From a bacterium (GTDB lineage: Bacteria > UBP7 > UBA6624): DNA of 32,000 nt. The notes under the pieces are model-generated. The model ran no database searches. It saw nothing but the letters and a program-made list of their open reading frames with translations, and was not told the origin of the DNA. Below, piece after piece: positions 1 to 32,000 of the stretch (position 1 is its first letter; every line of letters starts with the position of its first letter). The position numbers and the translations under genes were made by a program. The stretch lies in contig PBAU01000010.1 in the NCBI GenBank assembly GCA_002716355.1, forward strand, positions 90,001-122,000, read 5' to 3'.

Positions 1-1073
1 GAATGCTGAATTGGGTTTCCCTGATGACAAGCCACACATCCAACATTCACATAAGAATATGAAAGATCTTCATGATTCCAGTTTGTTACATGACAACCTA
101 CACAATCTGGACGTAATGTCACATCCCTGTCAACAAGAGTTTCCCATGCATGAGCATGTTTTGTATCTTTCCAAACATCATAAGAATCTTGATGACAATT
201 CATACAAAATTCAGAATTCAAACTTTCCTCTTTATCTATAGGCACCTTGTCTATGAAACCTTTTTTCCTAATAGAAGCTATCATTTCAACAACAGAATTA
301 TCATCTTTCCATTTCGAGCTCATATAAATTCTTTCAAAAAACATAGAGGAGAGGCTCAAGGATCCAACCTCTTGACCAAAAGGCAATATTGGAGGAGACC
401 AAATATCAGAAAAAATACCTCTATCTTCCTCAGAATCTCCAATTAAATACATATTTAAGTTATTGCTTTCGCTTATATACTCTGCAATCATTTGATTTGA
501 TTCAATAGAGCAATCGCTAATCAATATATGTACATTTTCAGAACTTTCAAGATAACCTTTAGGATCTTTGAAATTTTCAACATCTAAACAAAAGCTATTG
601 TCTTTAGGCACATAGGTAAACCTTACCTGATTTTCATTATCGTCAAAACCAAAAATCACACTTTGCAAATCATTATTACCAGTGTGCAAAAACTTATCTA
701 CAATAATGTCATACTCCACATGTTGATCAAAAAAAACATGCATGATTTCTGCTGTAACTTCTGGAACCGGATCTTTATGGCTTTCATCATGTTCCCAATT
801 TCCAAGATCAACCCATATTGAATTTTGATATTTTTTCTTAAGGGAAGCTATTCTTGGCAAACCTCCAGCCATATCTTCTGAACACCCGCAAATATCTATA
901 AACCCCTTGATGTCTTTTGTGAAAAAAATTCTAGGCTCATCCTTGTCTAAAAATTCAGAATGATCCGCAACTGTTTCTGAATCTGGTAAACCTGTCGAAG
1001 ATTTCTGAGACTGAAAAAGATCACACCCAGCAAAAAGCAAAAAAACAAGAAAAACTGAAAACTTAAACCTCAT
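1..1073 (-). CDS. Multiheme c-type cytochrome lipoprotein (cytochrome c554-like module), 3' end cut by the window edge
   Basis: Not in the supplied ORF track because it has no stop in the window. My own translation of the minus strand from ATG 1073-1071 stays open to base 1. It begins MRFKFSVFLVFLLFAGCDLF (signal peptide plus lipobox LFAG|C). The C-terminal part carries three CxxCH haem motifs (CMNCH, CVGCH, CVACH), and CMNCHQDSYDVWKDTKHAHAWETL looks like c554-type domains. The ATG overlaps the thiolase TGA by 1 nt (TGATG). Confidence 0.75.
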   Translation of the reverse strand, partial: MRFKFSVFLVFLLFAGCDLFQSQKSSTGLPDSETVADHSEFLDKDEPRIFFTKDIKGFIDICGCSEDMAGGLPRIASLKKKYQNSIWVDLGNWEHDESHKDPVPEVTAEIMHVFFDQHVEYDIIVDKFLHTGNNDLQSVIFGFDDNENQVRFTYVPKDNSFCLDVENFKDPKGYLESSENVHILISDCSIESNQMIAEYISESNNLNMYLIGDSEEDRGIFSDIWSPPILPFGQEVGSLSLSSMFFERIYMSSKWKDDNSVVEMIASIRKKGFIDKVPIDKEESLNSEFCMNCHQDSYDVWKDTKHAHAWETLVDRDVTLRPDCVGCHVTNWNHEDLSYSYVNVGCVACHQGNPIQH

Positions 1074-2251
1074 CAAACCTCAACAATTAAAGATATACCT
1101 TGACCTCCACCAATACACATTGAAATAAGCCCCAAGCCTCCACCATCTAAAATCTTCAATTGTCTCAAGCATGTTAACGTTAGCCTGGAGCCAGTTGCAC
1201 CTAATGGATGTCCGATTGCAGTTGCTCCACCCCATGAGTTAGTAATGTCTCTATTTAACTTCAAACCCTTTTCAACAGCAATGTATTGAGGAACAAATGC
1301 TTCATTTATTTCAACCCTTTTGAGGTCATTAACACTGCAGTCAGCTACGCTTAAAGCTTTTTCACTACTCGGAACAGGCCCATAACCCATCCTGTCCGGC
1401 TTGACGCCTGCATGACCCCAAGAAACCAAACTTCCCATTATTTCTAAATTTTTTCTTTTGGCTGTATCCTCTGTAGTCATCACTAAAGCACATGCTCCAT
1501 CAACCACACCACTAGCAGTTCCTGCTGTTACAGTTCCATTTTCCTTGAAAACAGACCTTAATTTTGCTAATGATTCAAGGTTTGTATTAGCCTTCGGATG
1601 CTCATCATTTTCAATAACTTTTGCACGACTACCCTTACCTACTTCTATTGGTTCTATTTCACCATCAAAATAACCTTGCTTTAAAGCGTTCTGGTATCTC
1701 TCTTGTGTTAAAACTGCAAATTCCTCACACTCTTTTCTTGAAATTGAAAAATCATCTGCTAGATTCTCTGCCGTTATTGCCATTGGTAATTTACAGTATC
1801 CATCTGTCAAACTGTCCCATAAAAAATCTCTCAATTCCAATGAACCCCATTTCTGTCCAGATCTAATACCATGCGTGTAATGAAAAGCTCTACTCATTGA
1901 TTCAGTGCCGCCAACCAAAACCACATCAGCATCTCCTCTTTCCAATAAATACGCTCCCTGAACTATAGATTCTGCCCCTGATCCACATAGTCGATTTACT
2001 GTAAGAGCCGGCTTTTCGATTGGTATGCCTGAATTTAAAGCAACATGCCTAGCGCAATAATAGGCATTGCTATCAGTTTGCCCCACCATACCAAAGACAC
2101 AAGCATCAAATTCAGAAGCATCAATGCCAGAATCTTTTATAGCTGCCTTTGCAGCATGTGAACCAAGATCATTAGCAGGAACCCTTGCTAAACTTTCTAA
2201 ATAACCTCCAAATGGAGTTCTTTTTCCTCCAACAAAAACAATTTTACTCAT
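1073..2251 (-). CDS. Acetyl-CoA C-acetyltransferase (thiolase II)
   Basis: 392 aa with thiolase hallmarks: VNRLCGSG (acyl-Cys), NEAF, GHPLGATG (His), and SMCIGGGQG (C-terminal catalytic Cys). Confidence 0.9.
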   Translation of the reverse strand: MSKIVFVGGKRTPFGGYLESLARVPANDLGSHAAKAAIKDSGIDASEFDACVFGMVGQTDSNAYYCARHVALNSGIPIEKPALTVNRLCGSGAESIVQGAYLLERGDADVVLVGGTESMSRAFHYTHGIRSGQKWGSLELRDFLWDSLTDGYCKLPMAITAENLADDFSISRKECEEFAVLTQERYQNALKQGYFDGEIEPIEVGKGSRAKVIENDEHPKANTNLESLAKLRSVFKENGTVTAGTASGVVDGACALVMTTEDTAKRKNLEIMGSLVSWGHAGVKPDRMGYGPVPSSEKALSVADCSVNDLKRVEINEAFVPQYIAVEKGLKLNRDITNSWGGATAIGHPLGATGSRLTLTCLRQLKILDGGGLGLISMCIGGGQGISLIVEV

Positions 2252-2263
2252 GACAATCTCCTT

Positions 2264-2824
2264 TCAAGAGAACCTTTCCTCTAACCAAGGATCTCCCCTA
2301 TTATGATACCCTCTAGTCTCCCAAAAACCTAATTTTTCCTGAGCCATAACCTCAATCCCTGTAGCCCACTTAGCGCTTTTCCACAAGTAAAGATGTGGAA
2401 TTATGAACCTTACAGGCCCACCATTTTCATAAGGTATTTCTTTCCCATTACGACTCCATACAATTAAACTTGAATCCAAAAAAGCATCTTCTATATTCAC
2501 ATTTGTTGAATAGTCAACTAAGCCATAACACATAATACATTTTGAATCTTTTTTCAAACCAGCATGGTTCAAAATCTTAGACAAGGGAACACCTTCCCAG
2601 TCATTGTCCAAAAGACTCCAATGTGTCACGCAATGCAAATCTGAATTCAAACGAACAGGACCCAGTTTACAAAGATCTTCAAAATTTAACTCAACAGGAT
2701 TTTCAACATTACCAAAAACTCTAATTTTCCAATCTTCCAAGCTCGCTGAAACACTTGGGGGGTTGATGTCTAACCTGGGCCACTTCTTTACTACAACCTG
2801 ACCTGGAGGCACTCTAGATTTCAT
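2264..2824 (-). CDS. Small sulfite-oxidase-family molybdopterin-binding oxidoreductase (YuiH/COG2041-like)
   Basis: 186 aa. PPGQ near the N-terminus, W-x-I-x-V-x-G-x-V and DLHCVTHWS (the Moco-ligand Cys context) match the short Oxidored_molyb-only proteins. No signal peptide is evident. Confidence 0.7.
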   Translation of the reverse strand: MKSRVPPGQVVVKKWPRLDINPPSVSASLEDWKIRVFGNVENPVELNFEDLCKLGPVRLNSDLHCVTHWSLLDNDWEGVPLSKILNHAGLKKDSKCIMCYGLVDYSTNVNIEDAFLDSSLIVWSRNGKEIPYENGGPVRFIIPHLYLWKSAKWATGIEVMAQEKLGFWETRGYHNRGDPWLEERFS

Positions 2825-2832
2825 CTAATCAA

Positions 2833-3282
2833 CTAATCCTTTTTCCCATATGCCCTCTCTAAAATGCTAATTGGAGGGTTTACAAGAACAAAATCACCAT
2901 AATCCAAAGTTGGAATAACTCTTCTTCCAAGAGATACTAAAAGAACCTCTTTTAAAGATTTCTCGTGAATGTCTATGTCAAAAGTCTCATAATTTACACT
3001 TCTTTGCAATAAATACTTATACAAAACCTTACAGTCTCCACACCATTCTGTTGTGTAAACTTTCAGCTCTTTGTTTTTAATACTCTTTGAGTTATTTTTT
3101 TCAAAAAAAGAAAGACCATTCATGCTTGGAAAAACACCTACAGGTCTATTCACATCACCCATAATCGCTAAAGGAAAAAGAATTGGCCATCTTCTTTTCA
3201 GTTTTTTAATAGAGGCTCTTAAAATTTTAGAAATATCTTTGCTCTCCAAGTCAACCTCTTTAATTATGGTGATTTTGTCCAT
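2833..3282 (-). CDS. Glutaredoxin-like thioredoxin-fold protein with a ~70-aa N-terminal extension
   Basis: 149 aa. The C-terminal half, KVYTTEWCGDCKVLYKYLLQ...RRVIPTL, is a glutaredoxin/NrdH-like fold with a CGDC redox motif. The N-terminal part contains a hydrophobic stretch (WPILFPLAIMG). Confidence 0.65.
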   Translation of the reverse strand: MDKITIIKEVDLESKDISKILRASIKKLKRRWPILFPLAIMGDVNRPVGVFPSMNGLSFFEKNNSKSIKNKELKVYTTEWCGDCKVLYKYLLQRSVNYETFDIDIHEKSLKEVLLVSLGRRVIPTLDYGDFVLVNPPISILERAYGKKD

Positions 3283-3314
3283 CTATTAAATCCTACTATG
3301 GTTAAAATCTAATT

Positions 3315-4853
3315 ATGCTTTTTCTTGAATATTTTTTCTTAAGCTGTAATTCTGAAATTGAATTACAAAAAAACTCATCTATAAAAGGAACTGCCACTTG
3401 CTTGATCCAAAAAGAAGAAGAAAACGTTGATTTTTATATTTCGGAAAATTTTGAAATAGAAGAAGTATTTTTTACAAGGGGCGGAACAAGTCTTTATTAT
3501 GAAAAAAAAGAAATCCAGAATGATTTATCCGGCTGGAGTTTGATCTCAATTCCTGAAGGAGAATATGAAATAACAATTGAATATTCAGGTTTTTTTGGCA
3601 AAAAACATGACTCTTATAATGAGCTTGATCTCAAAAAAGGCTTGTTGCCTTTGAGCAAAAATCAAAAAGGATGTTCTAGATTCAGCCTTAAAGGAACAAA
3701 AAAAATCATACTCAATTCTGAAAAAAATCAGGATGATTTAATTTACTTATGCAATTTAGAAAACAAACTATTTGAAATAAATGAAAATACCATCATGACA
3801 GAAGGCCCCGGTTTAAAAATAATATCAAAACAAACAAAAGAAAGTCACAAAACGTGGATTGAAGCTATCGAGTCATCATTGAAAGAAATTCAACAAAAAA
3901 CAAATTACAAAAATCCTCAAGAAATCATTCTTTTAGAGGGTCAAGATTGGTATAGCCAAAAAGGATTAATAATTGTTCCTAAAAATTATCTTCAAAATAA
4001 ACCTTTATTTTCAGAAATGACTGAACATCTTGTTTACCAATGGGAAAATGTAGAGAAGCCTGTGCTTGAAAACCCAAAAGGAAGGATTTTAAATTCATAT
4101 TTAAACAAAAAATTTACACCTATTTCAAGAAGGATCAATGATAGAGCACATTTACAAAAAACAAATGGCAAGGATGAAATTAAATTCGAAACAGTTATGG
4201 CTGAATATACAAACAGAAACAAAGATACATGCGTTGAAGAAAAATGGCCACAACTAACAATAACAAAAACAAAAGTAGCAAGACTGAATGATGGTTACGA
4301 GCTATCAATTTATACTGACTGGAATGGAAAGTGCAAGAGGAAACTAGATGTCATAATATCAAACAGCAATACAGAAAAAAATGAGCAAATCGAAATTCAA
4401 AATGGAAGTTCAATTTACAAAGTAATGTTAAAGTGGATTCCTAGATATCTAGAAATCGATCCTGGTTTTTGGTTTCCAGGTGAACTTGAAAGAGATTCAA
4501 GCATTTCTCTTATTTTTGAATCTCTCAATCTAACTAAATCTGAATGGATTCAGCCAAGAAACACAATAAGCTCAATTGGCCCTGGTGGAACTTCATGGCC
4601 AAATAAAGAAAAAATAAAACTTCCAGACGGAACAGAAAGATATTGGACTGAAAAAAGCTATCTGGTCCTAGCTTCAAGCAAAGAGGTTTTCTTGATTTCA
4701 TCAAAAAAAACCGCTATTCCAAAATTAAATCAAGACGTAATAAATTGGGGATGGGTTCTCTTTGAAGATGGGACTCCTGTTAAATGGGGGAACAATACAA
4801 AAACAAAAACTTACAAGCTGCCAAAGCCAGAAATATTTTCCTGGGGAAACTAA
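3315..4853 (+). CDS. Hypothetical protein, possible lipoprotein, with a possibly degenerate M1-aminopeptidase-like core
   Basis: 512-aa ORF with a short hydrophobic N-terminus ending in Cys (MLFLEYFFLSC). The segment GQDWYSQKGLIIVPKNYL-(x12)-EHLVYQWEN-(x14)-ILNSYL loosely parallels the M1 GAMEN...HExxHQW...WLNEGF layout, but all zinc ligands are substituted. No other family motif was recognised. Confidence 0.5.
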   Translation: MLFLEYFFLSCNSEIELQKNSSIKGTATCLIQKEEENVDFYISENFEIEEVFFTRGGTSLYYEKKEIQNDLSGWSLISIPEGEYEITIEYSGFFGKKHDSYNELDLKKGLLPLSKNQKGCSRFSLKGTKKIILNSEKNQDDLIYLCNLENKLFEINENTIMTEGPGLKIISKQTKESHKTWIEAIESSLKEIQQKTNYKNPQEIILLEGQDWYSQKGLIIVPKNYLQNKPLFSEMTEHLVYQWENVEKPVLENPKGRILNSYLNKKFTPISRRINDRAHLQKTNGKDEIKFETVMAEYTNRNKDTCVEEKWPQLTITKTKVARLNDGYELSIYTDWNGKCKRKLDVIISNSNTEKNEQIEIQNGSSIYKVMLKWIPRYLEIDPGFWFPGELERDSSISLIFESLNLTKSEWIQPRNTISSIGPGGTSWPNKEKIKLPDGTERYWTEKSYLVLASSKEVFLISSKKTAIPKLNQDVINWGWVLFEDGTPVKWGNNTKTKTYKLPKPEIFSWGN

Positions 4854-4963
4854 ATCTTTAAAAATTTCCTGAAATCCCGGTAAAGATGAACCATATCCAA
4901 AAGACCAACTTAGCAAGCAGGTCCAAAAGAACAGCAGCAACAACCAGCCACAATAAAACTAAA

Positions 4964-4984
4964 GCAATTTTTTTAATAAATTGC
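4964..4984 (-). terminator. Weak AT-rich hairpin, a candidate intrinsic terminator for sodA
   Basis: On the minus strand the sequence reads GCAATTT-ATTAAAA-AAATTGC followed by TTTAGTTTTATT, starting 10 nt after the sodA stop. The stem is 7 bp with only 2 G:C pairs. Confidence 0.25.
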
Positions 4985-4993
4985 CGACATCAG

Positions 4994-5602
4994 TTAGCAG
5001 TTTTTGCACCTCTCCTCTACAGCATTCCAGTCAACAACATTCCACCAAGCACCTATGTATCCGCCCCTTAGGTTTTGATAGTTAAGATAATATGCATGTT
5101 CCCAGACGTCTAAACCCAATATGGGAGTTCCCTCTCCAGTCATCAATGGATTCTCTTGGTTTGCTGTTGAGGTTATTGAAAGTTTTCCATCTTTGCAGAC
5201 AAGCCAAGCCCAGCCTGAACCAAATCTTGTCATGGCTGCATTTGCAAACTCTTCTTTAAACTTGTCAAAAGACCCGAAGGAAGAATCAATCAAATCAGCT
5301 AGATTTCCTGAAGGAGACCCTCCTCCATTAGGAGACATGATGGACCAAAATAAAGAATGGTTGTAATGTCCTCCTCCATGGTTTCTTACAGCAGTTTTAA
5401 CTGAATCAGGAAGATTGTTAACCATTTGACAAAGATTGCCCAATCCTGCGTTTGCAAGATTTGGCTCTTTCTCCAAAGCAGCATTCAGGCCGTTTACATA
5501 TGCCTGATGGTGTTTTGTGTGGTGTATCTCCATTGTTTTAGCATCTATATGAGGCTCTAAAGCATCATATGAATAATTTAATTCTGGTAAAGAATGACTC
5601 AT
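4994..5602 (-). CDS. sodA: Superoxide dismutase, Fe/Mn family with Mn-type residues
   Basis: 202 aa. Motifs seen are [25 protein letters not shown] (the GGH pattern is typical of Mn-SOD), [16 protein letters not shown] and DVWEHAYYL. Confidence 0.9.
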
Positions 5603-5620
5603 TTTTTTCCTCCGTTTTCC

Positions 5621-8218
5621 TTAAAGATCCAAAGCTCTTCTTATTTCATAAGCGATATTTGTCATGTGGGCAGCAACCATTGGGTCACTATCTTCAGACA
5701 TGTTGGTAGCACTTTCGTACATATCGATTAAAGCATCTGTAGACAATGCAAGCATGTCAGGACCGCTATTTCCCATCTGAATCAAATAACTTGTCCACAA
5801 AGATTGGGAATCTCTATTGAAAGAATTAGCAGCATCAACATTCCATAAAGCTTCATGAACCGCTGCAAACACATCACTGATAGAAAGAGAATCTCCTCCA
5901 TTTGCTTCGTGATACCAGGCTGCATCTCTCATCCTCACTAACCTAGAACTGTCAAAAAGATACATCAAAGTCATCATCTTTCTGGAAGCAACAGTACTGT
6001 GAATGTCAGTATTGAGATCCTGCATAAAACTCCTGCCACCTAAACCATAAGCCCTAAATGAATTAACCATATATGGGTAAAAGTCAACAAGCATAGCAGT
6101 ATCAACTGTCAATGATTCAATAAGAAGATCCAAAGCTCTTTCTTGCTCTGAGTAAGAAATAAAAGATATTGGTGCAGGAGCACCAGGGTCACCCTTGTGC
6201 GCTCTGCTCATATCATGACCACCAAGATATTTTGCAGCAAAAGGGCCACCTCTTGACATGTCATAAAGAATTTGGCTTACACCGCCTCTTAAGTCAGTCC
6301 ATTCTTCACCTTCTGAAACAACCCTATCCTCAATTTCGGAAATCAAACTCTTAGCAAGTTTAATCCTGTCCTCGAAGAATGAAAGTGGATCTGATAAGTC
6401 CCAATAATTTGTATAAGGGTCCCATCCAAATGCTGTTGCTGAATCCTGATCAGTTGCAAAATGATGGTGGGGGTGAGTATTATCAGAAGCTAATTCCTTT
6501 AGCCATTCATGCTGAACACCACTTATCTCGTCTGGCAAATATTTATAACCATACTGAACTGCCCAATCATCATAATCTCCAGTAACTGGTGAAGAATAAT
6601 GTCCTTGGTTGTCTCTATCAGAAGAAACATTTGATTCTGCGTAATCCATAACTGAAGAAATAAGTCCATGTTTGGAAGTGTATTCTTTATTGTTTATTTC
6701 TTCCCAAGGAATGCCATGACTAGATTTGAAATTATGCCTTAGGCCTATAGTGTGCCCTACTTCATGCATCGTAACCTCAATTAATGCTTCAGTAATAAAA
6801 CTATGAGGGATCGGGTCATCAGCACCGATAACTCCATCAGCAATCAAAGCGTTTCTCAAAACAATTGGTGAAAAGTTACCTCCTGAAACCGGACTTAACA
6901 TAGCGCAATACCTTTCCATATCAAAACCTTCAGGAAGATCTCCATAACCATATAAGCTCGCCTCAAATTCTTTAAACTTTCCTTCTTTCCCAATTTCTAA
7001 TATTTCCTCATAATGAGGCAAATTAAATAAAGGGTGAGCTGTAACTTCAGCGTCACCTGTCCAAGCTTTTATCCATGAAGCTGTGAAAACAATATCAGCA
7101 TTGAGTATCTCTCCTGTTCTTGGATCAACATTTGAAGGACCAATCGCAAATGTGCTTGCCAAACTAGGAGCCCACGAAACGCTTGAATACCTCGAATCTC
7201 CAGCAGAATAATCATCTGGCCAATCTTCATCTCCAGGAAGAACTGCTTTAACAGCTCCCTTCCATCCAGCAGCCTCAAAAGACTTATTCCATTTCTCAAT
7301 ACCTATTTTGACATACTCTCTCCAATCTTCAGAAACTGTTGGATCAACATAATATGTAATTGGTTTGATTGGCTCAAGCATTTCAGCATCAGGATCTTTT
7401 GGTTCAAGTCTCCATTTGTTTGCAAGCCTCACCACACCACCATCAGTCTGCTCTGGATTTACATCCATGTCGTAATACTGAGTATCAAAATAACCTATTC
7501 TTTGGTCTGAAGTTCTTGTTGTCATAAGGTCATCAGGAAGCCTCTGCACTGAAAAATGTACACCTTCCTCGCTACTCCCCATATTGAAAATAATATCAAA
7601 TTCCATATTGGTTGGATAAACATCTGATCTGTTGACATAGCTTAAATCCCTATTGAATCCGCGCATGTAACCCAAACCACTATTAATCCAATCACTAACA
7701 TCTAAAAGATAATGGGTTGTTTCTCCATCTTTTTCCCTCGTTGCAACAGGCATCATAGCCATCATCCTTGTACCATCAGAAACACCAAGTGCATTTGCAT
7801 TTGCTAATTTTCCTTCAGGATCCCACCTGTGACTCCAGTTAGGTTCAACAATGTCTATCCTTCTTCCATCAGGATTCATTCTGAATTCAAAAGACATATC
7901 CCCACTCGGCATATGCAAAAGGGAGCGTTGTGCATCAGCATGTGATGTAAGCATTATCGCAACCATAGGATGATTAAGCTCAGAAGCTGGAACTTCAAGC
8001 ATGAATTGACCTCTTCTATCATCGCTTCCAACATAAAGATTCAGCCAACCTTCTCTCTTCTCTAGACCTTTAGCAGCCTGATCAATAGGGTCAACTGGAG
8101 CTTTCTCAACAACTGGTGGCTTTGGTGTAACCCAGCTTCCAGTTTTCCAATCCCAAACAGGTGCCGCCTCTAAAGAAAAGGCTTTAAATAAAATAGTAAT
8201 TAAAAAAATATTTCTCAT
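5621..8218 (-). CDS. Secreted zinc-dependent metalloprotease (zincin, DUF4953/DUF5117-type architecture)
   Basis: 865 aa with an N-terminal signal peptide (MRNIFLITILFKAFSLEA) and the motif TMHEVGHTIGLRHNF. Size and motif match the large zinc-dependent metalloprotease family. Confidence 0.75.
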   Translation of the reverse strand: MRNIFLITILFKAFSLEAAPVWDWKTGSWVTPKPPVVEKAPVDPIDQAAKGLEKREGWLNLYVGSDDRRGQFMLEVPASELNHPMVAIMLTSHADAQRSLLHMPSGDMSFEFRMNPDGRRIDIVEPNWSHRWDPEGKLANANALGVSDGTRMMAMMPVATREKDGETTHYLLDVSDWINSGLGYMRGFNRDLSYVNRSDVYPTNMEFDIIFNMGSSEEGVHFSVQRLPDDLMTTRTSDQRIGYFDTQYYDMDVNPEQTDGGVVRLANKWRLEPKDPDAEMLEPIKPITYYVDPTVSEDWREYVKIGIEKWNKSFEAAGWKGAVKAVLPGDEDWPDDYSAGDSRYSSVSWAPSLASTFAIGPSNVDPRTGEILNADIVFTASWIKAWTGDAEVTAHPLFNLPHYEEILEIGKEGKFKEFEASLYGYGDLPEGFDMERYCAMLSPVSGGNFSPIVLRNALIADGVIGADDPIPHSFITEALIEVTMHEVGHTIGLRHNFKSSHGIPWEEINNKEYTSKHGLISSVMDYAESNVSSDRDNQGHYSSPVTGDYDDWAVQYGYKYLPDEISGVQHEWLKELASDNTHPHHHFATDQDSATAFGWDPYTNYWDLSDPLSFFEDRIKLAKSLISEIEDRVVSEGEEWTDLRGGVSQILYDMSRGGPFAAKYLGGHDMSRAHKGDPGAPAPISFISYSEQERALDLLIESLTVDTAMLVDFYPYMVNSFRAYGLGGRSFMQDLNTDIHSTVASRKMMTLMYLFDSSRLVRMRDAAWYHEANGGDSLSISDVFAAVHEALWNVDAANSFNRDSQSLWTSYLIQMGNSGPDMLALSTDALIDMYESATNMSEDSDPMVAAHMTNIAYEIRRALDL

Positions 8219-8251
8219 GATTCCTCCTTTGGTGCATCAATTGATAAGTCT

Positions 8252-8271
8252 GATTATATATATATATAATC
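8252..8271. repeat. Perfect 20-bp AT palindrome GATTATATATATATATAATC containing a (TA)n run
   Basis: I verified by hand that the sequence equals its own reverse complement. It lies in the 57-nt gap between the SNF2 stop (8276) and the metalloprotease start (8218). A second 10-bp palindrome, ATCAATTGAT, sits at 8236-8245. Confidence 0.85.
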
Positions 8272-8275
8272 AAAA

Positions 8276-10579
8276 TTAAGAAAGAAGCAAGTCAATTAAT
8301 TCTTTTTTTGATAAAATTTCAGCATATTCTTTCTTTTCAAAATCACAACTTTCTAAAACCTTATGGAATAAATTCTTCTTTCTTTCTAAAATCGATAATA
8401 TCTTTTCTTCAACAGTATTTTCAGAAACTAGATGTATTGCTAAGACAGAATTTTTACTACCTATACGGTGAGCCCTAGCCACTCTTTGAGCAATTTTTGC
8501 TGGATTATACAAAAGTTCAAAATTTACAACAAGATCGACAAATTGTAAATTCAAGCCCGAAGATGCTGCATCAGTTGCTATAAAAATATTAATTTCAGAA
8601 TCATTTTTAAATTTATCAATGACTTGATCTCTGTTTTTTTGGTTAAGGGCCCCATGGTAAAAAACAGAATTTATATTTTTTTCACGTAAAAATTCGCCAA
8701 TTATTTTACCCATCCTGACCCACTGTGTAAAAATAATCATTTTTTTCCCTGGGCCAATATTTGCACTTTCAATAATTTCAATTAACTCTTTTAGCTTGTT
8801 TCCTACGCCCTGCTCCCCTAGCAGCTCTGGACATGTGCAAGCTTCCCTCATCCTCAAAATACCTTCCAGGGCATTCATTTGACCTTCATCTGACCTGTCT
8901 GACTCCCATGATTTATAAACTTTTTTAAAAATTTTTCGATAAAGTTTTTTTTGGCTAATTGACATTTTGACATAACGAACACTCTCAGTTAATTCAGGCA
9001 GCGAATCCAAAACTTCATCTTTTCTTCTTCTCAGAAAAACACCATTCATTTTCTTTCTCACTTCATCTATGTTCTTGACCTTAACAACAGAACCAAACCT
9101 ATCTAAAACCAAATACCTCTTTCTAAAACCAAATGGCGAGGGCCCAAAGACTGAGGGCTGTATCACCTTCATTATGGTGTAAAGTTCTTCAATTGAATTC
9201 TCTAGAGGGGTTCCTGAAAGCCCAAAGCAATACCTGAAAGCATACGAACTGATAATCTTGCTTGTTTTTGTTTTCCAGTTTTTTACTCTTTGGCATTCAT
9301 CCAAAACAATCAAACCATCTTTTACATATTCTTTAACTTCAATATCCCTTCTAAGCAATTCATAATTGACTATTTTTATATCAGCTGAAGACTTCCATAA
9401 CAACTGTCTTTTTTCAGGTTTTCCTCTTACAATTTCAACATTCCTACCTGTAAATTTGTTAAACTCACTTCTCCATTGAGTCCTTAAGCTTGCCGGCACA
9501 ACGATCAAAACCTTTAAATCAGGGTCTTTTCTTTTCATCTTTTCTATAGCCGCAATTGCCTGAACTGTTTTTCCTAAACCCATTTCATCACCCAGCAATG
9601 CCCTCTTCCTTATCGACAAAAACAATGCTCCTTTTTCCTGATAATCCAAAAGCGGCAAATTGATCATGCTGTTGTCAAATTTCTGATGGATTGCCTCATC
9701 ATCTGAAGCTAGGATCATTGCTGAAGGATGTATGTTAAATTTGACACTCAAAGCTTTAAGCTTTTTAGATAAAATTTTTAAAGACCTAGCTGAAGTTAAT
9801 AACGAAGATCCATTCAAGAAGGAATCACATATCTCTTTTATATCATTTGACATAAACTCCCTTGCCGGAAAAGCTTCAATTTGATTAAAAAACTTAACAG
9901 ATGGAGCAAAAGAAACCTTGTTTAAAGATGCAATTTTATTAATCTTCCAAGCTTTCTCACTGACCTCAACCCATGATCCTGCAAATTTCAAAGCCTCGAC
10001 TAACGGTTTTAAAAATAATGGATCAATTAAAATTTTTGCATTTGCATAGTCCGATATTACCAAAACATATTTTGACAACAGAGAAGAGTGGTAGTCAATT
10101 TGTATCTGATTATTTGATTCAAAAATTTTAACTAAGTTCTTTCTCTTGAACCTATCTAGAGCTTCTTTTCCGGAGGTGCTATACGTGACAACAACCCCTA
10201 AAGACCTCAAATCTAATAAAAATGACCCTAGTTTTAAAGGCTCTAGTATCCAGCCTTTTGGAGATATTTTTCTTATCAATCTTAAAATCCTTTTATCCTT
10301 ACCTCTATATCTAAAAATAATGCTTCCATTCTTAGAAGAATCTAAAATTACTGATTTTTGATTTTTAAAACCTTCAAAAGCCTTTATGCTCTTTTTCTCT
10401 ACAATCAAAACCCAATCAGCTTTCTTTAAAAAATCTCTAAAATCCCAAAAAAGATCTAGAACAACCTCATCACCTTGAAGAAATCTTTGGAACTCAGTCA
10501 GAAAACTTTTTGGAAGGCTTTTAAAATTTGACACCTTTGCTAAATCTTCTGATTGAAAAAAAATTTTAACTTTTTTCAT
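8276..10579 (-). CDS. SNF2-family ATP-dependent helicase/translocase with an uncharacterised ~300-aa N-terminal region
   Basis: 767 aa. Helicase motifs seen are LLGDEMGLGKT (I), VLDECQRVKN (II, DExQ), GLSGTPLENS (III), TDAASSGLNLQ (V) and QRVARAHRIGS (VI). I recognise no motif in residues 1-300. Confidence 0.85.
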   Translation of the reverse strand: MKKVKIFFQSEDLAKVSNFKSLPKSFLTEFQRFLQGDEVVLDLFWDFRDFLKKADWVLIVEKKSIKAFEGFKNQKSVILDSSKNGSIIFRYRGKDKRILRLIRKISPKGWILEPLKLGSFLLDLRSLGVVVTYSTSGKEALDRFKRKNLVKIFESNNQIQIDYHSSLLSKYVLVISDYANAKILIDPLFLKPLVEALKFAGSWVEVSEKAWKINKIASLNKVSFAPSVKFFNQIEAFPAREFMSNDIKEICDSFLNGSSLLTSARSLKILSKKLKALSVKFNIHPSAMILASDDEAIHQKFDNSMINLPLLDYQEKGALFLSIRKRALLGDEMGLGKTVQAIAAIEKMKRKDPDLKVLIVVPASLRTQWRSEFNKFTGRNVEIVRGKPEKRQLLWKSSADIKIVNYELLRRDIEVKEYVKDGLIVLDECQRVKNWKTKTSKIISSYAFRYCFGLSGTPLENSIEELYTIMKVIQPSVFGPSPFGFRKRYLVLDRFGSVVKVKNIDEVRKKMNGVFLRRRKDEVLDSLPELTESVRYVKMSISQKKLYRKIFKKVYKSWESDRSDEGQMNALEGILRMREACTCPELLGEQGVGNKLKELIEIIESANIGPGKKMIIFTQWVRMGKIIGEFLREKNINSVFYHGALNQKNRDQVIDKFKNDSEINIFIATDAASSGLNLQFVDLVVNFELLYNPAKIAQRVARAHRIGSKNSVLAIHLVSENTVEEKILSILERKKNLFHKVLESCDFEKKEYAEILSKKELIDLLLS

Positions 10580-10612
10580 ACTTTATTAAGAATATGATAG
10601 ATTGTAGTAAAC

Positions 10613-11758
10613 ATGACTTTAAAAATACCCTTTTGGAAGCATTCTTTAAAAAATATTGATTTTGAAAATGTTAAAAAAGCAATATCGAATAACCATATAA
10701 CATCTGGTCCAATATCAAAAAATGTTGAAGAAAAAATATCAAAATATCTTGATAGCAATTATGCAGTGTTAACCTCCTCATGCACAACGGCATTACAGGT
10801 TTCCCTAATGGCCATTGGTCTAAAAAAGAATGACGAAGTGATCACCACCCCAATGTCTTTTATAGCAACTTCAAATGCAATAATACTTGCAGGTGGAACT
10901 CCTAAATTCGTCGATGTAGACCCTTATACAGGCTTGATGGATTTAAAAAAACTAAAAAAATCAATTTCAAAAAAAACTAAAGCAATAATTCCAGTTCATC
11001 TTTATGGTCAAATGACGAATATAGAAGCAATAAAAAAAATAACAGCCAATCGTGACATAAAAATCATTGAGGATTCAGCGCATGCATTTGAAGCAAAAAT
11101 GAATGGCAAATCACCTGGTTCATTTTCATCCTCTTCAGCATTATCTTTCTATGCAACAAAAGCAATCACATGCGGAGAAGGTGGATGTTTGGTAACTAAT
11201 GAAAAAACAATTTACGAAAAAGCAAGAAAAATAATCCTTCATGGAATGGATAAAGCTCCTGCATCAAGAGGTTCTCGTTTTTATTCTCATTACGATATGC
11301 CAAATCTTGGAATGAAATGTAATCTAGATGATGTATCAGCGTCTTTGCTCATTGACCAAACTGAAGAAAAATGGATTAAAGAAAATCTTCAAAAAAGATG
11401 GTTATTGGATTCTAAATACCGTGAAAATCTAAATGGAATTGAACATTTCGGGATAACTCTTCATCCAACTTTGAAAAAAGAAGACTCGCCCTACCTTTTC
11501 ACGTTAAGAATACCAGAAAAAAGAGATCTTTTCATCAGGCGGCTAGAAGAAGCCGGAATTGGTATTGCCGTAAATTATAGACCTATACACCTTATGGAAT
11601 ACTATAAAAAAACATTCCATTATAAGAATGGGGATTTTCCAGAAGCTGAAAAAATCGGCAAGCAAACATTAACTATCCCATCTCATGGAAACCTAAAAGA
11701 TGATGAAATCAACTATATTTGTCAAAAAATAAAAAAAATAGCAAGTGAAGTCCTCTAG
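10613..11758 (+). CDS. DegT/DnrJ/EryC1/StrS-family PLP-dependent sugar aminotransferase
   Basis: 381 aa. Family pattern seen: ITSGP near the N-terminus, IIEDSAHAFEA, and SFYATKAITCGEGG (the PLP-lysine region). Confidence 0.85.
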   Translation: MTLKIPFWKHSLKNIDFENVKKAISNNHITSGPISKNVEEKISKYLDSNYAVLTSSCTTALQVSLMAIGLKKNDEVITTPMSFIATSNAIILAGGTPKFVDVDPYTGLMDLKKLKKSISKKTKAIIPVHLYGQMTNIEAIKKITANRDIKIIEDSAHAFEAKMNGKSPGSFSSSSALSFYATKAITCGEGGCLVTNEKTIYEKARKIILHGMDKAPASRGSRFYSHYDMPNLGMKCNLDDVSASLLIDQTEEKWIKENLQKRWLLDSKYRENLNGIEHFGITLHPTLKKEDSPYLFTLRIPEKRDLFIRRLEEAGIGIAVNYRPIHLMEYYKKTFHYKNGDFPEAEKIGKQTLTIPSHGNLKDDEINYICQKIKKIASEVL

Positions 11759-12998
11759 AAAAAAATTCAAAAATTTTAAAAGTTTTTTTGTGGTTGGCCA
11801 CTACCTTACACCAGTTTTAAGAAAAACAATTATAGAAATAATTAACGAATCAAAAAGATACCTAGAAGGCTCTGAATTAATATTAATCTATTGGTGGCCA
11901 GGTGTAGAAAAAAGCGAACTTGCAAAAGAAGCCTCAGAAAAAGGCATAACTGTCCATGAAATATGGATGGCAGGGCCAATAAATCAGGCAAAAATACATG
12001 GTTGGTATAAAAATCTCAATCACTATATCGACACAAACATAAAAGCTTTTTTAAAAATCCAAAAAATTTTTAGAAAAAATTCAAAATTTAATTGTGCATT
12101 AACTATATTCCATACTCCCTGGTACGCAGAATTTCTAGCACTTCTTGCAGCACGACCAAGAAAGTTAGCAGTTAAATTCTTCACATCCACAGAACCTTTT
12201 GTCCCAATTCATAAAAAAATTGCTCTTGCATTAAATTCAATATTTCTAAATAGGCTCATAGTAAACTCAAATGAAGCTAAAAAATTCGCAATGTCACTTG
12301 GACACATTTTTTCAAAAATATCAATTATGAGAAATATTGATATAGTTGCAAGACAATTTGATAAATACAAATCTGATGGCAATATAGTCAGAAAAGAATT
12401 CGGCATAGATGAAAAAGCAATCTTGGTTGGCTCTGTAAGCAGGCTTGATCCAACAAAAGGTCATAAAACTTTAATCAACTGCTGGAAAAAAGTTCAAGAA
12501 AGATTTCCTAAATCAAGATTGCTTATTGTTGGTGGATCAATATATGGAGAAAAAGATCCGTATCTAATCCAGCTCAAAAAAATTGTTAAAGATAGCAATC
12601 TAGAAGATTCTCTAGACTTTGCTGGTTTAAGGGAGAATGTAAATGATTTTTATGCAGCGATGGACATACTTGTACACCCATCTATATTCGATCTATTCCC
12701 ATTCACAATATTAGAGGCTCAAAGCATGAAAATCCCAGTAATATCGACAAAAGTAGGCACCATACCTCAAATGATTTCAAATGGAAAAGAAGGAATCTTG
12801 GTTGAAGAGGAAAATGAAAATGAATTAGCTGACGCAATTATTAAGTTGATAAAAAACAAAAATGAAAGAAAAATCATGGGTGAAAACGGATATAAAAGAA
12901 ACACAAAAACTTGGACTGCCGAAAGAGCAGCAAAATCATGCATTAATCTCTACAATGACGTAATTGAAAGAAAATGGACTAAAGATTACGAATGTTAA
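11745..12998 (+). CDS. Glycosyltransferase family 4 (GT-B fold)
   Basis: 417 aa. The C-terminal domain has VGSVSRLDPTKGH, LLIVGG and FPFTILEAQSMKIPVISTKVGTIPQMI...GILVE (an E-x7-E type motif). A GTG start overlaps the DegT gene by 14 nt. Confidence 0.8.
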   Translation: MKSSRKKFKNFKSFFVVGHYLTPVLRKTIIEIINESKRYLEGSELILIYWWPGVEKSELAKEASEKGITVHEIWMAGPINQAKIHGWYKNLNHYIDTNIKAFLKIQKIFRKNSKFNCALTIFHTPWYAEFLALLAARPRKLAVKFFTSTEPFVPIHKKIALALNSIFLNRLIVNSNEAKKFAMSLGHIFSKISIMRNIDIVARQFDKYKSDGNIVRKEFGIDEKAILVGSVSRLDPTKGHKTLINCWKKVQERFPKSRLLIVGGSIYGEKDPYLIQLKKIVKDSNLEDSLDFAGLRENVNDFYAAMDILVHPSIFDLFPFTILEAQSMKIPVISTKVGTIPQMISNGKEGILVEEENENELADAIIKLIKNKNERKIMGENGYKRNTKTWTAERAAKSCINLYNDVIERKWTKDYEC

Positions 12999-13954
12999 AA
13001 GAAATCAAAAAAATAGAAGATTTTAAAAATATTGAAAGTTTTGCAAAAAAAATATTAGCATCGCCTTATAGGTTTATAAAAGAATACCCCTCGCATGTCC
13101 ACCAAGAACATCTTTTGAAAAAATGGCAAAGTTCAATTGGGTCCGAAAAAAATCTTTTTTTGGTTTCTGAAGATTCAGTTTGCACGGTAGACCATTCCAT
13201 ATTTGATTCAGAAGCTTTTGGTAAAAAATCAGGAATTCTAAATCTTTTTCATTCGGTAAAAAAATCCCAAAAAGAATCAGACAAGTTGATCAAGGAAGCA
13301 ACAAGATGGGCAGATGAAAATAATTTTTCATTCCTGCAAACAAGAATTGATGCTCAAAACATAGTGGGCATTAGAGCTTTAGAAAATAACAAATTCAATT
13401 ATGCAGATATAGTTTTAAGAAGCATTTTCACATACGAAGAAGGAATTACGCATGAAATTTATGGGATAAAAAGCAAAACCAACGTCAGGCTTGCTGAAAA
13501 AAAAGACTTTGAAAAAATATTAAACATAGCAAAAAAAATATTCAAAAATTCAAGATTTCATAAAGATCCTAATTTTCCTGATGGTTTTGCTGAAAAAATT
13601 CATGAATCATGGGTCGAAAAATCTCTAAACCAGGAAAGGGGATTCTGTTTTGTATCAGAGGAGAATAATTCTTTATGCGGATTTTTTACAGCAGCTTTTG
13701 ATAATGAAATAAATGAACATAGTTCAGACAAACTCATTAGATTTGAATTATCAGCAGTCTTACCAATGAGAAGAGCATCAACTATATGGCTTGATCTTTT
13801 AAATGCTGTGGTTAGACATGGGTATTCAAAAGGTGGCAAATTTTTCGAGGGAAGACCTCAGGCTTATAATTACCAAATACTTCAAAGACAAATGAAAGTG
13901 CCTCCTAAATATTTAAAAGCGGAAATGGCGCTTCACAGGATGAAAAATAAATGA
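12992..13954 (+). CDS. WecD-like (TDP-amino-sugar) GNAT-type N-acetyltransferase, tentative
   Basis: 320 aa. FDSEAFGKKSGIL and NSRFHKDPNFPDGFAEKIHESWVEKS resemble the W-D-S-x-F-F-G and S-R-F-x-x-D-P blocks of WecD-type acetyltransferases. The gene sits next to a DegT aminotransferase. Assignment is by motif resemblance only. Confidence 0.45.
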   Translation: MLKEIKKIEDFKNIESFAKKILASPYRFIKEYPSHVHQEHLLKKWQSSIGSEKNLFLVSEDSVCTVDHSIFDSEAFGKKSGILNLFHSVKKSQKESDKLIKEATRWADENNFSFLQTRIDAQNIVGIRALENNKFNYADIVLRSIFTYEEGITHEIYGIKSKTNVRLAEKKDFEKILNIAKKIFKNSRFHKDPNFPDGFAEKIHESWVEKSLNQERGFCFVSEENNSLCGFFTAAFDNEINEHSSDKLIRFELSAVLPMRRASTIWLDLLNAVVRHGYSKGGKFFEGRPQAYNYQILQRQMKVPPKYLKAEMALHRMKNK

Positions 13955-15438
13955 AAAAATATGCAATATTATCAGTAACCAACAAAGAAAATTTAGAAAA
14001 CCTGGGTAAAGAACTTGTAAAAAATAATTTTTTAATATTCTCAAGTGGGGGAACAAGAAAATATCTAGAAAAACATGGTGTTGATGTTTGCTCTGTCTCT
14101 GAATTGACTACATTTCCTGAAATATTAGATGGCAGAGTGAAAACACTTCATCCAAAAGTTTTTGGTGGGATACTTGCAGATGTAACTAATAAAAAACATA
14201 TAAAAGAAATGAACGAAAATCAAATAAACAGAATTGATATGGTTGTTGTTAATTTCTATAACTTTTCAGAAGGAAAAAACAAAGAATTCTCTAAAGCGAT
14301 TGAATCAATAGATATTGGTGGCCCAAGCATGGTTAGAGCTGCAGCAAAAAATCATCAAAATTGTTTAGTTGTAACAGATCCAAAGGATTATGAAGAAGTT
14401 ATAAAAAATTTAGATAAAGGTTTTGATTCCGAAATAAGAAAAAGATATGCTGCAAAAGCCTTTGAAAAAACTGCAAAACTTGATCTTGACATCTCAGAAT
14501 GGATGAACAAGGGAGGCAAAGAATCTGAATTTGCTCTAGAAGGAGAATGGGAAGAATTAAGATATGGTGAAAACCCTCATCAAAAAGCAGCTGTTTTAAT
14601 TTCAAAAAACCTTAAAAAAGAACAAATACAACATCAAGGAAAAGAACTTTCTTACAATAATTATCTAGACATTGATGCTGCTCTAAGGATTTGCAAATCT
14701 CTCCCTTCTGATGGTTCGGTAGTTGTCAAGCATACAAATCCAACTGGAGTTGCACTTAACAATAATTTAAGACAATCAATGGAGGATGCTTGGAATGGAG
14801 ACCCAAGAGCAGCTTTTGGCTCTGTTATAGCAGTAAAACCAAGATTGGACCGAGAAACAGCTAAATATCTGTCTGATTTCTTTGTTGAGGTTATAGTTAC
14901 ACCTTTTGTGGAAAAAGAAGCCCTTGAGATATTAAGCGAAAAGAAAAATCTAAGAATTATCACAATGCCTCTTCTTGAGCGAGAAAAATGGTCACTAAAA
15001 ACCTTATCAGGCATAACCCTTCGTCAAGATAATGATAAAAAAACTACATCTCCAAAAGATTGGTCTTGGCATGGACCTAAAGCTGACAGTAAAACAGTTT
15101 CGGACCTACATTTAGCAAACATTATTGTTAAAGAAATGAAGTCAAATGCAATATGTCTGGTAAAAAATGGTGTGATGATTGGAGGTGGAGCTGGTAGCAC
15201 AAGCAGAGTTGGAGCTCTAGAAACTGCACTTTCAGTTTCTGGTAAAAAATCACATCAATCAGTCATGTCTTCAGATGCTTTTTTTCCCTTCAGAGACTCA
15301 ATAGATCTAGCTGCCAAGCATGGAGTAAAAGCAATTGTCCAACCAGGGGGATCAATTAGAGATGATGAAGTTATCCGAGCTTCTGAAGAAAATAATATAT
15401 CCCTAGCACTGACTGGAACCAGGCATTTTAATCACTAA
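13951..15438 (+). CDS. purH: Bifunctional AICAR transformylase / IMP cyclohydrolase
   Basis: 495 aa with an MGS-like N-terminal domain (ILSVTNKENL, SSGGTRKYL, RVKTLHPKVFGGIL), a DIGGPSMVRAAAKNH block, and a C-terminal TGTRHFNH. An ATGA overlap links it to the upstream gene. Confidence 0.92.
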   Translation: MKKYAILSVTNKENLENLGKELVKNNFLIFSSGGTRKYLEKHGVDVCSVSELTTFPEILDGRVKTLHPKVFGGILADVTNKKHIKEMNENQINRIDMVVVNFYNFSEGKNKEFSKAIESIDIGGPSMVRAAAKNHQNCLVVTDPKDYEEVIKNLDKGFDSEIRKRYAAKAFEKTAKLDLDISEWMNKGGKESEFALEGEWEELRYGENPHQKAAVLISKNLKKEQIQHQGKELSYNNYLDIDAALRICKSLPSDGSVVVKHTNPTGVALNNNLRQSMEDAWNGDPRAAFGSVIAVKPRLDRETAKYLSDFFVEVIVTPFVEKEALEILSEKKNLRIITMPLLEREKWSLKTLSGITLRQDNDKKTTSPKDWSWHGPKADSKTVSDLHLANIIVKEMKSNAICLVKNGVMIGGGAGSTSRVGALETALSVSGKKSHQSVMSSDAFFPFRDSIDLAAKHGVKAIVQPGGSIRDDEVIRASEENNISLALTGTRHFNH

Positions 15439-15458
15439 AAATTTATATAATATAAACC

Positions 15459-15965
15459 ATGAAAGTTCAAGGAAATGTATTTAAGTTTGAAGATAACATA
15501 GATACTGACATCATTATTCCAGCAAGATATTGCTCAAGCTATCAAAAAGAAGATTTAACTCCACATTGCATGGAGGGTCATCCTGAATGGACAGACGGAT
15601 CTTTTGCGAAGCAAGTAAAACAAGGTGATATTATTGTTGCAGGTGAAAATTTTGGTTGTGGATCATCAAGAGAAGTAGCTCCATTATGCATAAAATGGTC
15701 TGGGGTATCACTTGTTATAGCAAACTCATTTGCAAGGATTTTTTATAGAAATTCAATCAACATAGGGCTTCCAATTCTTGTTTGCAAAGAAATGGTTGAA
15801 ATTACTGATCACAGCGATGAGATAAAAGCAAATTTAAGAACAGGTAAAATTACGAATATAACTAAAAACAAAAAATTTTCAGCAGAACCGTTTCCAAAAT
15901 TTATTGAAGAAATAATTAAATCTGGCGGTTTGATAAACTGGATTAAAGATCAAGGTTTAACATAA
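15459..15965 (+). CDS. leuD: 3-isopropylmalate/(homo)aconitate dehydratase small subunit, short type
   Basis: 168 aa with DNIDTDIIIPARY, GENFGCGSSRE and SFARIFYRNSINIGLP. Confidence 0.85.
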   Translation: MKVQGNVFKFEDNIDTDIIIPARYCSSYQKEDLTPHCMEGHPEWTDGSFAKQVKQGDIIVAGENFGCGSSREVAPLCIKWSGVSLVIANSFARIFYRNSINIGLPILVCKEMVEITDHSDEIKANLRTGKITNITKNKKFSAEPFPKFIEEIIKSGGLINWIKDQGLT

Positions 15966-15967
15966 TT

Positions 15968-17188
15968 TTGAAAAAATCAAATAATCTAATTTTTGATTGG
16001 AATAAAAAAAACACTAACTTCTTTCCAGAAAAAACTCCTCAACTTGATGATGAAACATTAAGAGATGGACTACAAAGCCCTTCTGTAAAAACACCCACAA
16101 TGGAAGAAAAGATAAAAATAATACATCTAATTAATGATTTAGGAATTGAATCTGCAAACATCGGGCTTCCTGGGGCTGGAAAACATGTAGAAGATTCAGC
16201 CTTAAAATTGGCGCAAGAAATATCTAATCAAAAATTAAACATCTATCCGAATTGCGCTGCAAGAACATTAAGAATAGATGTTGAACCTGTGATAAGAATA
16301 CAACAAAAAACAGGATTAAAAATGGAAGTTAGCACATTTATTGGATCCTCCCCTATTAGACAGTATGCAGAAGGCTGGACTATAGATAAAATGCTCAAAG
16401 ATACTGAAGATTCAGTTTCGTTTGCAATTGAAAATGGATTAGATGTAATGTATGTTACCGAAGACACAACAAGAGCAGATCCGGAAGACCTCAAAAAACT
16501 TTATAGGGCAGCTATAGAATGCGGTGCAAAACGAGTAACAATCTGCGACACTGTTGGCCATGCAACCCCCCAGGGAGTAAAGGCCTTGGTGAGCTTTATA
16601 AGAAATTTTGTAGACAATATCGAAAATGGGATACAAGTTGATTGGCATGGCCATAGAGATAGAGGTCTTGATATGCCAAATACATTAGCAGCTATTGAAG
16701 CTGGAGCAGACAGAGTTCACGGAACTGCTTTAGGGATCGGAGAAAGGGTTGGAAACACACCAATAGATCAACTTCTAGTAAATTTTCAACTTCTTGGGTG
16801 GATAGACAGGGACCTTTCAAAACTTTCAGAATATGTCAAGACAGTTAGTGATGCCACAGGTGTTCCAATACCTAAAGGTTATCCAGTAATTGGTGAGGAT
16901 GCCTTTAGAACAGGAACAGGCGTTCATGCTGCAGCGGTTATCAAAGCCTTGAAGAAAGGTGACAACTGGCTAGCTGACAGAGTATATAGTGGTGTTCCAG
17001 CAGCAAATTTCGGCTTAAAACAAAAAATTGAAATCGGACCAATGAGCGGAAAATCAAATATCATATTCTGGTTACGGGAAAATGGTTACGAAGAAGACGA
17101 AACAATAATTGAAGCTATATTTCAAACAGCAAAAAAATCAAAAAAAATACTTGCTGAAAAAGAAATTCATAAACTAGCATCTTCATGA
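15968..17188 (+). CDS. LeuA-family (2-isopropylmalate / homocitrate / citramalate synthase-like) HMGL-domain enzyme lacking the C-terminal regulatory domain
   Basis: 406 aa with a TTG start. Motifs seen are DDETLRDGLQSPS, IGLPGAG, DWHGHRDRGL and HGTALGIGERVGNTP. The length leaves no room for a LeuA_dimer domain. Confidence 0.7.
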   Translation: MKKSNNLIFDWNKKNTNFFPEKTPQLDDETLRDGLQSPSVKTPTMEEKIKIIHLINDLGIESANIGLPGAGKHVEDSALKLAQEISNQKLNIYPNCAARTLRIDVEPVIRIQQKTGLKMEVSTFIGSSPIRQYAEGWTIDKMLKDTEDSVSFAIENGLDVMYVTEDTTRADPEDLKKLYRAAIECGAKRVTICDTVGHATPQGVKALVSFIRNFVDNIENGIQVDWHGHRDRGLDMPNTLAAIEAGADRVHGTALGIGERVGNTPIDQLLVNFQLLGWIDRDLSKLSEYVKTVSDATGVPIPKGYPVIGEDAFRTGTGVHAAAVIKALKKGDNWLADRVYSGVPAANFGLKQKIEIGPMSGKSNIIFWLRENGYEEDETIIEAIFQTAKKSKKILAEKEIHKLASS

Positions 17189-17964
17189 TTTTTTTAACAC
17201 TTTTAATATTCTTTCAAGAAAACCTCATACCCGAAAAATTCAAAGAGCCATCAGGTTTGGCATATTCCGAAAAAAGAAAAACTATTTTTGTTGTAGGGGA
17301 TGAAGGCCATATTGCTGAATTAGACAAAGATGGAAAACTTATAAAAATGAAAAAAATGCCGGGAGACTCTTGCGAACGAGACTTTGAGGCAGTATCAATT
17401 GATCCAAGAAACAACAATTTACTAATCATGAGAGAGCCTTTATGGGAAATAATTTCAGTTAATCCGGAAAGTTTTGAAATTGAATTCACATACAAACTTC
17501 CTGGAGCACCATCAAACTGCAAAGATGAAGACTGGGGGCTTGAAGCGTTAACCGTTATCGGTAATGATGAAGGAAAAGATGGTTGGCTAAAAGTGTTAGC
17601 TGGAAAACAAAGGTATCCTGCAGCAATTTATGAATTCTCAATTCCTCTAGAGGGAAATGAGGATCCGACACTGAATAAAGAGCATAAACTCAAAATTGAA
17701 TCTATTTCTGACCTATATTACGAAAAAGAAACTAATAATTTATGGATTTTAGATTCATGGCTAATCCAAAGAATGCTCACTGCAGGTGGTTTTCATGGAA
17801 GACTGTTTCTTTTTAAAGATTATAAAAAAATAAAAACTTGGCATCTACCTTTCCCTTTATCAGAAGGAATATCATTTACTCCAAGTGGTGATCTCTGGGT
17901 AGCAGATGATACAGGCGGGATTTATCTATTTAAAAAATGGAAAGAAAAAAATCTTAATTTTTAA
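17185..17964 (+). CDS. SdiA-regulated/YjiK-like beta-propeller domain protein, tentative
   Basis: 259 aa. EPSGLAYSEKRKTIFVVGDEGHIAELDKDGKLI and later EGISFTPSGDLWVADD resemble the YjiK (PF06977-type) repeat pattern. An ATGA overlap links it to the upstream gene. Confidence 0.5.
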   Translation: MIFLTLLIFFQENLIPEKFKEPSGLAYSEKRKTIFVVGDEGHIAELDKDGKLIKMKKMPGDSCERDFEAVSIDPRNNNLLIMREPLWEIISVNPESFEIEFTYKLPGAPSNCKDEDWGLEALTVIGNDEGKDGWLKVLAGKQRYPAAIYEFSIPLEGNEDPTLNKEHKLKIESISDLYYEKETNNLWILDSWLIQRMLTAGGFHGRLFLFKDYKKIKTWHLPFPLSEGISFTPSGDLWVADDTGGIYLFKKWKEKNLNF

Positions 17965-18637
17965 AATCTTGAAAATCTAAAAAATTATCCCAAAAAGGAA
18001 TCAAAATTCTTTCTTTGTCAAAAATCACTTCAAGCATCAGTATCTGATCAAAACTTATGACTTCAGTCAAAACCAAAAGCCTTTTAGAGTACCAAGGCAA
18101 CAAAGAATTATCATCCCATAAAAACCTAACAATATTGTTACCCTTTTGAGCTTGAAGGAAATCGTCATCTTCTTGAGGGATAAAACGTTGTAAAGTTTCA
18201 CCATTTTTTAAATGAAACTTAACATAAGGCAAAGAATTTTCAACAGTATCTTTAGTTTGGTTGTGAATGTTCAAAAGCCAAAGCTGTTTGCCAGATATCA
18301 AACTATCACTATCAGACAAAAGTATCAAATCAGCTTCGTAATTCAAAGACGATGAAAAGCCATAATAAACTTTATCTTTTTGTAAAGTTTGGATATTCTG
18401 AATAACAAGATCTTTTAAAGATTCTAAATCTCCATATTTGAACCAAAGCCATGAATAAGAATAACTCAAAAAAGTACGTTGAGTTGAAGCATTTATTTCA
18501 TCATTTTGAGATTCGTAATCAGAAAGCATTCTTTTTGAATCTTCTACTTTTAAATACCAATCTTCAATATCAGCTTTTTCCTGAAAGCTGAACGAATCCC
18601 CTAGTATAAAAATTAAAAAAAATAAAAACTTAATCAT
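17954..18637 (-). CDS. Hypothetical secreted protein, translationally coupled to gatB
   Basis: 227 aa with an N-terminal signal-like segment (MIKFLFFLIFILGDSFSF). The ATG overlaps the gatB TGA (ATGA). No motif was recognised. Confidence 0.55.
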   Translation of the reverse strand: MIKFLFFLIFILGDSFSFQEKADIEDWYLKVEDSKRMLSDYESQNDEINASTQRTFLSYSYSWLWFKYGDLESLKDLVIQNIQTLQKDKVYYGFSSSLNYEADLILLSDSDSLISGKQLWLLNIHNQTKDTVENSLPYVKFHLKNGETLQRFIPQEDDDFLQAQKGNNIVRFLWDDNSLLPWYSKRLLVLTEVISFDQILMLEVIFDKERILIPFWDNFLDFQDFKN

Positions 18638-20022
18638 GTTAATTTTATATTCTTTTCAATTTCAAGCTTTAGTAATTCAGGATGTGCCCTTCCTTTAGAC
18701 TTTCTCATCCCCATGCCAACTAACGACTTAATAACAGCAGTTTTGCCATTTAAATACTTTTCAACAATCCCAGGATTCTGTCTTACTATATCTTCGGCAA
18801 GCACTGAAAGATCCTGATCGGATAAATAATTAGAATCTCCGAGTGCATTTATGAGAGAATCGATATCTGATCCTTTGATGAGCTTAGGTAAGATTTCTTT
18901 AGCTATTGCCCTTGTAACTTTCCCAGACTCAACATAACAAATCAACTCAGTCATATCTTTTACTTTTGGAGATATCCCCAAAACACTTGAATCGTTTTTC
19001 CAAAATGATGACAAGGGTCCAGTTATCCATGCAGCCAATTCCTTATTGTTTATACCCTTTGGAAAACTTTGATAATAATTAAAAACTTTATGATTTAAAG
19101 AGATGGTTCTTGCCATCTGAAAAGAAACCCCTTTATCCATCATTATCTTAACTTTCTGATATGGTGTCAAAACATCAAAAGAGCTTTTGCGAGTTTTAAT
19201 CATGCTTAAATCTGGATCAGGGAAATAACGATAATCCGAAGCTGACTCTTTCACTCTTTGGAGAATGCATTTTTGACTAGACTCATCCCAGCCTTTCGTT
19301 ACAGAATTAACAACCTCGCCATCTTCAACCTGCTTAACCTGACAAGCAATCTCCCATTTTATAGCTTTTTCAACTCCACTTATACTGCCTAAATTTTTAA
19401 TCTCCACTTTGTTTGAGACTCTCCCATCAACAGATACTGAAACGTTTGGCTCACACCTCATAGCTCCAGTTTCCATTTTTCCAGTTGAAATCTCACACTC
19501 TATTAATGATGACCTTAAGCTTCGCAAAAACTCGCCTGCCTCTCTTGAATTTTTAAAATCAGGCTCTGTAACTATTTCCAACAAAGGGATTCCTGATCTA
19601 TTAAAGTCCAACAATGAATCCTGACCTTTCACAATTAATTGTGCAGTATCTTCTTCAACCTGTATCCTTCTTATTCTTGCCTTGCACTCAACACCCTCGC
19701 TAAAGAAAAACCATTCTCCATTTTCTCCAATCGGTTTTAAAAATTGACTTATCTGATAACCCTTAGGCAAGTCAGGATAAAAATAATTTTTTCTTTCAGC
19801 TACACTAAATTCGTTTAAGCTACACTTGAGAAGATGTGCACATCTTGATGCAAGATCAAAAACATATTTGTTTGGTACTGGTAATGCTCCAGGAAGCCCA
19901 TAACAAACAGGACAGCAATTCGTATTTGGATCTGAATAAGAACAAGAACACCTGCAGTACATTTTTGTTTGGCTCATTAATTGAACATGAATCTCTAAAC
20001 CTATCATTGGATTTAAATTCAT
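18634..20022 (-). CDS. gatB: Asp/Glu-tRNA(Asn/Gln) amidotransferase subunit B
   Basis: 462 aa with GLEIHVQL, CPVCYGLPGALP, NYFYPDLPKGYQISQ and a C-terminal GatB_Yqey-like tail. Confidence 0.92.
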   Translation of the reverse strand: MNLNPMIGLEIHVQLMSQTKMYCRCSCSYSDPNTNCCPVCYGLPGALPVPNKYVFDLASRCAHLLKCSLNEFSVAERKNYFYPDLPKGYQISQFLKPIGENGEWFFFSEGVECKARIRRIQVEEDTAQLIVKGQDSLLDFNRSGIPLLEIVTEPDFKNSREAGEFLRSLRSSLIECEISTGKMETGAMRCEPNVSVSVDGRVSNKVEIKNLGSISGVEKAIKWEIACQVKQVEDGEVVNSVTKGWDESSQKCILQRVKESASDYRYFPDPDLSMIKTRKSSFDVLTPYQKVKIMMDKGVSFQMARTISLNHKVFNYYQSFPKGINNKELAAWITGPLSSFWKNDSSVLGISPKVKDMTELICYVESGKVTRAIAKEILPKLIKGSDIDSLINALGDSNYLSDQDLSVLAEDIVRQNPGIVEKYLNGKTAVIKSLVGMGMRKSKGRAHPELLKLEIEKNIKLT

Positions 20023-20031
20023 ATCAAATAA

Positions 20032-21333
20032 TCACCTTGTCCATTTTGAAAAATTATTTATCCAAAGAGCCTCATTTATTAGATTCTCATCCATATCAAC
20101 CCCTGAAGATACCTGAAAACCATAAGGAAGTCCTTTATATTTATTCCAAGGAATATTAATAGCTGGAACCCCAGCAAGAGATGGAGCTGTTGTAAAAAAA
20201 TCTTGCCTATACATTGATATTGGATCTTTTTTAGAGTTGATTCCAAATGCAACAGATGGAGTAGTTGGCGTTAAAAGCAGTCCATCTTTTGACCAGTCAT
20301 TTAAAGTTGAAGAAAGATGCTTTCTTAAGTGGACGGCTTTTTCATACAATCCTTCCTTGTGGCCTTCAGAAAGAACATGACAACCCATTAATATCCTTCT
20401 TCTAACCTCCTCGCCGAGAGAATCTTTTCTCCAAACATCTGCATGATGGTTGTTTTTTGGTCCAAATCTTATTCCGTCAAATCTAGAAAGATTGGAGCTT
20501 ACTTCAGCATAACAGATCAAATAATATACAGGGAGAGAGTTTTCAAAAATATCACATTCAATTTCCTGTATGTCAATATTTTCTTTTGCTAAATCTTTAA
20601 TTAAGATTTCAAAATCTTCGAAAATGTAAAGTTCAACGATTTTTGCTAAATCTTTTAATTTTGGAACAAAAACTTTTTTTGGCTTTTTTGATCCAAAAGT
20701 AATATTTTCCTTAACATCATAAGAGGTAGAATCATTTCTATCAAAACCTTTAATCACGTCAAAAACCCAACGAACCTCATTTAAAGTTTTTGAAAAAATT
20801 CCTATCACATCCATTGATGACGCCATTGAAATCAAGCCGTACCTAGAAACACGACCCCATGTTGGCCGAAAGCCAAAAACGCCACAAAAAGATGCGGGAT
20901 GCCTGACGGAGCCACCTGTATCTGAACCAAGAGCAAAAGGAACAATGCCAGCAGCAACAGATGCTGCACTGCCACCCGAACTACCACCACAAACTTTTGT
21001 TGGATCCCATGGGTTCAAGGAAGGCCCATAAAAGCTAGTTTCTGAGCTTGTTCCCATTGCAAACTCATCTAAATTTGTTTTTCCCACCTCGAAACAATCA
21101 TGTTTTTTGAGCTTGGTTAAAACAGTTGCCTCATAAGGACTAATGTAGCCGTCTAAAATCCTAGACGCACAAGTGGTTGGTGTTGTCAAAGTGCAAATAT
21201 TATCTTTAACAGCAAAGGGGACCGAACTATCTTTTGCCTCGCAAACTAAAGATATAAATATATTATTTTTATCCTGTCGCGCAAGGCTTAAAGATTTAGA
21301 GAAACTAATAAAATCATTTGGATAGCCCAACAT
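20032..21333 (-). CDS. gatA: Glutamyl-tRNA(Gln) amidotransferase subunit A, with a shortened N-terminus
   Basis: 433 aa with the amidase signature GKTNLDEFAMGTSSE, GGSSGGSAASVAAG and GSDTGGSVRHPASFCG. It lies immediately upstream of gatB. Confidence 0.88.
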   Translation of the reverse strand: MLGYPNDFISFSKSLSLARQDKNNIFISLVCEAKDSSVPFAVKDNICTLTTPTTCASRILDGYISPYEATVLTKLKKHDCFEVGKTNLDEFAMGTSSETSFYGPSLNPWDPTKVCGGSSGGSAASVAAGIVPFALGSDTGGSVRHPASFCGVFGFRPTWGRVSRYGLISMASSMDVIGIFSKTLNEVRWVFDVIKGFDRNDSTSYDVKENITFGSKKPKKVFVPKLKDLAKIVELYIFEDFEILIKDLAKENIDIQEIECDIFENSLPVYYLICYAEVSSNLSRFDGIRFGPKNNHHADVWRKDSLGEEVRRRILMGCHVLSEGHKEGLYEKAVHLRKHLSSTLNDWSKDGLLLTPTTPSVAFGINSKKDPISMYRQDFFTTAPSLAGVPAINIPWNKYKGLPYGFQVSSGVDMDENLINEALWINNFSKWTR

Positions 21334-21348
21334 ATATGTCAGGGCTAG

Positions 21349-21699
21349 CTATTTTTTAGAAAGCTCTGAAACTAAAGACTTAAAAGCTTCAGGTTCAATT
21401 ATTGCAATTTCCGAAAGCATTTTTCTATTAAGCTCTACTTGAGATTTTTTCAACATGTTTTGAAATCTTGAATAAGAAACACCGTGTTCCTGTAAGGCTG
21501 AAGTTAATCTTGATATCCACAGCCTTCTAAAATTTCTTTTATTGTTTTTTCTATCCCTGTAAGCGCTTGTGCCAGCATTCAAAAGAACCTCTTTTGCCTT
21601 TCTAAACCTTCTAGAGCCTGATGCTCTAAAACCTTTTGCAAGCTTAAGAACTTTCTTATGTCTTGCTCTTCTTGTCGATCCAGTTTTAACTCTTACCAT
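21349..21699 (-). CDS. rplT: 50S ribosomal protein L20
   Basis: 116 aa. The sequence MVRVKTGSTRRARHKKVLKLAKGFRA...YRDRK is canonical L20. Confidence 0.95.
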   Translation of the reverse strand: MVRVKTGSTRRARHKKVLKLAKGFRASGSRRFRKAKEVLLNAGTSAYRDRKNNKRNFRRLWISRLTSALQEHGVSYSRFQNMLKKSQVELNRKMLSEIAIIEPEAFKSLVSELSKK

Positions 21700-21700
21700 T

Positions 21701-21931
21701 TTACTTACCTAAATTCCTTAAAATTTTCTTCTTTAACGCACCCTCTACCCTAGTACCTTGAGAAAGAGATCTCTTTCTTTTGGAGGATTTTTTTCCAGTC
21801 TTATGATTCAAGCCGGGAGATTTAGAAATCACTTTGCCAGTTTTTGTAACTCTAAACCTTTTAGCAATTGCTTTATTTGTTTTTACTTTATTGCTTTTAG
21901 TATTTGTTTTTATTTTATTGCTTTTGACCAT
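21701..21931 (-). CDS. rpmI: 50S ribosomal protein L35, with a 9-aa N-terminal duplication
   Basis: 76 aa with a KAIAKRFRVTKTGKV...KKSSKRKR core. It sits between infC and rplT as in the conserved operon. Confidence 0.9.
   Translation of the reverse strand: MVKSNKIKTNTKSNKVKTNKAIAKRFRVTKTGKVISKSPGLNHKTGKKSSKRKRSLSQGTRVEGALKKKILRNLGK
21875..21928 (-). repeat. In-frame 27-bp tandem duplication at the 5' end of rpmI
   Basis: On the plus strand, 21875-21901 reads atttgtttttactttattgcttttagt and 21902-21928 reads atttgtttttattttattgcttttgac, with 23 of 27 positions identical. These encode TKSNKVKTN and VKSNKIKTN. Confidence 0.85.
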
Positions 21932-21932
21932 T

Positions 21933-22490
21933 TTAAGATTTTCCAGGATTAAACATTAATGTTGCTTGTGTGTTTTCAACTTTTATGTCGGACAAAACAA
22001 CTCCGAAATCCTTTACTTCCTCCTTAATATATTCAAGTAATTCTAACCCTCTTGACTTGTGAATCCTCTCTCTCCACTTGCGAAAATGAACTGTAACCTT
22101 AACTCTATGACCTTGAGAAAGGAATTTTTTAACTCTTTTTGTCCTTACTTCCAGGTCTCCCTTGTCTATATTTAGCTTTAAACGAATTTCCTTCAATTGA
22201 GACTTAGCAGTAGCATTTTTAGACTTAATAACCTTTTCTTTCCTTCGCTTTTCATATAAAAACTTACCATAATCTAAAATTTTTGCCACTGGAGGATCGC
22301 TGTTTTCAACAGTTAGAACCAAATCAAGCCCACTATTCTTAGACTTTTCTAAAGCTGATCGGACGTCCATAACTCCCAAATTCTCACCATTTTCATCTAT
22401 CACCCTAATGCGTCTAGCTCTTATATCTTCATTTATAAAATGTAACCTTTTTGGTTTTTTCTGTGAAGATCCTCTTCTAAAGCGACTCAA
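21933..22490 (-). CDS. infC: Translation initiation factor IF-3
   Basis: 185 aa with INEDIRARRIRVIDENGENLGVM and ILDYGKFLYEKRRKEK. The only in-frame start near the N-terminus is TTG at 22490-22488, overlapping the thrS TGA (TTGA). Confidence 0.92.
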   Translation of the reverse strand: MSRFRRGSSQKKPKRLHFINEDIRARRIRVIDENGENLGVMDVRSALEKSKNSGLDLVLTVENSDPPVAKILDYGKFLYEKRRKEKVIKSKNATAKSQLKEIRLKLNIDKGDLEVRTKRVKKFLSQGHRVKVTVHFRKWRERIHKSRGLELLEYIKEEVKDFGVVLSDIKVENTQATLMFNPGKS

Positions 22491-24211
22491 TTAACATTAC
22501 CTTCTTTTTTTAATTCTTCTATTAGTTCATTTTTGGATACAGAACCTCTGTCTCCATCGTCTCTATGCCTTACAGAAACAGACGAAGAATTCATCTCTCT
22601 ATCCCCAACAACAAACATATAAGGAACTTTATTCAACTCAGCATCTCTAATTTTTTTACCTACTTTTTCATTTCTGTCGTCAAGCTTAGCTCTTATCCCT
22701 GCTGATTTTAAATCATTCAAAAACTCTCTCCCATAATCAAAATGCTTTTCTGAAATGGGCACTATTATAGCCTGAGTGGGAGAAAGCCAGAAAGGAAAGT
22801 TGCCCGCATAATGCTCAATCAATATGCCAATAAACCTCTCCATTGAACCGAAAATTGCTCTATGTATAAGAACTGGAACCTCTTCCTCATCATTCGAATT
22901 AACATAGCTTAGATTAAATCTATCTGGAAGATTAAAATCGATTTGCACAGTTGTGCACTGCCAATGCCTACCTAAAGCATCTTCTATTTCAAAATCAAGT
23001 TTAGGACCATAAAAAGCACCATCACCTGGAATGTATTCAGCATCAATTCCTGCTTTTGAAATTGCAGCCTTTAGTGAAGATTCGGCTTTCTCCCATGCTG
23101 CATCAGAGCCTATTGATTTGTCAGGACGTCCCTTGAAAAACAACTTCCACTTAAAGCCAAATTTAGAGAAAATACTTTCAGCAAAATTCAAAACTTCAAT
23201 TATTTGATTTTCAAGCTGGTCAAAAGTACAAAATATATGCGCATCATCTTGAGTGAAGCCTCTAACTCTAAAAAGACCGTGCATTGTTCCCGCTTTTTCA
23301 TTTCTGTAAACAGTACCAAATTCCATTAATTTCACCGGTAACTCTTTATAGCTTCTTCTTTTTCTTGAATAAACCAACATATGACCTGGACAATTCATCG
23401 GCTTTATCCCAACACCTGAATCACCTTCATCATCTGGACAGATAAACATAAAATCTTTAAAATTTGCCAAATGTCCGCTTTTTTCCCAGAGGTTAGTATG
23501 TACAATATGAGGTGTTTCAATCTCCCTGTAGCCATCTTTAACATGCATTGATCTGGACCATTCCATTAATGAATTTAAAAGTTTTTTACCTTGGGGTAGC
23601 CAAAAAACTAAACCGCTACCAGCATCTTGAGAAAATATTTCAAAAAGATTCAATTTCTGACCAATTCTCCTATGATCTCTTTTTTCAGCCTCTTTCAACT
23701 TATCCAAATAAGCTTTTAATTCAGACTTTTTCTCAAAAGATGTTGCATAAATCCTTTGCAACATAACATTATTTTCATTACCTTTCCAGTATGCTCCTGA
23801 TGTTGATAGTATTTTGAATTTTCCAATTTGTGATGTTGACGCTACATGAGAAGGCTTGCCTTCACAAAGGTCAGTAAACTCACCCTGCTTGTAGAAAGAT
23901 ATTTCTTCTGATTCAGGTATATCCATTACTAATTCTTGCTTAAAGGGTTGACCTTCCAGCTCTTCTAAAGCTTTCTCTCTGCTTAAAGTAAATTTTTCAA
24001 GCTTGTAATCATCTTTAACAATACGATGCATCTCTTCTTCAATCTTTAAAAAATCATCTTCAGAAAACTCTCTACCAAATAAAAAATCATAGTAAAAGCC
24101 ATCTTGTATTACAGGTCCTATTCCCAACTTTACATCAGGGAACAACCTTAAAACAGCTTGAGCCAAAACATGACTTGCTGTATGTCTCATATTTTCAATT
24201 TTATTAATCAT
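22487..24211 (-). CDS. thrS: Threonyl-tRNA synthetase without an N-terminal TGS domain
   Basis: 574 aa. It begins directly at the editing-domain block RHTASHVLAQAV...GPVIQDGFYYDF. The class-II core has FRVRGFTQDDAHIF and GSMERFIGILIEHY, followed by a C-terminal anticodon-binding domain. Confidence 0.92.
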   Translation of the reverse strand: MINKIENMRHTASHVLAQAVLRLFPDVKLGIGPVIQDGFYYDFLFGREFSEDDFLKIEEEMHRIVKDDYKLEKFTLSREKALEELEGQPFKQELVMDIPESEEISFYKQGEFTDLCEGKPSHVASTSQIGKFKILSTSGAYWKGNENNVMLQRIYATSFEKKSELKAYLDKLKEAEKRDHRRIGQKLNLFEIFSQDAGSGLVFWLPQGKKLLNSLMEWSRSMHVKDGYREIETPHIVHTNLWEKSGHLANFKDFMFICPDDEGDSGVGIKPMNCPGHMLVYSRKRRSYKELPVKLMEFGTVYRNEKAGTMHGLFRVRGFTQDDAHIFCTFDQLENQIIEVLNFAESIFSKFGFKWKLFFKGRPDKSIGSDAAWEKAESSLKAAISKAGIDAEYIPGDGAFYGPKLDFEIEDALGRHWQCTTVQIDFNLPDRFNLSYVNSNDEEEVPVLIHRAIFGSMERFIGILIEHYAGNFPFWLSPTQAIIVPISEKHFDYGREFLNDLKSAGIRAKLDDRNEKVGKKIRDAELNKVPYMFVVGDREMNSSSVSVRHRDDGDRGSVSKNELIEELKKEGNVN

Positions 24212-24232
24212 TAAACAATTAGATTTCCATCA

Positions 24233-24306
24233 TGGGAGATGGTGGACTTGAACCACCGACCTCTTGAATGTCAATCAAGCGCTCTATCCAGCTGAGCTAA
24301 TCCCCC
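24233..24306 (-). tRNA. tRNA-Val (anticodon GAC), no encoded CCA
   Basis: Hand-folded from GGGGGATTAGCTCAGCTGGATAGAGCGCTTGATTGACATTCAAGAGGTCGGTGGTTCAAGTCCACCATCTCCCA. It has a 7-bp acceptor stem, a GCTC/GAGC D stem, a CTTGA/TCAAG anticodon stem with loop TTGACAT, and a TTCAAGT T-loop. Confidence 0.9.
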
Positions 24307-24328
24307 TTTTTTTATTATTCTCAAAATA

Positions 24329-24402
24329 AGGGCGCGGTCGGATTCGAACCGACGAATATAGGCTTTGCAGGCCCACGCCTTAAACCACTTGGCCACGCGC
24401 CC
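24329..24402 (-). tRNA. tRNA-Cys (anticodon GCA, discriminator U), no encoded CCA
   Basis: Hand-folded from GGGCGCGTGGCCAAGTGGTTTAAGGCGTGGGCCTGCAAAGCCTATATTCGTCGGTTCGAATCCGACCGCGCCCT. The anticodon loop is CTGCAAA, the T-arm is GTCGG-TTCGAAT-CCGAC, and the acceptor stem is GGGCGCG/CGCGCCC. Confidence 0.9.
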
Positions 24403-24409
24403 AAGAAAA

Positions 24410-24482
24410 AGCGGAAGACGGGACTTGAACCCGCGACCTCCAGCTTGGGAAGCTGATGCTCTACCAACTGAGCTACTTCCGC
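24410..24482 (-). tRNA. tRNA-Gly (anticodon CCC), no encoded CCA
   Basis: Hand-folded from GCGGAAGTAGCTCAGTTGGTAGAGCATCAGCTTCCCAAGCTGGAGGTCGCGGGTTCAAGTCCCGTCTTCCGCT. The anticodon loop is TTCCCAA and the discriminator is U. Confidence 0.9.
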
Positions 24483-24515
24483 AATAAAAATCAAACATAA
24501 AAGCGATCCTATTCA

Positions 24516-25937
24516 TTATTTGATTTTATTCCAAGTTGTACCTGATGAAGAATCTTTGATTTGAATACCTAAACCTAACAATTCGTCTCTTATGCAGTCA
24601 GCTTTTTTCCAATCCTTATCATCTCTCGCTTTGTTTCTTTCTTCTATCATTTCTTTAATCTTTTGATTATCTGAGCTATCCTGTTTGACAAAAATCCCCA
24701 AAACTTCATTAACTTCAGAAAGAAAAGACTTTGCACTCACTGCAATATCATCAAGTCCTTTTTTTCTTGAGTCTTTTACAAGATCCATAACAACAGCAAT
24801 AGCCTGAGGAACATCTAGATCTTTTTGCATAAAATCTACAAAAGAATCTTTATACTTTTGCACAAAATCATGATTATGAGAATTTGCTTCTTTGACATCA
24901 TCTAAATCTTGAACGAAATTATGAAGCCTTTTTAAAGCTGATCGAGAATCCTTCAAGAGTTCAAAGCTAAAATTTAATGGTTGCCTGTAATGACCTCTTA
25001 TAAGTGAATATCTTAACTCGGAGCCGTTAAAACCCCTGTTGTAAATATCACTTGGAGTATAAGCATTGCCCAAACTTTTTCCCATCTTGCCACCATCTAC
25101 CAATAAAAACCTACAATGCATCCAATGCCCTGCAAGCTTTTTACCAGAAAACGCTTCACTTTGAGCTATTTCGCATTCGTGATGAGGAAAAACTAAATCC
25201 TCTCCTCCAGAGTGAATGTCTAACTTATCACCAAAAAGCGAATTCACCATTGCAGAACATTCAATGTGCCACCCTGGAAATCCATCACATCCTAATTCTG
25301 TATCCCATTTCATAAGATGTTTTGGATCAGTTTTCCAAAGAGCAAAATCTCTAGCATCTCTTTTCTCAGAATTGATATCAATCCTGTGGCCTAAGTCAAG
25401 CTTTTCGATTAAGTTCTTTGATAAATTTCCATATTTTTTAAATGATTTAACTGAAAAATAGATATTGCCATTAGATTCATATGCATAACCTTTGTCAACA
25501 AGTTCACGAATCATCGAAACCATATCGTCAATATGCTTTGTTGCTTTAGACATATGTGTAGGCTTTTTCATATTCAAAGAATCCATATCACTAAAAAACT
25601 GTTTTTCATATCGTGCAACGATATCCCATGGAGAAAGGCCTTTTTCTTTTGCTTTTTCTTGTATCGGATCAATCTTAAGTGATGAATCATCACTTTCTCT
25701 CATGTGTCCAACATCAGTAATATTCATAGCTTGAAAAACTTTCCAGCCACCCCACTCCAAAGTCCTCCTTAAAACATCCGAAAAAAGAAAAGATCTCCAA
25801 TTCCCAATGGTAGGACAACTATACAAAGTTGGCCCACAATGATACATTCTCACAACACCTTCTTCATGAGTTTTCAAGGGAAAGAGATCAGCTCTTAAGG
25901 TATCAAAAAAAATTGGCTTTAGCCAGGGTTTATTCAA
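24516..25937 (-). CDS. cysS: Cysteinyl-tRNA synthetase with a divergent HIGH motif
   Basis: 473 aa with a TTG start overlapping the upstream TGA. Motifs seen are RMYHCGPTLYS, NITDVGH, FPGWHIECSAM (Zn site) and GGKMGKSLGN (KMSKS). The HIGH position reads TIGN. Confidence 0.88.
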   Translation of the reverse strand: MNKPWLKPIFFDTLRADLFPLKTHEEGVVRMYHCGPTLYSCPTIGNWRSFLFSDVLRRTLEWGGWKVFQAMNITDVGHMRESDDSSLKIDPIQEKAKEKGLSPWDIVARYEKQFFSDMDSLNMKKPTHMSKATKHIDDMVSMIRELVDKGYAYESNGNIYFSVKSFKKYGNLSKNLIEKLDLGHRIDINSEKRDARDFALWKTDPKHLMKWDTELGCDGFPGWHIECSAMVNSLFGDKLDIHSGGEDLVFPHHECEIAQSEAFSGKKLAGHWMHCRFLLVDGGKMGKSLGNAYTPSDIYNRGFNGSELRYSLIRGHYRQPLNFSFELLKDSRSALKRLHNFVQDLDDVKEANSHNHDFVQKYKDSFVDFMQKDLDVPQAIAVVMDLVKDSRKKGLDDIAVSAKSFLSEVNEVLGIFVKQDSSDNQKIKEMIEERNKARDDKDWKKADCIRDELLGLGIQIKDSSSGTTWNKIK

Positions 25938-26689
25938 TTAGTTATCCATCTCCCACAATTTGAACAAACACAAATACAACCTTTTTCTTCAAGCTCCTCT
26001 AAACATAACGAAGGTAGTGCAGAGTTACACGCAACACATATAAAAACAATATTGTCTTCAAAATCTTTATCTTTTCTTGCCTCGGTTAAAACTAAGCCTT
26101 TTGATCTTTTTGCCAAATCTATAAATCTAGCAACAACTTTTTCATCTAAATCTGAACAAGAGTCTTCAATCTCTTTGCTGATGCTTTTGATATTTTCATC
26201 CTTTTGATTAACTATGTCATTAAACTCTTTTTCTCTATTTGCTACAGCTTCCTCGATATTTGCTAACCTTTCCCTGTTGTCTCTAATGGATTTTTCAAGA
26301 TTTTCGATCTGTATGGACCTTCCAGCAAAATCTTTTTCCTTGTCGTCTTTCTCTTCTCGCTTTTGAATTAAGGACTCAGCAAGTTCCTGAGCGACCCTAT
26401 GCGAGATATCTTCAGAGCTCATACTTTCAAGCCTTTCAATATCCTGAACTATCATTTGCAATTCAGATTCAGCTTCAATTAATTCTTTTTTAACCCTGTT
26501 GTAAACTTCCTCTCTTCTTTTCAATCTTTGCTCTTCATCCCTTGCAGATCTTCTCCTCTGGGCTAATCTAAACTCAACAGCTTTATGCTGTTTCTCTTCC
26601 TCTAATGATTGAATTTCTAAAGTTTTCTCTTGGATGCTTTTCAAAGCCTCCAGCTCTTTTTCCTTTAAAACAAAATCTAAACTAAACAT
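25934..26689 (-). CDS. Coiled-coil protein with a C-terminal C4 zinc ribbon (COG1579 / zf-RING_7-like)
   Basis: About 250 aa, heavily charged and heptad-like, ending in CVACNSALP...CSNCGRWI. The ORF track starts it at TTG 26695. I prefer ATG 26689, which lies 8 nt downstream of the SD AAGGAG (26703-26698). Confidence 0.7.
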   Translation of the reverse strand: MFSLDFVLKEKELEALKSIQEKTLEIQSLEEEKQHKAVEFRLAQRRRSARDEEQRLKRREEVYNRVKKELIEAESELQMIVQDIERLESMSSEDISHRVAQELAESLIQKREEKDDKEKDFAGRSIQIENLEKSIRDNRERLANIEEAVANREKEFNDIVNQKDENIKSISKEIEDSCSDLDEKVVARFIDLAKRSKGLVLTEARKDKDFEDNIVFICVACNSALPSLCLEELEEKGCICVCSNCGRWITN

Positions 26690-26707
26690 AAACAATACTC
26701 CTTATTA

Positions 26708-26784
26708 TGGTGGGGAGAGAGGGACTTGAACCCCCGACCTCCTGTTTGTAAGACAGGCGCTCTATCCAGCTGAGCTATCCCCCC
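26708..26784 (-). tRNA. tRNA-Val (anticodon TAC) with genomically encoded CCA
   Basis: Hand-folded from GGGGGGATAGCTCAGCTGGATAGAGCGCCTGTCTTACAAACAGGAGGTCGGGGGTTCAAGTCCCTCTCTCCCCACCA. The anticodon stem is CCTGT/ACAGG with loop CTTACAA. Confidence 0.9.
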
Positions 26785-26797
26785 CCACTTCTCAGCA

Positions 26798-26870
<73 letters not shown>

Positions 26871-26920
26871 ACGATTTGAGTATCCTATCATAATCGAGAT
26901 TTAATGTGATACACTAAACT

Positions 26921-27095
26921 TATTGGGTGGTTTTAACCCATTGGGTTATACCTTAAAAAGGGAAAATTGTGAGAATCAATTACGGCCCCCGCCACCGTAA
27001 CTGGCACAAAAAAATATTGCCACTGTTTTGAAGAATGGGAAGGCAAGATTGTTTCAAACGCCAGTAGTCGGGAGACCTGCCTAAGCTTAAAAATT
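26921..27095 (+). promoter_or_regulatory. Cobalamin (B12) riboswitch, RF00174-like
   Basis: Three conserved blocks occur in canonical order: AAGGGAAAATTGTGAGAATCAATTACGGCCCCCGCCACCGTAA (26958-27000), GCCACTG...GGGAAGGC (27019-27044), and the B12 box GCCAGTAGTCGGGAGACCTGCC (27060-27081). The SD GGGAGG lies at 27098-27103 and ATG codons at 27108 and 27111. The downstream operon includes a BtuF-like gene. A possible promoter is TTGAGT (26876-26881), 18 nt spacer, TTTAAT (26900-26905). Exact 5' and 3' boundaries are approximate. Confidence 0.85.
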
Positions 27096-27107
27096 ACGGG
27101 AGGTAAT

Positions 27108-28244
27108 ATGATGAAAAAATTTATCAAAGCAAAAATATTATTAATTATTCTTATTTTCTGCTCATGTTCGGGACAAACACCTGAAAATTCCAATAGAGCA
27201 AACCTTGTTCTTTTAACAAACGACTGGAGTCTAAATGAAACTAACTTTTCTATAAACACAGAAAAAGGAGACTGGCTTGAAAGTTCTGAATATCTTGATA
27301 TAAATGATACCTTTAGCGCTGATACCGTAGCTAGATCCTTCAAGGAGAATGAAGCTTGGTTTCTGGACAGGCATAATCATTCAGTTTCAAAAATCAGATT
27401 TTCAAAAAATGGCTCCCCCCAGATGGTTTCAAAATGGACATTAGAAGATAGTCCAAATCCACATGATGTATGGCTTCATAATCAAATTCTTTACATAACA
27501 CAATATGAAAATGAATCTCTAATTATGCTTGACGAAGAAAACGGTCAAAAAATAACTGAAATCAACCTCTCAAATGGAGAATTGAGCAGTTGTGCTCAAA
27601 ATGATGGAAAATCAGAAATGGATCAGATATTCATGAAAAATAATAAAATTTACATTTCTATGCAATGTCTTGACACAACAGGTTCCTGGAATCCAGTTAC
27701 TGAAGGAAAGCTAGCAGTCTTAGACACAAATACAAATTCAATATCAGAAATAATAACGTTAAATGACTGCTTCAATCCAGTTGATGCTTCAGAAGGACCT
27801 TCTGGTAATTATTTATATTTTTCTTGCGTCAACAATTATGAAGGTGGAAATGATGGCTCGATAATAAAAATGAATTACGCTAACCACTCCATTCAAAAAA
27901 TTGCTGATGAATCGTTATTCGGAGGAGACATTGGAGGAATAACAATAAAAAATGATGAAAATATATTTGTAACTGTTACCGCTCCGGATTGGAGTCACAC
28001 ATGGGTTTCGAAAGTAAATATAAATGAAAACCAAGCAGAAACAATACATCAAAAAAATACACCTTGGCATAACAGGATAGCTTTCAAGAACGAGACCTTG
28101 TGGCTTATAGGCAATGAAGGGCTTTACTCTATTTCTGATTGTGGTTTGTTTTGCACAGATGAACAATTGATAAAATCTTCATCAAAATCAGCTCAACTAC
28201 TATTTTGGCTTGGAGATCCGATGTTCGGTGGTGGTGGGCATTAA
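27108..28244 (+). CDS. Riboswitch-controlled lipoprotein of unknown family, putative YncE/BtuG-like beta-propeller
   Basis: 378 aa. MMKKFIKAKILLIILIFCSCSG is a signal peptide with Cys residues for lipidation. The body shows repeated strand-turn units such as PHDVWLHNQILYITQYENESLIMLDEENGQKITEINL, KIYISMQC...GKLAVLDTNTNSI, NYLYFSCVN..GSIIKMN and ETLWLIGNEGLYSI. This is the first gene after the B12 riboswitch. Confidence 0.6.
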   Translation: MMKKFIKAKILLIILIFCSCSGQTPENSNRANLVLLTNDWSLNETNFSINTEKGDWLESSEYLDINDTFSADTVARSFKENEAWFLDRHNHSVSKIRFSKNGSPQMVSKWTLEDSPNPHDVWLHNQILYITQYENESLIMLDEENGQKITEINLSNGELSSCAQNDGKSEMDQIFMKNNKIYISMQCLDTTGSWNPVTEGKLAVLDTNTNSISEIITLNDCFNPVDASEGPSGNYLYFSCVNNYEGGNDGSIIKMNYANHSIQKIADESLFGGDIGGITIKNDENIFVTVTAPDWSHTWVSKVNINENQAETIHQKNTPWHNRIAFKNETLWLIGNEGLYSISDCGLFCTDEQLIKSSSKSAQLLFWLGDPMFGGGGH

Positions 28245-29205
28245 AAAGCTGATACATGCTTTATATGTTTTAATATTACTAATTCCCACCTCCTGCAAAG
28301 AAGCAGGTCAAGAACAAATTCAAAAATCTGAGATAAAGGAATGGAAAATAATATCTTTAGCACCATCAACAACAAGCATGCTTGCAGAGCTTGGCTTGTC
28401 TGAACACATTGTTGCAGTAGATTCATTTTCAAAAAAAGGTTCAAGTTTTTTAGACATTGGTGGACTCATTGATCCGAACTATGAATTAATAACAACAATC
28501 AAACCAACGCATATCATTGGCTTGAATAGCCATTCAAAAATCAAAGAGAAGCTGCATTTCATGAATTCGAAATGGATGTTAAATCCATCAGAAAGCCTTA
28601 ATGATTATTTTCAAACAATCCAAGAAATAGGTAAAGAATTCAATAAAGACCTTGAAGCAGAAAAACATTTGATGGAGATAGAAGAACTTGTAAAATCCTT
28701 AAGGGAGCTGATATCCCTAAATACAAATTGCGAATTGCTAAAATTTGAATATTGCCAAAATGAAAAAAAAATAATGATGATTATTTCAAGAAAACCTGGT
28801 GAAATAACAAACATGTTGGCAGCTGGAAAAGGAACTTTCCTTTCTGAAATTATTGAAAAACTAGGTGTAAAAAACGCAATAAAGAATCAAGAAAGGGCAT
28901 TGAATCCTTATTGGCCAAATATAGGTGCTGAAAGCTTAATTGCAATAAACCCGGATGAAATATGGGAATTTGGAGAAAAGAGCGATGATCAAAATTTATG
29001 TTGCGATATTGATAGTTTTTTTTACCCTTACCTTAAGCTAGAAAACATCACAGCTGTAAAAAATAAAAAAATAAAACTATTCCAGGATACCGACTTAACC
29101 GTTCCGGGAACAAATATAAAAAAAACATTGATTCGATTTGCAATAGAGCTCTATCCTGAAATAAAAGATAATATAAAAATACTAATCAAGCCAGCGAGAA
29201 GCTGA
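28210..29205 (+). CDS. BtuF-like periplasmic (class III, Peripla_BP_2) cobalamin-binding lipoprotein
   Basis: WKIISLAPSTTSMLAELGLSEHIVAVDSFS, ELITTIKPTHIIG, AAGKGTFLSEIIEKLGVKN and ESLIAINPDEIW follow the BtuF/FhuD-type pattern. The lipobox is LLIPTS|C. The true start is probably one of the GTG codons at 28228-28236 (MGIKKLIHALYVLILLIPTSC) rather than TTG 28210. Confidence 0.75.
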   Translation: MEIRCSVVVGIKKLIHALYVLILLIPTSCKEAGQEQIQKSEIKEWKIISLAPSTTSMLAELGLSEHIVAVDSFSKKGSSFLDIGGLIDPNYELITTIKPTHIIGLNSHSKIKEKLHFMNSKWMLNPSESLNDYFQTIQEIGKEFNKDLEAEKHLMEIEELVKSLRELISLNTNCELLKFEYCQNEKKIMMIISRKPGEITNMLAAGKGTFLSEIIEKLGVKNAIKNQERALNPYWPNIGAESLIAINPDEIWEFGEKSDDQNLCCDIDSFFYPYLKLENITAVKNKKIKLFQDTDLTVPGTNIKKTLIRFAIELYPEIKDNIKILIKPARS

Positions 29206-30534
29206 CCATAATTCAAGTGAATTATCACCTTTGTAACAAAGAAAATCGCTACCATTAAAAGCTAACATAAGTGTTGAGCGTGACGCTAAATTTTGATCTT
29301 TTTTACCAATTACCTTCAAGCCAAAATGACCTGCTGCTAAGTAATTTTGGCCTATGTCCAATAAGGAAAGTACGGAACTCTTCAAATTAATCTTTTTAAA
29401 GTTTTTATCTTCAAAATAAACACTTCCATCAACAGTCGAAAATGCTGAACCTGAAAAACTTAAACCTGCACAGCTCAAATCTTTTTTCTTTTTAGGCATG
29501 AAGCTGTTGTTTTTTTCGTAAAGCGTAAATAAGCTTCCATAAAGATCAACAAGGTGAATGTTTTTCTCTCCATAAAAAACAATACTGATACCATTTTTTT
29601 CCTCAAAAACTACAGTGGGTTTATCATTTTCTACAAGGACTAAGGAACCTTCCAGAGAGCCTATTAGAAGCTTGTTGTTTTCAAGATCTGCACAAATAGG
29701 CTTTATGTTCAATTTAAAATCTGAAATAAGATTCAGGCCCTTGTCCCATTTTGAAACGAAGCCGTCTGAAGATACTGCAAATAAAAAATTCTTGTTTGAA
29801 ACAAGTGCGATTATTTTTTTCTTGTGAAAATCTAAAATTCTTGATTCGCTTATCTCTTTTTCATGAATGTTTAAAACAGCAATATCACCATTAACCTTTC
29901 CCGTAATCCAAAATCCTGAAAAATACGCTACTGCAGTCAAGCCAGAAAAATCAGAAAAAGCCCTGGGTGATTCACCAACCTCTACGAGGGCGTCATTTAC
30001 CCATTCTCCATTTAAGTTTTCAGAAACGGCTTGATTGCATAATGCAATGGTTTTTAAATATTTTTTTTCGCTTAATGCATTTTTAATATCTCTTTTATAG
30101 AGTTTCTTTTTTTCTCTTTTTTCGCTTAAAGCCAGGTCTTCTAGATGTTGTTTTGCTGATGCGTTGGAACCATCAACAGACAGAATTTCAAGAGCTATCT
30201 CTTTTGCCTTTGCAGGCTTAGAGCGCTTTAGCTTATTCATGTTTTCCAATAATTTTTCTATTTTTTCTTTTTTTAACTTCGTTAAAATTTCTTGGGCCCA
30301 TTGTATGGATGGAGCCTTTTTAAGAACCTTTAGGACATGGTCATAGCAGTCATCCCAACTACCATTTTCCAAAAGTTCCTCACATTTTTCTTTTTGCTCA
30401 TCTGCCCACATTGCCTTATCTACAGATTCCCTACCACCTTCAATAAGCCAAGAACCACAAAAACGACACTTGTAAGCACCTTGCATAATCATCTCTCCAC
30501 AGTAAGGACAAGGTATTCTTTTTTCGTTACTCAT
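29182..30534 (-). CDS. Hypothetical protein: N-terminal zinc ribbon, helical/coiled region, C-terminal beta-rich (WD/propeller-like) domain
   Basis: 450 aa. CPYCGEMIMQGAYKCRFCGSWL is a C4 zinc ribbon. Residues ~40-190 are Lys/Glu-rich and helical. The C-terminal half has repeated strand patterns such as LFAVSSDGFVSKWD, LLIGSLEGSLVLVEN and YLAAGHFGLKVIG. The start overlaps the upstream gene by 8 nt (ATGAGTAA). Confidence 0.6.
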   Translation of the reverse strand: MSNEKRIPCPYCGEMIMQGAYKCRFCGSWLIEGGRESVDKAMWADEQKEKCEELLENGSWDDCYDHVLKVLKKAPSIQWAQEILTKLKKEKIEKLLENMNKLKRSKPAKAKEIALEILSVDGSNASAKQHLEDLALSEKREKKKLYKRDIKNALSEKKYLKTIALCNQAVSENLNGEWVNDALVEVGESPRAFSDFSGLTAVAYFSGFWITGKVNGDIAVLNIHEKEISESRILDFHKKKIIALVSNKNFLFAVSSDGFVSKWDKGLNLISDFKLNIKPICADLENNKLLIGSLEGSLVLVENDKPTVVFEEKNGISIVFYGEKNIHLVDLYGSLFTLYEKNNSFMPKKKKDLSCAGLSFSGSAFSTVDGSVYFEDKNFKKINLKSSVLSLLDIGQNYLAAGHFGLKVIGKKDQNLASRSTLMLAFNGSDFLCYKGDNSLELWSASRWLD

Positions 30535-32000
30535 TTCTCTCTTCCATGTTTAAAAAAACCAAATTTTCCTCTGAAACAACAACGAGCATTTCAATATCTA
30601 AATAATTCAAAAAGCCTAATGTCCAAATCTTGCCCAAAGAAGGATCCCAATTTATCTCAGATAACTGATTGCCATCTGAATCAAAAACAAACACCTTGTC
30701 AGTAAATTCAGTTGCAAAAGCAAAGCTACCACTATCATTCACCACAACACTTCCAAGCTTGATAGATTTTGGATCTTTTAACATTTTTTTTGCTTTCGGA
30801 AAATCCTGAGATGCGTTCCCTATCCACACCTGACCATTTTGATCAAATGCAAAAATAGTTCCAGAATCATTAAGAAGGACATCTGTAACTGGTTGATTTA
30901 TTGTCAAATTTCCTACAGCAGATAAACCCATAAGCTCTCCTTTCATTACACTGTAAAGGGAAACAATGGAGTTGTTGGGTCCAAAATTATAACCAATAGC
31001 AATATGTTCATTATTGTTAACGCTTAACTTGATCTGTCTTGACTCAAGCCCATCCCAAACAAACTTACTAGAGCCATAGCCCATAACAACCTGGAGGGAT
31101 CTTGTTTCACTCTCGTGAAAAACACCGAAACCATTATCTGCAAGATCAAAAGCATCAAAATACCTTTTGCTTGAAATGATCTTTCTCTTTTCCGATCCGG
31201 CCTGAGAGTCCACCCACGCCCCTTTTGAAGAAGCCCAAAAAACTTCACTTTCAAAATGAACTTTTTGCACTAGTGAGTCGTCAACATCACCATCACCATT
31301 CTCTAAATTTGAAAATCTGAATGGTGAAGAAGATAATATACGATATCCACCCCTTACACCTAGCAACAATTCAATATTTTTAAAATCTTCAGATTGTGAA
31401 AGCGAATAAACCTGTTCCGGCAAGTTGAAAACATACACGGGAAGATTGTCAATTTTAGAAAGTTCATAAAGTTGTGCAAAAATCAAAGCTTCATCTTCTT
31501 TCTCTAATAGCAACAAAGGGAAGGCTTTTTCTGAAAAATACCGTACCTCTTCAGCAGTTGAGTTTTTTAAAAAATAATCTAAATTATCCTTAAACAAGCT
31601 TCCAAATGGTATTTTTTGAGATAGCTCAAACATAACTTCTGCTTCAAGAAGCCAATCCGGCTTCTCTATCCTAAGCCCACTTAAAAGCAAGGATAACTCT
31701 TTTAAAAAATCATCATCATAATCAAGATAAGGGTTGATGTGCATGTCTATTTTTGTTGACTCTTTTATTTCGGACAATCTCATTTCGTAAGATTTTTTCA
31801 GAAGTAAAGATACCCACGCCAAATCTGGTTTCAAAGGTATTTTTTTCAACTCTGATATCGATTCTTTGAAATTTCCTGAATCAAATAAAGATTGAATTTT
31901 TATCTTTAAAGAAACAAAAGCGTCTTGCTCATAGCTTGCAAGCAGGTTTGAAACATCTGCACTTTCTGGCCATTCTTGACTTAAATCATTCAACAAGGAT
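30527..32000 (-). CDS. Hypothetical protein with a helical N-terminal part and beta-rich propeller-like C-terminal part; 5' end probably outside the window
   Basis: The frame is open to the window edge. The track start at 31996 is only a TTG, and the preceding codon is also sense. The C-terminal half has repeats such as GTIFAFDQNGQVWIGN, GSFAFATEFTDKVFVFDSDGNQL and KIWTLGFLN. No family motif was recognised. Confidence 0.55.
   Translation of the reverse strand, partial: SLLNDLSQEWPESADVSNLLASYEQDAFVSLKIKIQSLFDSGNFKESISELKKIPLKPDLAWVSLLLKKSYEMRLSEIKESTKIDMHINPYLDYDDDFLKELSLLLSGLRIEKPDWLLEAEVMFELSQKIPFGSLFKDNLDYFLKNSTAEEVRYFSEKAFPLLLLEKEDEALIFAQLYELSKIDNLPVYVFNLPEQVYSLSQSEDFKNIELLLGVRGGYRILSSSPFRFSNLENGDGDVDDSLVQKVHFESEVFWASSKGAWVDSQAGSEKRKIISSKRYFDAFDLADNGFGVFHESETRSLQVVMGYGSSKFVWDGLESRQIKLSVNNNEHIAIGYNFGPNNSIVSLYSVMKGELMGLSAVGNLTINQPVTDVLLNDSGTIFAFDQNGQVWIGNASQDFPKAKKMLKDPKSIKLGSVVVNDSGSFAFATEFTDKVFVFDSDGNQLSEINWDPSLGKIWTLGFLNYLDIEMLVVVSEENLVFLNMEERNE

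Follow-up and report, generated by a model that had tools for sequence, protein, structure and literature searches.

A cobalamin riboswitch precedes a two-gene operon for a predicted BtuG-like propeller and a BtuF-like lipoprotein in an unclassified marine lineage

Translational control by a cobalamin riboswitch through an L5-L13 kissing loop is exemplified by the E. coli btuB leader and the env8 class. On the protein side, BtuG is described in one study as a protein of Bacteroidetes only (bioRxiv 10.1101/2024.02.16.580637), and the high-affinity corrinoid binding of BtuG2 involves polar, conserved corrin-amide contacts made by Glu55, Gln93, Asn107, Ser131, Arg135, Trp149, Ser195 and Gln219 (bioRxiv 10.1101/2024.02.16.580637; PMC13616437). 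A precedent for a lipid-anchored BtuF is found in B. thetaiotaomicron, the protein sharing only ~21% identity with its E. coli counterpart (PMC13616437). The locus analyzed here lies in a 32-kb stretch of DNA (the window) from an unclassified marine lineage, and consists of a cobalamin riboswitch followed by two lipoprotein genes, ORF1 and ORF2.

A search with the Rfam covariance model RF00174 yielded a match at positions 26908-27098 of the plus strand (86.2 bits, E 3.8e-20; gathering score 31.5) that aligned to the model over its full length (positions 1-189 of 189), confirming the riboswitch that the original prediction had read at this place. The aptamer displays a P6-type peripheral extension and a B12 box (27019..27044, plus strand) in which the two predicted elements, GCCACTG (27019-27025) and GGGAAGGC (27037-27044), align to the RF00174 consensus GCCACUG/GGGAAGGC. 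The B12 box and core motifs occur in the correct order and the core is invariant among nine aligned leaders. The L5 hairpin GG-CCCCCG-CC (26984..26993, plus strand), which corresponds to the '<<______>>' element of the Rfam alignment, is likewise invariant (9/9 leaders, GC 35% to 73%), and is the proposed kissing partner of the SD loop. A minus-strand ORF at 26933-27343 (136 aa) overlaps the aptamer and was rejected as a gene. Riboswitch and gene pair are kept in all orthologous loci examined, and the linkage extends to homologues in related genomes, a riboswitch preceding every gene of the ORF1 clade (11/11 loci, 35-73% GC); in other loci, orthologous and paralogous, the RF00174 match scored 64-89 bits at a position equivalent to that in the window.

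Directly before ORF1 lies a P13-like hairpin, ATTAC-GGGAG-GTAAT (27093..27107, plus strand), assigned as the expression platform from its sequence and covariation. The SD, GGGAGG (27098-27103), consists of the hairpin loop and the first base of the 3′ stem and is located as predicted, 17 nt past a B12-box end set at 27081, with the ATG next at 27108. Three of the five stem pairs showed changes on both sides (compensatory; 96% of cells paired, five distinct variants), slid alignments giving 0 as a control, and the loop GGGAG, which is complementary to the L5 loop of the aptamer, was invariant across the aligned leaders. The covariation signal appeared only once high-GC relatives had joined the leader alignment; the four closest orthologue leaders showed none because they are near-identical (88% column identity). 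Since the minimum free energy fold of the whole leader was uninformative (z -1.78), the Rfam alignment and the short-hairpin covariation were used instead. A terminator scan found no terminator-like site between the aptamer and the start codon, in agreement with the predicted absence of an intrinsic terminator between the B12 box and the SD, and a promoter scan found no sigma-70 promoter upstream of the aptamer. With the SD in a hairpin loop directly before the ATG and compensatory changes in three of five pairs, control of the operon is probably translational, as had been presumed, and the complementarity of the two loops suggests that L5 and the SD loop may kiss. In all of this the leader resembles the E. 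coli btuB leader and the env8 class, which share with it an RF00174 aptamer, a C-rich L5, the absence of a terminator, and an SD in a short hairpin with a G-rich loop complementary to L5; nothing unusual was detected in the comparison. In leaders of the window type the loop is made of the SD itself, with the start codon 0-6 nt past the stem. The riboswitch and the binding protein, taken by themselves, are ordinary.

ORF1 (27108..28244, plus strand, 378 aa; alternative start ATG 27111) and ORF2 (28228..29205, plus strand, 325 aa) form a two-gene lipoprotein operon as expected, each product having an N-terminal hydrophobic segment that ends in a cysteine conserved across all orthologues (LIFCSC in ORF1, LLIPTSC in ORF2). 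The most likely start of ORF2, and the one called on the public contig, is the GTG at 28228, which makes the gene overlap ORF1 by 17 nt and be translationally coupled to it. Just upstream of the riboswitch are tRNA-Val(tac) (26708-26784) and tRNA-Met(cat) (26797-26871), both on the minus strand. The convergent gene noted to follow the pair immediately (29182-30534, minus strand, 450 aa; Zn-ribbon and beta-propeller) shares 24 nt with the 3′ end of ORF2; it marks the operon boundary and falls outside the system, and its homologues hold the same position in two other loci, L014 (E 1e-48) and L016. No FecCD permease, ABC ATPase or TonB-dependent receptor was found among the window ORFs of at least 100 aa, and no transporter genes in the 10 kb past the right end or the ~2.4 kb past the left end, so that the reported lack of btuCD and btuB holds for the transcript, the window and the inspected flanks. 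BtuCD for this lineage was not found within the ~44 kb inspected of the 243-kb contig.

The original prediction had left the product of ORF1 as unknown. Fold, profile and hhalign comparisons instead point to a divergent BtuG-type beta-propeller, and thus to a predicted distant relative of BtuG and not to an orphan. An AF2 model built on a 51-sequence alignment (pLDDT 86.4, pTM 0.86), which replaced a first model from six sequences that was dropped (pLDDT 64, fold ranking not discriminating), is a seven-bladed beta-propeller. Its top 19 Foldseek matches in the PDB were all BtuG1/2/3, 3dsm or XusB, with TM values of 0.62-0.72 normalised by target except for 8blw_B (0.41); seven-bladed propellers resemble each other, and 1097 PDB chains matched the model at E ≤ 1e-3. 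The chain 8blw_B is a 626-residue BtuG1-BtuH chain. Searched alone, ORF1 matched neither Pfam DUF5074 nor a BtuG chain by sequence and gave only sub-threshold propeller noise in Pfam and NCBIfam; a profile of the ORF1 clade likewise found no BtuG or DUF5074 match, and nothing useful, among PDB sequences. The 51-sequence profile that includes ORF1, in contrast, returned BtuG-family chains as its 12 best matches in the PDB (E 3e-9 to 1e-6), matching BtuG and not XusB by sequence, and nine of the 51 members of its alignment matched DUF5074. The ORF1 clade aligned in turn to a family of propellers linked to TonB-dependent receptors (hhalign 100%, E 3.8e-40). As ORF1 itself has no direct BtuG match, its sequence link to BtuG runs via this intermediate family. 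A word-indexed protein search seeded by the propeller-family alignment recovered almost only the close ORF1 clade.

Compared with BtuG1/2/3 of Bacteroides (8ptd, 8ptf, 8bmy, 8okv, 3dsm; DUF5074-like), ORF1 is thus alike in being a seven-bladed propeller lipoprotein encoded behind a cobalamin riboswitch, and probably a remote homologue through the intermediate family, while it differs in identity (~11-12%), in the lack of a direct Pfam or PDB sequence match and in its host, the Bacteroides proteins coming from Bacteroidetes. Unlike them, it is encoded without a BtuB and carries four clade-conserved cysteines and an additional C-terminal tail, GDPMFGGGGH (codons 28212..28241, plus strand). Sequence comparison showed the tail, GDPxFGGGGH-COOH, to be invariant in ORF1 and in 9/9 clade proteins (34-99% identity) and absent from 150 other proteins compared, including all receptor-linked relatives. 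Cys20 and Ser21 likewise occupy invariant columns in the clade alignment, Cys20 being the predicted lipidated residue. Binding of B12 by ORF1 may be proposed from these relationships.

The receptor-linked relatives are found in metagenomic operons (L020-L099) in which riboswitch, TonB-dependent receptor and propeller, with or without btuFCD, follow one another. A cobalamin riboswitch was detected by nhmmer before 27 of the 32 distant propellers with enough upstream DNA, and Rfam confirmed it in 12 of 14 loci checked; the adjoining gene encoded a TonB-dependent receptor in nine of ten cases tested. In several loci the next genes downstream encode homologues of BtuF, BtuC or BtuD, and E. coli BtuF detects the substrate-binding proteins (SBPs) adjoining these propellers (E 1e-17 to 1e-30). 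The operons resemble the window in their homologous propeller lipoprotein, in the riboswitch family and in the BtuF-like gene that often comes after the propeller. They include a receptor gene, but their propellers are without the GGGGH tail; in the window clade it is the tail that is present and the receptor that is missing.

ORF2 encodes a class III substrate-binding lipoprotein with its predicted lipidated cysteine at position 23. The description "BtuF-like" stood as regards fold and docking residues and failed as regards membership of the BtuF equivalog: the protein matched Peripla_BP_2 PF01497 (47.3 bits; cutoff 27.5) and reached only 25.8 bits against NF002894, the NCBIfam BtuF equivalog (cutoff 234). 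The NCBIfam IsdE model scored it higher (59.8), yet below that model's own cutoff, and the nearest solved relatives by sequence are iron and haem binders (4m7o, IsdE). Glu72 and Glu202 of E. coli BtuF, the lobe-apex glutamates that dock on BtuC, align to E86 and E235 of ORF2 and are invariant in six of six sequences. Among B12-contact residues, Trp196 of E. coli BtuF is conserved (W229 of ORF2, invariant) and Trp66 is not. ORF2 thus shares with E. coli BtuF and with BtuF and BtuF2 of B. thetaiotaomicron the PF01497 domain, the docking glutamates, Trp196 and riboswitch control, and with B. thetaiotaomicron BtuF the lipid anchor; at ~21%, its identity to E. coli BtuF equals that of the B. thetaiotaomicron proteins (PMC13616437). 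It departs from these proteins in scoring far under the BtuF equivalog cutoff, in not conserving Trp66, in lacking adjacent btuCD and in a C-lobe insertion of ~40 residues with paired cysteines. That ORF2 binds B12 is an expectation drawn from these likenesses.

Taken together, we consider it fairly probable that this is a cobalamin-repressed operon under translational control whose products act as the extracytoplasmic front end in cobamide uptake. Under B12-replete conditions, the aptamer (RF00174) would bind the vitamin, the CCCCCG of the L5 loop would pair with the GGGAG loop of the SD hairpin, and this pairing would block initiation at ORF1 and at the coupled ORF2; when B12 is scarce, both lipoproteins would be made. 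The ORF1 propeller would then capture cobamides and hand them on, and ORF2 would supply them to an ABC permease of the BtuCD type whose genes lie at another place in the genome, the clade working without the co-encoded BtuB TonB-dependent transporter of Bacteroides BtuG and of the wider metagenomic family. The direction of the hand-off and the cellular location of both proteins are inferred, as is the unlinked BtuCD. Evidence for the latter comes from a sister lineage, in which an orthologous pair occupies the same genomic frame, with the same downstream neighbor as in the window, and is extended in the order riboswitch-ORF1 homologue-SBP-btuD-btuC (L016). There the SBP (35% identical to ORF2, E 7e-57) has genes for an ABC ATPase and a FecCD permease behind it; the best NCBIfam matches of the permease are BtuC (181 and 179 bits) and that of the SBP is BtuF. 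Given this arrangement and the retention of the docking glutamates, the membrane part is most likely encoded elsewhere, and the pair probably serves an ABC importer as its front end.

A different arrangement would be a canonical BtuBG system whose operon has been split, ORF1 acting as the lid on a BtuB encoded elsewhere and ORF2 as a periplasmic BtuF. The relatives of ORF1 lie almost always beside a riboswitch-controlled TonB-dependent receptor, its best structural matches are BtuG lids, and the genome was inspected in part (~44 kb of the contig), all of which speak for such a split. The 11 loci of the ORF1 clade, however, fall into four architectures (SBP only, SBP-btuD-btuC, DUF6580, and one ending the contig) over a range of 35-73% GC, and in none of them (0/11) is a TonB-dependent receptor (Plug/TonB_dep_Rec) adjacent. 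The clade, moreover, has its own invariant C-terminal tail, whose absence from all receptor-linked relatives points to a changed mode of action. On balance, we regard a split BtuBG system as unlikely.

The original prediction had favored a stand-alone module. In its strict form, the two lipoproteins would do no more than bind and store corrinoids at the envelope, feeding no dedicated transporter, which would suit an operon, window and inspected flanks devoid of permease, ATPase and receptor, and a minimal two-gene form that orthologous loci keep at identities as low as 66-67%, the five GTDB species representatives among them. Such sequestration is nonetheless very unlikely: E86 and E235 are invariant across orthologues, the pair of the sister lineage is followed by btuD-btuC in the same frame, the partner in two further loci (L014, L015) is a polytopic membrane protein, DUF6580, and repression by intracellular B12 fits a function in uptake. 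"Hand-off module", the other half of the earlier description, is still a reasonable one. Most doubtful of all is the notion that the ligand of the pair is not a cobamide but another tetrapyrrole or a metal chelate (haem, a siderophore or a cobalt complex), the riboswitch only coupling the pair to B12 status, for although the best NCBIfam and PDB matches of ORF2 are IsdE (haem) and an iron-binding protein, XusB, a siderophore binder, is among the top fold matches of ORF1, and cobalt transporters are also under cobalamin riboswitch control, RF00174 precedes every clade member and 27/32 distant relatives, the L016 permease and SBP match BtuC and BtuF best, E. coli BtuF detects the SBPs of the distant propellers, and the family profile matches BtuG and not XusB by sequence.

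Within the uptake reading that we prefer, a more specific and tentative version, possible though less than probable, would make the clade a receptor-independent BtuG branch with interchangeable inner-membrane partners, DUF6580 as a transporter and the tail as an arm. The propeller would pass cobamides directly to a BtuF held by a lipid anchor, whether BtuCD is encoded next to it or not, or to DUF6580. GDPxFGGGGH would be a flexible arm whose terminal histidine ligates or displaces the bound corrinoid, so replacing the role of BtuB loop EL8, i.e. the release of B12 from BtuG. DUF6580 had no PDB sequence match and no NCBIfam match, no paper on it was found in a literature search, and it was absent from the 80 distant propeller loci.

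In the ocean, B12 is a scarce, traded vitamin, and its scavenging by uncultured marine bacteria has largely been inferred from E. coli-type BtuBFCD genes, while the "super-binders" of the BtuG type have been seen as peculiar to Bacteroidetes and as linked to BtuB. The locus provides a testable case of a BtuG-like propeller without a linked BtuB, in an unclassified marine lineage, with a clade-specific tail and swapped downstream partners. The finding also points to BtuB/BtuG-like operons under riboswitch control in metagenomes from soil and sediment, where they make up a large family that is unannotated. DUF6580 is a candidate membrane transporter for B12 and, if it is one, would represent a new family of such transporters; a receptor-independent branch of the kind proposed would, together with the high-GC riboswitch/receptor/propeller operons, mean that capture of the BtuG type extends beyond Bacteroidota.

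The original prediction of a cobalamin riboswitch at this locus was borne out by exactly one match to Rfam RF00174, a full-length aptamer at 26908-27098 on the forward strand that scored 86.2 bits (E 3.8e-20; gathering score 31.5). It fills the interval that follows two reverse-strand tRNA genes, tRNA-Val(tac) (26708-26784) and tRNA-Met(cat) (26797-26871). The motifs it had named were found in place on the forward strand: GCCACTG at 27019-27025, GGGAAGGC at 27037-27044 and the SD GGGAGG at 27098-27103. Behind them lie the forward-strand genes for a 378-aa propeller lipoprotein (ORF1, 27108-28244) and a 325-aa BtuF-like binding protein (ORF2, 28228-29205), the latter with a GTG start at 28228, as annotated on the public contig, which gives it a 17-nt overlap with ORF1. 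A convergent gene for a 450-aa Zn-ribbon propeller (29182-30534, reverse strand) overlaps the 3' end of ORF2 by 24 nt (29182-29205), and no terminator-like site was found between the two. The predicted absence of transporter genes beside the operon held up: among window ORFs of at least 100 aa, none encodes a permease, an ABC ATPase or a TonB-dependent receptor, and on public contigs from this organism neither do the next 10 kb downstream or ~2.4 kb upstream. Two tRNA clusters, at 24233-24482 (Val-gac/Cys/Gly-ccc) and 26708-26871 (Val-tac/Met), bracket CysRS and a 253-aa coiled-coil gene, both listed with TTG starts.

Between the aptamer and the ORF1 start codon, no terminator-like site was found. 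The SD is formed by the loop and first 3' stem base of a 5-bp hairpin, ATTAC-GGGAG-GTAAT (27093-27107, forward strand), and the ATG begins at 27108. In relatives of 52-73% GC the stem reads GTTTC/GAAAC, GTTTC/GAGAC or GATTC/GAATC, and despite these changes the loop GGGAG is invariant across the aligned leaders. Covariation analysis of this hairpin found 96% of cells paired, with both-side changes in three of five pairs; control structures slid by 1-3 columns yielded zero double changes. A further hairpin, L5 (GG-CCCCCG-CC, 26984-26993, forward strand), is invariant in 9/9 leaders, and its loop complements the GGG within the SD loop. The leader thereby has the anatomy of the L5-L13 kissing loop with which other cobalamin riboswitches shut off translation; the L5 loop would pair with the SD-bearing loop to turn off translation of ORF1, and ORF2 would be co-regulated through its start codon overlapping ORF1. 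The P6 peripheral region and B12 box (27004-27070) come in two forms, with GCCACTG in the window and L009 type and GTCACTG in the 67%-identity orthologues (L005, L006 and L008), which have a different flanking helix in a leader otherwise nearly identical. The public call of the L006 ORF1 orthologue (9784-11109, GCA_964517115.1; 441 aa) is over-extended upstream through the aptamer (9769-9960).

Direct family searches with ORF1 (Pfam, NCBIfam, and the clade profile against PDB sequences) returned no family assignment. Its close relatives formed only 5 clusters among 5.8 billion proteins, all from marine metagenomes and with identical synteny, and an exhaustive HMM search retrieved 381 distant relatives. 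An AlphaFold model of ORF1 built on an alignment of 51 of these 381 was a confident propeller (pLDDT 86.4, pTM 0.86), of which the best 19 PDB fold matches were all Bacteroides BtuG1/2/3, the BtuG homologue 3dsm, or XusB, a BtuG-like siderophore binder. Target-normalised TM-scores were 0.62-0.72, except for 0.41 with the 626-residue BtuG1-BtuH chain 8blw_B, and generic propellers ranked after these at lower TM. When compared to PDB sequences, the 51-member profile placed 12 BtuG-family chains on top (E 3e-9 to 1e-6), and 9/51 of its members matched Pfam DUF5074. The ORF1 clade was aligned to the distant family by hhalign with a probability of 100% (E 3.8e-40, 318 columns).

This distant family of lipoprotein propellers is large and without annotation, and was sampled as 80 metagenomic loci. 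A same-strand cobalamin riboswitch lay within 3 kb at 27 of the 32 loci with at least 2.7 kb upstream (nhmmer), Rfam confirming it at 12 of 14 checked; the ~700-aa gene adjoining the propeller encoded a TonB-dependent receptor with Plug and barrel domains in 9/10 tested, and BtuF, BtuC or BtuD homologues often followed the propeller. Because of the hhalign link and these contexts, ORF1 is by homology a member of a wide BtuG-like lipoprotein family, normally residing in riboswitch/btuB/btuG-like(/btuFCD) operons. Examples of riboswitch/TonB-dependent receptor/propeller operons are L043:3468-7023, L085:3608-7134 and L023:445-3952. One 55%-GC contig (L022:2525-9607) has a pair of cobalamin riboswitches separated by 3 kb: btuF-btuD-btuC homologues come after the first, and the second directly precedes the propeller, with the TonB-dependent receptor downstream in reversed order. 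The family occurs in soil and sediment metagenomes, with many of its loci at 66-75% GC, a composition atypical of Bacteroidota. The distant operons thus suggest that systems of BtuB-BtuG type occur well beyond gut Bacteroides, BtuG having been described in published work as confined to Bacteroidetes (bioRxiv 10.1101/2024.02.16.580637; see also PMC6143338).

Within the ORF1 clade, the C-terminus GDPxFGGGGH was invariant in 9 clustered proteins (34-99% identical) and window ORF1, and was present in none of the other 150 proteins compared. The riboswitch was directly upstream in 11/11 clade loci, and a TonB-dependent receptor was found in 0/11. The gene after the propeller varied between constant flanks: genes for CysRS and a 251-aa coiled-coil protein, with tRNAs, precede the operon, and the Zn-ribbon propeller gene and a large WD40 gene come after it. 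The window's 35%-GC lineage has the binding protein only; L016 has the binding protein, an ABC ATPase and a FecCD permease in order, the permease matching BtuC best (181 and 179 bits); and L014 and L015 have a 185-189-aa polytopic membrane protein (L014:11192-11749; L015:1548-2117; Pfam DUF6580, 182-186 bits). Searches for DUF6580 found no PDB match, NCBIfam match or literature, and the protein is a candidate for a novel membrane transporter of B12. Both DUF6580 proteins share PNFTPI and C-F-x-A-A-[LI]-P-F-F motifs. Synteny over 24233-31996 (CysRS, 251-aa coiled-coil/Zn-ribbon protein, tRNA-Val/Met, riboswitch operon, 450-aa Zn-ribbon propeller, 830-880-aa WD40 protein) is kept in L014, L015, L016 and L017 across 35%-73% GC, an unusually wide compositional spread for a conserved gene order. 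Four ORF1 cysteines, Cys162 (27591-27593), Cys187 (27666-27668), Cys221 (27768-27770) and Cys240 (27825-27827), are invariant in the clade, including 34%-identity high-GC members, mostly missing in receptor-linked relatives, and possibly form two disulfides; the low-GC lineage alone also conserves Cys345 and Cys349.

ORF2 matched Peripla_BP_2 (47.3 bits) and, far below cutoff, the NCBIfam models IsdE (59.8 bits) and BtuF (25.8 bits); its best PDB sequence match was 4m7o, and in sequence the haem and iron binders are closer to it than E. coli BtuF is. Despite that low BtuF score, it retains as invariant E86 and E235 the equivalents of E. coli BtuF Glu72 and Glu202, which dock on BtuC, and as invariant W229 that of Trp196. 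ORF2 shares 35% identity (E 7e-57) with the binding protein of L016, behind which btuD-btuC lie, and its best match among the distant loci was the binding protein of the separate riboswitch/btuF/btuD/btuC operon at L022. All ORF2 orthologues carry a lipobox-like cysteine, resembling the lipid-anchored BtuF proteins of B. thetaiotaomicron, themselves ~21% identical to E. coli BtuF (PMC13616437). Together, these sequence features and this precedent would tie ORF2 to cobamide import.

The best-supported reading is an operon that B12 would repress at the level of translation, ORF1 being a BtuG-type capture protein and ORF2 a BtuF-type protein delivering to an ABC permease encoded elsewhere. The original prediction of a stand-alone module of two lipoproteins was right as to a two-gene operon without a transporter, but the docking residues kept in ORF2 and the btuD-btuC homologues following the L016 binding protein make its stand-alone aspect less likely. 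That the operon belongs to a canonical BtuBG system with its BtuB gene unlinked elsewhere in the genome seems rather improbable, given the receptor gene's consistent absence from the clade loci, across four architectures, and the clade-specific C-terminal tail. The uniform riboswitch linkage makes haem or siderophore uptake an unlikely role. For the capture-and-delivery operon, a likely history starts from a riboswitch/btuB/btuG/btuFCD ancestor, btuB having been lost in the ORF1 clade and btuDC later in the window's lineage, a direction of change that we infer. The riboswitch and binding protein are of known kinds, and the propeller represents a novel form of the BtuG type, set apart by its lack of a linked receptor, its C-terminal tail and its swapped partners; the finding bears on B12 ecology and transport.

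Follow-up and report, generated by a model that had tools for sequence, protein, structure and literature searches.

A cobalamin riboswitch-linked propeller lipoprotein from a marine bacterium, a probable remote homologue of BtuG and candidate corrinoid-binding protein

What does a lipoprotein that belongs to no known family do when its gene lies directly behind a cobalamin riboswitch? This question is raised by a 378-aa propeller lipoprotein, hereafter called X, encoded at 27,108-28,244 (+) in the window, i.e. the whole 32-kb stretch of DNA analyzed, which has a G+C content of 35%. An initial annotation had proposed that X could be a corrinoid-binding surface or periplasmic protein, analogous or convergent to BtuG of Bacteroides and paired with BtuF rather than with BtuB.

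The riboswitch, the leader and the family of X

A cobalamin riboswitch aptamer of the class I/AdoCbl type (RF00174) is located at 26,908-27,098 (+), where cmscan matched the full model (model positions 1-189; 86.2 bits, E 3.8e-20). Since this aptamer lies directly 5' of X, with 9 nt between its 3' end and the start codon, X is the first gene behind the riboswitch, as the initial annotation had stated. A second in-frame ATG occurs at 27,111. According to sequence and fold, the likely expression platform is a hairpin at 27,093-27,107 (+), AUUAC-GGGAG-GUAAU, that abuts the ATG at 27,108 and carries the Shine-Dalgarno sequence GGGAGG (27,098-27,103) in the loop closed by its 5-bp stem. The stability of this hairpin is no better than that of shuffled sequences (z -0.8). 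Its loop is invariant when the leader of the window is aligned with eight related leaders, and two pairs of its stem are swapped on both sides at the high-GC loci (GUUUC-GGGAG-GAAAC). A transcriptional platform of the terminator type was rejected since no intrinsic terminator was found between the aptamer and the ATG of X. This absence and the position of the Shine-Dalgarno sequence in a hairpin loop at the ATG make it likely that the riboswitch controls X at translation initiation. The use of Shine-Dalgarno sequences in the window is moderate (11 of 26 genes versus a background of 14%) and provides only weak evidence against a Bacteroidota host.

The N-terminus of X, MMKKFIKAKILLIILIFCSCSG, shows the pattern of a lipoprotein signal peptide (27,108-27,167, +; read from the sequence), with a basic n-region, a hydrophobic core and a lipobox-like F-x-S-C motif. 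The predicted lipidation site, Cys20 (codon 27,165-27,167), is invariant across the nine clusters of the family described below, and the lipoboxes of the high-GC homologues are canonical (LAAC or LLAAC). The lipoprotein signal that had been proposed is thus borne out by the sequence pattern (...LIILIFCSC(20)SG). No acidic run of the K-(D/E)2 type, the export signal of Bacteroidota, follows Cys20, either in X (SGQTPEN) or in its homologues (CSEN.. or CSPGP..). As far as the curated libraries are concerned, X indeed carries no motif that assigns it to a known family. When X was used as a single query, the best Pfam match was DUF4221 with an E-value of 0.069, NCBIfam returned nothing meaningful and the PDB sequences nothing significant.

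The family of X is very small. Only five clusters of relatives sharing 67-99% identity with X were found among 5.8 billion proteins, all of them from marine metagenomes or uncultured MAGs (the MAGs of the family stem from the Tara, TOBG and Bin Chicken sets). An exhaustive search with a profile, run over 1.84 billion cluster representatives, yielded a single deeper branch (P0006, E 3e-60), besides weak relatives (381 proteins with E<=1e-3, 45 of them with E<=1e-10). Together with P0155-P0157, P0006 comes from high-GC organisms and shares 32-37% identity with X. The family thus amounts to about nine protein clusters worldwide, and a scan of metagenomes with the family alignment retrieved only four loci, none of which was new. 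With homologues at 99, 84, 67 and 33% identity, sequence comparison indicates that the X gene is under purifying selection.

Several features are invariant in the family alignment. These include the motifs located where the innermost strand of each blade begins (D72, N117-P-H-D, E170-x-D172, N223-P-x-D, G273-x-D and W320-H-N-R) and four cysteines (Cys162, Cys187, Cys221 and Cys240), which suggests that the latter form two disulfides. Furthermore, X ends with a family-specific tail, GDPMFGGGGH-COOH (aa 369-378; 28,212-28,241, +). This tail, GDP[MYT]FGGGGH, is present in all nine clusters, down to 33% identity, and in none of 187 distant relatives.

Predicted fold and relationship with BtuG

The body of X (aa 31-367; 27,198-28,208, +) is predicted to be a seven-bladed beta-propeller by the AlphaFold2 model, Foldseek, the alignment and hhalign. 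The model computed from a nine-sequence alignment (pLDDT 77.9, pTM 0.81) contains 28 strands arranged in seven four-stranded blades, in agreement with the propeller body that had been anticipated. An earlier model, computed from six close sequences, had a pLDDT of 64 and both termini were poor, and BtuG2 (8ptf) was already its top PDB match; the gain in quality came with the addition of the high-GC branch. In the model, blade 7 is completed by the last strand (aa 361-367), which joins the N-terminal strands (aa 31-65). The Gly4-His tail follows the innermost strand of this closing blade and would therefore emerge beside the central channel.

The initial annotation had suggested comparing the predicted structure with BtuG and YncE. 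In the Foldseek search, BtuG chains rank best and YncE lower. The 16 best PDB matches (TM 0.58-0.71) are BtuG2/BT1954, BtuG3/BT2095 and BACUNI_02894, interleaved with XusB; they include BtuG chains from BtuB-BtuG complexes (8bmx_D, 8p97_B and 8blw_B). YncE, AztD, NirF and Sec12 come below. Since the E-values fall smoothly into those of generic seven-bladed propellers, the fold search is no more than suggestive when taken by itself.

The relationship was therefore traced at the level of profiles. An hmmsearch of the PDB sequences with the profile of X alone retrieved nothing, BtuG included, and the direct comparison of the X family with BtuG fragments is marginal (hhalign 48%, E 2e-4 for BtuG1; 17% for BtuG2). 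The identity between X and BtuG is about 11-14%, and the BtuG2 fragment has no matching model in Pfam either. The profile of X aligns with that of 35 distant relatives over 356 columns (hhalign 100%, E 2e-55), and the two share the motifs TxDY, DxVxR, NPxD, DGxPEM, LQxLD, NP, DGGI and GGDI. When the profile of these distant relatives, which contains no X sequence, was searched against the complete set of PDB sequences, BtuG chains took the first 12 ranks (E 1e-10 to 5e-8), followed by designed 'Pizza' repeat propellers; neither XusB nor YncE was retrieved. Comparison of this profile with BtuG by hhalign gave 97% and an E-value of 6e-11. Since X is linked to the distant relatives at E 2e-55 and these to BtuG at E 1e-10, the profile chain indicates that X is homologous to BtuG and not convergent with it, contrary to what had been proposed. 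X is thus, according to these profiles, a highly diverged, remote homologue of BtuG reached via a large intermediate family.

BtuG2 accommodates the corrinoid in a cavity at the center of one propeller face (PMC10404256) and contacts it through E55, Q93, N107, S131, W149, W194, S195, Y196, Q219, Y239 and W272 (10.1101/2024.02.16.580637; PMC13616437). These residues were located in the HMM alignment with an index offset of +31, which was verified since it reproduces W149, W194, S195, Y196, Q219 and S131. BtuG2 S131 aligns with X N117, the family-wide Asn of the NPxD motif, and W194-S195-Y196 with Q186-C187-L188. Q219-P220 fall at the N223-P224 motif, N223 being the one column that does not vary in the alignment of 41 sequences. 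Hence, the contact residues of BtuG2 map to those columns that are best conserved in the family, where polar character is kept and identities are not, blades 1 and 5-7 being unreliably aligned. Moreover, the putative channel entrance of X is ringed by invariant H119, D120, E170, D172, N223, D226, D249 and H321. The aligned contact positions support, without proving it, a ligand site common to X and BtuG. Propellers of the YVTN/YncE type also carry motifs at inner-strand starts as part of their structural repeat, so that conservation at these positions is no proof of a ligand site.

Gene neighborhood, transporter partners and alternative explanations

The gene that follows X (28,228-29,205, +) encodes a Peripla_BP_2 substrate-binding lipoprotein of the BtuF/IsdE-like cluster A (PF01497, E 2e-12), the lipobox of which is LIPTSC. 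It overlaps the 3' end of X, including the stop codon, by 17 nt. Its start is uncertain (GTG at 28,228, 28,231 or 28,234, or TTG at 28,210; gene callers take 28,228). Among NCBIfam models, it matches IsdE (2e-16) and BtuF (5e-6), both under the cut-off, and FhuD weakly too; it thus scores better with models of haem and iron binding proteins than with BtuF. The genes located further downstream are on the minus strand, in convergent orientation. The unit therefore consists of the riboswitch, X and the BtuF-like gene, and includes neither permease, ATPase nor TonB-dependent receptor. No TonB-dependent receptor (Plug/TonB_dep_Rec) was found in the whole 32-kb window, where the ORFs of suitable size encode other proteins (a Met-zincin of 865 aa and an SNF2 helicase of 767 aa), nor within 10 kb at about 13 X loci belonging to two deeply diverged branches.

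The low-GC X loci share one synteny: cysS, a gene encoding a 251-aa protein, tRNA genes, the riboswitch, X, the BtuF-like gene, and genes encoding a 450-aa protein and a WD40 protein. RF00174 was found directly 5' of the X gene in all 11 related loci scanned, which cover all nine clusters and include the high-GC branch at 33% identity. As nearly all X loci have the same synteny, this linkage largely reflects one inherited event rather than many independent ones. By contrast with the riboswitch, the downstream partner varies. It is a BtuF-like protein alone in the window and at L005-L013, and a BtuF-like protein together with ABC_tran and FecCD proteins at L016. At L014 and L015, the exact syntenic slot of the BtuF-like gene of the window is filled by a gene encoding DUF6580 (PF20221, E 1e-53), a polytopic membrane protein of 185-189 aa. 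DUF6580 may be a relative of BtuM or of ECF S-components, but phmmer against the PDB and a search of NCBIfam returned no match for it, and no published work on DUF6580/PF20221 was found in the literature. The strongest contextual argument for a role of X in corrinoid uptake is that the riboswitch-X pair is kept while the transporter component is exchanged. The proposed pairing with BtuF and not BtuB agrees with this neighborhood insofar as a BtuF-like gene adjoins X in the window and no TonB receptor lies within 10 kb; a BtuB gene could nevertheless be present elsewhere in the genome.

A different organization was observed in distant relatives that NCBI names 'YncE family' and that are also propeller lipoproteins (P0219, P0227, P0235, P0240 and others). 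According to their source names, they come from Myxococcota, Leptospiraceae and unclassified MAGs. All four distant loci sampled carry, in this order, RF00174 and genes encoding a TonB-dependent receptor, a propeller and a Peripla_BP_2 protein, and two of them also carry FecCD and ABC_tran genes. One of the sampled propellers, P0227, shares 70% identity with P0009, which ranks second among the distant matches. For the receptors of the sampled loci, the TonB-B12 model is the second-best match, under its cut-off. Judging from their gene content, these operons resemble BtuB-BtuG pairs, here in organisms other than Bacteroidota. The new biology that had been expected of X is thus partly anticipated: propeller lipoproteins under B12 riboswitches and paired with TonB receptors already occur in other phyla, but no TonB receptor adjoins X. 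No publication describing a riboswitch-linked propeller lipoprotein from marine bacteria was found in the literature.

These relatives raise the question of whether X simply acts as BtuG does, as a lid on a TonB-dependent BtuB whose gene lies at another site in the genome, gene order alone being changed and the mechanism being that of Bacteroides BtuBG. The closest distant relatives, such as P0227, are indeed encoded straight after a TonB receptor, and the fold of X matches BtuG chains of BtuB-BtuG complexes. However, no TonB receptor was found within 10 kb of X at the loci of either of the two deeply diverged branches. Furthermore, the BtuF partners of the X loci are lipoproteins throughout, according to the comparison of their N-termini, whereas those of the receptor-linked loci have plain signal peptides in at least two of the three cases examined (L022 being ambiguous). 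X also differs from the receptor-linked relatives by its four cysteines and its GGGGH tail, and lacks an export signal of the Bacteroidota type after Cys20. A lid function of this kind thus appears unlikely.

Alternatively, X could bind or process another ligand under B12 control, i.e. a corrinoid precursor, a lower ligand or a molecule resembling haem or a siderophore, or could carry out a metal-dependent hydrolysis or remodeling reaction in its channel. No corrinoid-remodeling enzyme is known to have the propeller fold of X. Such a function would fit the fold score of XusB, which is as high as that of BtuG, the proximity of the adjoining binding protein to iron and haem binding proteins, and the presence of Drp35 and AztD among the weaker matches. 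It would also fit the invariant ring of His, Asp, Glu and Asn residues, which recalls the Ca/Zn sites of propeller hydrolases; however, the BtuG pocket is itself strongly acidic (PMC6143338). Moreover, the profile search selects BtuG and not XusB (DUF4374) or hydrolases, and a cobalamin riboswitch precedes every relative examined, which renders this explanation improbable. It is still far harder to view X as a structural or adhesion propeller lipoprotein located by chance between a riboswitch and a transporter gene. The lack of any curated family covering X and the richness of the host lineage in propeller and WD40 proteins would be compatible with such a bystander. However, even in homologues at 33% identity X has kept its place as first gene after the riboswitch, whereas the gene that follows it is swapped, and X is homologous over its full length to receptor-linked relatives controlled by riboswitches.

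Proposed role and comparison with known systems

Since the fold match, the transitive profile homology and the linkage to a riboswitch in all homologues and sampled distant relatives all support corrinoid capture, we consider it probable (about 0.65) that X is a corrinoid-binding component of B12 uptake that is homologous to BtuG. The most likely ligand of X, judging from these comparisons, is a corrinoid. X, anchored by a lipid, would come first in a module for B12 scavenging and would be repressed by the riboswitch. At low intracellular levels of adenosylcobalamin, the hairpin carrying the Shine-Dalgarno sequence would be accessible, leading to the production of X and of the translationally coupled BtuF-like lipoprotein. 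X would then be exported, lipidated on Cys20 and stabilized by disulfides between its invariant cysteines. It would bind the corrinoid in the central cavity of one propeller face, through polar and aromatic residues located at the starts of inner strands (N117, Q186, N223 and their neighbors). The corrinoid would next be passed to the neighboring uptake component, which is a BtuF-type lipoprotein in the window and BtuF-BtuD-BtuC or the membrane protein DUF6580 in relatives.

X may also work without a dedicated BtuB, which is the weakest step of this scheme. Since X is never adjacent to a TonB receptor and its BtuF partner is lipid-anchored too, X is perhaps independent of BtuB, a proposal that we hold only tentatively and that is rather doubtful as it stands. 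A more elaborate version is speculative: X would represent a BtuB-independent branch of the BtuG superfamily, a membrane-tethered 'antenna' for corrinoids from which a lipid-anchored BtuF or a DUF6580 permease would be loaded directly, and its flexible Gly4-His tail would thread the channel to ligate cobalt (upper axial position) or to gate release. The terminal His, carried by a Gly4 tether, might reach the cobalt or the upper-ligand pocket, which is an attractive idea and only a candidate one.

BtuG was first described as exclusive to Bacteroidetes after a BlastP comparison with 313 gut genomes (PMC6143338). A survey found TonB-receptor lids 'virtually all' in Bacteroidota (10.1101/2023.03.17.533168), and a 2026 review treats BtuH and BtuJ, not BtuG, beyond this phylum (PMC13616437). 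The X locus and the distant relatives indicate that BtuG-type propellers are probably a wider and older solution to B12 scavenging, reaching bacteria of the open ocean, where scarce B12 shapes communities. The X subfamily provides the first example found of a BtuG-type propeller that is apparently uncoupled from BtuB and coupled to inner-membrane uptake components. Through its linkage to X, the uncharacterized membrane protein family DUF6580 would gain a candidate function. Furthermore, the invariant Gly4-His terminus provides a simple and testable handle on the mechanism of X; if the tethered His or a gating role proved true, the chemistry of binding or hand-off would be one not seen in BtuG.

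Among known systems, the BtuG proteins of Bacteroides thetaiotaomicron (BtuG2/BT1954, BtuG3/BT2095 and BtuG1/BT1490) are the closest to X. All are lipoproteins of about 340-380 aa predicted or known to be seven-bladed propellers, they belong to operons controlled by B12 riboswitches, and BtuG is the best structural match of X (TM 0.6-0.7). Unlike BtuG, X has no adjacent BtuB TonB receptor and no Bacteroidota lipoprotein export signal; the export signal of BtuG2 itself likewise scores poorly (10.1101/2023.03.17.533168). X also differs from BtuG by its partner, which is a lipid-anchored BtuF-like protein or DUF6580, by its four invariant cysteines and its C-terminal GDPxFGGGGH, both missing in BtuG, and by its host, an unclassified bacterium of marine origin in which Shine-Dalgarno sequences are used moderately. 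XusB, the xenosiderophore-binding lipoprotein of Bacteroides (DUF4374), is also a seven-bladed propeller lipoprotein and functions as a lid (TM 0.63-0.66). However, it gave no sequence-profile match, binds siderophores and is found in the context of iron and not of B12. YncE of E. coli is, like X, a YVTN-type seven-bladed propeller of the cell envelope. Unlike X, it is soluble and not a lipoprotein; it is Fur-regulated and has no known link to B12. Its TM-score by query is 0.52-0.56, and it was retrieved with a mixed profile only (E 1e-4), the profile of X giving nothing.

Another propeller lipoprotein of B. thetaiotaomicron, BtuK1, is controlled by a riboswitch and binds CNCbl, which it may then pass on (PMC13616437). 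Unlike X, it carries a PKD domain at the N-terminus and binds its ligand in a solvent-exposed manner, and it is not among the 50 best fold matches of X, from a library that may or may not include 9S6C. Lastly, the receptor-linked relatives directly follow a TonB receptor at the four sampled loci, as no X locus does, and their BtuF partners are mostly not lipoproteins, whereas those of X are lipid-anchored. Neither the four-cysteine set nor the Gly4-His tail of X is present in these relatives, which share only 18-24% identity with it. They nevertheless have in common with X a profile homology that extends over the full length of the protein, control by a riboswitch and a Peripla_BP_2 gene located downstream.

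Conserved features of the BtuG-like family and of its locus

The 378-aa BtuG-like propeller lipoprotein encoded behind the cobalamin riboswitch ends with the peptide GDPMFGGGGH-COOH (window 28212-28241). This C-terminal tail is restricted to its family, being invariant in all nine protein clusters and found in none of the 187 distant relatives. For P0004, the family member encoded by L011, the public gene call (441 aa, L011:9784-11109) begins within the riboswitch; its initial ~62 residues stem from misannotation, the real start lying near the lipoprotein signal.

Two genes are convergent to the btu unit: one encodes a 450-aa zinc-ribbon and beta-propeller protein (29182-30534, minus strand) and the other a multi-WD40 protein of ~876 aa (30527-31996+, minus strand). 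Both are syntenic with the BtuG-like gene in every lineage, including the high-GC loci L014 and L015. On the other side, cysS is flanked by two tRNA clusters located on the minus strand, one of three genes (24233-24482) and one of two (26711-26870). In all related loci, the gene for a coiled-coil protein of 253 aa, which carries a C4 zinc ribbon at its C-terminus and has no Pfam family (25934-26695, minus strand), is kept between cysS and the tRNA pair. Since this pair ends 38 nt ahead of the riboswitch on the opposite strand, the riboswitch promoter must sit in a very short divergent spacer. Elsewhere in the window, an 865-aa DUF5117/DUF4953 Met-zincin (5621-8218, minus strand) is likely a secreted metalloprotease; its gene adjoins that of a Fe/Mn superoxide dismutase.

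A candidate corrinoid permease

In L014 and L015, a gene encoding a polytopic membrane protein of 185-189 aa (DUF6580, PF20221; L014:11192-11749 and L015:1548-2117) takes the place of the BtuF-like gene directly 3' of the BtuG-like gene, the riboswitch and synteny being unchanged. This protein is a candidate corrinoid permease; our literature search found no publication on its family.

Riboswitch-controlled operons of distant relatives

Four distant relatives are encoded by operons (L018:129-3349; L019:5669-11861; L020:5799-10111; L022:524-10646) that share the same order: cobalamin riboswitch, TonB-dependent receptor, propeller lipoprotein and Peripla_BP_2 protein. Some also include FecCD and ABC_tran genes. 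In L022, MazE-like and MNT/HepT-like toxin-antitoxin genes (8620-9809) interrupt the riboswitch-controlled btu operon between FecCD and ABC_tran. The sources of these operons, whose given names include Myxococcota and Leptospiraceae, are non-Bacteroidota. BtuG was reported to be exclusive to Bacteroidetes (PMC6143338); these operons encode BtuB-BtuG-like pairs beyond Bacteroidota.
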